In this document: positions 1-64,000 of the stretch, one piece after another
How the letters are laid out: each line of letters opens with the position of its first letter
How positions within the stretch are numbered: position 1 is the stretch's first letter
Assembly (NCBI GenBank): GCA_050255995.1
Contig: JBFWIM010000001.1
Coordinates: 709 to 64,708, forward strand
Length of the DNA stretch: 64,000 nucleotides
DNA from: Intestinibacillus sp.
Lineage (GTDB): Bacteria; Bacillota; Clostridia; Oscillospirales; Butyricicoccaceae
Direction of reading: 5' to 3'
Translations under genes and position numbers: made by a program
Notes under the pieces: model-generated
Seen by the model: the letters and a program-made list of their open reading frames with translations, nothing else
What the model was told of the DNA's origin: nothing
Database searches by the model: none

Positions 1-101
1 TATGTTACAATACTGATAAGCGCATGCCGCGGCCGGCGCGGGCCGCGCGGCGCCGGAGAACATCATGCCGGGCGTACGCCGCCGGGCCCCCGGGAGGACT
101 T

Positions 102-1436
102 ATGAAAAAAACAGGGAGATTTTGTGCGCTGCTGCTCATGATGCTGCTGCTGAGCGGCTGCGTTTTTCAATCGGGCGATGATCTTTTGCGCGCGCCGCAG
201 CCGTCCAAAAACTACGTGGCGCTGCAAACCGAGCTGAAATCCATCATGGATTCGAGCGGTGTGGTGCTTGCCGCACCCAAATCGGGCAGCAACCGCAATG
301 CCATTCAGCTGATCGATCTGGATAACGACGGTGAGGACGAGGCGGTATCCTTCTTTCAGGACAGTAAGAAGGTCGGCCAGTTTACGGCCTATGTTCACAA
401 AAAGATCGGCGATAAATATATCAAAACCGGACAAATCAGCGGCACAGGCACGGCGATCGAGTCCGTGGACTATCCGGTGGTTACGCCGGACGGCCGCCGC
501 GGCATTGTCATCGCCTGGCAGATCGGCGGAGAGGGCAGCACGGCGCTGACCGTATGCGCGTTTGAAGGGCTCAAGGTCTACAGCGTGCTGGAAGCGCAAT
601 ACACCATGTATGACCTGTTCGACCTGGACGGCGACGGCGCGTCCGAACTGGTCACCTTCCAGCTGGACGCGCAGGACGGGCGCAAGGTCGCGCGGGTGTA
701 TCGCTACAAGGACGGCGCGCTGCCAATGGTCGGCGAGACACAGATGTCGCCAGAGGCCAGAAGCCTCGTGCGTGTGACGAGCGGCTATGCCGCAGGCAAT
801 CTCCCGGCGATCTTTGCCGAGGAGAAGAACGAGAGCGGCATCGGCCTGATGACCGATATTTTCACCTATGACGAGACAAACGGCTTCCGCAACATCGCGA
901 TGGAAAACCGCGGGGGCGCGCCGATCAGCACCTTCCGGCCGGTTTCGGTCTACGCGACCGACATCAACAGCGACCGCATCATCGAAATCCCGCGTGCGGT
1001 TCCGACCGCGGGCGCGTCGGCCGAAGAGCCGGATACGCAGTATTTCCTCGACTGGTATGCCTACGGCGGGGAGCGGCCGCAAATGGTGCGCTCCACCTAT
1101 TACAGCCAGGTGGAGGAGTGGACGTTTACCATACCGGAGGCGTGGCACAATACCGTGTCGGTCACGCGCAACACCGCGACAAATGGCATGAGCGTGACGA
1201 CGTTTGAACAGTACCAGCCCGATGGGCGCAGCATTCCGCTGCTGCACATCTACTATATTACGAGCGATATCCGCAACATGCTTGCGGAAGGCGAGGGCAT
1301 GATGCCGCTGCGCGAGACCGAAACGGCCGTTTATACGGCGCTCATCCCCCAGGAGGCCACAGGCAACGCGCTTGCGCTGGGACAGGATGAGATTAAGCAG
1401 CGGTTCTCCATCATTTCGCAGAGCTGGGGAAGATAA
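102..1436 (+). CDS. Lipoprotein with FG-GAP/VCBS-like Ca-binding repeats
   Basis: GGAGG RBS before ATG 102; lipobox LLSGC; repeats DLDNDGEDE, DLDGDGASE, DINSDRIIE. Confidence 0.75.
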   Translation: MKKTGRFCALLLMMLLLSGCVFQSGDDLLRAPQPSKNYVALQTELKSIMDSSGVVLAAPKSGSNRNAIQLIDLDNDGEDEAVSFFQDSKKVGQFTAYVHKKIGDKYIKTGQISGTGTAIESVDYPVVTPDGRRGIVIAWQIGGEGSTALTVCAFEGLKVYSVLEAQYTMYDLFDLDGDGASELVTFQLDAQDGRKVARVYRYKDGALPMVGETQMSPEARSLVRVTSGYAAGNLPAIFAEEKNESGIGLMTDIFTYDETNGFRNIAMENRGGAPISTFRPVSVYATDINSDRIIEIPRAVPTAGASAEEPDTQYFLDWYAYGGERPQMVRSTYYSQVEEWTFTIPEAWHNTVSVTRNTATNGMSVTTFEQYQPDGRSIPLLHIYYITSDIRNMLAEGEGMMPLRETETAVYTALIPQEATGNALALGQDEIKQRFSIISQSWGR

Positions 1437-1482
1437 TACGGCAGGTATCCGGCCTGTTGGGAAAAGGAGCTTTGAAAGCGTG

Positions 1483-2172
1483 ATGAAACGAAAAATTTTG
1501 GTTCTTGAGGACGAGGAAAATATCAGAAGCTTTGTGGTGATCAACCTGCGGCGCGCAGGCTACGAAATCATTGAGGCTGGCACCGGCGAGGAAGCGCTGG
1601 AAAAGTTTGAACAGCATCCGGACATTCAGGTCGCCATTCTGGACGTCATGCTGCCCGGCATCGACGGATACGAGGTCTGCCGCAGAATGCGCGCAAAGGG
1701 CTACGGCGCGGGCGTCATTATGCTGACCGCGCGCGTGCAGGAGGCTGATAAGGTCACGGGGCTCATGACCGGTGCGGACGACTATGTGACCAAGCCGTTT
1801 TCCGTCGTGGAGCTGATCGCGCGTGTGGACGCGCTGTTCCGGCGCGTTTCCGGCAGCTCGTTCGCGGAGGAGGACGTGATCAAGTCCGGCCCGTTCAAGC
1901 TCAGCCTGCGCTCCCGCGAGGTTTATAAAAACGGCGCCAAGGTCGATCTGACCCAAATCGAATACGGCCTGCTCAGAACCTTCATGCAGAATATCGGCAA
2001 GGCGCTGTCGCGGGACGACCTGCTGGAAATGGTCTGGGGGCACCATTATGTCGGCGAGCTCAAGATTGTGGACGTCAACATCCGCCGTCTGCGCATCAAA
2101 ATTGAGGACGATCCGGCGAATCCGCAGTATATTGTCACCGTGCGGGGCTTTGGCTATATGTGGGCGGGCTGA
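1483..2172 (+). CDS. OmpR/PhoB-family response regulator
   Basis: Receiver motifs LEDEE, ILDVMLP, KPF; winged-helix C-terminus VDVNIRRLRIKIE...TVRGFGY. Confidence 0.95.
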   Translation: MKRKILVLEDEENIRSFVVINLRRAGYEIIEAGTGEEALEKFEQHPDIQVAILDVMLPGIDGYEVCRRMRAKGYGAGVIMLTARVQEADKVTGLMTGADDYVTKPFSVVELIARVDALFRRVSGSSFAEEDVIKSGPFKLSLRSREVYKNGAKVDLTQIEYGLLRTFMQNIGKALSRDDLLEMVWGHHYVGELKIVDVNIRRLRIKIEDDPANPQYIVTVRGFGYMWAG

Positions 2173-2209
2173 CCGCGGAGAAGGGCAGAAGAGAAAGGCA
2201 CTGTAACCT

Positions 2210-3733
2210 ATGAAATACCGTAGAAAGCAGGCGGCCCGGGGGGCGTCGCCGCAGGAGACCCATGTGCAGCATTCGCCCGGCGGCCTGAAGGGCCGCTGGA
2301 TGATCAACTCGCTTTCCTTTGTTGTCTGCATTTTGGCCGCCGTCATCATCTTTGTATCGATGGGCATTTCGAGCTACTATTATTCCAACCTGCGCGGCAA
2401 CCTTGTGACGCGCGCGAGCGAGACCGCCAGCGTGTTCAAAAAATACTGGACGGACAGCGAGGAGCAGTTTATCTCCATGGCCGACCAGCATGTCGCCGAC
2501 TTTAAGGAAAAGGACAAGCTGGAGCTGCAGTTCATCGACCGGTACGGCCGCGTGTTCTGCTCCTCCTCCGGCCTCGCGACCGATTCGATCCCAGGCACGA
2601 GCGACGTGCAGCACGCCATGGAGGACAAGCAGATCAGCGTGTACACCGGCGAGGACCCGCAGACGGATGAGCGCGTGATGAGCGTCAGCGCCCCGCTGAC
2701 GACCAGCCACGGCGATATGGTCGGCGCGGTGCGCTACATCACCTCGCTCGCGCTGGCCGAGCGGCAGATCGCGCTGGTCATCCTCATTTCCATCGCGGGG
2801 AGCCTGGTGTTTCTGGTACTGGTCGTGCTGTCCAACCGTTATTTTATCAAATCCATTCTGGAGCCTGTCATGAGAATCAACGTCATCGCCAAGGAGATCG
2901 CGGCGGGGCGGTACGGTATGCGCCTGCACAAGGCGTATGACGACGAGATCGGCGAGCTGTGCGATACGATCAACTACATGTCGGACGAGATCAGCCGCGC
3001 CGAGCACATGAAAAACGACTTCATTTCGTCGGTATCCCATGAGTTGCGCACGCCGCTGACCGCCATCGCAGGCTGGAGCGAAACCCTGATTGCGGGCGGC
3101 GCGCAGGACACCGAGGAGACCATGCAGGGTCTGGAAATTATCCAGAAAGAGAGCCGCCGCCTGACCCAGATGGTCGAGGAGCTGCTCGACTTCTCACGCA
3201 TGGAGAGCGGACGCATGAAGCTGGAGGTCGAGTCCTTCGACGTTTCCACCGAGCTGTACGAGGCGCTCTACATGTATGAAAACCTGCTTGAGGACGCGGG
3301 CATCCGCGTGCATTATCAGAAGCAGGAAGGCAATTACTTTATCAGCGGCGACCGGCACCGCATCAAGCAGGTGTTCCTGAATATTCTGGACAACGCCGCA
3401 AAATACGGCAAATCCGGCGGACGCATCGAGGTCAGCCTGCTGCGCGAGGGCGGCAACATCGTCGCCTGCGTGCGTGACTGGGGCGTGGGCATCCCGGAGG
3501 CGGAGCTGCCGTTCGTCAAAGAAAAGTTCTATAAAGGCAGTTCCAAGCAGCGCGGCAGTGGCATCGGGCTGGCCGTCACGGACGAAATCGTGACGCTGCA
3601 CGGCGGTTCTCTTGAGATCCGCAGCCGGGCCGGCGAAGGAACCGCCGTATACATCATACTGCCCGCGCTGGAAGCGCATACCGCCATGGGCGTCGAGGGC
3701 ATCACGGAACCTACGGAGGAGACGGAAGAATGA
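2210..3733 (+). CDS. HAMP-domain sensor histidine kinase (start may be GTG 2264 after AGGAG)
   Basis: Two TM segments; H-box SHELRTPLT; N-box NILDNAAKY; DWGVGI; GSGIGLA. Confidence 0.95.
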   Translation: MKYRRKQAARGASPQETHVQHSPGGLKGRWMINSLSFVVCILAAVIIFVSMGISSYYYSNLRGNLVTRASETASVFKKYWTDSEEQFISMADQHVADFKEKDKLELQFIDRYGRVFCSSSGLATDSIPGTSDVQHAMEDKQISVYTGEDPQTDERVMSVSAPLTTSHGDMVGAVRYITSLALAERQIALVILISIAGSLVFLVLVVLSNRYFIKSILEPVMRINVIAKEIAAGRYGMRLHKAYDDEIGELCDTINYMSDEISRAEHMKNDFISSVSHELRTPLTAIAGWSETLIAGGAQDTEETMQGLEIIQKESRRLTQMVEELLDFSRMESGRMKLEVESFDVSTELYEALYMYENLLEDAGIRVHYQKQEGNYFISGDRHRIKQVFLNILDNAAKYGKSGGRIEVSLLREGGNIVACVRDWGVGIPEAELPFVKEKFYKGSSKQRGSGIGLAVTDEIVTLHGGSLEIRSRAGEGTAVYIILPALEAHTAMGVEGITEPTEETEE

Positions 3734-4698
3734 ACCATCAGGATGGGGCGCAGGCGTGCTCCGCAAAGAAAACCACCATCGGCGGGCAGGCGATCATTGA
3801 AGGCATCGTCATGAAGGGCCCCCGCGCTTCCAGCACCGTTGTGCGCAAGGCGAACGGCGAGCTGGTGATCCGCGACAAGGATACGCCGCCGCTGACGGAA
3901 AAAAGCAGTATTTACGGCTGGCCGGTCGTGCGCGGCGCGGTCAACCTGTTTATGGCGCTCAAGGACGGCATGGAGGCCATTAACTACTCCGCGCAGTTTT
4001 TTGAGGACGGCGAGGAGGTCGGAGAGCCCTCCAAGTTTGAGAAATGGCTGGAAAAGCACCTCGGGTCGCAGAAGCTGGAAAAACTGGTCATGGGCTTTGC
4101 CACGGCGGTCGGCATCGCGCTGCCCGTGCTGCTGTTTATCCTGCTGCCCACCTTTCTCGCGGGTTTCCTGCCGGAGGATGTCCACTCGCTCGCGCGCAAT
4201 CTGGTAGAGGGCGCGGTGCGCGTGGTCGTTTTTCTGGGCTTTATGTGGGCGGTATCGCACATGAAGGATATCCGCCGTACTTTTGAGTACCACGGCGCGG
4301 AACACAAGACGATTTTCTGCTATGAGGCGGGGGACGCGCTGACGGTCGAAAATGTGCGCGCGCAGGGGCGGTTTCATCCGCGCTGCGGCACGAGCTTTCT
4401 GTTCGTCGTCATCATCATCGCGACGGTGGTATCCTCCATTGTGTTCGCGTTCCTCCAGCCGACCAATCCGCTGATCCGCGCGCTGCTGCATCTGTTGCTG
4501 CTGCCGTTCGTCGTCGGCCTGTCCTACGAGGTCAACCGCTACGCCGGCCGGCGTGACAACACGTTCACCGGTATCCTGCGCTGGCCGGGGCTGCAGCTCC
4601 AGCGCCTGACCGTGTTTGAGCCCGACGACAGCATGATTGAGGTCGCCATTGAGGCGATGCGCCGCGTCATTCCGGACGACGGGAGCGACAACTGGTAA
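3730..4698 (+). CDS. DUF1385 family membrane protein
   Basis: IGGQAIIEG, YHGAEHK, HPRCGTSF motifs; overlaps kinase stop. Confidence 0.9.
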   Translation: MNHQDGAQACSAKKTTIGGQAIIEGIVMKGPRASSTVVRKANGELVIRDKDTPPLTEKSSIYGWPVVRGAVNLFMALKDGMEAINYSAQFFEDGEEVGEPSKFEKWLEKHLGSQKLEKLVMGFATAVGIALPVLLFILLPTFLAGFLPEDVHSLARNLVEGAVRVVVFLGFMWAVSHMKDIRRTFEYHGAEHKTIFCYEAGDALTVENVRAQGRFHPRCGTSFLFVVIIIATVVSSIVFAFLQPTNPLIRALLHLLLLPFVVGLSYEVNRYAGRRDNTFTGILRWPGLQLQRLTVFEPDDSMIEVAIEAMRRVIPDDGSDNW

Positions 4699-4736
4699 AA
4701 CGTCCAGGGGGATTTACAGAGCCGGGTGATAGAGAT

Positions 4737-5624
4737 ATGACAGAAACAATCAACGACCTTTACATGAGCCTGCGGCGGCGGTTCCGCGAAGCGGAGCTGC
4801 CCATGCCGTCGCTGGAGGCGCGCGAGCTGACCGCCGCGGCTGCCGGGGTGGACAAGCGGCAGACCGCGAACTGGGGACACATCTACCTGACCGAAGCGAC
4901 GGTCGCGCGCGCCGAGGAGCTGGCGGACCGCCGTCTGCGCGGCGAACCGCTCGCCTATCTGCTGGGCGAATGGGACTTCTGCGGCCTGACCCTCAAGGTA
5001 ACAAAGGACGTGCTCATTCCGCGCTCGGATACCGAGCGGCTGTGCGAGCTTGCCATCGGCCAGGCGCAGAAGGTGGTCAACCCGCGCGTGCTCGACCTGT
5101 GCTGCGGTTCGGGATGCATCGGCGTGGCGCTGCTGAAAAATGTGGAGGACGCGCGCGTTGTGGCGGTCGATGTGTCCGAGGAGGCGCTTGCCGTCACGCG
5201 GGAAAACGCGTACCGCTGCGGCGTCAGCTCCCGGCACATCGCGCTGCGCGGCGATGCGCTCGCCGCGCCGGACGAGCGGCTCGGGCATTTTCATTTGCTT
5301 GTGTGCAACCCGCCGTATATCACGGCCGAGGAAATGTGCGGGCTGGACCGCGACGTACGCGATTATGAACCGGTGCTCGCGCTCTTCGGCGGGGACGACG
5401 GCCTGGACTTCTACCGCAGCATCGCCGCCCGCTGGAAGGACGCCCTGCTGCCGGGCGGCATGGCGCTCTTTGAGTGCGGATACCGGCAGTACAGTCAGGT
5501 TGCGGGTATTCTGGAGGAGCACGGCTGGCGCGCCATCGACATTCAGGAGGATCTTTCGGGCGTGCTGCGCATTGTCACGGGCGTCCGCCCGGACGAACCG
5601 GAGGGGCACGAGCCGATGGAGTGA
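4737..5624 (+). CDS. prmC: Release factor glutamine methyltransferase
   Basis: GEPLAYLLG, VLIPRSDTE, LDLCCGSG, NPPY. Confidence 0.93.
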   Translation: MTETINDLYMSLRRRFREAELPMPSLEARELTAAAAGVDKRQTANWGHIYLTEATVARAEELADRRLRGEPLAYLLGEWDFCGLTLKVTKDVLIPRSDTERLCELAIGQAQKVVNPRVLDLCCGSGCIGVALLKNVEDARVVAVDVSEEALAVTRENAYRCGVSSRHIALRGDALAAPDERLGHFHLLVCNPPYITAEEMCGLDRDVRDYEPVLALFGGDDGLDFYRSIAARWKDALLPGGMALFECGYRQYSQVAGILEEHGWRAIDIQEDLSGVLRIVTGVRPDEPEGHEPME

Positions 5625-5655
5625 CGGTATGCATTCCGCCTTTATAAAAAATATT

Positions 5656-5694
5656 CGAACATATGTTGCAATTCCCGCCGGCGTGTGGTATTAT
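5656..5694 (+). promoter_or_regulatory. recA promoter with LexA (SOS/DinR) box
   Basis: CGAAC-ATAT-GTTGC at 5656-5669 overlaps -35 TTGCAA (5666-5671); 17 bp spacer; TG-extended -10 TATTAT (5689-5694). Confidence 0.8.
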
Positions 5695-5804
5695 ATGAGC
5701 ACTTGGTGAGGACAGGCCGAAGGCGAAAGACAAGCTTTAGGCGCATATGCCCTTGCGGGACAATAAGGCTGCACACAAAACAGCCGCGACAGGGAGGAAC
5801 ACGC

Positions 5805-6962
5805 ATGGCAACCAAAAAGCACATTGAGCCGGTTGTGCCGGCTACCGATAAGAAAAAGGCGCTGGAGGCGGTGCTGGGGCAGATTGAAAAGAATTTTGGT
5901 AAGGGCGCCGTCATGCGGCTTGGCGAGAACGCCGGGATGCACGTGGACCATATCCCGACCGGATCCATCGGCCTGGACACTGCGCTTGGCATCGGCGGCC
6001 TGCCGCGCGGCCGTATCGTGGAGATTTACGGGCCGGAATCCTCCGGTAAGACCACGGTGGCGCTGCACGCGGTCGCGCAGGCGCAAAGGCTGGGCGGCGA
6101 AGCCGCATTCATCGACGCGGAGCACGCGCTCGACCCGATCTATGCCCGGGCGCTCGGCGTGGATATCGACAGTTTGCTGGTCTCGCAGCCGGATACCGGC
6201 GAGCAGGGGCTTGAGATTGCGGAAGCGCTCGTGCGCTCCGGCGCGGTCGATATTGTCGTCGTCGACTCGGTCGCGGCGCTCGTGCCGCGCGCCGAAATCG
6301 AGGGCGAGATGGGCGACTCCTTCGTCGGCCTGCACGCCCGCCTGATGAGCCAGGCGCTGCGCAAACTCGCCGGCTCCATCGCAAAGTCCCAGTGCGTCGT
6401 CATTTTTATCAACCAGCTGCGTGAAAAGGTCGGCGTGGTATACGGCAACCCCGAAGTTACGACGGGCGGCCGCGCGCTCAAGTTCTACGCCTCTGTGCGC
6501 ATCGACGTGCGCCGCACGGAGCACCTCAAAAACGGTACCGAGCTGATCGGCAGCCATACGCGCTGCAAAGTGGTCAAAAACAAGGTTGCGCCGCCGTTTA
6601 AGGAGGCCGAATTCGACATTATGTACGGCGAGGGCATTTCCTTCACCGGCGAGCTGGTCGATCTCGGCGTGAAATACAGTCTGGTCCAGAAGTCCGGCGC
6701 GTGGTTCTCCATGGGCGAAACGCGGCTCGGACAGGGGCGCGACGCGGCCAAGCAGTACTTTAAGGATCATCCGGAGATCGGGGAAAAGCTCCACCTTGAG
6801 ATTCTCGAAGCCATCCAGACGGAGCAGGCGGAACAGCGCAGCACGATGAAGGCTGCGAAGCCCGCAGGTACTCCGGCGGCAGTGCCCGTCGCCAAGGCCG
6901 CGCCGGCCTCTTCGGCCAAGGCGGTCTCCATCGACGCGGACGATTTTGACGATGTGGAATAA
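5805..6962 (+). CDS. recA: Recombinase RecA
   Basis: GGAGG RBS; GPESSGKTT Walker A; [11 protein letters not shown]; [10 protein letters not shown]. Confidence 0.99.
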
Positions 6963-7002
6963 GCGCCCTGCCGCGCACCGCGCGGCGGACGAAGGCGGCG
7001 GT

Positions 7003-7485
7003 ATGGATGCGCAGGATTATGAGGCAGCCTGCCAAAAGGCGCTCGACGCCGCAGCAAAGCAGCTCGCCTGCCGGGCGCTGAGTCAAAAACAGCTGCGGGA
7101 CAAGCTGCTTGCCAGGGGCTTTGCGGAGGATGCGGCGGATTATGCGGTCGCCTGGCTGGAAGCGCACGGTCTGCTGAACGACGAGGCGTTTGCCGCGAGC
7201 GTGACGCGCGTCTATGAACGGCGTGGCTACGGTGAAAACCGCATCCGGCAGGAGCTGCGGCGGCGTGGGGTCGGCCGCGATGCGGCGGAGGAAGCGCTGG
7301 AGCAGTTTTCGCCCGATCTTGCGCAAATGACCGCGCTGCTCGATAAGCGCCTGCACGGCGACCTGTCCGACCGGCGTGAGGTCGACAAGGCTGTCGCCGC
7401 GCTGCAGCGGCGCGGCTACCGCTGGGACGACATCCGCGCGGCGCTCCGGGCCTATGGCGCGGAGGGCGGCGACGAAGATTCCTGA
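7003..7485 (+). CDS. recX: Regulatory protein RecX
   Basis: Follows recA; LLNDEAFA, RGYGENRIRQELRRRGV, LQRRGY. Confidence 0.9.
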   Translation: MDAQDYEAACQKALDAAAKQLACRALSQKQLRDKLLARGFAEDAADYAVAWLEAHGLLNDEAFAASVTRVYERRGYGENRIRQELRRRGVGRDAAEEALEQFSPDLAQMTALLDKRLHGDLSDRREVDKAVAALQRRGYRWDDIRAALRAYGAEGGDEDS

Positions 7486-7506
7486 GCACGCTGGACGGAG
7501 GTACGG

Positions 7507-7758
7507 ATGGAGTTTTTACGCAGGTACGGTCTGCTGCTCGCGGCGCTTGCCGCGCCAGTCGTGCTGTTTGGCTTTCCGCAGGTTGAGCACGGGCTGAAAT
7601 ACTTCCATGTGGCCTGCATTGTGGCGTCCACATTTGTCGGGCGTAGTTTTATCCGGGAGGGAGACAGCCGGGGCTGGGCGATCCAGTCCGGCGCGCTGCT
7701 CGTCCACGCGGCCCTTCTGGTCGTAGAGGGCACGGCCTTTGGCGCGCTGATCCAATAG
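7507..7758 (+). CDS. Small hypothetical membrane protein (3 TM)
   Basis: ATG after GGAGG; hydrophobic stretches; fills the recX-rimO gap. Confidence 0.6.
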   Translation: MEFLRRYGLLLAALAAPVVLFGFPQVEHGLKYFHVACIVASTFVGRSFIREGDSRGWAIQSGALLVHAALLVVEGTAFGALIQ

Positions 7759-7824
7759 AGAACGACGAAAGGGACGGCGGCGCCGTCCCTGCGGCCGTTT
7801 CCGCGGCAAATTAGTATAAGGAGA

Positions 7825-9159
7825 ATGTTTGTGAGTACAAAAATCGGACTGATATCGCTCGGCTGCTCGAAGAATCTGGTAGACAGCGAGCATATGCTGG
7901 CGCTGCTGCGGGAGCAGGGCTGCGAAATCGTGCCCGACGTGGCCGAGGCTGAGGTCGCGATCGTCAACACCTGCGGTTTCATTGAAGCCGCCAAGCAGGA
8001 GGCTATTGAGACCATCCTGGAGACCGCCGGATACAAGAACGGCGGCGCGCTGCGCGGGCTGATTGTGACCGGCTGTCTGGCCGAGCGCTACCGCGACGAG
8101 ATTACCCGCGAGCTGCCCGAGGTGGACGCGGTGCTCGGCACCGGCAGCTACGAAAACATCGCCGACGCGGTGCGCGAGGTGCTCGCGGGACGCCGGGCGG
8201 CCTATTTCAAGGACGCGGCGACCGCCGCGCTTGAGGGCAGCCGCAACCGGCTGACGCCATCTTACACCGCCTATTTCAAGATTGCCGAGGGCTGCTCCAA
8301 CCGTTGCGCCTACTGCATCATCCCCAGGCTGCGCGGCCCCTACCGCAGCCGCGATTTCGACGCGCTGCTTTCCGAGGCGAAGGCGCTCGCGGGCGCGGGC
8401 GTGAAGGAACTCATCGTCATTGCGCAAGACATCACAAAGTATGGCACGGATCTGTACGGCGAGCGCCGCCTGCCCGCGCTGCTGCGAGAGCTTTGCAAGC
8501 TGGACTTCACCTGGATCCGCCTGCATTATCTTTACCCGGACCAGATCACAGACGAGATGATCGACGTGATCGCATCCGAAGACAAAATCGTCAAATATCT
8601 CGACATTCCGCTCCAGCATGTTGCCCCGCGTATCCTGCGGGCAATGCACCGTCCGGGCGGGCGCGAGGCGTTTACCCGGCTCATCGGCACGCTGCGCGCG
8701 CATATCCCCGGCCTCGTGCTGCGCACGAGCCTCATCGTCGGCCTGCCGGGCGAGACCGAGGAGGAATTCGCCGAGCTGTGCGCGTTTTTGCAGGACGTGC
8801 AGATTGAGCGCGCCGGCGTGTTTGAATATTCGTCCGAAGAGGGCACCGAAGCCGCCGAACTGCCGGATCAGATCGACGCGGAGACCAAGGAGCGCCGCCG
8901 CCTGATTATTGAGGAGCTGCAGTCAAACGTCATCGACGACTATAACCTCTCGCGTATGCACGAAACGCTGACCGTGCTGTGCGAGGGCTTCGACGAGGAC
9001 GAGCAGCTGTATTTCGGCCGCTCCTACGCCGATTCGGTCGAGGTCGACGGCAAGGTGTTTTTCGATTCGGAGGAACCGGTTCCGCCCGGAGCATTTGTAA
9101 AGGTACGCATTGACGACAGTCTGGGCGCCGACCTTGCCGGCGTCCGTGTGGAGGGATGA
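7825..9159 (+). CDS. rimO: Ribosomal protein S12 methylthiotransferase
   Basis: SLGCSKNLVDSE; radical SAM CxxxCxxC (CSNRCAYC); TRAM-like C-terminus. Confidence 0.95.
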   Translation: MFVSTKIGLISLGCSKNLVDSEHMLALLREQGCEIVPDVAEAEVAIVNTCGFIEAAKQEAIETILETAGYKNGGALRGLIVTGCLAERYRDEITRELPEVDAVLGTGSYENIADAVREVLAGRRAAYFKDAATAALEGSRNRLTPSYTAYFKIAEGCSNRCAYCIIPRLRGPYRSRDFDALLSEAKALAGAGVKELIVIAQDITKYGTDLYGERRLPALLRELCKLDFTWIRLHYLYPDQITDEMIDVIASEDKIVKYLDIPLQHVAPRILRAMHRPGGREAFTRLIGTLRAHIPGLVLRTSLIVGLPGETEEEFAELCAFLQDVQIERAGVFEYSSEEGTEAAELPDQIDAETKERRRLIIEELQSNVIDDYNLSRMHETLTVLCEGFDEDEQLYFGRSYADSVEVDGKVFFDSEEPVPPGAFVKVRIDDSLGADLAGVRVEG

Positions 9160-9163
9160 CGAC

Positions 9164-9748
9164 ATGACAACTGCCAATCAGATTACGATGGTTCGCATCG
9201 CGATGATCCCGTTTTTCGTGTATTTTGCCATGCAGAGCTCGACGGGTGGGCTGACCGCCGCGCTCGCGCTGTTCTGCATCGCGTCGTTCACCGACTTTCT
9301 GGACGGCTATGTCGCCCGGAAGTACAATCAGGTCACGGATTTCGGCAAGTTCGTCGATCCGCTCGCGGACAAGCTGCTGGTCACCGCCGCGCTGCTGATT
9401 TTCATCGAAAAGGGTGTTTTCCCGGCATGGATGGTGTTCATCATCCTGGCGCGTGAGTTCATCATCACCTCGCTGCGCAATGTGGCGGCCGCCAAGGGCC
9501 GTGTGCTGGCCGCCGCGTGGACAGGCAAGGTCAAGACCGTGGTGCAGATCGCGGGTATCATCCTGATGTTCGCCATGCTGATCGCCGCGGCAATGGAAGC
9601 GATTCCGGACGTGGAGCAGGCGGCGCCGGCGCCGATGTATTTGGGGATTGCAACGCTTATGACGCTCGTCACGCTGTATTCGGGCTTTGACTACATGGTC
9701 AAAAACTGGGATATCGTCAAGGAAGGCGCGGGCAAGCCAAAGGCATGA
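9164..9748 (+). CDS. pgsA: CDP-diacylglycerol--glycerol-3-phosphate 3-phosphatidyltransferase
   Basis: DFLDGYVAR...GKFVDPLADK CDP-alcohol phosphotransferase motif. Confidence 0.93.
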   Translation: MTTANQITMVRIAMIPFFVYFAMQSSTGGLTAALALFCIASFTDFLDGYVARKYNQVTDFGKFVDPLADKLLVTAALLIFIEKGVFPAWMVFIILAREFIITSLRNVAAAKGRVLAAAWTGKVKTVVQIAGIILMFAMLIAAAMEAIPDVEQAAPAPMYLGIATLMTLVTLYSGFDYMVKNWDIVKEGAGKPKA

Positions 9749-9849
9749 ATGCGCTGTGCGGATAGGAAATGCGGCATTTTGCGGGAGAATCTGCCGCCGG
9801 GGGCATGTCGGCTTGACAACAGCCCCCGAACTGCGCTATACTGACGGTA

Positions 9850-10084
9850 CTGTGATATGGAAGTATGCAACGACCGGGAAGAGTATCCGCGTTCCGTCCC
9901 CGCAAAAGAGAGGCGCCCCTCCGGCTGAAAGGGCTCTGCGGCAGGGCGTGCGAAGAAGTGCGCCCGCGAGCATCGGGGGCAACGCTCCGCGTCCCGCGCC
10001 GCGTTAAGGCGCCGACGAGTTACAAATCGGAGTGGAAACGCGACTTTTGCCGCCTCCCGGGCTTTCCCCGGCAGGCGGCTTTTG
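9850..10084 (+). promoter_or_regulatory. T-box riboswitch, Cys specifier, upstream of cysS
   Basis: Promoter TTGACA 9813 / TATACT 9837; AGAGA and GCTGAAA stem I motifs; GAAG-TGC specifier at 9959-9961; T-box AAATCGGAGTGGAAACGCG at ~10024-10042; terminator hairpin plus T-run to 10084. Confidence 0.85.
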
Positions 10085-10182
10085 TTTACCGCTGCCGGAT
10101 CCGCAGCGGGTTGATAGACCGGGCCGTTTCGGCGCAAAATGAGTGTAATGGATCGCACTAAAACAATAAAAGGAGCTTACGC

Positions 10183-11604
10183 ATGAAGTTATTCAACACA
10201 ATGACCCGCCAGAAGGACGAGTTTGTACCGATTACGCCGGGGGAGGTTAAGATGTACTCCTGTGGGCCGACAGTCTATAACTTTTTTCATATCGGCAACG
10301 CCCGCCCGTTCATCGTGTTTGATCTGCTGCGCCGTTATTTTGAGTACCGCGGCTACAAGGTCACGTTTGTTCAGAACTTCACCGACATTGACGACAAGGT
10401 AATTGCGAAGGCGAACGAGGAGGGCGTGACCTATGACGTCATCGCCGACCGCTATATCAAGGAGTACTTTGTGGACGCGGAGGGTTTAGGAATCCGCCGC
10501 GCCACACTGCACCCGCGCGCGACCGAGACCATGGACGCCATTATCGACATCGTCAGGAACCTGATTGACAGCGGCCATGCCTATGCCACGCCGGGCGGCG
10601 ACGTGTATTTCCGCACCAAGACCTTCCCGGAGTACGGGCAGCTCAGCCATCAGCCGCTTGAGGATCTGCAGGCGGGTGCGCGTATCAGCGTGGGCGAGCA
10701 GAAGGAGGAACCGATGGATTTCGCGGTCTGGAAGGCCGCGAAGCCGGGCGAGCCGTCCTGGGAAGCGCCCTGGGGCAAGGGACGCCCGGGCTGGCACATT
10801 GAATGTTCTGCAATGGTCAACAAGTACCTCGGCAAGACGATCGATATCCACTCCGGCGGGCTGGATCTGATCTTCCCGCACCACGAGAATGAGATTGCAC
10901 AATCGGAGTGCGCCAACGGCTGCAGCTTTGCGAACTACTGGGTGCACAACGGCTTCCTGACCATCGACAACGAGAAAATGTCCAAATCCAAGGGCAATTT
11001 CTTTATGGTGCGCGAGGCGGCGGCGGCTTATGGCTATGAGACCATCCGCATGTTCATGCTGTCCGCACATTACCGCACCCCGCTTAACTACTCCGAGGAG
11101 TCGCTGCGTATGAACAAGGCTTCGCTGGAGCGCCTGTATGAGGCGCGGAACAATCTGGAGTTCCGCATCACCAAGGCAACGGGCGACGCGCTGACGGCAG
11201 GGGAGACCGAGAAGCTCTCGGCGCTGGGGCAGTACAAGCAGAAGTTCATCGACGCGATGGACGACGACCTCAATACGGCGGACGCGCTCTCCGCCATCTT
11301 TGAACTGACGCGCGATATCAACGGCTATATTTCGCAGAACGCCGACGCGACCCGCGCATTCCTGACTGCGGCGCATGCGCTGTTCATGGAGCTGACCGGC
11401 GTGATGGGGATCGCGCAGCAGCGCGAGGACGCGGCAGATCCGGACGCCGGGAAAATCGAGGAGCTGATCGCGCAGCGGCAGGCTGCCAAAAAGGCGAAGG
11501 ATTTTGCCGAGGCCGACCGTATCCGCGACTATCTGCTGAACGAGATGGGCGTGCAGATTAAAGATACGAGACAAGGCGTACAATGGTCCCGCATCGCACA
11601 GTAA
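10183..11604 (+). CDS. cysS: Cysteine--tRNA ligase
   Basis: CGPTVY...[19 protein letters not shown]. Confidence 0.98.
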
Positions 11605-11621
11605 ACCAGTACAAGAGCATG

Positions 11622-11654
11622 AAAAAAGCACCTCCGAACCGGAGGTGCTTTTTT
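11622..11654. terminator. Bidirectional intrinsic terminator between cysS and the decarboxylase beta gene
   Basis: AAAAAAGCACCTCCG-AAC-CGGAGGTGCTTTTTT. Confidence 0.9.
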
Positions 11655-11670
11655 GTACGCAATGCGTCAA

Positions 11671-12807
11671 TCAGGCGCCGAATACCTTGAGCATGAAGCC
11701 CGCGGCGACCGCGGAGCCGATAACGCCCGCGACGTTCGGACCCATGGCGTGCATCAGCAGGAAGTTCGCCGGGTTGGCCTTCTGGCCTTCCACCTGCGAA
11801 ACGCGCGCCGCCATCGGCACGGCGGAAACGCCGGCGGAGCCGATCAGCGGGTTGACCTTGCCGCCGGAAAGCTTGTACATCACCTTGCCGAACAGCACGC
11901 CGCCGACTGTGGACAGCAGGAACGCCAGCAGACCAAGGATGATGATCTTGATGGTTTCCCAGGTCAGGAAGGTGGAGGCAAGCGCCTTGCACCCAACGGA
12001 CAGACCGAGGAAGATTGTGACGATGTTGATGAGCGCGTTCTGCGCGGTATCGGATAGGCGGTCTACCACGCCGCACTCGCGGAACAGGTTGCCCAGCATC
12101 AGCGTGCCGATCAGCGGGGCGGTGTCCGGAATGAGCAGGATGACGATGATGGCAACCGCGATCGGGAAGACGATCTTCTCGGTCTTGGAAACCGGACGGA
12201 GCTGCTCCATCTTGACCTCGCGCTCCTTCTGCGTGGTCAGTAGGCGCATAATCGGCGGCTGGATCAGCGGGATGAGCGCCATGTAAGAGTACGCCGCGAT
12301 GGCGATGGCGGGCAGGTAGCTGATTGCCAGACGGGAGGCGACCAGAATGGAGGTCGGGCCGTCCGCGCCGCCGATGACGCCGATGGCGGCTGCAACCGCG
12401 GGTTCAAAGCCGAGCGCCAGCGCGAGCAGAAAGGCGGAGAAAATACCGAGCTGCGCCGCCGCACCCAGAAGCAGGGAAGACGGGCGCGCGATCAGCGGAC
12501 CGAAGTCGGTCATCGCGCCGATGCCAAGGAAGATGATGGACGGATAAATCGCCTTTTCAACACCCTGGTAGAAGAACCAGAACAGGCCGGTTCCCTCGTT
12601 CAGAATGCCGGTCAGCGGGAAGTTCGCCATCAGAACGCCGAAAGCAATCGGCACGAGCAGCAGAGGCTCGAACTTCTTGACAATGCCGAGGTATAGGAGC
12701 ACACAGGCGACAATGATCATAACGAGGCTGCGGGGATCCTGGATCAGCGCGGCAAAGCCGGACTCGCCCAGGAGCTTTTCCATGACCGCTATGAAGGAGA
12801 ATTGCAT
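11671..12807 (-). CDS. oadB: Na+-transporting decarboxylase beta subunit
   Basis: [44 protein letters not shown]. Confidence 0.93.
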
Positions 12808-12822
12808 GATTTTCTCCTCCTT

Positions 12823-13200
12823 TTATAGCGTGCACAGCACAGAGCCGGTCTCTACCGTCGCGCCCTGAGAAACCGCAACCGAAGATACCGTGCCGTCGTG
12901 CGGCGCAAAAATTTCGTTTTCCATCTTCATGGCTTCCAGGATAAACAGCACGTCGCCGCGCTTGACCGCCTGTCCGGCGGAGCACTTGACCTGCAGTATG
13001 GTACCGGGCATCGGGGAGACGATGGGTTCGCCGCCCGCGGGGGTGCCGGCAACCGGCGCGGGGGCAGGAGCCGCGGCAGGCGCCGCCGCGGCGGGCGCGG
13101 GGGCGGCAACAGGCGCGTCACCCTTGAGAACCGCGGTCGCCTGGCCCTTTTCCACTTCTACTTCATACTGCTTACCGTTCAGCGTTACAACATATTTCAT
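12823..13200 (-). CDS. Biotin carboxyl carrier protein of the decarboxylase
   Basis: MKYVVTLNG start, Ala/Pro linker, EAMKM biotin site. Confidence 0.93.
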   Translation of the reverse strand: MKYVVTLNGKQYEVEVEKGQATAVLKGDAPVAAPAPAAAAPAAAPAPAPVAGTPAGGEPIVSPMPGTILQVKCSAGQAVKRGDVLFILEAMKMENEIFAPHDGTVSSVAVSQGATVETGSVLCTL

Positions 13201-13216
13201 TTGAATTTCCCCCTCT

Positions 13217-13537
13217 TTAAACAGCCTTGATGTGCTTGAAGACGAGCTCGGACAGCGGTATGCCGGTCTCATCGCTTACAATTGCCATAATGCAGGCGGC
13301 AGTCAGGTCGTCCACGCCGGTCAGCTGCACCGGAGCAGGCGCTGCCGGGCGCGGAGCGGCGGCCACGGGCGCAGGCGCTGCAGCGGCAACCGGCGCCTTA
13401 TTGCCGGACAGAGAGCCGACAATTTTGGAAATCGCGACAATCATCAGGCTGAGGACGCCCAGCATGATAAAGACCACCACAAAGCCGGAAAGCGCGATCA
13501 GCAGCGCTTCGGGGGCGGTTAAACTTGTGATACCCAT
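13217..13537 (-). CDS. oadG: Decarboxylase gamma subunit (OadG family)
   Basis: N-terminal TM, Ala/Pro linker, position within the operon. Confidence 0.8.
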   Translation of the reverse strand: MGITSLTAPEALLIALSGFVVVFIMLGVLSLMIVAISKIVGSLSGNKAPVAAAAPAPVAAAPRPAAPAPVQLTGVDDLTAACIMAIVSDETGIPLSELVFKHIKAV

Positions 13538-13540
13538 GGC

Positions 13541-14971
13541 TTACTTGACCTCCTTGATGCTGTAGGTGACCTTGAGCGGTTTTTCGCGGTCGCGTTTTGC
13601 GAAATACTGCTCCGCCTGCTGCGGGAAGGCAATATAAGAGAGCACATCCTCTTCGGAATGCGCCCGGTCGCCCAGGTGCTTCTGCGCGTCGGCGAACTCC
13701 GGAGCGAGAGTATCCGCAAAACGGCCCTGGAGGGGCTGCTCGTCGCCGAGCACCTTTTCGGCGAGCGCGGGGTCGATCGGGCCGGGGGCCTTGCCGTATT
13801 CGCCGCGGATATACGCCTTGATTTCCTTGCCGATGTTCTTGTAACGCTCGCCAACCAGCACGTTGACGGTCGCCTGCACGCCGACCATCTGGGAAAGCGG
13901 CGTGACGAGCGGCGGATAGCCAAGATCCTTTCGCACGCGCGGCGTTTCCGCGAGCACCTCGTCGAGGCGGTCCACCGCGTTCTGCGCCTTGAGCTGCGCC
14001 ACGAGGTTGGACAGCATGCCGCCCGGGATCTGATAAACCAGAGCGTCGGCCTTGGTGCCCAGGACATAGGGGTCGAGCGTGCCTTCGGCAATGAACTTGT
14101 CCCGCACGGGAACAAAGAAGTCGTTGACTTTTTTCAGCGCGTCCGTGTCGACGCCGCAGTCGTACCCCATCTGGGTGAGGGTATAGGTCAGAGATTCGGT
14201 GGCCGGCTGGCTGGTGCCGCCCGCAAAGCAGGAGATCGCGCAGTCGATGCCGGCCGCACCTGCTTCGGCAGCCTTGAGATAGGTCATTGCGCCGAGGCCG
14301 GTGGTCGCGTGGGTATGAACGAAAACCGGAAGCTTGATCGCCTGCTTCAGGGCGGTTACCAGATCAAAGCATTCCTTGGGGCTCATGATGCCGGCCATGT
14401 CCTTGATGACCAGACTGTTGCAGCCCATCGCCTCGATTTCCCTGCCCAGGCCGACATACATTTCGAGATTGTGGATCGGGCTGAGAGTATAGCAGATTGC
14501 GCCCTGCGCGTGGCCGCCGGCCTTGAGGCATTCGTCAACGGCGGTGCGGATGTTGCGCAGGTCGTTGAGCGCATCAAAAATCCGGATGATGTCCATGCCG
14601 TTTTCGATGGACTTACGCACAAAACGGCGCACGGTGTCGTCGGAATAGTGGTGATAGCCGAGAAGGTTCTGGCCGCGCAGAAGCATTTGCAGCTTGGTGT
14701 TTTTCATGTGGGACTTAATGGTTCGCAGACGCTCCCACGGGTCTTCGCCCAGATACCGCAGGCAGGAATCAAAGGTTGCACCGCCCCAGCACTCAACGGA
14801 ATAGTATCCCGCCTTGTCCATCAGGTCGAGCACATCCTTAAAGTCGCTCAGCGGCAGACGCGTGGCCATCAGAGACTGGTTCGCGTCGCGCAGGACGGTT
14901 TCTGTGATATGCATTTTCAACGTTTTCTCACTCCCATTTCTTAGTCGCTTGTTTGTATCTATGTCCTTCAA
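13541..14971 (-). CDS. oadA: Oxaloacetate decarboxylase alpha (carboxyltransferase) subunit, no fused biotin domain
   Basis: ITETVLRDANQS, WGGATFD, KDMAG, HTH, GYPPLVTPLSQMVG. Confidence 0.88.
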   Translation of the reverse strand: MKDIDTNKRLRNGSEKTLKMHITETVLRDANQSLMATRLPLSDFKDVLDLMDKAGYYSVECWGGATFDSCLRYLGEDPWERLRTIKSHMKNTKLQMLLRGQNLLGYHHYSDDTVRRFVRKSIENGMDIIRIFDALNDLRNIRTAVDECLKAGGHAQGAICYTLSPIHNLEMYVGLGREIEAMGCNSLVIKDMAGIMSPKECFDLVTALKQAIKLPVFVHTHATTGLGAMTYLKAAEAGAAGIDCAISCFAGGTSQPATESLTYTLTQMGYDCGVDTDALKKVNDFFVPVRDKFIAEGTLDPYVLGTKADALVYQIPGGMLSNLVAQLKAQNAVDRLDEVLAETPRVRKDLGYPPLVTPLSQMVGVQATVNVLVGERYKNIGKEIKAYIRGEYGKAPGPIDPALAEKVLGDEQPLQGRFADTLAPEFADAQKHLGDRAHSEEDVLSYIAFPQQAEQYFAKRDREKPLKVTYSIKEVK

Positions 14972-15279
14972 ACCAATTCCTTAACAATTATATCATAGCA
15001 TACCAGCCTGATAAGTAAAATAACTTTATTGCTATTTTGTACAAACTATCCTGATTTAATCCAGCTTACAAGGCAGAGTGACAATATGTGAAACCGGTTG
15101 ACAGCAGAAGGATTTTCCGGTATGATAATGGAAGATTGCCCTCATGCAAATGCCTGTGCGACAGGCAATCGAGGCCGGATGCGGCATGGAAAAGCGGCTC
15201 TCAGCCGGACAGAGTGTTCCCTCTTTCAGACAGGCGCCGGAGCGTCCCCAGCCGGATTTGGCATGAAAATTTGATATTT

Positions 15280-15356
15280 GCCCTTGTAGCTCAGATGGAT
15301 AGAGCGACCGCCTCCTAAGCGGTAGGTCAGCGGTTCGAATCCGCTCAAGGGTGCCA
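15280..15356 (+). tRNA. tRNA-Arg(CCT)
   Basis: Cloverleaf GCCCTTG...ACCGC-CT-CCT-AA-GCGGT...TTCGAAT...CAAGGGT-G-CCA. Confidence 0.97.
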
Positions 15357-15359
15357 CGC

Positions 15360-15393
15360 AACCCGCCGGAGCAAAACCTCCGGCGGGTTTTTT
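15360..15393 (+). terminator. Terminator after tRNA-Arg
   Basis: ACCCGCCGGAG...CTCCGGCGGGT followed by T-run. Confidence 0.85.
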
Positions 15394-15720
15394 CCATGCA
15401 AATTTTTGTTTCCACACGGGGGCAATGGCGGTTACGGTGAGCGGAGGTTCCCCTGAAATAGCGACTTCTTGTTATCAGGGGACAGGCATGGTTGACTTGG
15501 GCGTAGAAGCGGTGTGGAACAGATTACCGCAAAATCCGTGCTGTGAAACGGCCAGGATTTTGCGGGATGCGAGCCAATCCGGCCGGCATGCGAGGCGCCG
15601 GTTTTGTTTGCTGTACAGGGGCAGGAATCCGGCTGATGTAATTGCATAAAATATCTTCAAAATGTAGATTTGCTTATGACGGCGTAGTATAATAAAACAA
15701 TAAGCTGACAATATTGCCTG

Positions 15721-16884
15721 ATGCTGAGGGAAAACGTGAACGAAATTAGTGGGAATTCAATTATCGATGAAATTCAAAATGAATACAGACGGATCGATAA
15801 CAACTGGCTGAAGCTGCATTATAAGACCTTTATCGTGCTTGTACTGTTCGGGTTTCTGGTCGAGATCGTCCTTGGAACGGCGTGGTACGTTATGGGGTAT
15901 ATTGCAATTCCTCTGCCCATCTACGTCCTGAAATATATTGTTGCGCCGCTTTTTTGCAACTTCTGTCTCATCGTTGTCGGCACATGGGCAATGTATTCTC
16001 TCAGGCTGGCACAGCTCGCCAGGGCGTATATTATTTCCCTGTTGTTTGTGGGCATTTGTTTTGTATTTTTTTCCGTCCACAGTATTTTTCATTCACTTTA
16101 TCTGATTTTTGCCCTACCGATGATGGTGACGGTGGTATACGGCAATTATACGCTGACGACCATAACCTCAGGGGCCAGCATTATAGCGAAAGTCCTGTCC
16201 GAACTGTTTGTCGAATGGGATCCGGATAAGTTTTATCCGCTGGCAAGCTTCGTTACATTGGGGGATTTCATTGTTTCCACTTGCGCTTTATGCGCGTTTT
16301 ATATCGCCAGCATCAGTATCATTCGCTTTGAAAAGCAGAAAAACTCCGCCAGCATCAAAAAAGAGATCGAACGTCAGAAAAAGCTGCTGACCGACGAGCT
16401 GACTGAAGTGTATAACCGAACCGCTCTGCAAAACGCGTTTCAGCATATGGATACGGACACATCGGATACGGCCTATGCTTTTGCCATGATTGACCTTGAT
16501 AATTTCAAACAGATTAACGATACGCTGGGGCATGCCAAAGGAGACCAATGCCTTGAGGAATTCGGCCGCATTTTAAGAAAACACTGTGCCGATGCAGCTC
16601 GTGCCGACGCGGTTCCCTTTCGTTTCGGCGGCGACGAGTTTTGCATTATTTTTCAAAATAAAACAGCGGAGCAGATCATGGAGATCTGCAAAGGTATTCA
16701 GAGCGACCTGAGGCAATGCGAGATGAACGATGTCTGCAACCTGCTGACTGCCAGCTTTGGCATTGCATTCCGGGTGGAGCAGATGTATTCCGGGCGGCTG
16801 CTCCGGAATACCGACCAGGCGCTGTACCGCGCCAAAAAGACCAGAGACGCCATCTGCTTTCATGAAGACGGGGAGCAGGGGTAA
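15721..16884 (+). CDS. Membrane-anchored diguanylate cyclase (GGDEF)
   Basis: Several N-terminal TMs; DELTEVYNR, DLDNFKQINDTLGH, intact RFGGDEF; visibly more AT-rich than neighbours. Confidence 0.92.
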   Translation: MLRENVNEISGNSIIDEIQNEYRRIDNNWLKLHYKTFIVLVLFGFLVEIVLGTAWYVMGYIAIPLPIYVLKYIVAPLFCNFCLIVVGTWAMYSLRLAQLARAYIISLLFVGICFVFFSVHSIFHSLYLIFALPMMVTVVYGNYTLTTITSGASIIAKVLSELFVEWDPDKFYPLASFVTLGDFIVSTCALCAFYIASISIIRFEKQKNSASIKKEIERQKKLLTDELTEVYNRTALQNAFQHMDTDTSDTAYAFAMIDLDNFKQINDTLGHAKGDQCLEEFGRILRKHCADAARADAVPFRFGGDEFCIIFQNKTAEQIMEICKGIQSDLRQCEMNDVCNLLTASFGIAFRVEQMYSGRLLRNTDQALYRAKKTRDAICFHEDGEQG

Positions 16885-16921
16885 GCGGCTGCGCGCGGCA
16901 GCCCTTTCCGAATATGTGAAC

Positions 16922-16959
16922 AAAAAACCTCCGTCCACAGCATTGTGGACGGAGGTTTT
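16922..16959. terminator. Bidirectional terminator
   Basis: AAAAAACCTCCGTCCACA-GCAT-TGTGGACGGAGGTTTT. Confidence 0.85.
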
Positions 16960-16997
16960 ATCACAGTTTCTCAAAGGCGGCCAAAGCAAACGCGTGT

Positions 16998-17228
16998 CTA
17001 TCGCGCATCGGCCGCACCGATCGCGCCGCACAACAGCAGAAAAGCCGCGGAAGCGATGGCAAAAATGACAGCCAGACGGTAATACCGCGCGGCGGCGGCA
17101 CGCGTTTCGTCGTCGTCCTTTTCACCGCGCTGGAGCGCGCCCTCAAGCGACGCCATGCGCACGCGCAGGACAAACGAAACCACCGCGCACAGGCCAAACA
17201 GGCCCAGCAGCACATATTGCAACAGCAT
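16998..17228 (-). CDS. Small hypothetical membrane protein (2 TM)
   Basis: Starts 7 bp after secG stop; TM-acidic loop-TM pattern. Confidence 0.55.
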   Translation of the reverse strand: MLLQYVLLGLFGLCAVVSFVLRVRMASLEGALQRGEKDDDETRAAAARYYRLAVIFAIASAAFLLLCGAIGAADAR

Positions 17229-17235
17229 AGCGGCT

Positions 17236-17481
17236 TCAGCCGGCGTTCGGGATCAGGTTGAGCACGATCGCCAGCGCCACAAACAGGAATGCGATGACTG
17301 TGGTGATTTTGGACAGAATGGCGTCCATGCCGCGGGATTTATTGTTGCTGAAAAAGGTATCCATGCCTCCGGCAATGGTGCCCAGTCCCTGGGACTTGCC
17401 GTGCTGCAGCAGAATGGTAACAATCAGGAAGAGGCACGCGAGCACCTCGATGACCGACAGGGCGAACTTGAGCGTTCCCAT
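17236..17481 (-). CDS. secG: Preprotein translocase subunit SecG
   Basis: GGAGG RBS; ILLQHGKSQGLGTIAGG; two TMs. Confidence 0.92.
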   Translation of the reverse strand: MGTLKFALSVIEVLACLFLIVTILLQHGKSQGLGTIAGGMDTFFSNNKSRGMDAILSKITTVIAFLFVALAIVLNLIPNAG

Positions 17482-17691
17482 AAATTTACGACCTCCAAAA
17501 ATCAAGAAAATACTTTACAAATCATACGGTTCGGTCTTGCAGACAAACCTTGCGTACATAGCATCATATCATAAATAAATACGTCTGACAAGGGTTATTG
17601 CGAGAAAAAAGGGGAAAAAATATGGTTTATACCCCGGAAAACGCACTGTGACGCCTGATGGCCGGCACGCAGCCAAAACGGCGCCGTATCC

Positions 17692-18216
17692 TCAGCCGAG
17701 CCTTTTTACCGTCGGCCTGAGGCGGTCGCCCAGCGTGTCGCCAAGCTTGTTCGTCAGAATTGTGCCCGCCGACAGATCAACCACCGCGACGCGCACGCTC
17801 GACCAGCCCCGGGCAGGCGCCTGATGGCGCACGTCGTGCGCATATTTTTTGACACGCTTGTGCAGGCTGTGGTCAAAATGGTCGGTTACCAGCACGAGCG
17901 AAAACAGAGAGAACTCATGCAGTTGATCCGCCTCTACCAGATTGTCATGCACGCGGGTGATGTAGTCCAGCGCTTCCTCAAGGCCCTCCCCGGTCAGTTC
18001 TTGCATGGGAATGAACAGGCAGCGCTCGTGGCAGTGGGTTTTCACCCCGGTCGGGATCAGGCCAAACGGCTTCCGCTCGCCTTCCAGGTCAAAGGAGGCG
18101 TCGAGCGCGATCCAGCGCCCCTCAACCAGAGTGTCGCGCCGCGTGGTGAAGTCCTTGCGCATATCTTCCTCGGCTGCGTTAAGCAGCTGCTCGAACAGTG
18201 CGGAAAAATCGGTCAT
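17692..18216 (-). CDS. Conserved hypothetical protein
   Basis: Native codon style, AAGG RBS, downstream of the nucleotidyltransferase gene. Confidence 0.75.
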   Translation of the reverse strand: MTDFSALFEQLLNAAEEDMRKDFTTRRDTLVEGRWIALDASFDLEGERKPFGLIPTGVKTHCHERCLFIPMQELTGEGLEEALDYITRVHDNLVEADQLHEFSLFSLVLVTDHFDHSLHKRVKKYAHDVRHQAPARGWSSVRVAVVDLSAGTILTNKLGDTLGDRLRPTVKRLG

Positions 18217-18236
18217 TTCAAATGCCTTCTTTCTGT

Positions 18237-19142
18237 TCAGAATACGGCGGGATAGATGCCCTGTCCGGTCAGCGCCGCAATGGCCTGCTGCACGGCCGGC
18301 TTATCCTCGCGATAGGTCACGCCGAACCAACGCGCCGGCGTGGTCAGCACGCGGGCGGTCGCTTTGCCCGCACGGATGAGTTCATCCACTGCAAAGGGCA
18401 GGTACAGCTCGGCCTTTTCCGGGTTTAAGGGAAGCTCTTTCGCAACGAAGCGGCGCAGCATTCCTGTCAGCTCCTCCAAAAACGAGGGCGTAAAGCCCCA
18501 GACGTTGAGCGAAACGGGCGTACCCTCGGGAAGCTCGCCCCCTTCGCAGCGGATCACGCCGTCCGGTTCGCGGCGTATGGCTGTGCGCTCGATGATCGAG
18601 GTCAGGTTCCCGGCCGCATCGGTCCGGCACACCCCGCGCGACACCGTGCCGTTTTCGGTGAGGGTATTTTCCAGACGGTAGCCGACCATGCAGTAGCGGT
18701 AGGTTTCATCGTCGCGCGCATCCTTCAGAAAGTCATACAGCGCCGCGAACGCTTCCGCGCCGTAAAAATCATCGGCATTGATGACTGCAAAGGGCGCGCC
18801 GCCGACCGCTTCGCGCGCGCACCATACGGCGTGGCCGGTGCCGAGCGGCTTTTGGCGCCCCGCAGGCGCCGGGCTGCCCTCGGGCAGGCGGTCGACGGTC
18901 TGGTAGACGTAGGAGACCTCCATCGTTTCCGCGGCGCGGCGGCCAATGGCTTCTTCAAAGCTCTCCCGCAGCTCCGGGCGTATGATAAACACCACGCGCC
19001 GGAAGCCCGCGCGATAAGCGTCGTAGAGCGAGTAATCCATGATGATCTGGCCGTTTGGGCCGACGGGATCAATTTGCTTGAGGCCGCCGTAGCGTGAGCC
19101 CATGCCGGCCGCCATCACAACCAGAACCGGCTGCTTTGTCAT
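18237..19142 (-). CDS. Sugar-phosphate nucleotidyltransferase family protein
   Basis: VMAAGMGSRYGGLKQ, KPLGTGHA, INADDFYG; true start ATG 19142. Confidence 0.9.
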   Translation of the reverse strand: MTKQPVLVVMAAGMGSRYGGLKQIDPVGPNGQIIMDYSLYDAYRAGFRRVVFIIRPELRESFEEAIGRRAAETMEVSYVYQTVDRLPEGSPAPAGRQKPLGTGHAVWCAREAVGGAPFAVINADDFYGAEAFAALYDFLKDARDDETYRYCMVGYRLENTLTENGTVSRGVCRTDAAGNLTSIIERTAIRREPDGVIRCEGGELPEGTPVSLNVWGFTPSFLEELTGMLRRFVAKELPLNPEKAELYLPFAVDELIRAGKATARVLTTPARWFGVTYREDKPAVQQAIAALTGQGIYPAVF

Positions 19143-19447
19143 ATTTCGTTCCATCCTTTTATTCTTTGTAGATCGTCTGGGGAAAATCAAGCTGTGAACA
19201 AATTTATTATATCCTCTGCCGGAAACGATTACAAGGGTGATTGCGGCAGGTTGTGTGCGCCGTGGTGAAAAACGCATTATTTGCGGCGGGGTCGGATGCA
19301 CATTTTTGTATAATAAATAAAAACATTTCTGCAAATGCGTGAACGTGGATGGAATCGATTGCAAATGGGAGGCAAAAGTGTTAAACTAATAACGTTTTGA
19401 TGATGTAAAAAAAGAATGAGAATGTATGCAAAAGGTGAGGTTATTAT

Positions 19448-20911
19448 ATGATGCGCAGAACAAAGATTATCTGTACACTGGGCCCCGCGACGGATCAGGA
19501 CAATGTGCTCCGGGAAATGATATGCGCCGGCATGAACGTCGCGCGAATGAATTTCAGCCACGGCAGCCATGAAGAACATAAATCCCGCATGGATCTGGTC
19601 AAACGCGTACGCGGCGAGCTTGGCTGTGCCTGCGGCATCATGCTGGATACCCGCGGCCCGGAGATTCGCACGAAAACCTACAAAGATGGCCGCATCGAAA
19701 TTCGCGAGGGGCAGGAGTTCATCCTGACCACGCGCGACATTGTGGGCGATGAAACCATCGTCTCCATTACCTATCAGGGGCTGCCGAACGACGTGCAGGC
19801 CGGCACCCATATCCTGATCGACGACGGCCTGGTCGGCTTTGAGGTGCTGGAAATCAGGGACGGCACCGATATCGTGTGCCGCGCGCTCAACAACGGCCCG
19901 CTGTCGAACCGCAAGTCGGTCAATGTGCCCGGCATCACGCTCAACATGCCGTATATCAGCCAGAGCGATCACGACGACATTGTCTTCGGCCTCGGTCAGG
20001 GCATCGACTTTATCGCGGCTTCGTTCTGCCGCTCCGCCCAAGATATGCGCGACTTGAAGGCAATCCTTGCCGAGCACGGCTGCGAGGACGTGCAGATCAT
20101 CGCCAAGATCGAAAATATGGAGGGCGTGCGCAACATCCTTGAGATTCTGCCCGAGGTGGACGGCATCATGGTCGCCCGCGGCGATCTGGGCGTCGAAGTG
20201 CCGTTTGAGGAGCTCCCGCAGATTCAGAAGGATCTTATTAAGACCTGCATCGCGCACGGCAAGCGCGTCGTCACCGCGACCCAGATGCTGGAGAGCATGG
20301 CCAAGAACCCGCGCCCGACCCGCGCGGAGGTTTCCGACGTCGCCAACGCGGTTTATGACGGCACTTCCGCCATCATGCTGTCCGGCGAGACTTCGGTGGG
20401 CAAGTATCCGGTTGAGACCGTCGCCACGATGAGCAACATTGCGAAGAAGGCCGAAGCCAGCATCCATTATAACCGCCGCCGCAACACGCGCCCTGAGTTT
20501 AAGGAGCTTGAGATGAGCGGCGACCGCGTGACCAACGCGATTGCGCACGCAACCTGTACCACCTCCCACGACCTGAGCGCCAAGTGCATTGTGGCCTTTA
20601 CCGAGTCCGGCGCAACCGCCCGCGCGGTTGCGAGCTTCCGGCCGGAGCATCTGATCATCGGCGCGACGCCGAATGAGAAAACCTTCCAGAGCCTGACCAT
20701 GTCCTGGGGCGTCTATCCGGTCCTGGTCAGCCGTCCCGCAAACGAGACCATGCTGTATGAGCAGTCCGCAAAGGCTGCCTGCGCCGTCTGCGCCTGTGAG
20801 GAGGGCGACCTTGTGACCATCACCGCGGGCATGCCGGTTGGCGAGGCGCATACGACAAACAGCCTGCGCGTCTATGAGCTGACCGCCGAGCACGTTGCAA
20901 ACCGCGCCTGA
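19448..20911 (+). CDS. pyk: Pyruvate kinase
   Basis: RRTKIICTLGPAT, RMNFSHG, MVARGDLGVE, MLSGET. Confidence 0.98.
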   Translation: MMRRTKIICTLGPATDQDNVLREMICAGMNVARMNFSHGSHEEHKSRMDLVKRVRGELGCACGIMLDTRGPEIRTKTYKDGRIEIREGQEFILTTRDIVGDETIVSITYQGLPNDVQAGTHILIDDGLVGFEVLEIRDGTDIVCRALNNGPLSNRKSVNVPGITLNMPYISQSDHDDIVFGLGQGIDFIAASFCRSAQDMRDLKAILAEHGCEDVQIIAKIENMEGVRNILEILPEVDGIMVARGDLGVEVPFEELPQIQKDLIKTCIAHGKRVVTATQMLESMAKNPRPTRAEVSDVANAVYDGTSAIMLSGETSVGKYPVETVATMSNIAKKAEASIHYNRRRNTRPEFKELEMSGDRVTNAIAHATCTTSHDLSAKCIVAFTESGATARAVASFRPEHLIIGATPNEKTFQSLTMSWGVYPVLVSRPANETMLYEQSAKAACAVCACEEGDLVTITAGMPVGEAHTTNSLRVYELTAEHVANRA

Positions 20912-20947
20912 CCGCCCGCAAAACCGGGCAGGAAGGGTTGGGAAGCG

Positions 20948-21952
20948 ATGAAGCGATTTTTACGCATCCTGCGCCGCTGGCTGCTCATGGCCATCGTGCT
21001 GACATTGCTGATCTGCGCCGGCCTGTACGCCTACCGGCTGTTTTTCTCGCTTTCCTACCAGTACGATGACGGGCTCGCGGGAGCGGATCTGGCGCAGAAT
21101 GTGACGCCGGACAGCTCGATCACCAACATCGCGCTGTTCGGCGTGGATACGCGCGACGTAGATATCGGCACGCGCTCGGACAGCATGATGATTCTGACGG
21201 TGGACAACACGCGGCACAAGCTCAAGCTGATCTCGCTGATGCGCGACAGTCTGGTGCCGATCGAGGAAAACCGGGACAAGCTGTGCCATGCCTATGCCTA
21301 CGGCGGGCCGGAGTTGGCAATCCGTACGATCAACCAGAACTTCGGTATGGATATCACGGAGTATATCGCCGTGGATTTCGGGCAGATGAAGGAGCTTATT
21401 GACAGAATCGGCGGCATCTATGTCGATGTGTCCGAGAAGGAACGGGTGGAGGCCAACAAGTTCATCAAGGCGTACCAGAAGGAAAAGGGCGTGCCTGTGG
21501 ATGAGCGTACGCCGATTGCGGAGGCCGGGTACCAGCATTTAAACGGCGTGCAGGCAATGTGCTATGCCCGTATCCGCAAGGGCGGCACCGGGGACGACTG
21601 GGGACGCGTTGAGCGCCAGTCCGTTGTGCTGCAGGCCATGTTTGATCAAGTGAAGGACATGGGCACGACTGAGCTGATCGGCCTGATGACAGACATGCTG
21701 CCCCATGTCACCACTTCGCTCAGTCCCACGGAAATACTGCCCTTGCTGCTCGGTGAAATCAAGGGCGGCAAGCCGGCGATTGAACACACCCGCATCCCCG
21801 CCGACGGCGACTGGGAATACAGCGGCTCCTCGGGCGAGTACATCAAGTTTGACCTGGAAAAGGCTGCGAAACAGCTGCAGGATTACATTTATAACGACGT
21901 CTCCCCGGACAGCGATGCCGGGGACGACGGAACGCAGGAAACCGCGGCATAA
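20948..21952 (+). CDS. LCP (LytR/CpsA/Psr) family cell-wall ligase
   Basis: N-terminal TM; RSDSMM, SLMRDS, YARIR...DWGRVERQ. Confidence 0.92.
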   Translation: MKRFLRILRRWLLMAIVLTLLICAGLYAYRLFFSLSYQYDDGLAGADLAQNVTPDSSITNIALFGVDTRDVDIGTRSDSMMILTVDNTRHKLKLISLMRDSLVPIEENRDKLCHAYAYGGPELAIRTINQNFGMDITEYIAVDFGQMKELIDRIGGIYVDVSEKERVEANKFIKAYQKEKGVPVDERTPIAEAGYQHLNGVQAMCYARIRKGGTGDDWGRVERQSVVLQAMFDQVKDMGTTELIGLMTDMLPHVTTSLSPTEILPLLLGEIKGGKPAIEHTRIPADGDWEYSGSSGEYIKFDLEKAAKQLQDYIYNDVSPDSDAGDDGTQETAA

Positions 21953-21954
21953 TC

Positions 21955-21984
21955 AAAAAGCCACCTCGTTACGAGGTGGCTTTT
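21955..21984. terminator. Bidirectional terminator
   Basis: AAAAAGCCACCTCGT-T-ACGAGGTGGCTTTT. Confidence 0.85.
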
Positions 21985-22000
21985 GCAGTTTATGGAACGA

Positions 22001-22336
22001 TCAGCTCTTGTTCTGTCGTTTCTGGAGTTCGCGGCCGACCAGCCAGCCGACGCCAGTACAAAGGATGACCGGGAGATAGCTGCCGGATAAGCGGAGCAGG
22101 CCGGTGAGGATCAGACCCACGGCAAAGCCAATGGCGAGGCAGCGGAACATCAGAGCCGGCATGCCCAGAATCTTGGGCTCCGCGGGCGCCTCCTGCGCTT
22201 CGGGTTCGCTTGTTTCAATCTGGGAAGCCGGGGTTTCGGGAACAGTCTGCAAAGCTTCCGTTTCGGGTTCCGCGGGAGACTGCTCTTCGGGTGCCTGTGG
22301 CCGCATTTCCTCACTCATGGTGGGTTCCTCCTGCAT
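22001..22336 (-). CDS. Hypothetical protein, acidic Glu/Pro N-terminus plus two C-terminal TMs (start may be 22318)
   Basis: ORF composition; GGAGG before ATG 22318. Confidence 0.7.
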   Translation of the reverse strand: MQEEPTMSEEMRPQAPEEQSPAEPETEALQTVPETPASQIETSEPEAQEAPAEPKILGMPALMFRCLAIGFAVGLILTGLLRLSGSYLPVILCTGVGWLVGRELQKRQNKS

Positions 22337-22361
22337 ATTCTAATTTGGTGCTTTTATCATA

Positions 22362-23552
22362 TCATGTTTTGGGGCGTGAGGCAAGCAGGCGCGGCGCGGT
22401 ATGGTCGATTGCGAACGCGCCGAGCGGCGCGGTCAGCAGGATGGAGAGCACGGCGAGTGTGAGCGCAAGGTTGCCGCAGGCCAGACCCATTGCGAGCGGC
22501 ACGCCGCCGACCGCCGCCTGTACGGTCGCCTTGGGCGTGTAGGCGATGGCGGTGAAGAGCCTTTCCCGCCGGGTCAGCGGCGTGCCTGTGACCGAAGCGC
22601 CCACGCCGGCCATGCGGAACAGCAGCGCGCCGAAGATCAGCGCAATGGCGGCGAGGCCGGACGCGATCGCATAGCGCGGATCCACCGCCGCGCCCACCAG
22701 TGTGAACAGCACGACCTCGGCCGCGACCCACAGGCGCGACATTTTGGCGGACAGCCGGTCCGCGAGTTCCGGGCGGGTGCGCAAAACGGCAAGTCCCATC
22801 GTCATGATGGCCAGCATGCCGGAAAACGGCACGTGAACAGCCTTCAGCGCTGTCTCGGCAGCGAGCAGCAGGAAGCTGATGGAAAGCAGCACCAGCACCT
22901 TCGCCGAGTCGCGCACATGCAGCAGGCGGAAGAATTTTGCAAACAGAACGCCAACGATCAAGCCCGCGATCAGGCCGAGCACGATGGACACCGGCACCTG
23001 CAGCAGGGTAAGCGGGGAGAAACTGCCGCCCGCAGCGATGCCGGTGGTCACAGTCAGCATGACGATGACGAAGACGTCGTCCACGGACGAGCCCGCCATG
23101 ATCATCTGCGGGATGGAGTGCTCCGTGCCTGCGCCGCGTTCCATCAGGGCAAGCATGCGGGGCACCACCACGGCGGGCGAGACCGCTGCAAGCACCGAGC
23201 CGAGTATGGCAGCCTCAATATACGTTACGCCGAGCAGCGGCGGGGCAAGTACGATGCAGCCCAGAATTTCAAACGAGGCCGGCACGAAGCAGAGCAGCAC
23301 GGCGGGTCGTCCGACACGCCGCAGCGCGGCCAGATCGAGCGCAAGTCCGGCGCGCAGCAGGATGACGACGAGCGCAAACTGGCGCAGCGGCGTGGAGATA
23401 TTCAGGACAGTTTGGTCGATTGCGTCGAAGACATACGGGCCAAGGATCAGCCCGGCCGCAATCATACCGAGCAGCGGGGGCAGATGGATGCGTGTGCACA
23501 GGCCGCCCAGGGCAAGGCCGAGCAGGAAGAGGAGCGCGAGGCTGGTAAGCAT
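22362..23552 (-). CDS. CPA1-family cation:proton antiporter
   Basis: ~12 TMs; ILLRAGL, SPAVVVP, SSVDDV motifs; true start ATG 23552. Confidence 0.9.
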   Translation of the reverse strand: MLTSLALLFLLGLALGGLCTRIHLPPLLGMIAAGLILGPYVFDAIDQTVLNISTPLRQFALVVILLRAGLALDLAALRRVGRPAVLLCFVPASFEILGCIVLAPPLLGVTYIEAAILGSVLAAVSPAVVVPRMLALMERGAGTEHSIPQMIMAGSSVDDVFVIVMLTVTTGIAAGGSFSPLTLLQVPVSIVLGLIAGLIVGVLFAKFFRLLHVRDSAKVLVLLSISFLLLAAETALKAVHVPFSGMLAIMTMGLAVLRTRPELADRLSAKMSRLWVAAEVVLFTLVGAAVDPRYAIASGLAAIALIFGALLFRMAGVGASVTGTPLTRRERLFTAIAYTPKATVQAAVGGVPLAMGLACGNLALTLAVLSILLTAPLGAFAIDHTAPRLLASRPKT

Positions 23553-23588
23553 AGGTTTAAAACCCCTTTCAACGTGTTTTAGGATAAC

Positions 23589-23689
23589 AAAAAAGCTGAC
23601 AACTATCCTGCAAACCATAAAATTTGCAGAAGTCATCAGCCCAAAAGGCGGTTCGGAGGCGATCCTCCGGGGCGAACCTCATGCCCCAT
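23589..23689 (-). promoter_or_regulatory. Fluoride (crcB-motif) riboswitch with overlapping intrinsic terminator
   Basis: Minus strand GGGGCAUGAGGUUCGCCCC...GAACCGCC-UUUU-GGGCUGAUGACUUCUGC; pseudoknot GAGGUU/GACUUC; terminator GCUGAUGAC/GUUGUCAGC plus U6; sigma-A promoter TTGACA (23733-23728), 17 bp, TATACT (23710-23705). Confidence 0.85.
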
Positions 23690-23780
23690 AAAATTGTCCT
23701 ATTCAGTATAGCATAAAAGACACAGCGTGTCAACGCATAGAAACGCCGGGAAGGACATGCCCTCCCGGCGTTTGCGCGGT

Positions 23781-23987
23781 TTACTGCGGCGCCTCTTCCG
23801 GAATGACAAGCGCGGCAACCAGGTAAACCAGCAGCCCCGTGCCCCAGCCGATCACTGTCAGGATCGCCCAGACCAGACGGATGACAGTCGCGTCCAGACC
23901 AAAGTACTCGGCCAGACCTCCGCATACGCCGCATACCTTGCGGTCATAGATGCTGCGGTATAACTTTTTTCCATTCATATAAAACAC
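23781..23987 (-). CDS. pspC: PspC domain protein (start may be 23978)
   Basis: KKLYRS..DRKVCGVCGGLAEYFGLD...RL. Confidence 0.9.
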   Translation of the reverse strand: MFYMNGKKLYRSIYDRKVCGVCGGLAEYFGLDATVIRLVWAILTVIGWGTGLLVYLVAALVIPEEAPQ

Positions 23988-24229
23988 TCCTTTTTCATAT
24001 CATACTCCGCCAAACAGACCGTGTCCACCGTATTCGCAGCGGCCGATTCCGGCACGAGAACGGGCAGGTCGTCCCGGGCGAATGGCGGCGTAAAACGGTA
24101 GACGAAATGCCAGCCGTTCCGCCAAAGATTGCGCCGGAGCGGCGCTTCGCCGCCGAGTGCCTTGCCGATACCGGAAAGGATCAGGCCGATTACCAGCATA
24201 ATGCAGCAGAACCTTACAGCGCTTTTCAC
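23975..24229 (-). CDS. Short membrane protein, possibly a truncated DUF4097-type gene
   Basis: N-terminal TM ending GIGKALGG; overlaps DUF1700 stop; third-gene position in a PadR-DUF1700 operon. Confidence 0.45.
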   Translation of the reverse strand: MKSAVRFCCIMLVIGLILSGIGKALGGEAPLRRNLWRNGWHFVYRFTPPFARDDLPVLVPESAAANTVDTVCLAEYDMKKECFI

Positions 24230-24846
24230 GGGCGATCCCTCCTTCGCTCAAACGGTTTTCGGCACAGGTTTACGCACCCGCGCGCAAGGGGTGGCAAAAA
24301 CAACATGCACAGCTTGAGAAACAGCAGCGCCAACAGCCCGGCGAGCGCCAGCAGCACAAGCCCTGCGCCGACCATGAGCAGGCCGGAGGCCGGCGTGTGG
24401 AACAGCGCGGCGATGCCGCCCCAAACCATGCCGATCGCCACCGCTCCGAGGATAATGGGGAAAAGCAGAATGCACAGCAGTACGGCAACCAGCGCGCCAA
24501 GCAGGCTAAGCCCCGCAGCGAGCAGCGGCACGCCAAGCGGGATAGCGAGCAGCACAATCGCCAGCAGCAGCCACGGGCTGATACCCCGCCGGACCGGACG
24601 GCTTTGCCGGGGAGGCTCGCCCCCGCCCGACGACTTTGCTCCATGCGGCGCAAGGTCGCGGTAATCGTTCAAGATGGCCTGCGCGACCGCTTCGGGCGAA
24701 CCAAGCCCGGCAATGGCCTCGGTCTCATGCTCCGGCCCCGCATCCGCAAGATAGTCTTCATAATACTGCATGGCGTTTTGCCGCTCCTCGGGCGGCAGCC
24801 CGGAAAGCGCCCGCCACAGTGCGGAGAGAAATTCGGCTTTATTCAT
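24226..24846 (-). CDS. DUF1700 domain membrane protein
   Basis: MNKAEFLSAL...YYEDYLAD...LGSPEAVA, followed by TMs. Confidence 0.9.
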   Translation of the reverse strand: MNKAEFLSALWRALSGLPPEERQNAMQYYEDYLADAGPEHETEAIAGLGSPEAVAQAILNDYRDLAPHGAKSSGGGEPPRQSRPVRRGISPWLLLAIVLLAIPLGVPLLAAGLSLLGALVAVLLCILLFPIILGAVAIGMVWGGIAALFHTPASGLLMVGAGLVLLALAGLLALLFLKLCMLFLPPLARGCVNLCRKPFERRRDRP

Positions 24847-25180
24847 TGTCCACCCCTCCGAAAAGTACAGTTTGTATCCGGTCGCGGTAATCCCGCCAGT
24901 CAATCCGGTACTTGGTCAGCTGTGTGCCGCCGAGCGGGGTCAGGCGATAATACCGCCGGTTGCGGCCGGCGCACTCCCGGCTGTAAGCCGTCAGGTAACC
25001 ATCCTTCAGCAGCCGGCGAAGAACGGGGTACAGCGAGGTTTCGGAAATCTCAATGACCTGCCGCAGGTCCTGCGTGATCTTGTACCCGTAGGCGCCCTCG
25101 CTGCCGGTCTGTGAGACGACCGACAGCACCAGGGCGTCAAGCAGTGATGCGCCAAAGCCGAAAGCCGCCAAACGTCTCAT
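24839..25180 (-). CDS. PadR-family transcriptional regulator
   Basis: LDALVLS, YGYKIT, ETSLYPVLRRL, GRNRRYYRLT. Confidence 0.92.
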   Translation of the reverse strand: MRRLAAFGFGASLLDALVLSVVSQTGSEGAYGYKITQDLRQVIEISETSLYPVLRRLLKDGYLTAYSRECAGRNRRYYRLTPLGGTQLTKYRIDWRDYRDRIQTVLFGGVDNE

Positions 25181-25308
25181 CCCTTTCTTTGTCTTCTTGC
25201 CAATATTATATGCAGAATAATATTGGCTGTCAAGCACTTCAGAAAAGATTTACAATTCCGCAATACATGAGACAACGCTATTCTCTGCACCCCTGTATCC
25301 GGCTATGC

Positions 25309-25351
25309 AAAACCGCCGGCCTGTCCACAGCCTGTGGATAAACCGGCGGTT
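25309..25351 (-). terminator. Hairpin/terminator after the tail-fibre-like gene, containing DnaA-box-like 9-mers
   Basis: Minus strand CCGCCGG-TTTATCCACAGGCTGTGGACAGG-CCGGCGG-TTTT. Confidence 0.7.
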
Positions 25352-25357
25352 CCACGA

Positions 25358-25996
25358 TTAACGGAATATGATGTAAAAATAGGGAATGTTGTTTGAATTG
25401 GTGTACAGGTACTGGCTGGAAACGTAAGTGACCTGAAAACCGTTTTCAACAACTGACAACCCAATTTTTGTGGGATCGTTTGCGATGTACTGGGGTTTGT
25501 TTGGCAGTGCGATACCGCCGTAGCAATAGTAGTTGCCGTTGCTGACATAGGTTGTGGCGCCGGAAACGCCGGTCAGCAGCACGGCCTTGGGCTGATACCC
25601 GAGATCGATGACGCGGTTTGTCGTGCCGTCGCCCGTGTAGGTGCCGATCTGCACCACCGCGCAGGACGCAACCTGGGTGAGCAGCGCGGCGTTATCCTGT
25701 TCCCGTGCGGCTGTCTCTGCCGCAAGTGCGGACTGATCGGCCTTGGCGTTCAGCTTTTCGGCGAGCGGCTGATCGAGCATGCTCTCGTGGATCGTGCCGC
25801 CGTAGGTCTGCGCGACGATCCCCTCGACCTTCGCGTCCAGCGCCGCGGCGTCATCCGCCAGGCCGTTGACCGAAAGCCGCAGAGCCTCGGCGTTGCCGTC
25901 AAAATATTGTTTCAGCTCCTCCGCTGAAAGCTGCGGCACATCGGCCAGCGCTGTAATCGGCGATGGAAGCGTTGTAAGACGGCGTTCTGTGAACAA
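25358..25996 (-). CDS. Orphan phage tail-fibre/receptor-binding-like protein (212 aa, TTG start)
   Basis: AAGGAGG (26011-26005) 8 nt before TTG 25996; N-terminal ITALADVPQLSAEELKQYFD; coiled-coil middle; C-terminal GTYTGDG..RVIDLGYQPKAV...YFYIIFR resembling phage fibre tip domains (by eye). Confidence 0.65.
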   Translation of the reverse strand: MFTERRLTTLPSPITALADVPQLSAEELKQYFDGNAEALRLSVNGLADDAAALDAKVEGIVAQTYGGTIHESMLDQPLAEKLNAKADQSALAAETAAREQDNAALLTQVASCAVVQIGTYTGDGTTNRVIDLGYQPKAVLLTGVSGATTYVSNGNYYCYGGIALPNKPQYIANDPTKIGLSVVENGFQVTYVSSQYLYTNSNNIPYFYIIFR

Positions 25997-26051
25997 TGGC
26001 TGTTCCTCCTTCATAAAATAGATACGAGTTACCGGACAAAGCGTGGTTTCT

Positions 26052-26080
26052 ATAATACGAACAAAGGTTCCTGTTGTCAA
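26052..26080 (-). promoter_or_regulatory. Sigma-A promoter with LexA box in the spacer
   Basis: Minus strand TTGACA, 17 bp, TATTAT; plus-strand CGAAC-AAAG-GTTCC at 26058-26071. Confidence 0.75.
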
Positions 26081-26225
26081 GTACCGTTTTGGTTTGGGAC
26101 AATACGACCCGCCACAAACATAAGGCAAGGGCGTTAGATTGAACGCCCTTGCATTGCAAATTTTTATCGCATTTGCAGAAGTCTGTCAAGACGGAGGGAC
26201 GCATCTGCACGTCCCCTATGGTGGT

Positions 26226-26627
26226 TCAGCGCCTGCAGCTTGGGCGGCCCGCATGGCTGTGCGCGCTACCGCGCCGCGCCGTGCCCGTTCTCTGATGGTG
26301 TGTGCACAGGGTATCCGGATCGCATTGCAGCGTACCTGCAAGCAGTGCGTCAACCTGCGCATCCGCCTCGCCCGACGCGCCCGGATAGAACGTGATGCCC
26401 GCGTCGCGCAGCGCGGCTCTTGCACCGCCGCCGATGCCGCCGCAGATCAGGGTATCCACCCCATGTGCACGCAGAAAGCCTGCGAGCGCGCCGTGCCTGC
26501 TGCCGTTGACCGGCACAATATGGCTCGCGTCCGCCAGGTCATTCTGCACTTCGTAAATTTTAAACTGTTCGGTGCTTCCAAAATGCTGAAACACTTGGCC
26601 GTTGTCATAGGTGACTGCGATTTTCAT
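26226..26627 (-). CDS. NifB/NifX-family (FeMo-cofactor-binding-like) protein
   Basis: MKIAVT...VFQHFG..EQFKIYE; LICGGIGGGA; C-terminal Cys/His. Confidence 0.88.
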   Translation of the reverse strand: MKIAVTYDNGQVFQHFGSTEQFKIYEVQNDLADASHIVPVNGSRHGALAGFLRAHGVDTLICGGIGGGARAALRDAGITFYPGASGEADAQVDALLAGTLQCDPDTLCTHHQRTGTARRGSAHSHAGRPSCRR

Positions 26628-26966
26628 GTGTTTTCCTCCGTGTCCGTATTGCTGTGTGACGGTTGCAGCGCTGCCGGGGCATACCGGAAAGCGCCGGCGC
26701 GCACGCGCCTGCATTTCCAAGGCGCGGTACATGGCAATACTGTATGCGCTACGGGGCAAAAAAATGTTTTGCCGGTACATAGCGCGCGGGATTCCGCCCC
26801 TCCTCCGAAAATTGTCGACTGCCGGAACTTTTTGGTTCCCATTTTGTTCATAGCTATGCTATAATAGGGGGCAGACAGGGGGCGCTGCACTGCGGCGACC
26901 CGCCGCGATGCAAAAGAATGCTCCGGAAAACAAATCAGCCGCCCGGCGGGCGATGGAGGGGAAACT

Positions 26967-27383
26967 ATGAAAAAGTTCTTACAGGAGTTCAGGGATTTCG
27001 CCCTGCGCGGCAACGTGATGGATCTGGCCGTCGGCGTCATCATCGGCGCGGCGTTTCAGGCGATTGTCAAGTCGCTGACTGACGACATCATTTCTCCGGT
27101 TCTCGGCCTGTTCACCGGAAAGAATTTCAGTGATCTCGCAGTGGATGCGTTCGGCGCGACCATCCGTTACGGCGCGTTTATTACGGCGGTCATCAATTTT
27201 TTGATTATGGCGTTTCTGGTCTTCCTGCTGGTGAAGGGCATGAACCGTCTGGCGACGCTTGGCCGCCGCAAGACGGAGGCGGCGCCCGCTGCCCCCACGA
27301 CCAAGGTCTGCCCCTACTGCCGCAGTGAAATCGACATCGCGGCGACCCGCTGCCCGCACTGCACCTCCCAGCTGGAGGAATGA
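26967..27383 (+). CDS. mscL: Large-conductance mechanosensitive channel with C-terminal zinc ribbon
   Basis: [21 protein letters not shown]; CPYC...CPHC tail. Confidence 0.95.
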
Positions 27384-27414
27384 GCGGCGCGGTAAAAATT
27401 TAATTCTGCAGGAC

Positions 27415-27452
27415 AAAGGCCCGCTTCGTCTGAAGACGAAGCGGGCCTTTTT
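27415..27452. terminator. Bidirectional terminator
   Basis: AAAGGCCCGCTTCGTCT-GA-AGACGAAGCGGGCCTTTTT. Confidence 0.85.
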
Positions 27453-27456
27453 TGCG

Positions 27457-27768
27457 TCAACCGTCGAACGGCAGCGGCTGGCACGCGAGATTATAGGCGA
27501 GCAAACGGCGCAGCCGGGTCTTTGCACGTTGCAAATGGCGGCATACCGCGGAGGGCGACACCCCCCAGCGCACGGCAATCTGCCGCTGGGACAGTCCCTC
27601 CAGATAATGCAGGCAAAGCGCTTCGTGCTGGCGTGCGGTCAGTTCGTCCTGCATTGCCCGGAAAAAGGCTGTCCGGAAGGCGGCGCGCCAGGCCGAATTG
27701 TCGCCTGCGGCGGACGCCTCATAGCGCAGCAGCGCCTCGCGCTCAAGAGCAGCGTCCGACAGCGCCAT
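27457..27768 (-). CDS. Sigma-70 region-4-only helix-turn-helix protein
   Basis: ELTARQHEALCLHYLEGLSQRQIAVRWGVSPSAVCRHLQRAKTRLR; no region 2; start overlaps the upstream ORF. Confidence 0.85.
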   Translation of the reverse strand: MALSDAALEREALLRYEASAAGDNSAWRAAFRTAFFRAMQDELTARQHEALCLHYLEGLSQRQIAVRWGVSPSAVCRHLQRAKTRLRRLLAYNLACQPLPFDG

Positions 27769-27979
27769 GGCTTTCCCTCTGGTCGTAATAGTGCTGCATG
27801 TCGTAAGCGGCACGGCGGCTTTCGCCCAGCATCCCGTAGAGCGTGCCGATGCGCTTTTTCAGCCTGCGGCGCAGCTCCAGCTGACGGGTGTTCTGCAGCC
27901 TGCAGCGCAGCTGGATGATGCGCAACTCAATCAGCGCGCCATTGACGCGGTATTCCTGCGCCATCTGTTGTAAAGTCAT
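27743..27979 (-). CDS. Hypothetical 78-aa basic helical protein
   Basis: AAGGAGG 7 nt before ATG 27979; overlaps the region-4 gene by 26 bp. Confidence 0.75.
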   Translation of the reverse strand: MTLQQMAQEYRVNGALIELRIIQLRCRLQNTRQLELRRRLKKRIGTLYGMLGESRRAAYDMQHYYDQRESHGAVGRCS

Positions 27980-27999
27980 GCAAATACCTCCTTGCAGTT

Positions 28000-28048
28000 A
28001 GAACGGATGTTTGAATATAATAATAACATCAAACGTATGTTCCGTCAA
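28000..28048 (-). promoter_or_regulatory. Sigma-A promoter with two LexA boxes
   Basis: Minus strand TTGACG, 17 bp, TATTAT (28048-28020); boxes AGAAC-GGAT-GTTTG (28000-28013) and CAAAC-GTAT-GTTCC (28030-28043). Confidence 0.8.
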
Positions 28049-28099
28049 GTAAAAAAAGAAAGCCCCCGCACCGCCAGGGTACGGGGGAACAAAAGCGCT

Positions 28100-29473
28100 T
28101 TATGTACGTTCGATCAGCGGGACATACTGCTTGGGCTTGTGACGCATCGGCTTATAAGCCGGACGAATAATTTTGCCGCCGAGGACGAGCTCCTCCATGC
28201 GGTGCGCCATCCAGCCCACAATGCGCGCCGTGGCAAACAGCGGGGTGAACATTTCGCGCGGGATGCCGAGCATGGTATATACCAGACCGGAATACAGGTC
28301 GACGTTGGCGCAGATGGTTTTCACGCCCTCGCCCCGGATTTCCGCAAACGCGCGGGGAGTGAGCTTTTCAACGAGCTCGACCAGATTGAACTCGCGGACG
28401 TAGCCGTTCTCCTGCGCAAGGGGACGCGCGCCTTCCTTGAGCGCGACGGCGCGCGGATCGCTCAGGGTGTAAACCGCGTGGCCCATGCCGTAGATCAGGC
28501 CGGAGCGGTCGGCCGCCTCGCGGCGCAGGATTTTGAGCAGGTACTGATACACCTCGTCTTCGTCCTCCCAGTCTTTGACATGCGCCTGAATATCGTCAAA
28601 CATGTTCATGACCTTGAGGTTTGCGCCGCCGTGGCGCGGACCCTTGAGCGCGCCGACCGCCGCGGCAATCGCGGAATAGGTGTCGGTACCGGAGGAGGAC
28701 GAAACGCGCGCGGCAAACGCCGAGTTGTTGCCGCCGCCGTGCTCGGCATGGATCACCAGGCAGCGGTCGAGCAGGTACGCCTCCTGCATGGTGTACTGGC
28801 CGTCCGGACGGATGAGCGTAAGAATGTTTTCCGCTGTGGACAGATTCTTGTCCGGCAGGTGCAGGTGCATGCTTGCGTTATCAAAATAGCGGCGCTTGAC
28901 CTGATAGGCGTGCGAGATGATGATCGGGAAGCGGGAGATGAGCCCAATGCCCTGGCGCATGACGTTCTCAATTGTGGTGTCGTCCGGGTTGGGGTCGTAA
29001 GAATAGAGCGAGAGCGTAGCGCTCGCGAGCTTGTTCATGATGTCGCGGCTGGGCGCGCGCATTAGCACGTCCTCGGTGAAATTGTCGGGCAGGTTGCGGG
29101 AATCCGCAATGGCGGTTTCAAACGCCTCAAGCTCCGCCGGACTGGGCAGCGCGCCGCACATCAGCAGGTAGCCGACCTCGCTGAAGCCGAAACGGTTTTC
29201 GCGTTCAAACCCGTCCAGAAGATCGTACAGGTTAATGCCGCGATAGGTCAGGCGGCCTTCGATCGGTTCGCGTTCGCCCTCGTTGACAATATAGCCGTGC
29301 ACGTTGCTGACACGGGTCACACCCGCGAGCACGCCGGTGCCGTCCGCATTGCGCAGGCCGCGCTTAATACCGTAACGGCCGAACAGCTCAGGATCCACCT
29401 GGGAATTTTCCCGGAAGTGGCCGCATAGGTTGTCTATGAGCTTCGGATCCATGTGCTTCATGATTTCCTGCAT
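28100..29473 (-). CDS. gltA: Citrate synthase family protein
   Basis: HAEHGGGNNS, HGGAN, GMGHAVY, NVDLYSG. Confidence 0.92.
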   Translation of the reverse strand: MQEIMKHMDPKLIDNLCGHFRENSQVDPELFGRYGIKRGLRNADGTGVLAGVTRVSNVHGYIVNEGEREPIEGRLTYRGINLYDLLDGFERENRFGFSEVGYLLMCGALPSPAELEAFETAIADSRNLPDNFTEDVLMRAPSRDIMNKLASATLSLYSYDPNPDDTTIENVMRQGIGLISRFPIIISHAYQVKRRYFDNASMHLHLPDKNLSTAENILTLIRPDGQYTMQEAYLLDRCLVIHAEHGGGNNSAFAARVSSSSGTDTYSAIAAAVGALKGPRHGGANLKVMNMFDDIQAHVKDWEDEDEVYQYLLKILRREAADRSGLIYGMGHAVYTLSDPRAVALKEGARPLAQENGYVREFNLVELVEKLTPRAFAEIRGEGVKTICANVDLYSGLVYTMLGIPREMFTPLFATARIVGWMAHRMEELVLGGKIIRPAYKPMRHKPKQYVPLIERT

Positions 29474-29607
29474 GCTTCATTACTCCTTCAGAGATTAAAA
29501 AGTCGGTGTAAAACCGATAATGAATTTATTTTACTCCTATCTTGCATATCTGTCAATTTGTGAATTGTATAAAAATTTCCGGCCGTAGGCCGCAGGAGGA
29601 AGAAAAA

Positions 29608-30681
29608 ATGAAGAAATTGCTTTCACTCGGGCTGGTACTGCTGACAATCGTCTATGCACTCCCGCTGGTCTATAATCGCTATTACGACGGCATAGACGCG
29701 CAGATTTCGCAGGATAGTCTGCCTGTGACTGCAGAAACAAATCTGCCCAAGGAAGCGGATCAAAGCGGCGCGGACACGCAGAGCGGGACGGCGGAGTCCG
29801 GCAGTCCGGCGCAGGGCGAAAAAACCACCGTCACTGACCAGAGCAGCATCCGCGTTCTGGTAGACGGGGAGGTGCGCACGATGCCGCTGGAGACCTATGT
29901 CGCGGGCGTGGTCGCGGCGGAAATCTCGCCAACCTTCCCACCCGACGCGCTGCGCGCCCAGGCGGTCGCCGCACGCACCTACGCGGTCTATAAAATGGAG
30001 TCGGGCAATCCGCCGGCCGAACACAAGGGCGCGGATGTGTGCGACGACTACCACCACTGCACCGCCTATATGGATCTGACGGCCTCGGCCGCGGCGCGCT
30101 GGGGCGGCAAGGCGGACACCTACGAAAATGCGATTGAGCAGGCGGTTAAGGATACGGCCGGGGAGATTCTCACTGTGAACGATAAGCCCATCGTGGCGGT
30201 GTTTTCCGCCGCATCCGGCCCAAAGACCGAGTCCGCGGGCGACGTTTGGGGCAGCAATATCTCCTATTTGCAGTCGGTCGTAAGCCCGGGCGGTGACGCC
30301 TGCCCCAAATATAACGCCGAGGTGACGGTAGAGGCTGCGGAATTCCGGGAAAAGGTCAAGAAGACCTTCCCGACCGCCGACGTATCGGGCGCGCCCTCTA
30401 CCTGGTTCAAGGCCTCCGTGCGTTCGAATGCCGGCGGCGTGAAGACGGTGACGCTCGGCGGCGTGCGTGTCGAGGGCACGGCGGTGCGCGAGCTGTTTGC
30501 ACTGAACTCCACAAACTTTACGCTCACGACAACGGAGGACAACATCACCTTTCACACGGTGGGCTACGGGCACGGCGTCGGCCTGTCACAGTACGGCGCC
30601 AAGTATATGGCGGAGCACGGCAGCAGCTATCAGGATATTCTGACGCATTATTTCACCGGTGCAAAAATAACAAAAATTTGA
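29608..30681 (+). CDS. spoIID: Stage II sporulation protein D
   Basis: YVAGVVAAE, AQAVAARTY, GYGHGVGLSQYGA; AGGAGG RBS. Confidence 0.93.
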   Translation: MKKLLSLGLVLLTIVYALPLVYNRYYDGIDAQISQDSLPVTAETNLPKEADQSGADTQSGTAESGSPAQGEKTTVTDQSSIRVLVDGEVRTMPLETYVAGVVAAEISPTFPPDALRAQAVAARTYAVYKMESGNPPAEHKGADVCDDYHHCTAYMDLTASAAARWGGKADTYENAIEQAVKDTAGEILTVNDKPIVAVFSAASGPKTESAGDVWGSNISYLQSVVSPGGDACPKYNAEVTVEAAEFREKVKKTFPTADVSGAPSTWFKASVRSNAGGVKTVTLGGVRVEGTAVRELFALNSTNFTLTTTEDNITFHTVGYGHGVGLSQYGAKYMAEHGSSYQDILTHYFTGAKITKI

Positions 30682-30689
30682 AATTCCCG

Positions 30690-30719
30690 GTATAGGCTTC
30701 CGGAGCCGCGGCAATACTA
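30690..30719 (+). promoter_or_regulatory. Sigma-F-type promoter
   Basis: GTATA, 15 bp, GGCAATACTA, matching the forespore sigma-F consensus. Confidence 0.75.
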
Positions 30720-30728
30720 ACTTCGGAG

Positions 30729-31526
30729 GTGCAAATTATGCGAAAATCAACAAGAAATCCGGCGGCGGACTTCTTTGAGGACAAGGGATTTTACATAATC
30801 CTGTTCCTTTGCGTCGCCGCAATCGGAATCTCGGGTTATGTATTGTTCTTCACGCCGAAGTCCCCTGCGGCGGAAAGGATTGACACGGCGGTCTATGAGC
30901 CGACCGTGATGCCAAGCGATATTGCGCCCGCAGCGGGCAACGAGGACAATATTCCGGTAGAGGGTTCATCGGAAAGCGGGGCGGAGGATAACGCCGAAAG
31001 CGAGACCGAACCGCAGCCGCAGGCCGGGCAGCCGTCCTCCACAACGGAACAGGCGGATACGGCCGCCGCTCCGACGGTCACACAGCCGAGCGCGCCTGTC
31101 TTCGTGCGTCCGGTGTCAGGCGCGGTAAGCGTGCCGTATTCCGACGAAGAACTGGTCTATCAGGCCACCTTCGGCGACTGGCGAACCCACATGGGTACGG
31201 ACTACGCCGCCAAGCTGGGCGACCGGGTCTACGCGATAACGGACGGCACCGTGGAAGACGTCTATACCGACGCGCTCAACGGGCCGTGCGTCAGGCTGAA
31301 GCATGCGGATGGCCTGGAGACGCTGTATATGGGCCTGGGAGAAAAGGTCAAGGTCAAAAAGGGACAGGCTGTTAAGGCCGGAGACGTGATCGGCGTGGTG
31401 GACAACACCAACCTGGCGGAAAGCGCACAGGAGCCGCATCTGCATGTCGAGGCCTTCCGCGACGGCAAGCATATTGACCCCGAAAGCCTGCTGACATCCG
31501 GCGCTGCCGACGATTCTCCGGAATAA
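30729..31526 (+). CDS. spoIIQ: SpoIIQ-like M23/LytM peptidase (start GTG 30729 or ATG 30738)
   Basis: Follows spoIID; N-terminal TM; HMGTD and HLH motifs; sigma-F promoter. Confidence 0.8.
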   Translation: MQIMRKSTRNPAADFFEDKGFYIILFLCVAAIGISGYVLFFTPKSPAAERIDTAVYEPTVMPSDIAPAAGNEDNIPVEGSSESGAEDNAESETEPQPQAGQPSSTTEQADTAAAPTVTQPSAPVFVRPVSGAVSVPYSDEELVYQATFGDWRTHMGTDYAAKLGDRVYAITDGTVEDVYTDALNGPCVRLKHADGLETLYMGLGEKVKVKKGQAVKAGDVIGVVDNTNLAESAQEPHLHVEAFRDGKHIDPESLLTSGAADDSPE

Positions 31527-31545
31527 ACGGCACGCGGGTAAATAT

Positions 31546-31575
31546 AAAAAGCGCACCCTTTAGGGTGCGCTTTTT
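31546..31575. terminator. Bidirectional terminator
   Basis: AAAAAGCGCACCCT-T-TAGGGTGCGCTTTTT. Confidence 0.85.
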
Positions 31576-31579
31576 ATAT

Positions 31580-33364
31580 TTACTTTTCGAAGGGGAAAGG
31601 CCGGAAGGTGATTTCAGGCTGGAAGTCGTCGATGGGTACCGGACGGGAGAATACATAGCCCTGTACCATGTCACAGCCGATCTGGTGCAGGAAAGACACC
31701 ATTTCAAAAGCTTCCACGCCCTCCGCTACCACGCGCATGCCAAGCGTCTTTGCCATTGCAATGATGCTTGAGACGATGGCGCGGTCACGCTGTGCGGTCA
31801 GGCCGTTCTGGAAAAAAGCCATATCGAGTTTGAGAACGTCGACGAAAAGGTCTTTGAGAACGTTGAGCGAGGAGTACCCCGAGCCGAAATCGTCCATGCC
31901 GACGAGGAAACCGTTTTCCCGCAGCGCCGCCGATACGCGGCCGATTTTCGCAATGTTTTCGACCATGACCGTCTCAGTGCACTCCAGCTCCAGCAGGCCG
32001 TCCGGCAGGCCGTAGCTCCGGCGAATGTGGGTGTACCGCTCGACAAAATCGGATTGGAACAGGCTGAGCCGCGATACATTGACCGCAACCTTGAACAGCG
32101 ACAGGCCGGCGTCCCGCCGTGCCGCGAGGTACGCGCACACCGCCTCAAAAACATAGCGGTCAAGCTCGACGATAAAGCCGTTTTTTTCAAAAAGGGGAAT
32201 AAAGTCGTTCGGCGTTGTCAGACCGTCCTCTGGTCGGTTCCAGCGGACCAGTGCCTCCGCGCCGACCACATGGCAGCCGTTTTGAATATCCACCTGCGCC
32301 TGTAGATAGATCACAAACTCATGCGCTGAGAGGGCATATTCCATGTCGGCTTCCATGGATTTTTCGCGGATTACACGCTGCCGCATTTCCTCGGAATAAA
32401 AGACGATGCGGCTGCCGCCAAGGGCTTTGATGGTCTTTTGCGCCATGTTCGCGCGGTCGATCATGTCTTCGATACCGAGCTCATCGCCGCCACACGCCAC
32501 GCAGTACACGCCGCAAACCAGCTCCAGCCGGAATTTCTGGCTTTTCAGCTCGCTGAATTCCGAGAGGCGGTGCTCCAGCGCGTAAAAACGCTCAACCAGC
32601 GTCTCACGCCCTTCACATTTTAGCAGAGCGACAAAGTTGTCCGCGGAGACGCGTGCAAAGCTCTCCTCCTTGTCACAGTCCGAGGCGAATGAATCCGCGA
32701 GGAACTGCAGAACATGGTCGCCGATGTTATAGCCGTAGATATCGTTGACGTATTTGAAATTCTTTACGTCACAATAAAGCAGCCCATAGCGAGCTTTGCT
32801 CGAAGAAAGCAGCAGATTGGCCGCGGTTTTTTTGAAGAAGGAGAAATTGCTGTACCCGGTCAGCGGATCGTATTCCGCGCGGTAGGCCAGCACGCGCTGC
32901 GCAGCAACCGCTTCATGCACGTTGTTAATCGTGATAAGAATGCCGGAGAGCGCGCCCGCGGGGCTGAACAGGTTCGAGCGCATGACACGGTACCAAAGAT
33001 AATGGCCGTCCGTACGCCGGAGGCGCAGCGTCATGTCGGCGTCATGTCCCAGCAGCGTGCCGTAAACCTCGGCGACGCGCGGCCAATCCTCGGGGTGTAC
33101 GTCGCATTCAAGGAACAACCGGCCTACAGGCTCATCCCCAAGGCCGGCCGCAAAAGAAAACTGCTGTGCGTCCGGAGATAAATAGATGTGCCCGCTCGCA
33201 ATGTTCCACTCGGCAATAATGGTGCGCGTCTGCCGAAGCAGGATGCGGCAGCGTTTGTCATGCAGCAGACATCCCGTATCGCCGCCGTCCCCAAAAACAG
33301 GAATTGGCATGGGGGAGGTGGTAGGGATATCCTTATTATTCATTTGATGTTGTTGTTCGGACAT
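31580..33364 (-). CDS. PAS-GGDEF(degenerate)-EAL protein, probable c-di-GMP phosphodiesterase
   Basis: VHPED PAS motif; SADNF in place of GGDEF; EALVRW, ELECTE, DDFGSGYSS, EGVE, QGY. Confidence 0.92.
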   Translation of the reverse strand: MSEQQHQMNNKDIPTTSPMPIPVFGDGGDTGCLLHDKRCRILLRQTRTIIAEWNIASGHIYLSPDAQQFSFAAGLGDEPVGRLFLECDVHPEDWPRVAEVYGTLLGHDADMTLRLRRTDGHYLWYRVMRSNLFSPAGALSGILITINNVHEAVAAQRVLAYRAEYDPLTGYSNFSFFKKTAANLLLSSSKARYGLLYCDVKNFKYVNDIYGYNIGDHVLQFLADSFASDCDKEESFARVSADNFVALLKCEGRETLVERFYALEHRLSEFSELKSQKFRLELVCGVYCVACGGDELGIEDMIDRANMAQKTIKALGGSRIVFYSEEMRQRVIREKSMEADMEYALSAHEFVIYLQAQVDIQNGCHVVGAEALVRWNRPEDGLTTPNDFIPLFEKNGFIVELDRYVFEAVCAYLAARRDAGLSLFKVAVNVSRLSLFQSDFVERYTHIRRSYGLPDGLLELECTETVMVENIAKIGRVSAALRENGFLVGMDDFGSGYSSLNVLKDLFVDVLKLDMAFFQNGLTAQRDRAIVSSIIAMAKTLGMRVVAEGVEAFEMVSFLHQIGCDMVQGYVFSRPVPIDDFQPEITFRPFPFEK

Positions 33365-33663
33365 AGCATATCACCATGGTACACGGAGAAGAATTGCAGA
33401 AAGCGTCGAGAATGGTCGACGCTTTCTGACATGTGTTGTTACCATTGTATCATGTGATTCAGGAAAAGTATACGCTTCAATCAGAAGTTTTACATTTTTG
33501 TGTAACTCAACCATAGATATCGACAATTTCCGCACGGATTGACGCCTTACCATGCAAAATACCTTAAAAAATCATAAATTAATTAAGTTTTTCTTTAGGA
33601 AATTAAAGGGTGCACCCGTGAATGGCCGTGTAACCTGGAATCCCGAACTTCAACTATTTTCCT

Positions 33664-34629
33664 TTAAAGATGCGCGGAATCGGCCAAAGCACGGTAAATT
33701 CTTTCGCCCATCAGAACATCGACGTTCGGTAACAAATCGACGGAAAATCTCGGAATCAGCGAATTTGCGGTAACCGGAGCGGGATATGGAAGCAGACCGG
33801 CGAAATGTGCCAAATGACCAAGAAGCGGTTCGGGAGAAGGGCAGCGCGCGCGCAGTGCACCCAGATCAAGGTCGCGGTCTCGTTTGGACAGGCGGCGGCC
33901 GTCCGGAGCAAGCAGCAGCGGAATGTGGGAAAAGCCGGGCGGCGTCAGGCCGAGCTGACGGTACAGATAAAGCTGGCGCGGGGTGGAGTCCAGCAGATCG
34001 CGTCCGCGCAGCACCTCGGTCACGCCCTGCGCGGCATCGTCCACAACGACGGCGAGCTGATAGGCATACACCCCGTCCGACCGGCGCAGGATAAAATCTC
34101 CGGTGGAACGCGCGAGGTTTTCCGAGTAGAAGCCCTGCAGACCGTCCCGAAAGCCGATGTCCTCATCCGGTACGCGCAGACGCCAGGCCGGGGTACGGTT
34201 CAGGCTGCGCCGTCTCACCTCGTCCGCGGATAGATCCCGGCAGGTTCCGGCATAGACAGTCCGTCCGTCCGAAAGGTGCGGCGCGCTGGCGGCGTGCAGC
34301 TCGGCGCGGGTGCAGAAGCAGGGATAGGCCAGTCCCTGCGCGCGCAGCGTTTCAAATGCGGCGGCATATACAGAACTGCGGGTGGACTGAAAATAGGAAG
34401 AGCCCCCCGCGGCGCCGCCCTCATCCCAGGTAAGGCCGAGCCAGCGCAGGTCATCTTCAAGCTGGGCGGCATATTCCGGGCGGCAGCGCGCGGGGTCGAG
34501 ATCCTCGATGCGCAGCACCATACGCCCGCCCTGGGAACGGACAGACAGCCAGGCAAGCAGCGCGCAGAAAACATTGCCCAGATGCATGCGCCCGCTGGGG
34601 GAGGGCGCGAAGCGTCCGGTCACGGTCAT
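33664..34629 (-). CDS. gluQ: Glutamyl-Q tRNA(Asp) synthetase
   Basis: GRFAPSPSGRMHLGN, CFCTR, RRLSKRD; lacks the GluRS anticodon domain. Confidence 0.88.
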   Translation of the reverse strand: MTVTGRFAPSPSGRMHLGNVFCALLAWLSVRSQGGRMVLRIEDLDPARCRPEYAAQLEDDLRWLGLTWDEGGAAGGSSYFQSTRSSVYAAAFETLRAQGLAYPCFCTRAELHAASAPHLSDGRTVYAGTCRDLSADEVRRRSLNRTPAWRLRVPDEDIGFRDGLQGFYSENLARSTGDFILRRSDGVYAYQLAVVVDDAAQGVTEVLRGRDLLDSTPRQLYLYRQLGLTPPGFSHIPLLLAPDGRRLSKRDRDLDLGALRARCPSPEPLLGHLAHFAGLLPYPAPVTANSLIPRFSVDLLPNVDVLMGERIYRALADSAHL

Positions 34630-34641
34630 ATGGGTTTCCTC

Positions 34642-35076
34642 CTATTGTACGTTTGGTGCGGAAGAGCCGGCCGAAGCGCTGATTTTATGCGGACGGCCGC
34701 TGGCGTACAGCTCGGCGCGAATGGCGGAGAACATGGTTTCCGCCATGTTCATCAGCCGCTGCACCTGACGCTCGGTCAACTCAAAGGGCAAGTCGGTGGG
34801 GTACCGCGTTTCAATATACAGGTTGTTGAGCGCGGCGCTTTCGTCCAGATATTCGGCAAACGACCGGTCGACCTGCACGGCCTGACGGCAGAGATAGGTC
34901 AGGTTATGGCCGTCGAAATGCCGTCCGGTTTTAAACAGCAAATAGCCCTTCAGCGCTTTTTCGATGGCCTGCTGGCAGTGGAAAGCGGTCATCGGCGGGT
35001 CGCCGCCCCAGGTCAGCAGAATACGGGCAGCCTGCAGGTCGGAGAGCGCTTTGTCCAGCCATTTGTAGTAGAACAT
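34642..35076 (-). CDS. HEPN domain protein
   Basis: FHCQQAIEKALKG, HNL, LYIETRYP. Confidence 0.9.
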   Translation of the reverse strand: MFYYKWLDKALSDLQAARILLTWGGDPPMTAFHCQQAIEKALKGYLLFKTGRHFDGHNLTYLCRQAVQVDRSFAEYLDESAALNNLYIETRYPTDLPFELTERQVQRLMNMAETMFSAIRAELYASGRPHKISASAGSSAPNVQ

Positions 35077-35092
35077 GCTGTCGCCGCCGCCT

Positions 35093-35404
35093 CTACGGCT
35101 TCTGCTCATATAGCACCGTCCCTTTCTTCTGGATTGCGGAAGCGTAGCTGGAGAAGTCCTCGGTCAGCTCTTCCCACTCGTCGCAGGAATACAGGAGCAG
35201 GTTGAACGGCACGGGCGAATCGATGGTCAGGTACAGCTCATGCAGAAGCGAGGGCTTGTCCACCTCGGGCAGGATGATGCAAAAATCAAGCGATTTGATT
35301 TCACTGGTGGACAGTGTGCGCTTTTCGCCATACAGAATGACCTTCTGCGGCGAGCAGTGGCGCAGGATATCCGACAAAATTGTTTGAGCCAGCTTTGAAA
35401 TCAT
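35093..35404 (-). CDS. Minimal nucleotidyltransferase (MNT)-like protein with degenerate active site
   Basis: PQKVILYG...LDFCII...KKGTVLYE fold signature; lacks GS and DxD. Confidence 0.7.
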   Translation of the reverse strand: MISKLAQTILSDILRHCSPQKVILYGEKRTLSTSEIKSLDFCIILPEVDKPSLLHELYLTIDSPVPFNLLLYSCDEWEELTEDFSSYASAIQKKGTVLYEQKP

Positions 35405-35437
35405 GATGACACATCCCTTTCTCCGGATTGCCGTGTA

Positions 35438-36154
35438 TCAGTAGGCGGTCAGATGCACCGCCGCCTCGAATTTGACCGCATCGGCCGTGCGGCCGAAAAC
35501 AGCGTGCGCGCCGTCGTTCATTACGCCGGCGGACAGTTCAATCTGTTCGCCGCAGACGCACTCAGCGGTATAATTGACCTGGATTTCGGAGATGAAGCGA
35601 CCCTCCTCGTGGTCAAGATCCAGGCCGTCCGAGATGAGGTCAACGATTCTGGCGTTATTGAGATGCCGGTTGATATCCAGGCTGCTGTAACGCACGGTAT
35701 GCACATGGTGGGGTTTTAAAGAATCGCACACAAGTTTGCCCGGCACAGGGAAGCCTTCCGGATGAATGGCGTAAAGCCGAGTGGCCTCATGGGAGCTCGG
35801 GCGGATGATACGGTGATCCCCGGCGTCCAGCATCGCCCAGATCGAGTAAGCGACCGCAACTTCATCTTCTCCGGAAAAGAAGCGGAAGCCGCGGCACCAG
35901 CTCGCGCCCCTGGCGCCGGCGCACCAGGTTTGCTGGCGTACGGTTTCGCCCATGCGCATGGGGCGGCGCTGGTATAGCTTCATGCGGGTGAGCACCCAGT
36001 GGATGCCGAGATCGTCCGCGCCGATACGCAGCAGGTTGGCATGCCGCGTGGCCGCCGACTGCATAAACTCAAAAAATGCGGACGGACGGGAGATGCCGTG
36101 ATTGTCAATGTGGCTGAAATGCAGGGTGTGATTGCTTTCCAGAGTGGGAACCAT
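35438..36154 (-). CDS. Acyl-ACP thioesterase
   Basis: FMQSAATRHA, WVLTRM, LDINRHLNNA. Confidence 0.88.
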   Translation of the reverse strand: MVPTLESNHTLHFSHIDNHGISRPSAFFEFMQSAATRHANLLRIGADDLGIHWVLTRMKLYQRRPMRMGETVRQQTWCAGARGASWCRGFRFFSGEDEVAVAYSIWAMLDAGDHRIIRPSSHEATRLYAIHPEGFPVPGKLVCDSLKPHHVHTVRYSSLDINRHLNNARIVDLISDGLDLDHEEGRFISEIQVNYTAECVCGEQIELSAGVMNDGAHAVFGRTADAVKFEAAVHLTAY

Positions 36155-36180
36155 GCTGATACTTCCTTTCGCAAGGGTGC

Positions 36181-37488
36181 TTATCGGATAATGGACTGTA
36201 AAAACAGTAAAAACGTTTGATAATAACCCGCGCTCTGTATGAGATCCTGCGCGTTCGGCGTGAATTCCGGAGGCGTTTCGGGTTCCGGCGCGGCGGAGGC
36301 GTAATAGCCGGTCAGTGCGGTTCGCAGACCGGCGACTTCATCAAAGGAGCCGTACCGGAAGAAGATGTGTCCCGCGACCGCGGAACGGCTTTCGCAGGCT
36401 TGCAGATGCCGGAGCAGTTCGGATGACCCCTTCCAGATGTCGCCTGCGCTCGCGTCGTCGCATTTGTAGGCGGCTTCGCCGATATAGAGCGTGACGTCCG
36501 AGCCCGCGACCGCGTCCGACCACCACTGCGTCAGGACCGAATAATCCGCGGCGGACTGGCCGATATACCAGTAAAGCTGCGGGCAGACATAGTCGACCGT
36601 GCCTTCCTTGATCCAGGCGAGCGTATCGGCGTAAGCGTTGGAGTAGGACTGGTTGCCGCCGCGGGTGTTACTGCCGCGCGGGTCTTCGCTCTTGTTCGCC
36701 CACACGCCGGACGGGCTGATGCCGAACGCGAGGTCGGGATTTTTGGCGTGAATGAGCGCGTCCAGCTCGCGCACCAGCGTATTGACGTTCTCCCGCCGCC
36801 AGTCGGCGATGTTGGAATAGCCGCTTCCATATTTGGCGAAGGCCGCGCTGTCGTCAAAATTCTGGCCGGGGTAAAAATAGTCGTCCAGATGGATGCCGTC
36901 GATGTCCGGATAATTGTTGAGGATTTCCTGAACCCCGTCCTCCACCAGCTTGCGTACCCCGGGCAGGCCGGGGTTATAATAATAGTTGCCGTCCGTGTAT
37001 TTGACGACGTATTCCGGATGCTGCTTGGCGGGGTTCGAGGCGGGCAGGGCGGAAAACTCCGCATCCTTGCCTTTGGTAACGCGGTAGGGGTTGAGCCAGG
37101 CGTGCAGTGTCAGGCCGCGCGCGTGCGCGCCGTCGATCCAGTAACGCAGCGGGTCAAAACCGCCCGAGGGAGCGACGCCCTGCGAGCCGGTCAGGTATTT
37201 GCTCCACGGGAAAATCGCGGAGGGGTAAAGCGCGTCCGAGGACGGGCGCACCTGTAAAAAGACGGTGTTGAGCCCCATGCTTTTGACACCGTCGAGGATG
37301 CTGTCGGCCTGCCGGCGCAGGGAAGCCGCGTCCGTGGTGGGCTTTGTCGGGTAATCGAGGTTGTAAACCGAGGACACCCAGACCCCACGCATCTCCTCGT
37401 CCGGGGAAGCGGGGGCGGCAAAGGCGGTCAGGCTCAAAAGCATGATGAGGCTTACGAAAAGCGCGGCGGCGCGCAGACAATGTTTCAT
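36181..37488 (-). CDS. Secreted family-10-like glycosyl hydrolase (GHL10)
   Basis: Signal peptide; EMRGVWV, QVRP, HAWLNPYR, DGIHLDDYFY, FGISP, PQLYW. Confidence 0.88.
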   Translation of the reverse strand: MKHCLRAAALFVSLIMLLSLTAFAAPASPDEEMRGVWVSSVYNLDYPTKPTTDAASLRRQADSILDGVKSMGLNTVFLQVRPSSDALYPSAIFPWSKYLTGSQGVAPSGGFDPLRYWIDGAHARGLTLHAWLNPYRVTKGKDAEFSALPASNPAKQHPEYVVKYTDGNYYYNPGLPGVRKLVEDGVQEILNNYPDIDGIHLDDYFYPGQNFDDSAAFAKYGSGYSNIADWRRENVNTLVRELDALIHAKNPDLAFGISPSGVWANKSEDPRGSNTRGGNQSYSNAYADTLAWIKEGTVDYVCPQLYWYIGQSAADYSVLTQWWSDAVAGSDVTLYIGEAAYKCDDASAGDIWKGSSELLRHLQACESRSAVAGHIFFRYGSFDEVAGLRTALTGYYASAAPEPETPPEFTPNAQDLIQSAGYYQTFLLFLQSIIR

Positions 37489-37635
37489 TCCGGTCTCCTT
37501 TCAGATACGTCGTGGATAGACAGTATTATCGTACCATTGCGCGCAATGATTGGCAAGGGGTATTGACAGGGAGAGCAAAAAAACGTAATCTAAAAAGGAA
37601 ACGAAGTCCAGTTTGTTAATGAAGGAGCCGCTTTT

Positions 37636-38457
37636 ATGCAGAAAAAAGTGCTGGCCCTGCACGATCTGTCCGGATTCGGGCGGTCGTCGCTCGTGCCGAT
37701 TATCGGGGTGCTGAGCGCCATGGGGCACCAGTGCGTACCTGTGCCGACCGCCGTATTTTCCACGCATACCGCCATCCCGGGCTACGCGGTGCGCGACCTG
37801 ACGGAGGATCTGCTGCCATGGATTGAGCAGTATGAGGGACTGGGGCTGGAATTCGAAGCGGTATATTCGGGGTTTTTGGGAACGGTGAAGCAGATCGGCT
37901 GCATTTCGCAGGCGATTCTGCGGCTGCGCGCGCCAAACAGCGTGGTGCTGGTCGATCCGGTGATGGGCGACAACGGTGAAATATACCAGACCTATACGCC
38001 GGAAATGTGCGCGCGCATGGGCGACCTGTGCCGCCTGGCGGACGTCATCACCCCGAACGTGACCGAAGCGGCTATCCTGCTTGGGCGGGATGTCGGCGAT
38101 ACGCCGGGCAGCCCCGCGGAAGCGGAGGACTGGGCGCGGGCGCTGGAACAAAAATACGGCGCAAAGGTCGTGCTGACGGGGCTGTCGCAGGGCGGCGGGA
38201 CGGTCGGCGTGCTGTGTTGCGAGGAAGGCCAGACGGCCTTTTTTGAGCATGCCCGCATCGCCCGGTACTATCCGGGCACGGGGGATATTTTTGCCTCTGT
38301 GCTGCTCGGCGGCCTGCTGCGGGGCAAAACACTCGCAGACGCGGCGGCGCGCGCGGCGCTTTTTGTCCGCGACTGCATTGATTATACCGCCGCGCAGGGC
38401 ACGGACAATATGCATGGCGTGCAGTTTGAAACGCAGCTTGCGGGGCTGACGGAATGA
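37636..38457 (+). CDS. pdxK: Pyridoxal/pyridoxamine kinase
   Basis: HDLSGFGRSSL, DPVMGD, TPNVTEA, GTGDIFAS. Confidence 0.9.
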   Translation: MQKKVLALHDLSGFGRSSLVPIIGVLSAMGHQCVPVPTAVFSTHTAIPGYAVRDLTEDLLPWIEQYEGLGLEFEAVYSGFLGTVKQIGCISQAILRLRAPNSVVLVDPVMGDNGEIYQTYTPEMCARMGDLCRLADVITPNVTEAAILLGRDVGDTPGSPAEAEDWARALEQKYGAKVVLTGLSQGGGTVGVLCCEEGQTAFFEHARIARYYPGTGDIFASVLLGGLLRGKTLADAAARAALFVRDCIDYTAAQGTDNMHGVQFETQLAGLTE

Positions 38458-38464
38458 GGAAAAG

Positions 38465-38502
38465 TGGGGAGCGCCGTTTGAAATCAAACGGCGCTCCCCA
38501 CT
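38465..38502. terminator. Long hairpin between convergent genes
   Basis: GTGGGGAGCGCCGTTTGA-AA-TCAAACGGCGCTCCCCAC. Confidence 0.75.
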
Positions 38503-38535
38503 CGCAGCGGAATTTCGCGCATTGCCCCGCACTGT

Positions 38536-38976
38536 TCAGGCGCGGGATAGGTACTTGTTTCTGAGTGTGCAGCCAAGATAAAACGCGCCGTACATCAGCA
38601 GAAAGGCGGCGGTATAGGCGGAAGCCATGGAAGAAAACCGATGGAGCTTTACGGCAATACCGAGGACAGGAAGATAGAAAAGCTGTGTCGCCACGCCGAG
38701 AAAGTTCGGCCAATAGCGGTGGAGAACCAGCTCTTGAAACAATATGAGCAGCAGCACCGCCAGGGCGGGAAGATTTGCGGGCACCGCGGCCCGCGTGACC
38801 GATTTTGCCAGCGGATACAGCAGCGCACCAAGCAGCAGCCAGACCGCAAGAGACGTGAAACCGATGGCGCCGTACGGCAAGGCCGTTTCACGGAAGAGGG
38901 TCGTCATACAGTAGTTTTGCAGGAAGCCCGCCGGGAAAGGCAGCAGTCCCGTCAGAAGCAGCAGCATTTTTTTCAC
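38536..38976 (-). CDS. Hypothetical membrane protein (~4 TM)
   Basis: Hydrophobic ORF immediately downstream of the tRNA-Gly terminator. Confidence 0.7.
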   Translation of the reverse strand: MKKMLLLLTGLLPFPAGFLQNYCMTTLFRETALPYGAIGFTSLAVWLLLGALLYPLAKSVTRAAVPANLPALAVLLLILFQELVLHRYWPNFLGVATQLFYLPVLGIAVKLHRFSSMASAYTAAFLLMYGAFYLGCTLRNKYLSRA

Positions 38977-39067
38977 GGCATCTCATCCCTTCTGAAAAGC
39001 ATCCGGTGAGAGGGGTACGGCTGCGGTAAATGAAATAAGGCATAGTCTCTTGCAGAAACTATGCCTT

Positions 39068-39143
39068 TGGAGCGGCTGACGAGGCTCGAACTCGCTACCT
39101 CCACCTTGGCAAGGTGGCGCTCTACCAGATGAGCTACAGCCGC
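39068..39143 (-). tRNA. tRNA-Gly(GCC)
   Basis: Minus strand GCGGCTG...CCACC-TT-GCC-AA-GGTGG...TTCGAGC...CAGCCGC-T-CCA; hairpin at 39037-39067 follows. Confidence 0.97.
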
Positions 39144-39247
39144 ATAATTCAGTTTTGACCACTGACCGTGTCAGCGATATTTATTATATCAACCGACTGC
39201 GAGCTTGTCAACACTGAATTTTACATTTTCTTTAAAAGCCGGCGGCT

Positions 39248-39832
39248 TCAATATCCCAGCTTATCGTCGACGAGGACAAGCTCATACCGCGCAAAGCTGA
39301 TAGGCGGGGCCATCAGCACGGTCATGGCGCGGCAGATGCGCGCAGGGCTGCGGCAGTCGTGGCATTTGCCGTCCGCCGCACACGGGGTTTTGCAGCCGAG
39401 CCGCTGCGCGTTGCGCGGGGCGGCAATCTGGCGCGCCCGGTCCACCGCGGCCTCAAGCGAGCGCGCGAGCTTATTGACCCCGCACACCGTGAAGCAGGTT
39501 TTCGGCCCCCAGATTGCCGCGCTCACGCGGTTGCCCACACCGTCAATGTTGACGATCTCGCCGGTTTCCGAGAGGGCGTTCGCCGAGGTGATGTAAATTT
39601 CGCTGTCCTGCCGGTACTGCCCCGGGGTGACCCAGTGCCAGGACACGTCCGCGCCCGCTGCCGTCAGCGCTTCGTATGCGCCGAGCTCCCTGAGTGTCAT
39701 GGAGCCGCCGAAGGAGACGGTTTTGCCCGCGCATTGCGCGGCAAGATAGTCGCGCGCTTCGGCGGCCGTGCCAAAGAGGGAGACGGCAAAGCCCCGTCCC
39801 TCAAATGCGCGGCGTATGTTTTGCAGTTCCAT
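39248..39832 (-). CDS. LUD/LutC-YkgG (lactate utilisation) domain protein
   Basis: SFGGSMTL, SANAL...GEIVNIDGVGNRV, GVNK, C-terminal Cys cluster. Confidence 0.85.
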   Translation of the reverse strand: MELQNIRRAFEGRGFAVSLFGTAAEARDYLAAQCAGKTVSFGGSMTLRELGAYEALTAAGADVSWHWVTPGQYRQDSEIYITSANALSETGEIVNIDGVGNRVSAAIWGPKTCFTVCGVNKLARSLEAAVDRARQIAAPRNAQRLGCKTPCAADGKCHDCRSPARICRAMTVLMAPPISFARYELVLVDDKLGY

Positions 39833-39848
39833 AGTTGTCCCTCCAATG

Positions 39849-40496
39849 TCAGTCCAGCAGAGCCAGAAGCTCCAACGGGTGGTCAATCAGCGCGTCCGCG
39901 CCCGCCTCGGCCAGCACGCTGCGCCCGCGAAAGCCCCAGGTCACGCCGACGGCGTACAGTCCCGCGTTTTGCGCCGTTTCCATGTCCACGCCGCTGTCCC
40001 CGACGTAAAGCGTCGTTTCCTGCGCCGCCCCCAGCGTTTGCAGCAGTTCGCGCGTGGAGGCCGGGTCGGGCTTGCGCGGCACGCCGGGCCGCTCGCCGAA
40101 GGTCTGGTCGATCAGACCGGGAAAGTAGTGCGCGGCGAGGGCTCTGGAAGCCGGGTCATACTTGTTGGACAGCACGCCCATGCGAATGCCCCGTTTCCGG
40201 AGCGCGGCGAGCAGCTCCGGAATGCCGGGGTACGGGGCGGTGCGGCACATCATGTGCGCGTCATAATGCGCGCGGAAATCCGCAAGGCAGGCGGATATGG
40301 CGTCGTCGTCCGCGCCCGAGGGCAGCGCGCGCTGCATCAGGTTCCGGATGCCGTTGCCCACGAAGGCACGGATTTCCCCGTCAGTGCGGGTGGGATAGCC
40401 GTGCCGCCGCAGGGCGGCGTTCGTTGCGTCGGCAAGGTCGCCGAGCGTGTCCAACAGGGTGCCGTCCAGATCAAAGATTACGGTTTTTACGTTCAT
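39849..40496 (-). CDS. HAD-family hydrolase (phosphoglycolate phosphatase-like)
   Basis: FDLDGTLLDT, SNK, KPDP, YVGDS..D. Confidence 0.92.
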   Translation of the reverse strand: MNVKTVIFDLDGTLLDTLGDLADATNAALRRHGYPTRTDGEIRAFVGNGIRNLMQRALPSGADDDAISACLADFRAHYDAHMMCRTAPYPGIPELLAALRKRGIRMGVLSNKYDPASRALAAHYFPGLIDQTFGERPGVPRKPDPASTRELLQTLGAAQETTLYVGDSGVDMETAQNAGLYAVGVTWGFRGRSVLAEAGADALIDHPLELLALLD

Positions 40497-41995
40497 GCCT
40501 TTTTTGGATACCTCTTATAAGTTTCTGTGATTTCGCGGAGCAGGGACTCCACCTTTGTGTTGATCGCGTCGGCACGCACGCGCCAGCGCCAGTTGCCGCC
40601 AACCGTCGCCGGAACGTTCATGCGCGCGTCGGCGCCGAGCGAAAGAATGTCCTGCATCGTGGTCATGGCGATGCGCGCGGGCGAGGCGAAGACGCTCTTG
40701 ATGGCGCTCCAGCCGAGCGCCTCGGCCATGGAGGAGCGTAGATACCGGTAGGCGAACTGCCGCTCCTCCTCGGTGCAGATATCCATGACTTGCTCGCATA
40801 CGCTCTGGGAATCGTGCGTCGAGGTGTAGACGATGGCGTTCACCGGATAGTTGTGGGGCAGGTGGTCGTTGTCGCCCGCGGCGTCAAAACCGAAGATCAG
40901 CACGCGCATGCCGGGAAAGCCGGAAGCCTGCAGCAGCGCGCGCACCTTGTCGGTCTGCACGCCGAGATCCTCCGCGATCATGGGCACGTCGCCGAGCGTT
41001 TCGGCGATTGCGCGGAACAGTTTCATGCCCGGGCCGGGCTTCCAGACGCCCCGGATGGCGTTTTCCTCGCCCGCGTCGACCTCCCAATAAGCCTCGAAGC
41101 CGCGGAAGTGATCCAGACGCACCACGTCGAACAGCGCGAGGTTGCTTTGAATGCGCCACAGCCACCACGCATAGCCGGTTTTTTCGTGCTGCCTCCAGTC
41201 GTAGACCGGATTGCCCCAGAGCTGGCCGGTATCGGAGTAATAATCGGGCGGCACGCCAGCCACCTTGCGCGGGCTGCGGTCAGGCGCGAGCTGGAACAGC
41301 TCCGGATGCGCCCACACATCGCAGGAGTCGGAGGACACATAGATTGGGATATCGCCGATGATGCGCACACCATGGGCGTTGGCATAGGCGCGCAGGGCGG
41401 TCCACTGCCCGTAAAACAGGTATTGCAGGAAGGTATAGAAATTTACGTCTTCAAGCAGTTTTGCGCGGTATGCCATGATGGAAGCGGGATCCCGGGACAC
41501 AAGGGCGGAATCCGCCCACTCCCACAGGGGGCGGCCCTCAAAATAATCCTTGAGCGCCATAAACAGCGCGTAATCGTCGAGCCACTCGGCGTTTTCCACG
41601 GCAAAGGCGTCGATTTTTGCCTGTAGGGCAGCATTGACTCTGGAAAAGGCCTGCCGCAGCAGCGGCCAGCGCGCCGCGCGCAGATGGTCGAAATCCACCT
41701 TGTCGGGGGAAGCGCCGGGCGCGTCGCCGCGGGCGATTTCCTCCGGCGTCAGCAGGCCGTCCGCACGCAGCAGGTCGAGATCAATGAGGTACGGGTTGCC
41801 GGCTGCGGCGGAATAGCACTGGTAGGGCGATTCGCCGAAGCCGATATGGCCAAGCGGGAGCACCTGCCAGTATTTCTGTCCGGCCGCCTCCAGAAAATCT
41901 ACGAAAGCAAAAGCATCCTTGCCCATCGAGCCGATTCCGTGCGGTGAGGGCAGGGAGGTGATATGCATCAGCACACCGCTCGCGCGTTCAAACAT
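40493..41995 (-). CDS. malQ: 4-alpha-glucanotransferase
   Basis: YWQVLPL, IIGDIPIYV, RLDHFRGF, AEDLG, THD. Confidence 0.95.
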   Translation of the reverse strand: MFERASGVLMHITSLPSPHGIGSMGKDAFAFVDFLEAAGQKYWQVLPLGHIGFGESPYQCYSAAAGNPYLIDLDLLRADGLLTPEEIARGDAPGASPDKVDFDHLRAARWPLLRQAFSRVNAALQAKIDAFAVENAEWLDDYALFMALKDYFEGRPLWEWADSALVSRDPASIMAYRAKLLEDVNFYTFLQYLFYGQWTALRAYANAHGVRIIGDIPIYVSSDSCDVWAHPELFQLAPDRSPRKVAGVPPDYYSDTGQLWGNPVYDWRQHEKTGYAWWLWRIQSNLALFDVVRLDHFRGFEAYWEVDAGEENAIRGVWKPGPGMKLFRAIAETLGDVPMIAEDLGVQTDKVRALLQASGFPGMRVLIFGFDAAGDNDHLPHNYPVNAIVYTSTHDSQSVCEQVMDICTEEERQFAYRYLRSSMAEALGWSAIKSVFASPARIAMTTMQDILSLGADARMNVPATVGGNWRWRVRADAINTKVESLLREITETYKRYPKKA

Positions 41996-42268
41996 GTTTG
42001 GCCTCCTTTGGCGCGCTGTGCGCACCAAGTATTGTAGTCCTATTATACGCGGCGCGCCCGGAAACTGTCAATTTACGGTTTTCCTTCAAAAAGCGCGCTG
42101 CACCGCCAGAATTCCACAGCGCGTCCATAAAGATCGCCCGGCGGCAGGCATCCGCGCGGGATATATTTTGCCCGCATGCGGCCGGAATCATGCCGTCAAA
42201 TTTACTTGCAAAGGGGTTTTAAACCCGCTATAATGTAAAAATAAGAAAAACGGGGGAATCAGAGTACC

Positions 42269-42928
42269 ATGAGAATGCGGAAAAAGAAAAATCTCGATGT
42301 GCGTTTCGCGGCCTGCGCACCGGTGATGGCGGCCTCGCCCGAAGCCCTGCGCGGCAAGTGGCGCGCACTGTTCGGCAACGATAACCCGCTGCATGTCGAA
42401 ATCGGCTGCGGCAAGGGGCGGTTTGTGCTGGGTATGGCGAAACTGCATCCGGACGTCAACTTCGTCGCGATTGAGCGGGAGGAGGGCGCGCTGATCATGG
42501 CGACCGAGAAGGCCATGGAGGATTTGCCTGCAAACGTACGCTTTCTGTCCTACGATGCGGCCGAGCTGCGCCAGATTTTCGCCCCCGGCGAGGTGGATCT
42601 CATCTACCTCAACTTCTCCGACCCGTGGCCGCCCAACCGGCAGCGCAAGCGCCGCCTGACCTACCGCGCCTTTCTGGACGTGTACAGCGACGTCCTGGCC
42701 GAACAGGGGGCGCTGTATTTCAAAACGGACAACCAGCGCCTGTTTGAATGGTCGCTCGGCGAAATCTGCGCCTACGGCTGGCTGCTGCAGAACATTTCGC
42801 TGGATCTGCACCGCTCGGATTTTGAGGGCAACGTCATGACTGAGTACGAGGAGCGCTTTGCCGCGCAGGGCAGCCGCATCTACCGACTGGAGGCGCGCCG
42901 CCGCCTGCCGGAATTTATGCCGAAATAG
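42269..42928 (+). CDS. trmB: tRNA (guanine-N7)-methyltransferase
   Basis: MRMRKK, EIGCGKG, NFSDPWP, KTDN, TEYE. Confidence 0.96.
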   Translation: MRMRKKKNLDVRFAACAPVMAASPEALRGKWRALFGNDNPLHVEIGCGKGRFVLGMAKLHPDVNFVAIEREEGALIMATEKAMEDLPANVRFLSYDAAELRQIFAPGEVDLIYLNFSDPWPPNRQRKRRLTYRAFLDVYSDVLAEQGALYFKTDNQRLFEWSLGEICAYGWLLQNISLDLHRSDFEGNVMTEYEERFAAQGSRIYRLEARRRLPEFMPK

Positions 42929-42975
42929 CGGAAAAGCCCCGGGACATCGGTTCCGGGGCTTTTGGCGGCTTATTG

Positions 42976-43614
42976 TTAAATGAGCTTATAGCCGTGGGGC
43001 GTGACGATCGCATCGAGGCGCTTGCCGGCGCGGCACTCCGGGCACTCATGCGACTGGATCACGTTGTGGTAATGCGGGAAGTCCTCGCCGCTGAAAACGT
43101 GTACGACCGGCAGGCCGCCCAACTCGTTAATGTTTGCAAACAGCGCGGAATAGCCGGCGACACGGCCGCCATAATATTCAACACATTCGCGCGTCTGCGT
43201 CAGGGTCTGGCCGGTGGAGGCCGAGGTCACGAGCACCAGAACGTCCTTGTGCTGCACCAGGGGACGCAGATTGTCCGCAAAGACAAACTGGCCGTGGACG
43301 TTGCTGTCCGGCTCGATCAGATAGATGTCCTTGTCCTGGTTCATCGAGCCCAGGCTGCTCTTGGACAGCTCGCGCGCAAGGTACGCGCCGATGTATTCCG
43401 TGCCCTCAAGACACAGGATGGTGTCGATATTCGTCGCATTGTAGAAGTTTGCAATGATGCCTGCAACGAGTGAAGCGCGTGTCAGGCTGTGTTTGATGGC
43501 CGACATATCAATATAGTAATTGATGTGGGAATGGTTGGTGGCGAAATGCCCGGGGATTGCATCCGCGTAAAGCTCTTTATCGAGTTTGGAAATAACCCGG
43601 ATTGCTTTTTCCAT
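42976..43614 (-). CDS. Type I phosphoribosyltransferase-like protein (orotate PRTase-like, atypical)
   Basis: GHFATNHSHINYYID; PRPP loop VLVLVTSASTGQT lacks the DD pair; C-terminal CPEC. Confidence 0.7.
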   Translation of the reverse strand: MEKAIRVISKLDKELYADAIPGHFATNHSHINYYIDMSAIKHSLTRASLVAGIIANFYNATNIDTILCLEGTEYIGAYLARELSKSSLGSMNQDKDIYLIEPDSNVHGQFVFADNLRPLVQHKDVLVLVTSASTGQTLTQTRECVEYYGGRVAGYSALFANINELGGLPVVHVFSGEDFPHYHNVIQSHECPECRAGKRLDAIVTPHGYKLI

Positions 43615-43853
43615 ACAAGACCGCCTTTCCTCTTTCGTGTTTTCCATAGTTTCCCGATGTTTGAAAATATTATACCACAAGGGCATATATTCGCCTAGAG
43701 CTCGTCCGTCGCCTTTATCGCTAAGTGCTCATATTATATCACAAGGGGCGGAGGCTGCAAAGAGCTTTTCTGCAACTTTGCGGAAAGCGGATAACGGGCA
43801 TAAAAAAACGGAGACGCTGCGGCGTCTCCGTCTGTCTGTATGGGAAATCAGGC

Positions 43854-44207
43854 TTAGAGCGCGGCCTTGGCCTTTTCGACCAGTGCGCCGAAAGCGGCCT
43901 TGTCGCTCACCGCGAGCTCAGCCAGCATCTTGCGGTTGATGTCGATGCCCGCCTTCTTGAGGCCGTTCATGAAGCGGCTGTAGTTGATGTCGCAGACCTT
44001 TGCCTGCGCGGAAATACGGGTGATCCACAGGCGGCGGAAGTCTCTCTTCTTGTGCTTTCTGCCGATGTACGCGTATTTCAGGCTCTTCATCACAGCCTGG
44101 TTAGCAACTTTATAATGGGTAGACTTGGCGCCCCAGTAGCCCTTGGCGCGCTTCAGGATCTTCTTTCTTCTCTTGCGCGTCATCATCGCGCCCTTAACTC
44201 TTGCCAT
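43854..44207 (-). CDS. rplT: 50S ribosomal protein L20
   Basis: MARVKG...AKGYWG...RRLWITRI. Confidence 0.99.
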
Positions 44208-44250
44208 TTTTAAATCCTCCTAATAGCGAAAATCAGTTTGCGGTGACGCA

Positions 44251-44454
44251 TTAAGCGTAGGGAATCAGGCGCTTGACCTGTGCGACGTTCGTCTTGTCGG
44301 CGAAGCCTTCCTTGCGGAGCTGGCGCTTCAGCTTGGAGGTCTTGCCGTGGCCGTTGAGCAGGTGGCGCTTGCCGGCGTGGCCGCGCTTGATCTTACCGGT
44401 CTTGGTGACGGTGAATCTCTTTTTCGCACCGCTGTGAGTCTTAATCTTGGGCAT
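44251..44454 (-). CDS. rpmI: 50S ribosomal protein L35
   Basis: [14 protein letters not shown]. Confidence 0.99.
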
Positions 44455-44499
44455 GGTGGTTCTCCTCTCTTACGCCGCGCCGGGCGCGGCACACTTTCG

Positions 44500-45069
44500 T
44501 TATTCTTCGGCGGGTTGCTGGGGCGCCTTGTCCTTTGTGCCCTTGGACTGGACGGCGTCCTTCAGAGGGGCCATGAACATAATCATCTGGCGGCCCTCGA
44601 GCTTGGACGGCTTCTCTACCGTGCCGTATTCCTTGCAGATTTCGGCAAAGCGCTGGAGCAGATCACGTCCGAGCGAGGAGTGGGTGACCTCACGGCCGCG
44701 GAAGCGGACGGTGACCTTAACCTTGTTGCCGTCCTGCAGAAAACGGAGCGCCCGGCCAACCTTTATGTTGAGGTCGCCGACGTCGATGTTGGGCGTGAGA
44801 CGGATCTCCTTGATTTCCACGACGTGCTGGTTGCGGCGCGCTTCCTTTTCGCGTTTCGCCTGCTCGAAGCGGAATTTTCCATAGTCCATAATCTTGCACA
44901 CGGGCGGCTGTGCCTGCGGCGCGATCTTTACCAGGTCCAGGCTCTTCTGGTCGGCAAGCTCCTGCGCTTCGCGCGAGGACACAATGCCGAGCTGTGCGCC
45001 GTCGTCCCCGATCAGGCGGACTTCCTTGTCGCGGATCTCTTCATTGATCTGATGTTCCATGCTGCTAAT
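44500..45069 (-). CDS. infC: Translation initiation factor IF-3, probable ATT start
   Basis: INEEIR..EVRLI, PPVCKIMDYGK; GGAGG 9 nt before in-frame ATT 45069 (alternative ATG 45060). Confidence 0.96.
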   Translation of the reverse strand: MSSMEHQINEEIRDKEVRLIGDDGAQLGIVSSREAQELADQKSLDLVKIAPQAQPPVCKIMDYGKFRFEQAKREKEARRNQHVVEIKEIRLTPNIDVGDLNIKVGRALRFLQDGNKVKVTVRFRGREVTHSSLGRDLLQRFAEICKEYGTVEKPSKLEGRQMIMFMAPLKDAVQSKGTKDKAPQQPAEE

Positions 45070-45127
45070 AGGTGAGCACCTCCAAACATTTAAGTGGCTC
45101 TCCGGCCGGAGCCGGGATTTTTGACAT

Positions 45128-45254
45128 AAAAAAGCGGACGGCAAGCACCGTCCGACCTGTTACAAGGCAAGCCCCGGGAGAAAAACCCCGGAGAAAACTG
45201 CGCTGTAAACCCGTTTGCAAAACGCGGCGGGTGAGGACGGAGGCCCTGCTTTTT
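45128..45254 (-). promoter_or_regulatory. L20 leader (ribosomal protein autoregulatory RNA) with attenuator hairpin
   Basis: CCGTCCTCACC can pair with AGGTCGGACGG; competing hairpin CGGACGG...CCGTCCG plus T-run; promoter TTGACA (45294-45289), 17 bp, TATAGT (45271-45266). Confidence 0.75.
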
Positions 45255-45566
45255 TGTACCTGATAACTATACCAGACAGCATGTGGAATGTCAATGCTTT
45301 TTTTCTGAAAAGTGAATTTTTCCGGCAAACACAAGCCGTTTTTTCTGAAAATGCCGCATGGCACTTGACAAAACCGCATAACATAGTGTATCGTTCTGGT
45401 TCGGAGGACGGCGCGCGTCTTGGGAATGTTTCACAGGCTCAGGTTTTTTTCACGAAGGTGTTGAAATTGGGCGCGCGTTAGTCTATGCTAGAGATAGCAA
45501 AGAACCGAGCACCAGGAATAGGGCCGCGCGCCCTCTGGAACTTTGATAAAAAAGGAGGCACACATA

Positions 45567-45863
45567 ATGAGCGAGGAACTCGGCAATAATTATGTTGTCC
45601 TGACCGACGAAGACGGCAACGAGGTGGAGTTTGAGCATATCGACACCGTGGAGCTGAACGGTGAGACCTATATGGCCTTTATTCCCGCGGAGCTTTCCGT
45701 GGAGGACGAGGCGGAGGTTGTAATCCTCAAGGTGGCAGAGGAAGACGGCGAAGAGGTTCTGGCTTCCGTCGACGATGAAGAAGAGGCGGATCGCGTTTAC
45801 GAAATCGTCATGAGCCACGTAGAGGAGTTTTATGACGAAGAGCCCGAGGGCATTCAACAGTAA
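45567..45863 (+). CDS. DUF1292 domain protein
   Basis: AAGGAGG RBS; acidic; LTDEDGNEVEFE...YMAF. Confidence 0.9.
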   Translation: MSEELGNNYVVLTDEDGNEVEFEHIDTVELNGETYMAFIPAELSVEDEAEVVILKVAEEDGEEVLASVDDEEEADRVYEIVMSHVEEFYDEEPEGIQQ

Positions 45864-45880
45864 ACGGCGGCGAATTTGGT

Positions 45881-46087
45881 GAAAAGCAAGCCCTGCCCTG
45901 TTTGACAGCAGTCTTTTTTTAACCCACATTTTAGATAAGGGATTCCGGTATTAGAATTCCGCACACAAGTGCAGGCCTCCCGTCCCGGGACGGATGTTGG
46001 AAGCGCAGCGTGTGCGGATAGGAAACCCACCTGCTGTTCGTGCAGGTTACTAATCTGGCTGCATCGGCAGTGGCGGGGTTTGTTTTC
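45881..46087 (+). ncRNA. ssrS: 6S RNA (SsrS)
   Basis: Ends pair into a long irregular rod (GAAAAGCAAGCCCTGCC / GGCGGGGTTTTGTTTTC) with a central bubble and GGGATTCC/GGAAACCC; clostridial-type CCCACCTG...CAGGTT; G-U pairs favour the plus strand. Confidence 0.75.
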
Positions 46088-46218
46088 ATATACGAGAATC
46101 GTTCGGCGGGTGAGAACCCGCTTTTCCGTTTTTTTACAAAATGTTTACTTGTGTCAGGAGACGGCATATGCTATACTATAAAAGGTGGAACAAGTTTAAA
46201 TATGGAGGTGACGACGGT

Positions 46219-46311
46219 ATGAGACCAATCGGTAAACCGAGAAAGCCAGATTCGCCGGATATCGACGACCTGATTTTTGAGGGGGAGCATCCGGAAGAAA
46301 GCGAAAAATAA
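46219..46311 (+). CDS. Unannotated 30-aa small protein MRPIGKPRKPDSPDIDDLIFEGEHPEESEK
   Basis: GGAGGTG RBS; TG-extended -10 TATACT at 46172; hairpin plus T-run downstream. Confidence 0.5.
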   Translation: MRPIGKPRKPDSPDIDDLIFEGEHPEESEK

Positions 46312-46546
46312 GAAAGCTTTCTTCTCCCAAAGTGTACGGTCCACGCTGTAGCGTGGTTTTTTTATATTCTTTTTCAGGACGGCTGCAGGGAATGTCCCGC
46401 AGGCCGCCCTTTTTTGTCCCGCACCTTTACAATAATTTTACATCTGGACGCGAAAGTACCGTCTGGTGTATGCTCTCACGGATGTGTTATACTAAAAGCG
46501 ACCTGAAGCCGCGCTGGCGGCATGGAAAGAGAGAGAGGGACAGGGT

Positions 46547-48697
46547 ATGAGTGCACTGTGTGAAGACGATATCAGCTATACGCAGAACCGTGAACTTTCC
46601 TGGCTGCGCTTTAACCAGCGCGTGCTGGAGGAAGCGCAGGACCCGGAGGTTCCGCTGTATGAACGCCTGAAATTCGTCTCCATCTTCGAAAGCAACCTTG
46701 ACGAATTTTTTATGATCCGTGTCGGCAGCTTAACGGACATCGCGCTCATGAAAGAGGAGCATGTCGACAATAAAAGCGGCTGGACGGCGGAGCGCCAGCT
46801 GAGCGAAATCTTCAGAGCTGTGGCGCCGCTCTATAAAAAGCGCGACAAAACCTTCAGCGAGGTCGAAACCGCCCTGCGCGGCTTTGGTGTGGCGCGCTGC
46901 CGTCCGGGCGATCTTTCCGGAGCGGATAAAAAGTTTTTGGATAAATATTTTGCGCATTATGTGCTGCCGGTGCTGTCGCCGCAGATCATCGACATGCACC
47001 ATCCGTTCCCGCATCTGGCGAACAACGTGCTGCATGTCATGCTGCGCATCAAAAGCGGCGGCCGCGCGGCGCTCGGTATTATCCCGGCGCCGCAGGCGCT
47101 GCCCCCGATGATATTCCTGGAAGGCGCGGGCGTGCGCTACGTGCTGACTGAGGAACTGCTGCTCGCGTACGCGGGGCAGGTCTTTGAAAAATGTGAAATT
47201 GAGCATGCGGCCATCATTGCAGTCACGCGCAACGCCGACATCAGTCCGGAGGACGAAGCGTTCGACGTGGACGGCGATTACCTGACCCACATGAAAAAGG
47301 TGCTCAAAAAACGCGCGCGCCTCGCGCCGGTGCGTCTGGAAATCCAGGGCGACCTGCCCGATGAGCTGATAGAAGAGCTTTGCGGCCGTCTGCGCATCGG
47401 CCATGCGCAGGTGTACCACAGCCGCGCGCCGCTCAAAATGGGTTATGTATTCAGCCTGGCGGATAAGCTGCCGGAGGGCTTTAAGATTACCTATCCGGAT
47501 TTTTCCCCACAGCCCTCGCCGATGGTGCGCCGCACCGAGCCGGTCATCCCGCAGATTTTGCGGCACGATATCCTGCTGCACTATCCCTACGAGAGCATGG
47601 AGCCGTTCCTCCGCCTGCTGCGCGAGGCCGCTGACGACCCGGCGGTCGTCAGCATCAAGATCACGATCTACCGGCTGGCCAGCACCTCCAAACTGATCGG
47701 CTATCTGACCGAAGCGGCGGAAAACGGCAAGGACGTGACCGCGCTTATGGAGCTGCGCGCCCGTTTTGACGAGGAGAACAACATGGGCTGGGCGGAGCGG
47801 CTTGAGGAGGCCGGCTGTACCGTGACGTACGGCATCGAAGGCTTCAAGGTACACTCTAAAATCTGTCTGATTACCCGCCAGACCGGCGGCGGCATCCAGT
47901 ATATCACGCAGATCGGCACAGGCAATTACAACGAAAAAACCGCCAAGCAATACACCGACCTCAGCCTGATGACAGCGGATCCGGGGATCGGCGCGGATGC
48001 GGCGGCATTCTTTAAGAATATGCTGATCGGCAATCTGGAGGGGGAGTACAGCCGTCTGCTCGTTGCGCCGGTCGGCCTTAAAAAGGGCATCCTGTCGCTG
48101 ATCGACGGCGAAATAGCAAAGGCCCGCGAGGGCGGCGAGGGCGATATCTTTTTCAAGCTCAATTCCCTGACCGACCGCGATATTCTGACAAAGCTGTCCG
48201 AGGCCAGCTGCGCGGGCGTGCGCATCCGTCTGCTGGTGCGCGGCATCTGCTGCCTGCTGCCCGGCGTCCCGGGCAAGACGGAGAATATCGAGGTGCATTC
48301 GGTCGTCGGCCGCTATCTGGAGCACGCTCGGGTCTATTGTTTTGGCAAGGGTTCGGAGCGGCAGTTCTATATCGGCTCGGCAGACCTGATGACGCGCAAT
48401 ACGGAAAAACGCGTCGAGATCGCCAGCCCGGTGTACAATATGGGCATTCAGCAGCGTCTGGTTGACATTCTGGAGACCCAGTGGCATGACAACATCAAGG
48501 CGCGTATCCTCCAGCCCGACGGGCGTTTAAAAAAGCCGGAGGGCGCAGCTTATACGCCGGTCGACTGCCAGCAGTTCTTCATCGATGAGGCCATCAAAAA
48601 TGCCGCGCATCCCATGTGGGAACCCGAACAGAAGGACGAAAACACAGCCGGATCCGGCGGCTTTTGGCAAAAGCTCCGGGCGCTGTTCCGGAACTGA
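46547..48697 (+). CDS. ppk1: Polyphosphate kinase 1
   Basis: NRELSWL.FN.RVL, SNLDEFFMIRV, ARFDEENN, GRYLEHAR. Confidence 0.97.
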   Translation: MSALCEDDISYTQNRELSWLRFNQRVLEEAQDPEVPLYERLKFVSIFESNLDEFFMIRVGSLTDIALMKEEHVDNKSGWTAERQLSEIFRAVAPLYKKRDKTFSEVETALRGFGVARCRPGDLSGADKKFLDKYFAHYVLPVLSPQIIDMHHPFPHLANNVLHVMLRIKSGGRAALGIIPAPQALPPMIFLEGAGVRYVLTEELLLAYAGQVFEKCEIEHAAIIAVTRNADISPEDEAFDVDGDYLTHMKKVLKKRARLAPVRLEIQGDLPDELIEELCGRLRIGHAQVYHSRAPLKMGYVFSLADKLPEGFKITYPDFSPQPSPMVRRTEPVIPQILRHDILLHYPYESMEPFLRLLREAADDPAVVSIKITIYRLASTSKLIGYLTEAAENGKDVTALMELRARFDEENNMGWAERLEEAGCTVTYGIEGFKVHSKICLITRQTGGGIQYITQIGTGNYNEKTAKQYTDLSLMTADPGIGADAAAFFKNMLIGNLEGEYSRLLVAPVGLKKGILSLIDGEIAKAREGGEGDIFFKLNSLTDRDILTKLSEASCAGVRIRLLVRGICCLLPGVPGKTENIEVHSVVGRYLEHARVYCFGKGSERQFYIGSADLMTRNTEKRVEIASPVYNMGIQQRLVDILETQWHDNIKARILQPDGRLKKPEGAAYTPVDCQQFFIDEAIKNAAHPMWEPEQKDENTAGSGGFWQKLRALFRN

Positions 48698-48722
48698 GAC
48701 GCCGCCTGCCACCGCACGATAT

Positions 48723-48762
48723 AAAACAGCCGCATCCCGTTGTCGAGGGGATGCGGCTGTTT
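48723..48762. terminator. Bidirectional terminator
   Basis: AAAACAGCCGCATCCC...GGGATGCGGCTGTTTT. Confidence 0.85.
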
Positions 48763-48808
48763 TGATCTGTGACCCGGGATCGCGAAGGCTTTCACACAAA
48801 GCCTGGGT

Positions 48809-50107
48809 TCACCGGCCAAAGTATGAGAAATGCATAAAATCGCGCTTGGAGCGCCAGGCATTGCCGCCCCACGAAAAACCATACTTTGTAAAGGCGTTGT
48901 ACACGTCCCCGCCCTCCGCAATGGAATAGGGATCCTCGCCGGGCGTCCAGTGCGTGCCACAGGTCGGGGTCAGGCTGCCGTCTGCATTGATCGTGGCCTC
49001 CATGTTCGCATCGTAGTTGATGTCGATCGCCGTGCCCCAGCGGTGTTCGCTCGTCGGGCTGGGTCGCCAGGCGTAGCTTCCGACGTCCTTAATCGGGAAC
49101 TTTTCGCCGCCGCTGTAAATCTCCTGGAAAACCGCCCGGTAGATCGGGGCGAGCGCGCGGTTGACCGTCACATAGGCCTTTCCGGTAGTTTTGCTGCCGT
49201 CCGGCTGCAGGCGCCAGACCGGCACCTCGATTTCGGTCATCGCGGCCTCGGCCTCTTCTTCCGTTGCAAAATATGTACCGCCTGTGCCAAAAACGAAGGC
49301 CATTTTTTCGGCCTCGGTCTTTGGCAGCGGGGAGGGGATGCCGCCGCTCTGTGCGAAATCCTTCATGTCGTCAAACACCTCGGCGGCGGAGGCCTCGGGA
49401 TCGCCGGCAGCGGTTGTGCCGGAGGAGACGCTTTGCCCGGCCTGCGCGGATTCGGCAGATGCAAAGGTGTTCGTAAAGCGCAGACCGAGCAGGAGCGCCT
49501 GCTCGCGCGTGGTTCTGCCGGTCGGGCTGAGGGCGACCACCTCCCGGGCCTCTCCGGTCTCGTCGGTCGTCAGTTTGGAAACGCCGCGGATGATCCCGCT
49601 GCCCAGCATGCGTTCGACCGCGCTTTTCGCCCAGGCAGCAACATCGCCGCGGTCGGGGTATTCGGAAAGGCTGTCCGGATCGGCCGCAGGGACGTCCAGC
49701 CCGGCGGCGTCGACGATGTTGTCCAGCGTTTTGCACAGCTCCTGCCGGGTAATCAGGCCGCCGGGGTCGAATACGCCGTCTCCGCGGCCGGAAACCAGGC
49801 CAAGCTCGTAAGCGGTCGCGACGTCCGCGCTGTCCGTGTCATCAAAGGGCGTCCCGGTGCTTTGCGGCGCCGTTTCGCCCGTGACCGCGGCGTACAGGCG
49901 CAGGGCGACGCCGCAGAATTCTTCGCGGGATATGCTGCCGGTTGCAGGCCGTTTCAGGAGGGTGACGGGCTCCAGGTCGGCCTTCTGCGCAGCGGCAACC
50001 TCGCTGACAGCCCAGCTGCTCACATCGGCAAGCGCCCATGCTGTGGGCGCGCCGGACAGTGCGGCGCCCACAGCGAGGACGGCGCACAACGCCTGTTTTG
50101 CATGCAT
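48809..50107 (-). CDS. SLH-domain surface protein with C-terminal M15-family peptidase
   Basis: Signal peptide; SLH repeats (ISREEF, GLVSGRGDG.F.P...ITRQE, TTREQA); SEHRWGTAIDIN...DFMHFS. Confidence 0.85.
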   Translation of the reverse strand: MHAKQALCAVLAVGAALSGAPTAWALADVSSWAVSEVAAAQKADLEPVTLLKRPATGSISREEFCGVALRLYAAVTGETAPQSTGTPFDDTDSADVATAYELGLVSGRGDGVFDPGGLITRQELCKTLDNIVDAAGLDVPAADPDSLSEYPDRGDVAAWAKSAVERMLGSGIIRGVSKLTTDETGEAREVVALSPTGRTTREQALLLGLRFTNTFASAESAQAGQSVSSGTTAAGDPEASAAEVFDDMKDFAQSGGIPSPLPKTEAEKMAFVFGTGGTYFATEEEAEAAMTEIEVPVWRLQPDGSKTTGKAYVTVNRALAPIYRAVFQEIYSGGEKFPIKDVGSYAWRPSPTSEHRWGTAIDINYDANMEATINADGSLTPTCGTHWTPGEDPYSIAEGGDVYNAFTKYGFSWGGNAWRSKRDFMHFSYFGR

Positions 50108-50330
50108 TGCAAGACTTCATCCTTTCTTTAAACGATCACATCATGTTAATGGAAATTACTTCAAGTCGAAAAACCACGAAAAAGCGCATAATTGCAATGG
50201 CGAAAAAACCAAACAAAAGACAAAAAGCAACGCGATATCAAAACTTATGCACAATTTCCACAGAGTTTTCCACAGGCGGGCGCGAGGATGTGGAAAGGAA
50301 CGGCCGATAACTCAGGGTAGACCGGCGAAT

Positions 50331-51857
50331 CTAAACACGGGGCAGCAGGCGGTCAAGCTGGCGGTACTGCAGCGCCTCGGCCAGATGTGCCCCGCTGATG
50401 GCCGCCGCGCCGTCCAGATCCGCGATGGTGCGGGCTACGCGCAGGATGCGGTCATGCGCGCGGGCGGTCAGCCCGAGCCGCTCGAACGCTGCGGCGAGCA
50501 TGTGCATCGCGTCTTCCTCCGCCGTGCACCATGCCGCCATGCGGTCAGGCGGAATGGCCGCGTTGCAGGCCACCTCCGTCCCGGCGAAGCGCGCGGCCTG
50601 CCGCGCCCGCGCTGCAAGCACCCGCTCACGGATGGCGGCGGAGGGCTCCTCGGCTGCCGTGCCGCGGGCGGCGAGCGCCTCGTATTTCACCGGCTGCACT
50701 GCGACCTGCAGATCGACGCGGTCGAGCAGGGGACCGGACAGCCGCTGCAGGTATTTTCTCACCTGTTCTGGGCGGCAGGTGCACCGTTCGGTGCCGTACC
50801 AGCCGCATTTGCAGGGATTCATCGCGCAGACCAGCATAAACCGCGCCGGGTAGTCCACCTGCCCCGCAACGCGGGAGATGGAAACGTGGCCGTCCTCCAG
50901 CGGCTGGCGCAGGGTCTCGAGCACGTCGCGGTGAAACTCCGGCAGCTCGTCCAGAAACAGCACGCCGCAGTGCGCGAGCGAAATTTCGCCCGGCCGGGGC
51001 AGCGTTTTTGCGCCGCCGCCCGTCATGCTGGCGGAAGAGACCGTATGATGCGGCGCGCGGAAGGGACGGCCCGCCATACGCGCGGCCTGCGCGCCCTGAC
51101 CGAGCGCGGACCAGACGCGGATGACCGAAAGCCGCTCCTCAGGCGAGAGTGGCGGCAGGATCGAGGGCAGGCGCCGCGCCATCATGCTCTTGCCCGAGCC
51201 GGGCGAGCCGGAGAGCAGCACGTTGTGCCCGCCCGCGGCAGCGATCTCAAGCGCGCGCTTGACGCCCTGCTGCCCCATGACGTGGGCAAAGTCCAGCGTA
51301 TGGTCTTCACGCGGAGGCGCTTCGGGCGGCGGACAGGGAGTAAGCTCACGCCGCCCCGCGAGATGATCGAGCAGCGCGGGCAAGTCGGGTGCGGGGTAGA
51401 CCGTGATGCCCTCGGCGTAGGCGGCCTCGGCGGCGTTGCCCTCCGGCAGGAACACCGCGCGGCAGCCGGCATCCCGCGCGGCAAGCGCCATGGACAGCGC
51501 GCCCGCCACCGGACGCAGCGCGCCGGTCAGCGACAACTCGCCGAAAAAGACGCAGTCGCGCGGGGGCTCGCCGATCTGACCGGAGGCGGCGAGCAGGCCG
51601 AGCAAAATCGGCAGGTCGTACACCGTGCCCTCCTTGCGCGTGTCGGCGGGGGCGAGATTGACCGTCACGCGGGAGACCGGCCAGTCGAAGGCGCAGCATT
51701 TCGCGGCGGCGCGCACGCGTTCGGCGGCCTCGGACACTGCGCCGGTCGGCAGACCCACCACGTCGAGACGGGGCAGGCCGTTTGACAGGAAGCACTCGAC
51801 CGCCACGAGATAGCCGTCGATGCCCCGGATGCCCGCGGCGCGCACTGTTGAAACCAT
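50331..51857 (-). CDS. comM: YifB/ComM Mg-chelatase-like AAA+ ATPase
   Basis: VVGLPTGAV.E..ERV, GSPGSGKSM, FRAPHH, LFLDELPEF, SGPLLDRVD. Confidence 0.93.
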   Translation of the reverse strand: MVSTVRAAGIRGIDGYLVAVECFLSNGLPRLDVVGLPTGAVSEAAERVRAAAKCCAFDWPVSRVTVNLAPADTRKEGTVYDLPILLGLLAASGQIGEPPRDCVFFGELSLTGALRPVAGALSMALAARDAGCRAVFLPEGNAAEAAYAEGITVYPAPDLPALLDHLAGRRELTPCPPPEAPPREDHTLDFAHVMGQQGVKRALEIAAAGGHNVLLSGSPGSGKSMMARRLPSILPPLSPEERLSVIRVWSALGQGAQAARMAGRPFRAPHHTVSSASMTGGGAKTLPRPGEISLAHCGVLFLDELPEFHRDVLETLRQPLEDGHVSISRVAGQVDYPARFMLVCAMNPCKCGWYGTERCTCRPEQVRKYLQRLSGPLLDRVDLQVAVQPVKYEALAARGTAAEEPSAAIRERVLAARARQAARFAGTEVACNAAIPPDRMAAWCTAEEDAMHMLAAAFERLGLTARAHDRILRVARTIADLDGAAAISGAHLAEALQYRQLDRLLPRV

Positions 51858-52138
51858 TTCGTCAAATCCCCCAAGCTTTCCTTTGTTCCGCGGCGAACCG
51901 CTATTTAATACCACTATAATACAAAAGTTGTAATTTGACAATTATTTTTACTTTCAGAAGGAAAAACCGCAAGATCTTTGTAGAAGTTTTGCCAAATAGC
52001 GGTTTACATGTGTGGCTTTTTTTGATAAAATAGATAAGGTTAAGTGTACTGCTTTCAGATTAGTGGCTGAGGGAATGCATCCGTCAGCCAGGCAAATACA
52101 ATTTCCGGCAGAGACCGGACAAGGAGGAATTTTTGATC

Positions 52139-55705
<3,567 letters not shown>

Positions 55706-55722
55706 TTTCATAGAATGAGTCC

Positions 55723-55810
55723 AAAAGGCCCGCAGGCATTTGCCTGCGGGCCTTTTTCCTGTAACAACAGAGCGCGGCGTGGAGATGCCTCCACGCCGCG
55801 CTCTGTTGTT
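55723..55810. terminator. Tandem hairpins between nifJ and the lacI-type gene
   Basis: AAAAGGCCCGCAGGCA-TT-TGCCTGCGGGCCTTTT, then a perfect 22-bp stem at 55763-55810. Confidence 0.85.
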
Positions 55811-55820
55811 TACCTGAATA

Positions 55821-56822
55821 TCAACGCCGTATAAATCCGACGGAGTCGCCCTCGACCAGCGTGCAGGGCAGCGCCAGACGCATTGGGCGGCGCACCTCCT
55901 TGCTCTCGATCGTGCGCATCAGCAGCCGGATGCCGGTCTCTGCCTGCAGCGCGCATTGCACGTCCACAGTCGTCAGCGTGGGATTGCTCATTTTGCCGAA
56001 CAGGCTGTTGTCAAAGCCGACCAACGCCACATCGTCCGGAATGGACAGTCCGCGCGCGCTGAGCGCTTTTGCCAGTACGATTGCTGTGTTGTCGTTGGCA
56101 CAGACAAAGGCCTCCGGCATTTCGGGCATTTTGCCAAGCGGCTCGGACAACGCTTCGCTGTCGTACTCCACAGGCATCGAGGTAATGGACCATGCGTCCG
56201 GACAGGGCAGTCCCAGGCGCATCATTTCGCCAATATATCCGAGATAGCGCTCAATGAAGGCGGTGCTGTGCGGAGTGTGACCGACAAAGCCGATACGGCG
56301 GTAGCCGCGCTCGTACAGATGCCGTACCGCAAGCCCTGACCCGTTCAGGTTATCCTCGATGACGGAGGTAACGCCCTCGTGCGCATACATGGTACCGATG
56401 GCAAGGACGGGCAGGCCGCAGGCCGCAGCCATCCGCGGGACTTGCGGGTCCATATCGCCCAGTAAAACCACGCCGCCAATGCCCCCGTCGATCAGGGACT
56501 GCCAGAACACTCTGGGGTTGCGCTCACAGTTTGTGCTGGAATAGACGGTCATCGTGCCGCCGTGCAACTGGATGTTTTGCAGGATGCGCTGCTGAAAGCT
56601 CATATAAAAGTAGGAGTCCTGGAGATTTTCCACCGTGGAGACAAGCGCAATCGTACGGTTTTCGCTTTTTGTGCGCGCTTCGACATAACCGAGCTCGCTC
56701 GCAATGCGCAACACGGTTTCACGAGTTTCGACTTTGACGGTCGGCATGTTGCGTAGGGCTTGTGAGACCGTGTTCACGGACACGCCCGCACGCTCTGCTA
56801 TTGTTTTCATCGTAACTTTCAT
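55821..56822 (-). CDS. LacI-family transcriptional regulator
   Basis: VTMKTIAERAGVSVNTVSQAL HTH; CANDNTA; VGFDN; PTLTTV. Confidence 0.93.
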   Translation of the reverse strand: MKVTMKTIAERAGVSVNTVSQALRNMPTVKVETRETVLRIASELGYVEARTKSENRTIALVSTVENLQDSYFYMSFQQRILQNIQLHGGTMTVYSSTNCERNPRVFWQSLIDGGIGGVVLLGDMDPQVPRMAAACGLPVLAIGTMYAHEGVTSVIEDNLNGSGLAVRHLYERGYRRIGFVGHTPHSTAFIERYLGYIGEMMRLGLPCPDAWSITSMPVEYDSEALSEPLGKMPEMPEAFVCANDNTAIVLAKALSARGLSIPDDVALVGFDNSLFGKMSNPTLTTVDVQCALQAETGIRLLMRTIESKEVRRPMRLALPCTLVEGDSVGFIRR

Positions 56823-57298
56823 ATGATTTTTGGTCTCCTTATCGGTGATCATCCCTGATATTACTATTATGATTCAAGACGGCTGCGTTGTCAAGAAATA
56901 CCCGAATGCAACAATTCCCGCGCAGGTGTGGCTGAATGGCGGAAATGATCGAATCAATATGAAAAAGCCAAAAGCAATTGTGGGATTTATGAAAATTCAT
57001 ATAGATTTATCTTGCAGGATGCTGTATGTAAATTTAACTGGGGCAAATTCGTGCATATTGCCTACAATCAAGCTCGAAAAATAAATTGACTTTGTATATT
57101 AATTATGATAAATTCAATACACAACAGATAATTAATTGATAAATACATTAATTATTGTGTACGTTAATATTAATAAGGTGCGAATGAATAGATCCGGTTA
57201 GTCTTGTTGTTTTCGGTAGGATACCGGTTTCATAAGTCAAATCACCATTTAAAATCGCCGGATAACGGCAAAACATCAAAGAAAGAGGAGAAAGCAAG

Positions 57299-58351
57299 AT
57301 GAAAAAGAGAGTATTATCCCTGGTGTTTGCGGGCGCGATGCTCGCGGGTACAATGGCAGGCTGCGGCGGCTCCGGCGCACAGAAGACCGGCACGGCCGCA
57401 GACGCGCCACAGGCTGCGCAGACCAGCGACGGGGGCAGCACAGCTGCCAGCGGCAAGACCTATAAGATCGGTATGTGCATGGCCCGCCGCGATCAGTTCC
57501 AGACCACGATTGAAATGAACGCCAAGGCGCGCGCCGAAGAGCTGGGCGTGGATCTGGTCGTATTCGATGCAAACGACGATATTACGATGCAGCTGACACA
57601 GATTCAGACCTGCGTCAACGATGGATACGACGCCATCATCACGGCGTGCATTGACAGCGCATCCACCAGCGAAATGGTCGAAGCGGGCGGCGATCTGCCG
57701 ATGGTATTCTTCTGCCGCGGTGCGGAATATGATAAGCTGCGGGAAGGCAAGGACGTTTATGTCGGCTGCGAGCAGTGGGACGGCGGCGCAATGCAGGCCA
57801 ATTACTTAACGGACTATGCCAAGAGCAAGGGCATGAAGGAAATGAACGTCGTGCTGTTCCTGGGGCAGCTCGGCAACGAGGGCACGATCGGCCGTACCGA
57901 CGCGTTCAAGCAGACGATGGAAGACAACGGCATTAAGGTCAATTATGTGTTTGAGGACACGGCGGAATGGGACCGTGCCAAGGCAATGGATAAGTTCACA
58001 CAGTTCTTGGGCACCGGCAAGCCCTATGACGCGATTGTTGCGAACAATGATGACATGGCGCTCGGCTGCATCGAAGCGATCACCAGCACCGGCGGCAAAG
58101 TAGAAGTACCGGTACTCGGCGTGGACGCGACCGAGGGCGCGTGCATGGCAATTAAGGAAGGCACAATGTCCATGTCCGCAAGCCAGAACGGCTATGCAAT
58201 GGGTCGCGGCTGCGTGGATTCCGCCATCGCGCTGATTGAGGGCAAGCAGCCGGAGGGACTGGAAGATAAGGTTATGGTTCCGATTCCGTTTGAACTGATT
58301 GATGCTTCCAATGCAGACAAAATGCTGGAGCAGCTGCAGAGCACTACCTGA
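57299..58351 (+). CDS. Sugar ABC transporter substrate-binding lipoprotein (MglB/RbsB-like), orphan
   Basis: Lipobox MAGC; ANNDDMALG; VLGVDAT; no permease or ATPase adjacent. Confidence 0.9.
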   Translation: MKKRVLSLVFAGAMLAGTMAGCGGSGAQKTGTAADAPQAAQTSDGGSTAASGKTYKIGMCMARRDQFQTTIEMNAKARAEELGVDLVVFDANDDITMQLTQIQTCVNDGYDAIITACIDSASTSEMVEAGGDLPMVFFCRGAEYDKLREGKDVYVGCEQWDGGAMQANYLTDYAKSKGMKEMNVVLFLGQLGNEGTIGRTDAFKQTMEDNGIKVNYVFEDTAEWDRAKAMDKFTQFLGTGKPYDAIVANNDDMALGCIEAITSTGGKVEVPVLGVDATEGACMAIKEGTMSMSASQNGYAMGRGCVDSAIALIEGKQPEGLEDKVMVPIPFELIDASNADKMLEQLQSTT

Positions 58352-58507
58352 TGATAACATCTTCTCCGTTCTTATCCTCTCCATAAGGGCGAGAATACTT
58401 CTCTTCCGCAAGAGCCGTGGCGTTTGCCACGGCTCTTGCTATTCGGCTGGCATTGACATTTTATAAATTTCTGTTATTCTGTTAAAAAAGGAAAAGGAGA
58501 ATTGACC

Positions 58508-59065
58508 ATGCCCTGGTGCCCAAAATGTCACGCGGAATACCGCGAAGGCTTTACCACGTGCGTGGACTGTCATGTACCGCTGACAGACCGAAAGCCGGAG
58601 GGAAGCCCGCAGCCAACGGATGAAGCGGCACCCGGTCTGTCGCTGATGGATCCGGTTGTCGTATATGAAGCGAAAGACGCCGGAGATGCCGCTATGATCT
58701 GTGAAATGCTGCGCAATGCGGATATTCCGGCGTCAATGCGCGACAGCGAGGAAATCGGCGGGTTGCTCCGGGTTTATACCGGCTCATCGTTTTATGGGAT
58801 GAGCGTCCTGGTCGATCGGTCGCAGGCTGAACAGGCGCGCGAAGCGCTGCGGGTCTGGGCTGAACAGGATGCGAACGCCCCGGTTTCCGAGGAAGAGCTC
58901 ACACGTCAGGCGCTTTCCGGGTTATCGGAGGATGAGCTGGTCGACCAGGCAGAAACTGCCCCGCCGCAAATGATGGAGAGCAACACTGCCTACAAAATAG
59001 CAAAGTGGGTAGCCATTATCATGCTGGTTATTGCGGCGCTGCTACTCTTTTGGGGTGGCAGATGA
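58508..59065 (+). CDS. Zinc-ribbon plus DUF2007-like protein with C-terminal TM
   Basis: CPKC...CVDC; central EMLRNADIP...VLVD; hydrophobic C-terminus. Confidence 0.75.
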   Translation: MPWCPKCHAEYREGFTTCVDCHVPLTDRKPEGSPQPTDEAAPGLSLMDPVVVYEAKDAGDAAMICEMLRNADIPASMRDSEEIGGLLRVYTGSSFYGMSVLVDRSQAEQAREALRVWAEQDANAPVSEEELTRQALSGLSEDELVDQAETAPPQMMESNTAYKIAKWVAIIMLVIAALLLFWGGR

Positions 59066-59076
59066 AGATACCGCAC

Positions 59077-59110
59077 AAAAAAGAGGACGCAAGATTGCGT
59101 CCTCTTTTTT
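59077..59110. terminator. Bidirectional terminator
   Basis: AAAAAAGAGGACGCAA-GA-TTGCGTCCTCTTTTTT. Confidence 0.85.
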
Positions 59111-59128
59111 AATATTTTGGGTACACCT

Positions 59129-60391
59129 TTAAATATTATCAAACAGATGCGTGAAATCGAAGGTGGAGAAGTAATCCGCCGGGGTCTCTGCGCGGCGAAT
59201 CAGCTCGGACGAGCCGTCCTCCTTCAGCAGAACCTCCGCGGAACGAAGCTTTCCGTTGTAATTGTAGCCCATGGAGAAGCCGTGCGCGCCGGTATCATGA
59301 ATGCACAGATAGTCGCCGATTGCAATTTCGGGCAGCATACGGTCAATGGCAAACTTGTCATTGTTTTCGCACAGGCCGCCAGTCACATCGTACTTGTGGT
59401 CGCAGGGGGTGTTCTCCTTGCCCAGCACGGTGATGTGATGATACGCGCCGTACATGGCGGGACGCATCAGGTTGGCCGCACAGGCGTCGCAGCCGATGTA
59501 TTCCTTGTAGGTGTGCTTCTGGTGGATGCATTTGGTGATCAGGCAGCCGTAAGGCGCCAGGATAAAACGGCCCATTTCGGTATAAATCGCCACATCGCCC
59601 ATGCCCGCAGGGACGAGAATATCGTCAAACGCCTTGTGCACGCCCGCGCCGATAGCGAGGATGTCGTTCGGCTGCTGCCCGGGACGATAGGGAATGCCGA
59701 CGCCGCCGGACAGGTTGATGAAAGCGATGTGCACGCCGGTTTCCTTTTGCAGTTCCACCGCAGTCTGGAACAGGATGCGGGCAAGCGCCGGATAATATTC
59801 ATTTGCAACGGTGTTGGAAGCCAGGAAAGCGTGAATGCCGAAATGCTTGACGCCCTTGTCGCGGAGCTTCAGGAACGCTTCGGTCATCTGGCGGCGGGTC
59901 ATGCCGTATTTGGCCTCGGACGGGGTGTCCATGATCTCGTTGTTAATCTTAAAGTCGCCGCCCGGATTAAAACGGCACGACACCGTTTCCTGGAACGGGG
60001 CGACTGTTTCGTAGAAATCGATGTGCGTGATATCGTCGAAGTTGACGATCGCGCCGAGCTCGGCGGCGAGCTTGAAATCTTCAGCCGGGGTCACGTTTGA
60101 CGAGAACATGATGTTGTGGCCGGTCAGACCGACCGCGCGGGACATCAGCAGCTCGGTATAGCTGGAGCAGTCCGCGCCAAAGCCCTCCTCGCCCAGGATC
60201 TGGAGAAGGCGTGGATTCGGCGTAGCCTTGACGGCGAAATATTCCTTAAAGCCCGGATTCCAGGCAAACGCCTGGCGGACCTTGCGGGCATTTTCACGGA
60301 TGCCCTTTTCATCATAAAGGTGGAACGGCGTGGGATAAGTCTGTGCAAGTTCCTGCACCTGCTGCAGGGTGACAAAGGGCTTCTTTTCCAT
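59129..60391 (-). CDS. lysA: Diaminopimelate decarboxylase
   Basis: FAVKA, INLSGG, GGLCENND, GAHGFSMGYNYN; true start ATG 60391. Confidence 0.92.
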   Translation of the reverse strand: MEKKPFVTLQQVQELAQTYPTPFHLYDEKGIRENARKVRQAFAWNPGFKEYFAVKATPNPRLLQILGEEGFGADCSSYTELLMSRAVGLTGHNIMFSSNVTPAEDFKLAAELGAIVNFDDITHIDFYETVAPFQETVSCRFNPGGDFKINNEIMDTPSEAKYGMTRRQMTEAFLKLRDKGVKHFGIHAFLASNTVANEYYPALARILFQTAVELQKETGVHIAFINLSGGVGIPYRPGQQPNDILAIGAGVHKAFDDILVPAGMGDVAIYTEMGRFILAPYGCLITKCIHQKHTYKEYIGCDACAANLMRPAMYGAYHHITVLGKENTPCDHKYDVTGGLCENNDKFAIDRMLPEIAIGDYLCIHDTGAHGFSMGYNYNGKLRSAEVLLKEDGSSELIRRAETPADYFSTFDFTHLFDNI

Positions 60392-60552
60392 TGGAGACAC
60401 TTCCTTCGCTATCGGTTGATGTGGGTTCCCGCCCGGATATGAGCACGCACGGAGCGTTCTCGGAGCCGGCGCGGTATCGGGAAAAACGGCGCCTTGGGGG
60501 AGCCGTTTTATGTTATCAGAAGGGAATGGCACTTCCCTCCGGAAGCAGTGGT

Positions 60553-60780
60553 TTAATCTTTTTTGCCGAGGATGCGCTCGAACCGGCGTTGCAGCTCTTC
60601 TTCACGGCGCGCCGTTTCCTCAAAATCGATACGGAGCACGCGGTCGTCCTCGTACTCGACAACCATGCCCTCGGCGATCATCTCAGGCGTGTTTGCACGC
60701 GGGATGTTGATCATACCGTCGTCGGTTTCCAGTATCACAAGATCGCCTTCGAAACGGTCAATGATCGCGATTTTCTTCAT
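60553..60780 (-). CDS. DUF3006 domain protein
   Basis: IIDRFEGDLVILE...EG; typical partner of the ComEC-type MBL gene. Confidence 0.85.
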   Translation of the reverse strand: MKKIAIIDRFEGDLVILETDDGMINIPRANTPEMIAEGMVVEYEDDRVLRIDFEETARREEELQRRFERILGKKD

Positions 60781-61703
60781 GCGGCATTCTCCTCCTTCTG
60801 TGAAGTCTCGGGCTGCTCATCAGTCATTGCAAAGTCCAGCACAACCGTCCCGTCGACGGCGGTGTTATAAATTTTCGTAAATCCGGCGTTTTCAAGGTTT
60901 TCAACCGTCTGCGGATCGGGATGGCCGTAATCATTGCCGGCGCCGCAGGAGATGACAGCGGTTTTTGCCTTGATGCGCGCGAGGAATTCGGGTGTGGACG
61001 AAGTGCTGCTGCCGTGATGCCCGACCTTGAGCACATCGCAGGTAAGCACGGCCTCGGAGTGCAGCAGGGACTCCTCAATCTCCTTTTCGGCATCGCCCAT
61101 AAAGAGCACCTTGTGGCGGCCGGCCTCCAGCATGGTCACGAGCGAATAGTTGTTGACATTACTGAAGGTTTTATCGGGATCCGGGCTCAGGAATTGCAGA
61201 TAAGCGCCGCTGGTCAGAACAATGCCGGTATTGACCTTCGGGTTGATGACGGTAATGTTCTTGGTTTCAATCATATCCAACATGCGCTCAAAGGCCTGCG
61301 TTGAGGCCGTGGCGTTCGGCATGTAAACCGTATCCACCTGGAAGTTGCCGAGAACCGCCGCCATGCCGCCGATATGATCCTCATGGGGATGGGTTGCGAT
61401 GACTGCGGTGAGGTGCGAAATGTTCTGCTTTTTCAGGTAGCTCACAACAGTGTCGGCCGCGGAGGCCGGCCCGGCATCAATCAGAACGGCCTGGTCGCCG
61501 GAGACGATCAGCTCGCTGTCACCCTGGCCAACGTCGATGAAATGCACCGAGGTTTCGGCTGTCAGGCGGTTGCCGAGGCCATGCTCCTTATAATAGAGCT
61601 GACCGACGTTAAACAGGACCAGCGCAATCGCCATGCCAATCAGGGCCGCGTGCTTTTTGGTACCGCCCTGGCGTTTAAACCATTCACTGATTTTCTCAAA
61701 CAC
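60777..61703 (-). CDS. ComEC/Rec2-type metallo-beta-lactamase-fold protein
   Basis: FIDVGQGDS, THPHEDHIGG, KVGHHGS. Confidence 0.92.
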   Translation of the reverse strand: MFEKISEWFKRQGGTKKHAALIGMAIALVLFNVGQLYYKEHGLGNRLTAETSVHFIDVGQGDSELIVSGDQAVLIDAGPASAADTVVSYLKKQNISHLTAVIATHPHEDHIGGMAAVLGNFQVDTVYMPNATASTQAFERMLDMIETKNITVINPKVNTGIVLTSGAYLQFLSPDPDKTFSNVNNYSLVTMLEAGRHKVLFMGDAEKEIEESLLHSEAVLTCDVLKVGHHGSSTSSTPEFLARIKAKTAVISCGAGNDYGHPDPQTVENLENAGFTKIYNTAVDGTVVLDFAMTDEQPETSQKEENAA

Positions 61704-61760
61704 GTTTTATAAGTCTCCTTCATGATTGATGGCGATATGTCGGTATGCCGGAAGAAACGG

Positions 61761-63257
61761 TTAGTCTGTGCAGGTATGATAGGTGTCAAACTCCGCCGCA
61801 ACCTCAGCGCCGGGCGCCGGGGTCAGCAGGCTGACAACGACGATGGCTGCGAGACCGAACACAAAGCCGGGGACGATTTCATAAAGATCAAAGATGCCGC
61901 CCGAAAGCTGCGCCCAGACCAGATCGACCACGCCGCCGACGATGATGCCAGCGAGCGCGCCCTGACGGTTCGCGCGTCTCCAGAACAGCGAGCACAGCAC
62001 CACTGGGCCAAAAGTCGCGCCGAAGCCGCCCCAGGCGTAGGATACCAGCCCGAGCACCGTGCTTTCCGGATTGGTGGCGATGAGCGCCGCGATTACCGCG
62101 ACCGCGATGACGCAGACGCGGCTGACCCACATCAGCTCTCCCGCGGAGGCCTTCGGGCGTATTTTTTCGTGATAAAAGTCCTCGGTGATCGCGGATGCGG
62201 TGACCAAGAGCTGGCTGTCCGCCGTGGACATGATGGCCGCGAGGATCGCGGACAGGAAGATGCCGGCGATGAAGACCGGGAACAGACGCGTGACCATGGT
62301 GATGTATACGGTCTCCTGCGCGCCGCCCTGCAGCAGTACATCGCCCAGCAGCATGCGGCCGGACATACCGATGGCAATCGCGGCGGTCAGAGAAATGACG
62401 ACCCAGACCGTTGCAATGCGGCGGGATTTTTTGATCGCCGCCGGGGATTCAATGCCCATAAAGCGCACCAGAATGTGCGGCTGGCCAAAATAGCCGAGCC
62501 CCCATGCGACAAGGGAAACGATACCGAGGACAGTATAAGGCTGTCCGGTAGCGCCGTCAACCAGCATGCTCAGAAAATGCGGATTAAATGCATGGACCTG
62601 GTCGAGAAACGGAACCGGGCCGCCCATTTCACCGATTGCCAGGGCGGGTACCGCGATCACACAGAGAAACATCAGCATGCCCTGGAAAAAATCCGTCCAG
62701 CATACCGCGAAAAAGCCGCCCGCGAAGGTATAGGATACAACGACGACCGCGCCGATCGCCAGCGCGACCAGATACGGCAGGCCGAATACGGAGGAAAACA
62801 GCTTCGCCGCGCTGACAAAGCCGGACGCGGTATAAAACAGAAAAAAGACCAGGATAAACAGAGCTGAAACGACGGAAAGGACGCCGCTCTTGTCGTGGAA
62901 GCGGTTTTTAAAGAACTGCGGTAATGTGATGGAGTCCCCCGCCACCTTGGTGTATTGCCGCAGCCGTTTTGCCACAAACAGCCAGTTGAGATATGTACCG
63001 ATACCCAGGCCGATTGCGATCCAGCCGGCGGAAATGCCGGAAAGATATGCCGCGCCGGGCAGGCCCATCAGCAGCCAGCCCGACATGTCGGACGCCTGCG
63101 CGGACATGGAAGTAACCCAGGAGCCGAGCTTGCGGCCGCCCAGGAAGTATTCGGTGGTCGTACGGCTTTTACCGTAAAAATACATGCCAATGCAGATCAT
63201 AAAAACCAGATAAACTGCAAAGGCAAGGATCAGGAATACGTTTGACGAAACTAACAT
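61761..63257 (-). CDS. putP: Sodium/proline symporter
   Basis: SDMSGWLLMGLPG, GYFGQPHILVRFM, AAIMSTADSQLL. Confidence 0.93.
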   Translation of the reverse strand: MLVSSNVFLILAFAVYLVFMICIGMYFYGKSRTTTEYFLGGRKLGSWVTSMSAQASDMSGWLLMGLPGAAYLSGISAGWIAIGLGIGTYLNWLFVAKRLRQYTKVAGDSITLPQFFKNRFHDKSGVLSVVSALFILVFFLFYTASGFVSAAKLFSSVFGLPYLVALAIGAVVVVSYTFAGGFFAVCWTDFFQGMLMFLCVIAVPALAIGEMGGPVPFLDQVHAFNPHFLSMLVDGATGQPYTVLGIVSLVAWGLGYFGQPHILVRFMGIESPAAIKKSRRIATVWVVISLTAAIAIGMSGRMLLGDVLLQGGAQETVYITMVTRLFPVFIAGIFLSAILAAIMSTADSQLLVTASAITEDFYHEKIRPKASAGELMWVSRVCVIAVAVIAALIATNPESTVLGLVSYAWGGFGATFGPVVLCSLFWRRANRQGALAGIIVGGVVDLVWAQLSGGIFDLYEIVPGFVFGLAAIVVVSLLTPAPGAEVAAEFDTYHTCTD

Positions 63258-63385
63258 GGTTACCCTCCTTGAATTACTTGTTCATTATATAATACTTTTT
63301 GGCTGTTTGCAACGAACTGCCGCAGGAAATTGCATTTTTCCTGCGGCAGTTTATCAAGAATTCCGGGTTTGTTCTGCGGCCGCAG

Positions 63386-63979
63386 TTACAGGGCGGATGC
63401 GCGTGCGAGCTTGGTCTGTGGTTCCGGAATCAGGGAAAATTCGCTTGAAAGCGCATTTCCCAGCGCAAAGAATGTTTTCTCATCCCCATGCTTCAGCTCC
63501 AGCTCGATTTCGCACAGGGGCGCGGTCCGTCCCTGCCGGGAGAGCGTGCCGCAGTCGAGGGCAAGCTCAGCCGTCATTTCCGCGTCCCGCAGGGTGAGTG
63601 CCCGCCGGATAAAACGCACGCGGCAGGTCTCTTCCACACCCTCGGCGAGCAGCGCCTGACACAGCGCGCGCGGCGCACCGACGTCCAGAAGCGCCGCAAC
63701 GCCTGCCTCGATGGAGTCTGCCGGACACTCATATTCTTCGCGCAGGTGCGCCGCGCCGGAAACCCCGCCACCGCATTTGAGGCAGCATACGCCGTGCCCG
63801 TTCTCCAGCCGCAGCCGCAGTCCGGCCTTTTGGGAGGCGAGCAGACCGCTTGCCGTGTCGTAATAACGCGCGTCCATTTCGTAGCGGGTTTCGGCGGCGC
63901 CGCGCGCGATTGCCCACTCCGCGACCGCGCGGTGCAAAGCGGTATCTGCCTTCCATTTCAGTTCGCGTTCCATAGTCAC
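63386..63979 (-). CDS. CYTH domain protein
   Basis: N-terminal ERELK; YYDT; LRLR; CEIELELK. Confidence 0.9.
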   Translation of the reverse strand: MTMERELKWKADTALHRAVAEWAIARGAAETRYEMDARYYDTASGLLASQKAGLRLRLENGHGVCCLKCGGGVSGAAHLREEYECPADSIEAGVAALLDVGAPRALCQALLAEGVEETCRVRFIRRALTLRDAEMTAELALDCGTLSRQGRTAPLCEIELELKHGDEKTFFALGNALSSEFSLIPEPQTKLARASAL

Positions 63980-64000
63980 CCTCCCGGGTTGGTTTTTTAG

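Follow-up and report, generated by a model that had tools for sequence, protein, structure and literature searches.

The window (the whole 64-kb stretch of DNA that was analysed), from an uncultured bacterium of the Oscillospirales type, contained two separate transcription units, which probably represent two independent genes or units derived from mobile elements, each wired directly to LexA. Each unit is predicted to possess an upstream terminator and a near-consensus housekeeping-type promoter, overlaid by candidate LexA operators of the Firmicutes type, of which the fibre promoter has one and the regulator promoter two. The first unit would produce a short, phage-fibre-like protein of 212 amino acids, belonging to a chromosomal Oscillospirales family that usually lacks a LexA box. 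The second unit would produce a translationally coupled pair, composed of a hairpin protein of 78 amino acids and a region-4 helix-turn-helix (HTH) protein of 103 amino acids, for which direct LexA control may have replaced the XRE control seen in distant relatives. In undamaged cells, LexA would occlude RNA polymerase at both promoters; upon DNA damage, RecA-stimulated self-cleavage of LexA would release both. The separate units, contexts and controls suggest that the SOS regulon recruited these genes of the mobile-element type independently, and the two units appear to adjoin only in the lineage of the window.

Promoters and candidate LexA operators

Two minus-strand promoters reported in the initial annotation, composed of TTGAC(A/G), 17 bp and TATTAT with a palindrome in the spacer, were retrieved at positions 26080-26052 and 28048-28020. 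The promoter features and the reference box of recA were as follows:

26052..26080, minus strand: promoter of the fibre-like gene (TTGACA, 17 bp, TATTAT), conserved in the orthologous loci L001 and L068
28020..28048, minus strand: promoter of the 78-aa/region-4 operon (TTGACG, 17 bp, TATTAT), conserved in L001, L069 and L013
26058..26071: candidate LexA operator in the spacer of the fibre promoter, GGAACCTTTGTTCG, with the 12-bp core GAACCTTTGTTC at 26059-26070
28030..28043: candidate LexA operator 1 in the spacer of the regulator promoter, GGAACATACGTTTG, with the core GAACATACGTTT at 28031-28042
28000..28013: candidate LexA operator 2 of the regulator promoter, CAAACATCCGTTCT, with the core AAACATCCGTTC at 28001-28012
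5656..5669, plus strand: reference LexA box of the recA-recX promoter, CGAACATATGTTGC, overlapping the recA -35

The string TTGAC-N18-TATTAT occurred exactly twice in the 64-kb window (0.00 matches expected), both times at these promoters. Operator 2 of the regulator promoter, situated just 3' of the -10 and over the predicted transcription start, was absent from the initial annotation. The latter had also placed the same motif in the recA promoter at 5656; the box is indeed shared, but recA has GTTG rather than GTTY, so that the statement is true with one mismatch. When scored with a crude consensus matrix built for this analysis, the best four LexA-like 14-mers in the 64 kb were those at recA (5656; 16.5 bits), 26058 (16.2 bits), 28030 (14.9 bits) and 28000 (13.6 bits), the fifth-ranked one scoring 10.4 bits. 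The bare count of GAACN4GTTY in the window (4 strand matches versus 2.97 expected) was not above chance, in contrast to the placement of the matches, which clearly departs from randomness, and each of the three operators showed 3-4 mismatches to the 14-bp LexA consensus, with the GAAC/GTTC core intact or one-off. The lexA gene was not found in the 64-kb window.

Phylogenetic footprinting across four lineages revealed conserved half-sites and variable inner bases in the operators at the regulator promoter. Indeed, operator 1 reads GAACATATGTTT in L001 and L011, GAACATACGTAC in L069 and AAACGTTCGTTC in L013, and operator 2 reads AAACAAGCGTTC in L001, AAACATATGTTC in L069 and AAACAAGTGTTC in L013. 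Synonymous divergence (dS) among the orthologues in which the half-sites are kept amounted to 0.5-0.9. Similarly, the box of the fibre promoter has kept GAAC and GTTY in three lineages, with CTTT, ATTC and TATT as the inner four bases; the fibre promoter and its 5' leader are, however, conserved throughout (85% column identity), and conservation of this box is therefore not uniquely telling. Both promoters thus appear to carry conserved operators of the LexA type, laid over the core promoter.

The regulator pair

The second unit lies between a citrate synthase gene and a convergent mscL gene and comprises the following features:

27743..27979, minus strand: gene coding for a basic alpha-helical hairpin protein of 78 amino acids, ending in an HYYD motif
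27457..27768, minus strand: gene coding for a sigma-70 region-4-only HTH protein of 103 amino acids
27412..27450: hairpin terminator serving both mscL, which is convergent, and the region-4 operon, read from the sequence
28063..28087, minus strand: terminator that ends the citrate synthase gene and shields the regulator promoter from upstream transcription

The small helical protein and the region-4-only protein ascribed earlier to this operon were recovered, and the region between the two promoters indeed contained a NifX-like gene and mscL, as had been described, followed by the 103-aa and 78-aa genes. The 78-aa and 103-aa genes share 26 nt, at the end of the former and the start of the latter, and this overlap is kept in L001 and L069. 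A thin contig of run X25, which is probably RNA, covers positions 27448-27848 and crosses the junction between both genes; its end at 27448 falls at the hairpin terminator shared with mscL.

The 78-aa protein belongs to a family of 176 representative clusters and had no match in Pfam or NCBIfam. Its structural model (pLDDT of 91) consists of helices at residues 3-30 and 34-62, and its gene displays a dN/dS ratio of 0.06-0.22. A tblastn search with a family member of the integrative-element type yielded one unannotated phage match and none in plasmids. Residues 21-89 of the 103-aa protein match positions 97-164 of an ECF model of 165 positions, i.e., region 4 and the linker only, and NCBIfam gave a weak match to a 'positive control sigma-like factor' (E-value of 2e-5). 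Sigma region 2 was not found in this protein with Pfam and NCBIfam, so that it is not a sigma factor of the type of Xpf, the activator cited as a parallel in the initial annotation. The 78-aa and 103-aa proteins most likely act jointly as a small transcription regulator and not as a sigma factor.

Three other assignments were considered for these proteins and rejected. Identity of the 103-aa protein with YlxM/UPF0122 was marginal in Pfam (24.4 bits versus a cutoff of 22.7), failed in NCBIfam (24 versus 80 for YlxM), and is contradicted by the position of the gene amid citrate synthase and mscL and not next to ffh. A two-subunit sigma factor, of which the hairpin protein would supply region 2, is opposed by the model of the 78-aa protein, a simple coil of two helices that differs from a sigma-2-like bundle and retrieved none but generic folds, and by ten longer members of its family that lack a region-4 domain. 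Lastly, a profile match of the 78-aa family to residues 193-229 of the RNA polymerase beta' subunit (E-value of 0.007) was taken as a chance match between charged helices.

In the distant relatives L066 and L067, the pair is faced by a divergent gene coding for an XRE repressor, and its promoter contains three ACAC-N5-GTGT operators (0.07 expected), in the same layout as in the window but with a different palindrome. This arrangement is that of a phage or integrative-element switch. It also indicates that the operators at this promoter can belong to other repressors, and the palindromes of the window might be bound by another repressor, or by the region-4 protein in autoregulation, the genes then falling outside the SOS response. 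The deviation of the boxes from a perfect LexA consensus would agree with this explanation. It is nevertheless unlikely, as the half-sites are exactly those of Firmicutes LexA, with the best match of the window at recA; as both boxes are kept in L013-15 despite the missing region-4 gene; and as the motif is also present at the unrelated fibre promoter.

The fibre-like gene and its family

The first unit is monocistronic and comprises the following features:

25358..25996, minus strand: gene coding for the fibre-like protein of 212 amino acids, with an N-terminal fibre-type motif, a shaft and a tip
25308..25351, minus strand: terminator hairpin 3' of the fibre-like gene, AACCGCCGG...CCGGCGGTTTTG, read from the sequence
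26125..26152, minus strand: hairpin resembling a terminator, between the 3' end of the NifX-like gene and the fibre promoter

The gene starts with TTG at 25996, preceded by an AAGGAGG ribosome-binding site (both kept in L001 and L068), and has a GC3 of 0.65, below that of the neighbouring genes. Its dN/dS ratio versus orthologues amounts to 0.14-0.29, and the range for the fibre-like, 78-aa and 103-aa genes together (0.06-0.29) reveals purifying selection on all three. The PadR gene downstream has a consensus promoter of its own (25205-25233).

The fibre-like nature of the 212-aa product, as put forward in the initial annotation, was borne out by several lines of evidence. Residues 18-58 gave a weak match to a PHROG family annotated as tail fiber protein (phrog_14469; E-value of 2.9e-5), and BFVD matches were to tail-fibre/DUF7483 proteins, with E-values down to 3e-6. 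The AF2 monomer model (pLDDT of 80) consists of helices and a beta-sandwich, with a helical shaft at residues 25-111 and a C-terminal beta-sandwich tip at residues 115-211. This tip is 37-39% identical over about 100 residues to the fibre tips of L039 and L040. The latter fibres, of 427 and 419 amino acids, are encoded after TMP, LysM, YqbQ and Baseplate_J in tail modules of the PBSX type from related Clostridia. The 212-aa protein is hence fibre-like, with a tip that is homologous to bona fide tail-fibre tips. Its N-terminus lacks similarity to the N-termini of the L039 and L040 fibres. Neither Pfam nor NCBIfam gave a match, tblastn against 50,697 phage records returned zero matches, and a PDB fold search with the model found nothing below an E-value of 0.01. 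No tail or baseplate module was found around the gene, which is free-standing between the NifX-like and PadR genes.

The family to which this protein belongs is chromosomal and widespread in Oscillospirales, with free-standing members of 130-250 amino acids. In 30 of the 46 GTDB loci of the family, as well as in five metagenome loci, the next gene is a large, convergent one coding for an S-layer-homology (SLH) protein. In Agathobaculum or Butyricicoccus, this neighbouring protein has a conserved C-terminal domain. Phage genes and LexA boxes were absent from these SLH-adjacent loci, and a search for a common upstream motif among their family members found none. DUF7483 was weakly matched by 16 of 30 family members, and conservation within the full-length subfamily is highest in the N-terminal region. 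The scan of GTDB representatives gave a best match of 40% identity and no close match for the species of the window, which is abundant in runs X1 and X4, and a metagenome scan added only two loci; broad alignments were too diverse to serve in locus searches. A description of the pairing of fibre-like and SLH genes was not found in the literature searched, nor was anything relevant on DUF7483 or on the combination of LexA, tailocins and Clostridia. In the lineage of the window, one copy of the family apparently sits away from an SLH gene, with a putative LexA box in its promoter.

One speculative reading, to which we assign a low probability, is that the family represents short host fibres resembling phage receptor-binding proteins and functionally tied to the adjacent SLH/S-layer protein. 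They might act as a soluble receptor mask, protecting kin from adsorption of phages or tailocins, or serve S-layer-targeting particles of the PBSX type as an exchangeable fibre. One copy would then have become wired to LexA beside a hairpin/region-4 cassette that swapped XRE for LexA, and its production would therefore coincide exactly with the induction of prophages or tailocins.

Two units or one dispersed particle

The initial annotation had tentatively interpreted both units as the trigger and the receptor-binding part of one particle resembling a gene transfer agent (GTA) or tailocin. Its observation that no prophage is in view agrees with the present analysis, in which a scan of about 47 of the roughly 65 ORFs of the window turned up neither an integrase or capsid gene nor any other gene of phages. 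In addition, PADLOC found nothing, and Rfam gave no RNA family within 25-28 kb.

A single domesticated PBSX-, tailocin- or GTA-like particle, consisting of the region-4 trigger and the fibre with the structural genes elsewhere in the genome, would account for the LexA-type operators at both units and for a fibre tip homologous to those of fibres from the PBSX-like tail modules found in related Clostridia. It would likewise agree with the conservation of the N-terminus within the full-length subfamily, which suits docking on a conserved partner, and with the relatives of the pair that are located behind an XRE repressor and several operators, a layout that recalls xre/xpf of PBSX. Yet, the distributions of the two units are uncoupled, and the anticipated co-occurrence failed when assessed at the level of loci and their flanks of at most 10 kb. 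Indeed, L069 carries the regulator pair and lacks the fibre gene at the locus, L013-15 carry the 78-aa gene alone, without a region-4 gene, and about 50 loci of the fibre family all lack the pair within 10 kb. Furthermore, the usual neighbour of the family is an SLH gene and not a phage gene, the N-terminus of the fibre is not homologous to those of PBSX-like fibres, the regulator lacks sigma region 2, and no structural gene was found in the 64 kb. A single particle is hence quite improbable, and two independently recruited units remain the preferred explanation. Inert leftovers of decayed mobile elements, with motifs that are accidents of AT-rich spacers, would suit the chance-level GAACN4GTTY count and the low GC3 of the fibre gene, but this idea is very improbable and largely refuted by the purifying selection on all three genes, by the conserved promoter, ribosome-binding site, start codon and terminators, by the restriction of all motif matches to two promoters of unique architecture, and by the thin representation of both genes in probable RNA runs.

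If LexA controls both units, two uncharacterised gene families derived from mobile elements would be added to the SOS regulon of poorly studied anaerobes. This would also provide a clear example of regulatory rewiring, as a single cassette would be controlled by XRE or by LexA, depending on the lineage. The conserved association of fibre-like with SLH genes in many Oscillospirales genera, common gut genera among them, forms a second lead and bears on the way in which these bacteria handle phages or tailocins at their surface.

Comparison with known systems

In the Rhodobacter GTA, the genes for fibres and head spikes are dispersed. A fibre encoded at a distance from the structural genes is the shared idea, but the phylum and the regulators differ, and neither a structural cluster (in 64 kb) nor co-occurrence was found. 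Clostridial tailocins and phages, as in the case of diffocin and SlpA, possess receptor-binding proteins that target S-layer proteins. The fibre family shares with these a domain of the fibre-tip type and a recurrent genomic link to surface proteins of the SLH/S-layer type; unlike them, its members are free-standing host genes next to a surface-protein gene and not part of a tail cluster.

Single-domain HTH proteins of the region-4/LuxR type, such as GerE and YlxM/UPF0122, resemble the 103-aa protein in being region-4-like, about 100 amino acids long and without a core-binding domain, whereas the 103-aa gene differs from that of YlxM in not being located next to ffh and in being coupled to a hairpin protein. 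The SOS operon yneA-yneB-ynzC of B. subtilis encodes YnzC, a helical-hairpin protein of 77 amino acids. Similarly, the second unit is an operon under candidate LexA control that encodes an alpha-hairpin protein of about 78 amino acids, although the partner gene differs, the 78-aa protein had no Pfam match, and YnzC was not among the best 60 of its 101 PDB profile matches.

PBSX, a defective prophage of B. subtilis, contains the Xre repressor, the sigma-like activator Xpf and the fibre XkdV. A predicted damage-inducible logic, a small sigma-region-4 protein and a fibre tip homologous to those of PBSX-like fibres are points of likeness, as is the XRE repressor with several operators that faces the pair in the L067 relatives. 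However, the regulator of the window lacks region 2, direct LexA operators take the place of Xre, no tail cluster is in view, and the fibre is free-standing with an unrelated N-terminus.

LexA/DinR-controlled promoters of B. subtilis, including those of recA and yneA, contain a palindrome of the CGAAC-N4-GTTCG type. Compared with the SOS (LexA/DinR) regulon of Firmicutes, including gut Firmicutes (Cornish et al. 2014, PMC3998124), the putatively regulated genes of the window differ in belonging to uncharacterised families and not to repair genes. They resemble this regulon in the presence of such a palindrome over the -35/-10 region of a sigma-A promoter, with two operators at one promoter, and in the matching box of recA, a canonical SOS gene in the window.

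Genes, promoters and LexA-type boxes

The fibre-like gene and the regulator pair occupy the following positions; promoters and boxes were read from the sequence.

25358-25996 (minus), fibre-like gene, 212 aa, TTG start at 25996 preceded by AAGGAGG
26080-26052 (minus), fibre promoter, TTGACA-17-TATTAT
26059-26070, box GAACCTTTGTTC in the fibre-promoter spacer
26226-26627, NifX-like gene (Pfam)
26967-27383 (plus), mscL (Pfam)
27457-27768 (minus), gene of a 103-aa protein, sigma-70 region 4 only (Pfam)
27743-27979 (minus), 78-aa gene, with a 26-nt overlap with the region-4 gene that is kept in relatives
28048-28020 (minus), regulator promoter, TTGACG-17-TATTAT
28031-28042, box 1 GAACATACGTTT in the regulator-promoter spacer
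28001-28012, box 2 AAACATCCGTTC, directly past the regulator -10 and absent from the initial annotation

The length of 212 aa was adopted because an upstream ATG is missing in the orthologues. According to Pfam, PadR and HAAS genes lie downstream of these loci and citrate synthase and SpoIID genes upstream; as noted initially, no prophage is in view, the approximately 47 ORFs scanned with Pfam across the window returning housekeeping functions only. Purifying selection acts on the fibre-like gene and on both genes of the regulator pair (dN/dS 0.06-0.29), and all three have sequences in probable RNA runs. The organism is environmental (metagenomes from landfill, solid waste, sludge, and aquifer).

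The common architecture and spacer palindromes ascribed to the two promoters were borne out. Indeed, TTGAC-N18-TATTAT occurs in the 64 kb at these promoters only (0.00 expected), indicating significant placement; the bare count of GAACN4GTTY (four strand matches versus 2.97 expected in the window) is not significant. When LexA-like 14-mers were ranked window-wide with our own crude consensus matrix, the recA site at 5656 (CGAACATATGTTGC), which overlaps the recA -35 upstream of the recA-recX operon and to which both promoters had been likened, came first (16.5 bits), followed by the sites at 26058 (16.2), 28030 (14.9), and 28000 (13.6); the fifth scored 10.4. Since a terminator-like hairpin precedes each promoter (28087-28063 after citrate synthase for the regulator; 26152-26125 after the NifX-like gene for the fibre), these represent separate units.

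The promoters were compared with syntenic contigs from related species (L001, L068, L069, and L013).

Fibre promoter, window: TTGACA ACAGGAACCTTTGTTCG TATTAT
Fibre promoter, L001: TTGACA AACAGAACATTCGTTTG TATTAT
Fibre promoter, L068: TTGACG GACAGAACTATTGTTCG TATTAT
Regulator promoter, window: box 1 GAACATACGTTT, box 2 AAACATCCGTTC
Regulator promoter, L001: box 1 GAACATATGTTT, box 2 AAACAAGCGTTC
Regulator promoter, L069: box 1 GAACATACGTAC, box 2 AAACATATGTTC
Regulator promoter, L013: box 1 AAACGTTCGTTC, box 2 AAACAAGTGTTC

In the fibre-promoter box, GAAC and GTTY are invariant, and the inner four bases and flanks vary; both regulator-promoter boxes are retained in all four lineages. As synonymous divergence among the lineages amounts to 0.5-0.9 or more, box conservation reflects real constraint, albeit less specifically at the fibre promoter, which is conserved as a whole with its leader (85% column identity). 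The boxes of both promoters are very probably LexA operators; LexA binding and damage induction are inferred, and the in silico evidence supports this SOS reading well. The fibre-gene 5' leader of approximately 55 nt (25997-26051, minus) is nearly as conserved as the promoter in three lineages, which suggests an additional regulatory element.

Several neighbouring features were recorded. A PadR-HAAS-small protein-PspC module (24226-25233, minus; perfect TTGACA-17-TATAAT promoter at 25233-25205) immediately follows the fibre-like gene and is syntenic in L001, where a fluoride riboswitch (RF01734, 44.5 bits; 23620-23695, minus), upstream of a Na_H_Exchanger-family gene (22362-23636), is conserved too. 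The window further contains a 6S RNA gene (45887-46083, plus) and tRNA genes at 39071-39143 (minus) and 15280-15353 (plus), the latter adjoining a low-GC stretch (15-17 kb, GC 0.48-0.49) with a GGDEF gene. At 34642-35404 (minus), a gene with a HEPN domain and the 103-aa gene upstream of it, which has no Pfam match, overlap; the two, also present in L013 and L069, probably form a toxin-antitoxin pair of the HEPN/nucleotidyltransferase type.

The fibre-like protein and its family

The 212-aa protein has no match in Pfam or NCBIfam, and its residues 18-58 match a PHROGs tail-fibre family (E 2.9e-5). An AlphaFold2 model built on a 30-sequence alignment (pLDDT 80) combines long helices over residues 25-111 with a C-terminal beta-sandwich over residues 115-211 that is predicted confidently (pLDDT ~90-97). 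Foldseek found nothing convincing in the PDB; in BFVD, it retrieved tail-fibre and DUF7483 proteins of viruses, with E values as low as 3e-6, and 16 of the 30 family members match DUF7483 weakly. The tip domain also ends 419-427-aa proteins in GTDB genomes (37-39% identity over ~100 residues; N-terminal parts unrelated), directly preceded by genes for a tape-measure protein, a LysM protein, a YqbQ-like protein, and Baseplate_J; in PBSX-like tail modules, this slot is where the fibre is encoded. The protein is thus fibre-like, as annotated initially, structure prediction agreeing. Such modules (L039:2053-10345, L040:1441-10288; also L041 and L055) comprise tape measure, LysM, YqbQ-like, Baseplate_J, an adaptor of ~200 aa, and the 419-427-aa fibre.

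The family is small in the protein database, with 48 clusters, all of ~130-250 aa, and is widespread in Oscillospirales genomes (50 loci; Butyricicoccus, Agathobaculum, Flintibacter, Pseudoflavonifractor, Flavonifractor, Intestinimonas, and Muriventricola, among others), in chromosomal context. The only conserved neighbour, adjacent in 30 of 46 loci at 50-290 bp, is a convergent gene for a large SLH-domain protein (600-1300 aa, with signal peptide); some loci carry mirrored duplicate pairs (SLH>, <small, small>, <SLH). Pairing was seen in L016-L063 (e.g. L046:9881-12949, L025:9914-13235) and in L002, L006, L008, and L009. The SLH-adjacent relatives possess neither a GAAC-N4-GTTC box nor a common upstream motif; the window gene and its L001 and L068 orthologues form an exception, with a LexA box, no SLH neighbour, and slightly lower GC3. 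Agathobaculum members (L017:290-480, L020, L021, L022, L023) share a conserved hairpin (GCGCAAGAGCAA...TTGCTCTTGCGCTTTTT; no Rfam family match), after which come a TATTAT-like box and a ~100-nt GC-rich leader. Tip homology and SLH linkage favour a cell-surface or phage-interface role for the window protein, a role that does not explain why this protein has no signal peptide.

One system or two

The initial annotation had proposed that both loci may be parts of a dispersed phage-derived particle, with their co-occurrence to be tested. This model is not supported, unlike the promoters and boxes, their SOS reading in silico, and the fibre-like and region-4 annotations. The L069 locus runs citrate synthase, 78-aa gene, region-4 gene, mscL, and NifX, and then lacks a fibre gene; L013-15 keep the 78-aa gene and both boxes, with neither region-4 nor fibre gene; and in HMM searches of all fetched fibre-family loci, homologues of the 78-aa and region-4 proteins were lacking up to 10 kb away. 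Distributions at locus level speak against one system. A structural cluster for such a particle may be situated elsewhere in the genome, the comparison having been made at locus level. Two independent mobile-element-derived units, each brought under direct LexA control, are the most likely interpretation.

The regulator pair

For the 78-aa protein, a two-helix hairpin is predicted with confidence (pLDDT 91); its fold matches are generic only. When 1.84 billion representative proteins were searched with a profile, its family came to 176 clusters, mostly of 65-100 aa with a C-terminal HYY(D/E)R; ten longer members contain no region-4 domain. A weak profile match (A4) to E. coli RNA polymerase beta' (residues 193-229, E 0.007) was judged chance, due to charged-helix similarity. 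A probable RNA contig (run X25, 27448-27848) spans the junction of both genes and ends at the terminator. A small transcription regulator is the favoured function of the pair.

The overlapping pair also occurs in distant human-gut relatives (L066 and L067, 53-55% identity). There, three ACAC-N5-GTGT palindromes (0.07 expected) lie ~50 bp apart in the promoter region of the pair (L067:5830-5955; L066), opposite a divergently oriented gene for a 131-aa XRE-family HTH protein (L067:5410-5805, minus) that has one palindrome inside its own promoter spacer. This layout, in which the LexA boxes are replaced, is that of a phage or integrative-element (ICE) switch, which speaks for the pair being a regulatory cassette of mobile-element type, with different repressors in different lineages. 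Finally, the 103-aa protein, whose annotation as region 4 only was confirmed, matches in region 4 and its linker alone and is therefore not a sigma factor; single-domain region-4/LuxR-type HTH regulators offer the better comparison.

Follow-up and report, generated by a model that had tools for sequence, protein, structure and literature searches.

A stand-alone phage-fibre-like gene behind a putative LexA-controlled promoter in a Butyricicoccaceae chromosome

Introduction

Receptor-binding fibres are normally a phage property, encoded and timed by the phage. Phage structural genes, moreover, are normally late, and it is unusual for them to combine a strong sigma-A promoter with direct LexA control. 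Why, then, would a bacterial chromosome carry a lone gene for a short phage-like fibre behind what looks like a host SOS promoter? The question is raised by a locus of Intestinibacillus sp., which lies on the minus strand of a 64 kb stretch of DNA (64,000 nucleotides, hereafter the window) and has NifX-like, PadR, HAAS, PspC and MscL genes as its neighbours. The analysis below argues for a fibre of clear phage ancestry that has become a long-term selected chromosomal resident, probably under the host DNA-damage repressor. It would thus be a phage part kept by the host, with relatives that sit beside fast-changing surface-layer genes.

Results

A single-gene transcription unit

The unit spans positions 26080-25302 of the window (minus strand) and consists of a promoter, a LexA box, a Shine-Dalgarno sequence, a TTG start, 212 codons and a terminator. 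Its sigma-70/sigma-A type promoter (26052-26080, minus strand) has TTGACA at 26080-26075 and TATTAT at 26057-26052, separated by a 17-nt spacer, and matches the consensus at 11 of 12 positions. From the inferred transcription start, a 5′ UTR of ~50 nt (25997-26045, minus strand) with the Shine-Dalgarno AAGGAGG at 26011-26005 leads to the coding sequence for the short phage-fibre-like protein (25358-25996, minus strand), which runs from TTG at 25996-25994 through 212 aa to TAA at 25360-25358. It is followed by an intrinsic terminator, an inverted-repeat hairpin and then UUUU (25307-25351, minus strand; −35.3 kcal/mol, z = −5.0). Every one of these elements lies on the minus strand exactly where the first-pass annotation, made from the sequence alone, had placed promoter, AAGGAGG, TTG 25996, the 212-aa frame and the hairpin. 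The same annotation put the gene between a PadR operon and a nifX-like gene, and this also holds: the upstream gene is NifX-like (PF02579), and no prophage is in view. The NifX-like gene has its own intrinsic terminator (26125-26152, minus strand; 11-bp stem with seven GC pairs and a T-rich tail), which shields the fibre unit from upstream transcription, while the downstream PadR operon has its own promoter at 25233-25205, matching the consensus at 12 of 12 positions. Because both neighbours are insulated in this way, the fibre gene is predicted to be monocistronic.

Two other starts were considered and rejected. The 256-aa open reading frame beginning at TTG 26128 reads through the promoter and is a mechanical artefact rather than the gene, as had been suspected from the outset. 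The in-frame ATG at 26014 overlaps the Shine-Dalgarno and is missing in both orthologues (loci L001 and L032, described below). The start originally proposed, TTG 25996, is supported by this exclusion, by its distance from the Shine-Dalgarno, which fits, by the presence of AAGGAGG-N8-TTG in both orthologues and by the alignment of homologues, all 25 of which start at the same column; the public gene call (P0002) is likewise 212 aa long.

A LexA operator in the promoter spacer

Within the 17-nt spacer, ending 1 nt before the −10, lies a LexA (Cheo-type) operator, GAAC-CTTT-GTTC (GAACCTTTGTTC, 26059-26070). It matches the LexA-box consensus CGAACRNRYGTTYC at 13 of 14 positions, and is the sole perfect GAAC-N4-GTTC in the 64 kb window. 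Since 0.85 such boxes are expected there by chance, the weight rests on the position and conservation of the box and not on the count. The three orthologues agree at seven of the eight half-site positions, compared with one of the eight other spacer positions (Fisher p = 0.005), and the central N4 differs between them (CTTT, ATTC and TATT). The recA promoter of the same window, outside the fibre unit, serves as a control: its LexA box, GAACATATGTTG (5657-5668), overlaps the −35 of TTGCAA-17-TATTAT. This box, which reads CGAACATATGTTG over the −35, is of the same type as that of the fibre gene and shows what is presumably the operator type used by the organism. The proposal of a LexA-boxed promoter is therefore strengthened, both by retention of the box in three of three orthologues and by recA. 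With a LexA operator in the spacer of a strong sigma-A promoter, the fibre gene is predicted to stay off as long as the DNA is intact and to be released from repression early in the SOS response; DNA damage thus apparently switches it on. In two runs labelled ‘RNA?’, reads reach a depth of 3-6 over the gene and extend over promoter and terminator DNA as well; the runs consist of fragmentary, undirected, low-depth contigs over the gene and intergenic DNA and are thus uninformative on the transcription start site.

About 2 kb from the fibre gene there is a second unit of SOS type. Its promoter carries two GAAC-N4-GTTT boxes (28001-28042; the single boxes at 28001-28012 and 28031-28042) and drives an operon for a 78-aa protein and a phage-type protein with sigma-70 region 4 only, which is syntenic in L001. 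This operon, though not the fibre gene, resembles SigN (ZpdN) of the Bacillus subtilis plasmid pBS32, a LexA-repressed, sigma-like regulator of phage or plasmid type that forms a second tier of the damage response. By this analogy, the sigma-region-4 operon and the fibre gene would make up a dispersed, SOS-controlled set of phage-derived genes.

Anchor, stalk and tip

The modules of the 212-aa protein are arranged as in a short receptor-binding fibre of a phage: an anchor, a helical stalk and a beta-sandwich tip. The N-terminal anchor module (residues 1-55; 25832-25996, minus strand) is of the type of PHROG 14469 (‘tail fiber protein’), which is matched by the window protein with E = 2.6e−5 to 2.9e−5 and by all 25 family members, with a best E-value of 5.5e−19. 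It is the most conserved part of the protein. Residues L17, D19, P21, L28, K29, R40 and N44 are invariant, as is G118-x-Y-x-G...I130...P136; the motifs picked out by eye in the first-pass annotation are thus real and conserved across the aligned homologues. The presumed coiled-coil stalk (residues 25-112; 25661-25924, minus strand) corresponds to two long helices, 25-65 and 76-112, in an AF2 monomer model (pLDDT 81.7), the N-terminus of which is helical. A heptad-like middle had been described for this region; the description fits helix 25-65, where the a/d periodicity is reached by 26 of 2000 shuffles, but not helix 76-112, which has none.

The tip (residues 113-212; 25361-25660, minus strand) is a beta-sandwich equivalent to a single DUF7483 unit and to the tail-fibre C-terminus phrog_24898. 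Eight relatives match phrog_24898 with this part, and 17 BFVD fold matches on phage fibre C-termini fall on the beta-sandwich at E ≤ 0.001 (best E = 1e−5). The window protein has no match to DUF7483 (PF24299) at E ≤ 1, whereas its relatives score between 14.5 and 27.0 bits, only P0030 reaching 27.0 (the gathering threshold being 27 bits). The tip aligns to positions 229-326 of 330, i.e. only to the third of the three tandem units in the model. Homology between the tip and DUF7483 is clear at the profile level only. The same unit is found in DUF7483 (PF24299) and DUF7361 arrays of giant secreted proteins of 600-7400 aa, some with a T9SS sorting domain, where between 6 and 18 tandem copies are picked out by the family profile. 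The window protein differs from them in having one unit, no secretion signal and a phage anchor. We found no literature on DUF7483 and no close solved structure for the tip; PDB sequence matches, mainly to apolipoprotein A-IV, were rejected as coiled-coil noise.

Neither a signal peptide nor a membrane segment was detected in any of the 25 family members. Within the first 45 aa, no 10-residue stretch exceeds a hydropathy of 1.3 in any of the 25, as against maxima of 2.8-3.05 in five SLH (S-layer-type) neighbours with ORFs beginning at an MKNLKK/VNVKK signal peptide.

Relationship to phage fibres

In a tblastn search of GenBank phages, the window protein produced one marginal cyanophage match only. 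Family member P0039, on the other hand, is ~40% identical over residues 7-95 to the Pagevirus tail-fibre anchor (tblastn, E = 3e−8 to 5e−9). The Bacillus megaterium Pagevirus fibre (for example gp15 of phage Pascal, annotated ‘tail fiber protein, H-type lectin’) shares this anchor and the anchor-stalk-tip plan. It differs in lying within a virion module, immediately after the gp14 ‘virion structural protein’, in its H-type lectin tip and in lacking a LexA operator, whereas the window gene stands alone on the chromosome and has a tip of the DUF7483 type. A closer counterpart is P0135 (401 aa, locus L030), a fibre of a metagenomic, Pagevirus-like phage, which resembles the window protein at both ends, in the anchor (33% identity over residues 2-49) and in the tip (35% over residues 118-212). 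Genes around it come in the order gp14-like virion protein, fibre, holin and amidase, and it differs from the window protein in this lysis-proximal phage position as well as in a shaft ~190 residues longer. The GC content of its contig, 36.5%, points to a different, low-GC host. It is P0135 that speaks most strongly for the entire architecture being that of a true phage fibre. The phage-fibre character, first recognised by eye, is thus borne out by the PHROG 14469 anchor, the phrog_24898/DUF7483 tip, the BFVD folds and a phage protein sharing both ends.

The locus itself gives no sign of a phage. Neither in the 64 kb window nor in 25 family loci was a gp14-like or other Pagevirus structural homologue found, and a nearby prophage was rejected, there being no phage structural, lysis or integration genes near the gene. 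Homologues of the gp14-like protein (phrog_3287; 48% identity) occur in Agathobaculum and an Intestinibacillus chromosome, inside a podophage-like module of 61% GC. In L033, the one Butyricicoccaceae phage module examined, the fibre shows a marginal likeness to the anchor described here (hhalign E = 0.044), with no PHROG 14469 match. The possibility that the gene is the target of a diversity-generating retroelement (DGR) with its template in the window was likewise rejected, because a blastn comparison of positions 25300-26100 with all 64 kb returned the inverted repeat of the terminator alone and no template repeat. PADLOC and NCBIfam searches detected no known defence system or named family.

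Orthologues and selection

Two orthologues of the gene, in L001 and L032 (identities of 79% and 70%), keep the promoter, the half-sites of the box and the TTG start, and the ORF is intact in all three lineages. Among them, the dN/dS of the fibre coding region is 0.14-0.29 at a dS of 0.7-0.9, with the tip (0.16-0.40) evolving faster than the anchor (0.125-0.19). Despite this synonymous divergence, promoter and 5′ UTR are 79-86% identical. The GC3 of the gene is host-like, and in L032 the fibre unit has been retained although its NifX-like neighbour is lost. By all these measures the fibre gene is functional and under purifying selection, not a prophage relic. Scans of IMG/VR and JGI metagenomes yielded no further orthologues or phage copies.

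A chromosomal family linked to S-layer-type genes

The gene belongs to an unnamed family of ~200-aa proteins encoded on Butyricicoccaceae chromosomes. As newly defined here from sequence features, the family would comprise proteins of ~200 aa with an anchor, a stalk, one DUF7483 unit and no predicted signal peptide. The best matches of the window protein are chromosomal genes of this family, and non-phage cellular best matches were what the first-pass annotation had named as refuting its view; the gene is not simply a phage structural gene gone astray. The original wording is further opposed by the purifying selection, the host-like composition, the SLH neighbours and missing LexA box of the family elsewhere and a LexA control that is unusual for a late gene.

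Almost all of the other members face a large, hypervariable SLH gene in convergent orientation, and their surroundings are free of phage genes. This convergent arrangement, with the two genes 50-90 bp apart and a signal peptide in the SLH protein, was observed in at least 20 loci. The fibre-SLH pair is swapped as a block: in near-identical backgrounds, the flanks are 96-97% identical, the fibre 39% and the SLH protein 43%. Several paralogues are found per genome and several anchor subtypes in the family, and from locus to locus both tips and anchors form a mosaic, in the manner of receptor-binding proteins. The family is thereby linked to those surface genes that vary most in common Clostridia of the gut and of waste digesters (Butyricicoccus, Agathobaculum and Intestinibacillus); no literature was found on the S-layers of Agathobaculum. 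No SLH gene accompanies the window gene; the closest SLH protein, a peptidase-M15 fusion, is encoded 23 kb off. Nor is the LexA box a trait of the whole family, since it is missing upstream of all the more than 20 other members examined. Members without the box have a TTCATTTCCC-GGGAAATGAA repeat upstream.

Three further ideas were tried and rejected. The SLH neighbours do not carry the tip domain, as the family HMM finds no match in them. Strict co-variation of the tip and the variable region of the S-layer protein is contradicted by a Spearman coefficient of about 0 across loci; the two agree only in the few most recently related loci, and one case goes the other way (SLH proteins 74% and tips 35% identical). 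A single recombination tract covering the tip and the 3′ end of the SLH gene is not supported either.

Discussion

Tentatively, and as something short of probable, we favour a reading in which DNA damage induces the gene and its product, a receptor-binding fibre, is supplied in trans to phage-derived particles that have their genes elsewhere. After DNA damage, the protein would trimerise in the cytoplasm, and its conserved N-terminal anchor would mount it on hypothetical phage-derived particles encoded at another place in the genome, candidates being an SOS-inducible prophage, a tailocin or a particle resembling a gene-transfer agent (GTA). Through the fibre these particles would recognise a specific ligand on the cell surface, probably the S-layer or its wall polymer; the fibre would leave the cell upon lysis. 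The Butyricicoccaceae would then possess host-resident fibres with swappable tips that are elsewhere linked to S-layer genes and controlled differently; in the present lineage the SLH partner would have been lost and a LexA operator set in the TTGAC-17-TATTAT promoter of the family.

The absence of a signal peptide or membrane segment, unlike in SLH proteins, fits cytoplasmic assembly and release by lysis, and the gp14-like homologues in Butyricicoccaceae are compatible with particles encoded elsewhere. Against supply in trans stands the lack of particle genes in the 64 kb window and in ~25 family loci. It is also opposed by the direct LexA control, which is unusual for a phage structural gene, and by the presence in one genome of several paralogues that each neighbour an S-layer-type gene and lack a LexA box, an arrangement that is not known for phage or tailocin fibres. 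Furthermore, it is not obvious what a host would gain from arming a true phage, the likeness of the L033 fibre to the anchor is marginal, and tip and S-layer similarity are uncorrelated.

Two known systems provide partial models for a fibre supplied in trans. In the GTA of Rhodobacter capsulatus (RcGTA), fibre and head-spike genes lie at loci apart from the particle cluster, and host regulation is linked to SOS. These dispersed genes offer the nearest known logic for a trans-encoded fibre, but they have no sequence relationship with the family and are activated through GafA rather than via a LexA box in their own promoter; we know of no GTA in Butyricicoccaceae. Stand-alone colicins and pyocins have a strong promoter of their own that is occluded by LexA, lack an export signal and are released by lysis. 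The fibre gene is similarly a single gene with a predicted LexA-occluded promoter and a product without export signal. Such SOS bacteriocins differ in having a cytotoxic domain and a linked immunity or lysis gene, whereas the neighbours of the fibre gene are housekeeping or regulator genes, and Pfam, NCBIfam and PADLOC reveal no killing domain, immunity gene or lysis gene at the locus.

A broader version, which we consider rather unlikely, extends to the whole fibre repertoire of the Butyricicoccaceae. The fibres would be host-owned specificity modules for a domesticated GTA- or tailocin-like particle, or else decoys against Pagevirus-like phages, and the linked S-layer genes would tie targeting to surface type; in the present lineage, the fibre would have been detached and wired to LexA, so that damage sets the targeting of what a dying cell releases. 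Were arming in trans true, non-prophage host genes could set the host range of phages, tailocins and gene-transfer particles, and both prophage annotation and host-range prediction would miss such genes. If the protein is instead a decoy or a surface lectin, it would represent a new use for a phage part.

The decoy alternative, which we regard as unlikely, is that of an anti-phage ‘poison fibre’: the host fibre would compete for the docking site, phage progeny would receive a useless or misdirecting tip, and kin would be protected. Its timing could be explained, as LexA control would match prophage induction and the constitutive-looking promoters of other members would cover lytic infection. 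A competitor for docking would agree with the anchor being the part with the most invariant residues and the lowest dN/dS (0.125-0.19), with the several anchor subtypes and several copies per genome and with the occurrence of Pagevirus-like phages in Butyricicoccaceae; a host-resident gene under direct host SOS control also suits the interest of the host better than a phage late programme. A pure poison, however, needs no tip under purifying selection, such as that observed here (dN/dS 0.16-0.40). In addition, PADLOC gives no match to known defence families, and the literature searched contains no precedent for the mechanism.

Next, and a shade more doubtful still, comes a domesticated S-layer surface fibre or lectin that would be exported, dock on the S-layer or wall with its N-terminus and expose a variable tip. 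The convergent SLH gene 50-90 bp away in at least 20 loci and replacement of the pair as a block argue for such a role, as does the occurrence of the tip type in giant secreted proteins, some of them with a T9SS sorting domain. There is also a precedent in the MAT fibres of Bdellovibrio bacteriovorus (PMC10769870), which, like the present family, are host-encoded and multi-copy and combine a phage-fibre build and a constant N-terminal module with swapped tips. MAT fibres, however, are long proteins in which a signal peptide precedes a conserved, beta-rich N-terminal domain of ~130 aa (PMC10769870), whereas the members of the family described here measure ~200 aa, lack a signal peptide and carry a helical phage anchor. 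That 25 of 25 members are without signal peptide or membrane segment, while their SLH neighbours have clear ones, counts against a surface location, and so does the lack of an SLH partner beside the window gene; SOS control of a surface adhesin would moreover be odd.

Finally, an inert relic of a decayed prophage, its promoter palindrome a leftover or coincidence and its present function nil, could account for the homology to phage fibres, for the second phage-type SOS unit nearby and for a perfect GAAC-N4-GTTC that occurs once per 64 kb, at chance level (0.85 expected), but is very improbable and already disfavoured by an ORF intact in three lineages with a dN/dS of 0.14-0.29 at a dS of 0.7-0.9, by a promoter and 5′ UTR 79-86% identical in a pattern equal to an operator footprint, by host-like GC3 and persistence of the unit in L032 beyond the loss of the NifX-like gene, and by a family that is widespread in Butyricicoccaceae without surrounding phage genes.

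Delimitation of the transcription unit

The fibre-like gene lies on the minus strand and is preceded by a near-consensus promoter (TTGACA 26080-26075, 17 nt, TATTAT 26057-26052) matching at 11 of 12 positions. An inferred 5' UTR of about 50 nt precedes the AAGGAGG at 26011-26005, and the coding sequence runs from TTG 25996, 8 bases past this motif, through 212 codons to TAA at 25360-25358. The stop codon is followed by a hairpin (-35.3 kcal/mol, z = -5.0) and then by UUUU. The upstream minus-strand neighbour, a NifX-like gene (PF02579), has its own terminator (26152-26125), and the downstream PadR-HAAS-PspC operon has its own promoter (25233-25205, 12/12). Taken together with the gene's own promoter, these signals indicate that the unit is monocistronic and insulated on both sides.

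The first-pass annotation had proposed TTG 25996 as the start and objected that the mechanical call of a 256-aa ORF reads through the promoter. Both points held. The longer ORF, beginning at TTG 26128, was rejected because it passes through the promoter, and the in-frame ATG 26014 because it overlaps the Shine-Dalgarno sequence and is missing in both available orthologues (loci L001 and L032). The arrangement AAGGAGG-N8-TTG is kept in both orthologues, the start column is identical in all 25 aligned homologues (e.g. MFTERK...), and an identical public gene call (P0002) is likewise 212 aa long.

Sequence evidence for probable SOS control

The spacer of this strong promoter is filled by a perfect LexA (Cheo) palindrome, GAACCTTTGTTC, at 26070-26059, with one base between its end and the -10 element. 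Perfect GAAC-N4-GTTC boxes occur once in the 64 kb window versus 0.85 expected by chance; their count alone proves nothing, and it is position, internal control and conservation that carry weight. For this organism's SOS operator, recA (~5805-6962, plus strand) serves well as an internal reference: the box CGAACATATGTTG at 5656-5668 overlaps the -35 element of a TTGCAA-17-TATTAT promoter. A second one is found 2 kb from the fibre gene, in the promoter of a minus-strand operon (27457-28060) encoding a 78-aa protein and a 118-aa sigma-70 region-4-only protein (PF08281, PF04545), which contains two GAAC-N4-GTTT boxes (28001-28012 and 28031-28042). The boxes at recA and at this operon indicate that the organism uses the same operator type in such promoter geometry. 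The operon keeps its synteny with the fibre gene in L001; the two SOS units are separated by MscL and the NifX-like gene. The 78-aa protein has no Pfam match. A RecX-like ORF (6946-7485) follows recA (recA region 5640-6962, plus strand).

At the equivalent place, the L001 orthologue (79% aa identity, same synteny) has GAAC-ATTC-GTTT and the L032 orthologue (70% aa identity) has GAAC-TATT-GTTC. Among the three orthologues, the window gene included, the only members of the boxed subclade in the collections searched, 7 of 8 half-site positions of the spacer are invariant versus 1 of 8 others (Fisher p = 0.005). From the -35 element to the start codon, orthologues agree at 79-86% of positions, against a synonymous divergence of 0.7-0.9 in the gene. 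The promoter has the sequence properties expected of a LexA-repressed promoter, and by sequence criteria the gene fits membership in the LexA regulon.

Protein architecture and phage counterparts

Although a Pfam search with the window protein gave no match, its N-terminus matches the PHROGs family phrog_14469, 'tail fiber protein' (E = 2.6e-5 to 2.9e-5), which is also matched by 25 of 25 relatives (best E = 5.5e-19). In relatives, the C-terminus matches phrog_24898 (tail fibre) and, in Pfam, the last third of the DUF7483 model. AlphaFold2 modelling with the family alignment (pLDDT 81.7) predicts two helices (residues 25-65 and 76-112) followed by a beta-sandwich (115-211). The heptad-like middle noted previously was recovered in part: periodicity is significant in helix 25-65 but not in helix 76-112. 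In Foldseek searches against viral models the sandwich falls on the C-termini of fibres and other large proteins of phages (best E = 1.2e-5); among solved structures there was no close match. Conservation is highest in the N-terminal anchor, which the protein has in common with virion-mounted fibres.

Using tblastn, the anchor was found in the 296-aa tail fibre (with an H-type lectin tip) of Bacillus megaterium Pagevirus podophages, whose gene directly follows that of gp14, a 'virion structural protein'. A metagenomic phage contig of 36.5% GC (L030) encodes, in the same order as Pagevirus, a gp14-like protein (32% identical to Pascal gp14, E = 8e-79), a 401-aa fibre (P0135), a holin and an amidase. 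P0135 is 33% identical to the window protein in the anchor and 35% in the tip, and has a longer shaft. Since P0135 has both parts, the window protein is built like a genuine phage fibre with its shaft shortened. Pagevirus-like modules encoding gp14-like proteins are also present in Agathobaculum and in an Intestinibacillus chromosome (61% GC), where the fibre of the module has only marginal likeness to the window-protein anchor. The latter module belongs to a podophage-like element (L033, 1-21926; also L034 and L035) seen in several metagenomes as well, which encodes a terminase, a P22-like portal, an MT-A70/BglII restriction-modification pair, a major head protein and the gp14-like protein, together with a glycine-rich fibre of 498 aa, a protein of 226 aa, a holin and an amidase. 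The same element encodes a 2999-aa protein with PBECR3, LPD23 and M23 domains.

Matching in both anchor and tip, the window protein is a phage tail fibre at the domain level, whereas in context it differs: tail fibres are encoded in phage modules and the window gene is not.

Residence in the host genome

The closest named RecA proteins are those of Intestinibacillus (87%), Butyricicoccus (83%) and Agathobaculum (79%), which places the organism in the Butyricicoccaceae. GC3 of the fibre gene (0.71) is inside the range of host genes nearby. Pairwise comparison of the three orthologues gives a dN/dS of 0.14-0.29 (0.125-0.19 in anchor and stalk, 0.16-0.40 in the tip). In L032 the adjacent NifX-like gene, located between MscL and the fibre gene, has been reduced to a short 3' remnant (300-640; ...GGCAGCTGCCGGCATTGAATGTGT), and the fibre promoter and gene are intact. 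The window gene is a host gene despite its phage-fibre architecture.

Family members linked to S-layer-type genes

At each of the other loci with enough flank (L002-L006, L008-L013, L015-L018, L020-L022 and L025, from Butyricicoccus and Agathobaculum; e.g. L005 4923-11895), the family gene is convergent to a large SLH gene 50-90 bp away. The partner product has a signal peptide, N-terminal SLH domains and a long variable region, like S-layer-type proteins. Two pairs often stand back to back (SLH> <fib fib> <SLH), sometimes adjoining a tyrosine recombinase. No phage structural genes were found at these loci, and integrases were found at two of them. One orthologous site is flanked by SSF and MTTB genes of 96-97% identity, yet identity is only 39% for the fibre and 43% for the SLH protein, which identifies the pair as a hypervariable block. 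Anchor and tip are mosaic between loci: one pair is 35% identical in the N-half but 72% in the tip, whereas in another pair the relation is reversed. Receptor-binding proteins show the same pattern of tip swapping. In Clostridia, phages are known to use S-layer proteins as receptors (for C. difficile SlpA, see PMC10100898), which makes the linkage of fibre and S-layer genes biologically suggestive.

The window lineage is exceptional twice, in having no SLH partner and in carrying a LexA operator in the spacer of a family-type promoter; no LexA box was found upstream of SLH-linked members. In the window, the only SLH protein detected, and hence the nearest, is a 432-aa protein in which SLH is fused to Peptidase_M15_4 (48809-50107, minus strand), with no S-layer-type gene beside the fibre gene. 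The fusion indicates that the organism has SLH-type wall anchoring.

Many box-less members have the promoter TATGGCTTGACA-N17-GGCTATTAT(CAT) and, about 10-15 nt upstream of -35, an inverted repeat TTCATTTCCC-GGGAAATGAA (L016 ~560-690; L017 ~5700-5830 and 3040-3160; L020 ~5640-5760; upstream regions of L005, L008 and L013), probably the site of a dedicated regulator. In a second subclade (N-terminus MSFSDHK...) the 5' UTR is long and contains, immediately ahead of the Shine-Dalgarno sequence, a very GC-rich hairpin, CGCGCGCCCGCGCGCGCG...CGCGCGCG (L003 9930-10000; L010 6930-7000; L022 upstream of 4512 and of 4554), which could mediate translational or attenuation control.

Possible function

The evidence establishes that the gene is functional, stands alone and encodes a cytoplasmic protein built like a phage fibre. 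Our leading, if tentative, explanation is an SOS-induced fibre that sets the target of a phage-derived particle encoded elsewhere in the genome. DNA damage would lead to LexA cleavage and derepression of the gene; the protein would trimerise, and its conserved anchor would dock on a partner, most naturally a particle made simultaneously elsewhere (prophage, tailocin or GTA-like), whose binding would be set by the tip. Support is circumstantial, coming from the syntenic SOS-controlled operon with its phage-type regulator and from the Pagevirus-like gp14 modules in Agathobaculum and Intestinibacillus. However, the fibre in the Intestinibacillus module shows only marginal likeness to the window-protein anchor. 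Alternatively, the protein may act as a decoy fibre spoiling phage assembly, which we consider unlikely. Slightly less likely still is a surface fibre associated with the S-layer in the manner of Bdellovibrio MATs, contradicted by the absence of any export signal: neither a signal peptide nor a membrane segment occurs in any of 25 members. An inert relic is very improbable, being contradicted by selection and conservation. The remaining probability belongs to functions not yet imagined.

The gene was also compared with bacteriocins, MAT fibres and known defence genes and matched none of them; within the window, it did not qualify as a DGR target either. Literature searches returned nothing on DUF7483, the family or its S-layer linkage. 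The window gene belongs to a host-resident family of phage-type fibres and is itself predicted to be under direct SOS control.

Extent of the family

In a full HMMER scan, 8125 proteins reached E ≤ 0.001. Among the best 150 cluster representatives, about 60 are full-length, with ~190-260 aa and the window-protein architecture; the named sources of the short proteins are all Butyricicoccus, Agathobaculum or unclassified Clostridia MAGs, one MAG having at least three family loci. Among the remainder of the best 150 are giant proteins in which the tip unit is repeated 6 to 18 times in tandem, some with a T9SS sorting domain. DUF7483 is a triple repeat, of which the family tip is one unit. The giants (600-7400 aa; e.g. 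P0055, P0058, P0086, P0127 and P0165) have 6, 9, 12 or 18 units, usually multiples of three, and some carry the T9SS domain at the C-terminus or a GH123 N-domain.

Follow-up and report, generated by a model that had tools for sequence, protein, structure and literature searches.

A LexA-boxed operon in Intestinibacillus coupling a helical-hairpin protein to a stand-alone sigma-70 region 4: a putative phage-derived second tier of the SOS response

Between the genes for citrate synthase and mscL, the 64 kb window (the whole stretch of Intestinibacillus sp. DNA analyzed here) carries an operon of two small overlapping genes, A and B, and raises the question of what a sigma-70 region 4 standing alone, coupled to a small helical partner, could do under apparent control by LexA. 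A preliminary description had proposed a transcription factor of the SOS response, being either a split sigma factor or a phage-type activator, and the two boxes, the ribosome-binding site, the 26-bp overlap and the second protein restricted to region 4 on which it relied were all found in place (Table 1). From the evidence discussed below, we consider, with somewhat better than even confidence, that the pair constitutes a domesticated, phage-derived two-gene regulatory cassette under direct repression by the host LexA, acting as a second SOS tier.

Upstream, citrate synthase ends in an intrinsic terminator that insulates the A-B operon against read-through, and the hairpin lying between the convergent B and mscL genes is probably a two-way terminator. 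In an Rfam scan of 25000-29600, no RNA family was detected except a sub-threshold match to a terminator-like sRNA at this same hairpin. Since A and B overlap by 26 bp, with start and overlap called alike in the relative L004, their translation is probably coupled. A GTG start for B at 27813, which would yield 118 aa, was considered and rejected in favor of the ATG listed in Table 1, because relatives start there. One run, possibly of RNA, gave only low-depth contigs, over 27432-27852, which cover part of the operon and carry no usable expression signal. Furthermore, a second orphan phage-like gene was observed near the operon.

Table 1. Coordinates of the A-B operon, its predicted control elements and its borders in the window
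Feature	Coordinates	Strand	Remarks
Intrinsic terminator of the upstream citrate synthase gene	28063..28087	-	Inverted repeat; 10-bp stem with 8 GC pairs, T-run
-35 hexamer TTGACG	28043..28048	-	Sigma-A-type promoter; TTGAC invariant across four aligned relatives
Predicted LexA box 1, minus strand GGAACATACGTTTG	28030..28043	.	Fills the spacer directly after the -35
-10 hexamer TATTAT	28020..28025	-	Upstream TG gives an extended -10
Predicted LexA box 2, minus strand CAAACATCCGTTCT	28000..28013	.	Covers the predicted start site, from +1 to about +14
Shine-Dalgarno AAGGAGG	27987..27993	-	7 nt ahead of the gene A ATG (27979)
Gene A	27743..27979	-	78 aa; helical-hairpin protein, family unannotated
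Gene B	27457..27768	-	103 aa; stand-alone sigma-70 region 4; ATG at 27768
GC-rich hairpin between convergent B and mscL	27418..27447	.	T-run strong for mscL, weak (TTTGT) for A-B

The minus-strand promoter of the operon is near consensus (TTGACG-17-TGnTATTAT; 10/12 consensus matches, spacer of 17 nt), and it contains two GAAC-N4-GTTT boxes, AGAACGGATGTTTG (28000-28013) and CAAACGTATGTTCC (28030-28043), which are the only two in the window and lie 30 bp apart from center to center. The total of the looser RAAC-N4-GTTY sites in the window is not above chance (4 observed vs. 3.2 expected); three of these four are contained in sigma-A-type promoters, and two sites within 45 bp of each other are rare by chance, occurring in 1 of 400 Markov-simulated windows. 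In the same window, recA carries a near-identical box (cGAACATATGTTGc) 17 nt before its -10, with a core matching box 1. Moreover, the clostridial lexA and recA operators have the form GAAC-N4-GTTT (Pubmed Central PMC4234289), and an operator of the LexA-regulon type, GAAC-N4-GTT(C/T) overlapping the core promoter, is what the A-B operon presents.

Conservation of the boxes, which the preliminary description had named as a check, was found in the relatives L001/L010, L004, L015, and L018, where orthologous promoters keep the boxes and differ in spacer bases, as befits members of a LexA regulon. Counterparts of box 1 are AAACGTTCGTTC in L001, AAACGCCCGTTC in L010, and GAACATACGTAC in L004, and those of box 2 are AAACAAGTGTTC in both L001 and L010 and AAACATATGTTC in L004; L015 has a perfect box (CGAACAAATGTTCG) and L018 the form TATATTCAAACATTTGTTCG. 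Protein identity of these relatives falls from 72-73% (L001/L010 and L004) to 51-52% (L015) and 29% (L018, weakly kept). Taken together, the boxes over the core promoter, the recA match, the clostridial operator form, the conservation and the rarity of so close a pair lend in silico support to direct LexA (SOS) control of the operon, and the earlier proposal of a LexA-boxed operon is thereby strengthened.

The product of gene B matches Sigma70_r4_2 (E 1.3e-12), with no match to region 2, and aligns with positions 97-164 only of the 165-position ECF model TIGR02937; within the sigma-70 family, it therefore has region 4 and lacks region 2 in the same protein, in agreement with the preliminary reading. 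Its model (pLDDT 85) comprises region 4.1 and the 4.2 helix-turn-helix, with a short N-terminal helix, and its fold matches region 4 of SigL, SigE, and AlgU (TM about 0.6). Region 4 binds the RNA polymerase flap and recognizes DNA of the -35 type; standing alone, it cannot open promoters, and B could equally well repress transcription or compete with the host sigma. Judging from dN/dS values of 0.22-0.47 for A and 0.14-0.25 for B, both genes are under purifying selection.

The suggestion of a phage-type activator held in part. A phage-style regulator, late or positive in its action and controlled by SOS, agrees with the data, and in phages the A family opens the packaging operon next to terS; on the other hand, membership of B in RinA or ArpU is not supported. 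In fact, DUF1492 (PF07374) was absent from the 18 Pfam matches of B at E<=1, and RinA and ArpU models were absent from its 25 best NCBIfam matches, where only the sigma70-ECF superfamily model reaches the cut-off. Weak matches of B involved phrog_36 (E 0.0048) and PRK06930, a model of the Xpf type. Likewise, the position directly upstream of terS, at the early-to-late junction, that is typical of RinA, ArpU, and DUF1492 proteins was not seen for the window operon, which has citrate synthase and mscL as neighbors and no terminase family among the 25 of 93 Pfam families listed for the window. The idea that A and B might be the two halves of a phrog_36/DUF1492-type regulator was also considered and found unsupported, with hhalign probabilities of 4.7% for the A family and 16% for the B family.

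Gene A belongs to a family of 176 clusters at 50% identity (E<=1e-3), with the consensus MTLxEMAxEYRxxAxxLxxRIxxL...RLxxRIxxL...LEHYYD. The window protein found no family match in Pfam, NCBIfam, or PHROGs, nor did 90 members of its family when searched against PHROGs. Its confident model is a two-helix hairpin (pLDDT 91, helices 3-29 and 34-74), and fold searches against PDB and BFVD returned generic antiparallel coiled coils only. When the family profile was compared with PDB sequences, the matches listed were low-complexity coiled coils only, such as GroEL and a beta-prime segment, and were treated as noise.

Could A be the missing half of a sigma factor? In a two-subunit sigma of the SigO-RsoA type, A would supply the function of region 2 (core binding and -10 melting) and B that of region 4, together replacing sigma-A. 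Two small co-translated proteins, one of which has region 4 only, invite this comparison, as SigO-RsoA divides sigma-2 and sigma-4 between two polypeptides and RsoA is comparably small (PMC7826278); A also displays a conserved aromatic patch (Y10, H63, Y64, and Y65). Nevertheless, no Sigma70_r2 match was obtained for A at E<=1 and no sigma factor appeared among the 60 listed PDB-sequence matches of the family profile, the hairpin differs from the multi-helix sigma-2 fold, no fusion to a sigma domain or to region 4 was present in the 10 longer homologues scanned, and in phages A adjoins terS with no region-4 partner. The split-sigma half of the preliminary description is consequently regarded here as unsupported and very improbable.

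Small helical proteins that bind region 4, such as AsiA, Rsd, and FlgM, are familiar, and A could accordingly be an anti-sigma or AsiA-like antagonist, and not a co-activator, restraining B or region 4 of some other sigma or regulator; B would in that case repress transcription or compete for the flap or for -35 sites. Tight translational coupling is also typical of inhibitor-target pairs, and the phage A genes, located in a late operon with a sigma-like regulator upstream, would then provide negative feedback. However, A shows no likeness to anti-sigma families by sequence or fold, it persists where the adjacent B has been lost, and with A preceding B the gene order is the reverse of the customary sigma-then-anti-sigma arrangement, which leads us to regard an antagonist as unlikely.

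How widely the pair occurs bears on its origin. Defining the cassette as a gene for a hairpin of 65-85 aa with the motif EY...R...L / R..L...HYY, followed by a region-4-only gene of about 80-115 aa that overlaps or abuts it, the window and nine further loci qualify; in these 10 distinct loci (the window, L004, L015, L007, L011, L018, L022, L023, L024, and L025), B comes directly after A with an overlap of 0-47 bp, so that the gene pair, whose conservation was another check named beforehand, does recur. As to how the loci were sampled, pattern scans were defeated by the diversity of the alignments, two loci came from the genome scan and two from the metagenome scan, tblastn against phage and plasmid sequences gave one match each, and viral-contig scans with three queries gave no locus. 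The A-B loci lie mostly amid housekeeping genes, either under LexA boxes or adjoining a divergent repressor of the cI/ImmR type. In L007, L011, and L018, a cI-like HTH_3 repressor gene and a Peptidase_M78 (ImmA) gene are transcribed away from the pair, an arrangement that is a damage-responsive switch, and in L023 it accompanies a cI-like repressor. Vescimonas fastidiosa MM35 carries an A-B cassette that lacks the boxes. In the phage contigs L012, L014, and L019, A, of one particular subfamily, opens the terS-terL operon immediately before terS, overlapping it by 38 bp in L019, and a sigma-like phrog_36 regulator lies upstream of A in L012 and L014. These findings support, in silico, a phage origin of the pair.

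The same contigs suggest another role for A, as a DNA-packaging accessory working with the HTH of TerS, in which case the cassette would be a relic or hijacker of phage packaging. In the chromosomal cassettes, B would then replace TerS as the partner that binds DNA, and could serve, for instance, to exploit or disturb packaging by phages that are resident or incoming. Besides the three loci with A directly ahead of TerS, L013 has A three genes before a faint GP3_package-like gene. We nonetheless hold this role to be quite improbable, since B matches sigma region 4 with a C-terminal HTH and no terminase family occurs among its matches at E<=1 (18 Pfam families, best 25 PHROGs), region-4 proteins are the partner in ten loci vs. 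TerS in three, and no packaging genes were seen near the window operon. Because A is kept without an adjacent B both at the phage terS loci and in Intestinibacillus massiliensis, where a MatE gene stands in place of B with A and both boxes intact, A may have a job independent of B.

Loss of B in that species, together with the phage origin and the second orphan phage-like gene nearby, might also indicate a prophage remnant in decay that no longer serves any function. Such decay is scarcely credible in view of the intact frames of both genes, dN/dS values of 0.14-0.47, the conservation of promoter, RBS, and LexA boxes across deep divergence, and the recurrence of orphan cassettes amid housekeeping genes in many genomes. 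The SOS response commonly induces small toxins or inhibitors, such as SulA, YneA, and TisB, and we know of no SOS division inhibitor in this clade; small overlapping genes under LexA could hence be an SOS effector, either toxin-antitoxin-like or a division or growth inhibitor (A) with an HTH controller (B). This we judge highly unlikely, as A has no membrane segment and no Pfam, NCBIfam, or PHROGs match, the home of its family is the late or packaging region of phages, and B looks like a region 4 directed to the polymerase, unlike a typical antitoxin.

Under the favored reading of a domesticated regulatory cassette, two LexA dimers on the spacer and start site would hold a strong sigma-A promoter off in uninduced cells, and RecA-stimulated cleavage of LexA upon DNA damage would free it. 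One short mRNA would yield both A and B, whose ratio is probably fixed by translational coupling, and the two would most likely work as a complex to redirect or activate transcription from a set of distant promoters, in the manner of phage late or positive control factors. No phage structural or packaging cluster that might serve as target was found in the window by a Pfam scan of 54 proteins, the 25 of 93 families listed being all housekeeping; because nothing phage-like lies downstream of the operon, its action would have to be in trans. Given its predicted control by DNA damage, the cassette probably adds a second layer to that response. The in silico results comprise the promoter and box anatomy with its conservation, the domains and folds, the recurrence of the pair, the phage link, and purifying selection; LexA binding, damage induction, an A-B complex, its contact with the polymerase, and whether the effect is activating or repressing are inferences.

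A more specific mechanism, rather improbable in our estimation, would be a swap of sigma region 4 upon SOS induction, amounting to sigma appropriation in compact form, with A displacing or capturing region 4 of the primary sigma, or docking B, and B taking its place on the flap. If true, the host sigma would read the -10 and B a new -35, a modular, trans-acting re-targeting of the holoenzyme. Widespread unannotated cassettes in Clostridia of gut and waste habitats, and in phages of these bacteria, would use it, and in the window the LexA regulon would have recruited it.

Three points go beyond the preliminary description, namely, that A belongs to a sizeable unannotated family, that A-B recurs widely, and that elsewhere the pair is wired to cI/ImmR-ImmA repressors. 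For SOS biology, the favored reading, if true, would add a transcription-factor tier in Oscillospiraceae, major and poorly studied anaerobes of gut and waste, in which no such regulator has been described, as far as we know. For annotation, the A family (at least 176 clusters) provides the first gene of the packaging operon in some phages; elsewhere it is coupled to region-4 proteins that stand alone. To our knowledge, the way in which phage regulators limited to region 4 engage RNA polymerase is not settled, and A, as a conserved and obligatory-looking partner, offers a handle on this mechanism. In evolutionary terms, a cassette that answers to LexA in one lineage and to cI/ImmR-ImmA in others would represent a host repressor taking over the switch of a mobile element.

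Among known systems, SigN (ZpdN) of the Bacillus subtilis plasmid pBS32 is a LexA-repressed, weakly ECF-like sigma of a single chain, whose sigma-A-dependent main promoter overlaps a GAAC-type box (PMC6751061). It resembles A-B as a sigma-family protein of a mobile element under direct LexA repression and acting as a second tier of the DNA-damage response, but SigN works alone and activates its own gene, whereas A-B is chromosomal, combines region 4 with a separate hairpin, and no autoregulatory promoter was seen at its operon. In SigO-RsoA, sigma domains are also split over two small co-expressed polypeptides (PMC7826278). Both halves of that factor are recognizable sigma domains, RsoA having a region 2.3-like segment, in contrast to A, where neither region 2 nor such a segment was detected.

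Xpf of PBSX, RinA, ArpU, LtrC, and DUF1492/phrog_36 are phage proteins of small size that carry a region-4-type HTH at the C-terminus and, once the prophage is induced, activate the late operon led by terS. The A family lies at this same junction in phage contigs, with phrog_36 upstream; however, B falls below the thresholds of these families, no late operon is present in the window, and the cassette consists of two proteins under putative direct control by LexA and not by a phage repressor. In Tn916 (orf9/orf7/orf8), a divergent HTH_3 repressor faces the sigma region-4-like orf7 and the small orf8, which are thought to be joint positive regulators; the likeness to A-B is one of arrangement, with the gene order reversed, the sigma-like gene being first. 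Finally, the ImmR/ImmA switches of ICEBs1 and Firmicutes prophages are paralleled in L007, L011, and L018, where the cassette is the first transcript divergent from HTH_3 and Peptidase_M78 genes, whereas the window lineage has no such repressor, and the host LexA would there have taken over through two promoter boxes.

On re-reading the sequence, the coordinates of the preliminary description were all found to be correct. The positions of the boxes, the ribosome-binding site (RBS), the genes of the hairpin protein A and the sigma-70 region-4-only protein B, and their 26-bp overlap are collected in the table with features of relative loci (L numbers). The A-B promoter agrees with the sigma-A consensus at 10 of 12 positions, and the centres of its two LexA-type boxes lie 30 bp apart, the boxes jointly forming a larger imperfect palindrome.

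Table. Coordinates of the A-B operon, of a nearby SOS-type unit and of relative loci
Feature	Position	Strand	Remark
A-B operon	between citrate synthase gene 28100-29473 and convergent mscL 26967-27383	minus	
Citrate synthase terminator	28087-28063		just ahead of A-B promoter
-35 TTGACG	28048-28043	minus	A-B promoter
-10 TATTAT, TG before	28025-28020	minus	17-nt spacer from -35
Box 1, 12-mer GAAC-N4-GTTT	28031-28042		fills spacer straight after -35
Box 2, 12-mer GAAC-N4-GTTT	28001-28012		covers roughly +1 to +14
RBS AAGGAGG, strong	27993-27987	minus	ahead of gene A
Gene A	27979-27743	minus	78 aa
Gene B	ATG 27768 (within A) to 27457	minus	103 aa; 26-bp overlap with A
GC-rich hairpin	27447-27418		between B and mscL
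Third SOS-type promoter, TTGACA-acagGAACctttGTTCg-TATTAT	26080-26046	minus	2 kb from A-B; 17-nt spacer
Orphan gene driven by it	25358-26014	minus	about 211-218 aa
A/MatE loci	L001 4001-5680; L010 5001-7277		I. massiliensis and matching metagenome contigs
tRNA-side cassettes	L011 3631-3704; L022 509-681; L024 7719-7895		Gln (L011); Tyr plus Thr (L022, L024)
Hairpin and A-upstream regions	L012 about 7900-8000; L014 about 7900-8000; L019 about 3940-4040		

The two boxes are the only GAAC-N4-GTTT sites in the 64-kb window; RAAC-N4-GTTY occurs there 4 times vs 3.2 expected, and site count alone is not persuasive as evidence for LexA boxes. Proximity, the recA control and conservation are persuasive. 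A site pair no more than 45 bp apart arose in 1 of 400 simulated windows, and recA (5806-6962, ATG 5806), which lies in the window and serves as this organism's own positive control for the LexA motif, has a promoter box cGAACATATGTTGc (5657-5668), 17 nt upstream of TGgTATTAT, whose core is that of box 1 (GAACATACGTTT). The box comparison took in I. massiliensis, the closest named genome to the window lineage, with its metagenomic twins (L001, L010), the 73%-identical L004, L015 and L018, and boxes were kept in all of them, weakly so in L018. In the orthologous promoters (L001, L010, L004) the half-sites are retained, and the N4 bases vary together with the flanking sequence; in L015, a 52% relative with a partly different context (SpoIID - A - B - rpsO), a single perfect CGAACAAATGTTCG follows directly on the -10, and L018, a 29-30% relative, has TATATTCAAACATTTGTTCG vs TATATTCAAACATCCGTTCT in the window. 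Moreover, the lexA and recA operators of Clostridioides difficile are reported as GAAC-N4-GTTT (PMC4234289). Together, proximity, the recA control, conservation and this operator form make direct LexA repression of the operon a prediction well supported in silico, and we regard LexA control as very probable. That a pair so controlled would itself be an SOS effector seems highly improbable.

Promoter regions hold four of the 18 window sites within one mismatch of GAAC-N4-GTTC, namely the recA box, the two A-B boxes and a perfect box at 26059-26070, which is the window's only GAAC-N4-GTTC and lies in the spacer of the third SOS-type promoter. The orphan protein expressed from it falls in no Pfam family, and its N-terminus weakly matches a phage tail-fibre PHROG (E 2.9e-5); its gene is absent from L004; mscL and a DUF134/NifB-like pair lie between this gene and the A-B operon. 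This promoter and the tail-fibre-like gene lead us to read the 3-kb stretch as two separate phage-derived units under predicted direct LexA control. The MscL encoded here (plus strand) has a C-terminal CxxC...CxxC zinc-ribbon extension, unusual for MscL, with weak, sub-threshold matches to zinc-ribbon Pfam models at residues 108-137.

Protein B matches Sigma70_r4_2 (E 1.3e-12) and Sigma70_r4, aligns with the ECF sigma model over its last 68 positions only, and showed no region 2 in Pfam and ECF sigma model searches, which upholds the view of a protein with only the -35-binding HTH. Its AlphaFold model (pLDDT 85) has five helices and, with a TM of about 0.6 and an rmsd of about 2 Å, can be superposed on M. 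tuberculosis SigL, E. coli SigE and AlgU at their region 4; ten B-type partners have in common the pattern ELTxRQxExLxLxY..G.S..EIA...G...S.VSR.L.RA..RL...LRY, corresponding to regions 4.1 and 4.2.

Protein A has no match in Pfam, NCBIfam or PHROGs, and its model, predicted with confidence (pLDDT 91), is a hairpin of two helices (3-29 and 34-74) that resembles nothing beyond generic coiled coils. A sensitive profile search gathered 176 clusters (E<=1e-3; 50% identity), nearly all of 65-85 aa, with the consensus MTLxEMAxEYRxxAxxLxxRIxxLxxxL...RxRLxxRIxxLxxM..E.R.TA..LEHYYD; since 90 members scanned individually against PHROGs also fell in no family, the A family is undescribed. The nearly invariant Y10, R20, L24, L40, R43, L47, Y64 and Y65 suggest, on the model, a leucine core, two arginines paired across the helices (R20/R43), and aromatic residues (Y10, Y64, Y65) clustered at the hairpin's open end. 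Because family searches, model and profile search gave no trace of region 2 in A, the earlier option of a bipartite sigma, with A and B as its two parts, is weak. None of 10 longer A homologues that were scanned is an A-B fusion. In some homologues of 129-140 aa (P0032, P0041, P0043, P0051, P0060, P0067) the C-terminus is prolonged by a conserved stretch that is basic and rich in proline, KPKP...KR.RF..(S/T)GYG.P.PAA...VSG(L/I), and matches nothing in Pfam. Just upstream of A there is often a small ORF for a Cys4 zinc ribbon (L025 8940-9164, minus; L023 about 724-856); it lies downstream in L016 (3441-3689) and is joined to the A N-terminus in homologues P0080 and P0151, which suggests an optional third cassette component. 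The window has none.

The arrangement in which B comes after A and overlaps or abuts it was found at 10 distinct loci (overlaps 0 to 47 bp), and the chromosomal LexA-boxed loci with both genes are the window, L004 and L015; the window sequence is also present in landfill, solid-waste and wastewater metagenomes. Against relatives with unsaturated synonymous sites, A gave a dN/dS of 0.22-0.47 and B one of 0.14-0.25, which shows that selection keeps both genes and makes a decaying remnant extremely unlikely. A four-gene module, in which Peptidase_M78 (ImmA-like) and HTH_3 (cI/ImmR-like) genes are divergent from A-B, recurs among housekeeping genes in three settings unrelated to one another (L007-9; L011, beside tRNA-Gln; L018); the L007 and L011 cassette promoters have no LexA boxes and carry other inverted repeats instead, e.g. 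ATCACAC-N5-GTGTGAT. In L023 the pair has a divergent cI-like repressor, and it lies beside tRNA-Tyr and tRNA-Thr in L022 and in the 860-kb replicon of Vescimonas fastidiosa MM35 (L024), where RefSeq names A 'hypothetical protein' and B 'sigma-70 family RNA polymerase sigma factor'. No integrase is left near the tRNA-side cassettes (L011, L022, L024), and their abutting tRNA genes is consistent with arrival through site-specific integration. The pair is also carried by L025 (MT836668.1, labelled 'UNVERIFIED: Bacteriophage sp.'); by eye, this record encodes a YitT-like membrane protein, a two-component system, an ABC permease and a large metabolic enzyme, has the A-B-YitT order of the Vescimonas chromid, and looks like bacterial chromosomal DNA, not phage.

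In the phage contigs L012, L014 and L019 (the last two related), A is the first gene past a terminator-like hairpin, directly before TerS and TerL, and overlaps TerS in L019; from this position A might be taken for a terminase-associated factor, which we hold to be improbable. Upstream, L012 and L014 encode a sigma-like regulator of 132-134 aa (phrog_36) that weakly matches Sigma70_r4 and DUF1492, and the shared motif after the hairpin (CCTGAGCGGGATTTG in L012, CCTCGAGCGGGATATTTG in L014) is a candidate late promoter or site for this protein. In L014 (7181-7808) and L019 (3235-3859) an opposite-strand HicA/HicB toxin-antitoxin pair is inserted right before the late operon that begins with A and terS. 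Other small partners accompany A in L013 (phage-like element) and L016 (integrase-bearing element). In I. massiliensis (L001, and L010 with an assembly duplication and N runs), A, its RBS and both boxes are intact, B is absent, an opposite-strand MatE gene abuts A, and the A C-terminus diverges after residue 67 or so. The persistence of A without adjacent B there and in phages argues that A may have an activity of its own, and is the main point that the A-B reading leaves unexplained; that A would be an antagonist of region-4 proteins is unlikely.

Derivation of the cassette from phages or integrative elements is, in our judgement, highly likely. In the source elements it would be controlled by a damage-responsive repressor or stand where early genes give way to late ones, and in the Intestinibacillus-like lineage it is now chromosomal and predicted to be directly LexA-repressed. 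Most economically, DNA damage would cause LexA cleavage and a surge in the synthesis of A and B at a fixed ratio, and a complex around the free sigma region 4 would act at promoters in other parts of the genome, either on RNA polymerase or on -35-like sites. We place much more confidence in LexA control and phage origin than in the proposal that an A+B complex regulates transcription, for which the chances are about even; the whole package, a phage-derived, LexA-repressed pair acting on transcription, is slightly favoured. We read the pair as an SOS-controlled, mobile-element-derived, sigma-like regulator, composed of an unannotated hairpin family and a region-4-only protein. The original observation is confirmed and its interpretation partly supported: LexA control and phage-type origin have support, the split sigma and RinA/ArpU-type membership do not.

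Among known systems, the layout of Tn916 orf9/orf7/orf8 appears strikingly parallel to the A-B cassette. Xpf, RinA, ArpU and DUF1492 regulators have a region-4-like domain as in B, and share the terS-adjacent position with the A family; B falls short of every one of their models, and there is no late operon in the window. The likeness to SigO-RsoA is limited to the two-polypeptide idea (PMC7826278). GIL01 gp7, a small phage protein aiding LexA binding at imperfect boxes (PMC4551915), was dropped as a model for A, as nothing connects the two. The nearest functional precedent is SigN of pBS32, a mobile-element sigma factor with a LexA-repressed sigma-A promoter (PMC6751061), which, unlike the two-protein A-B pair, is a single chain working alone.
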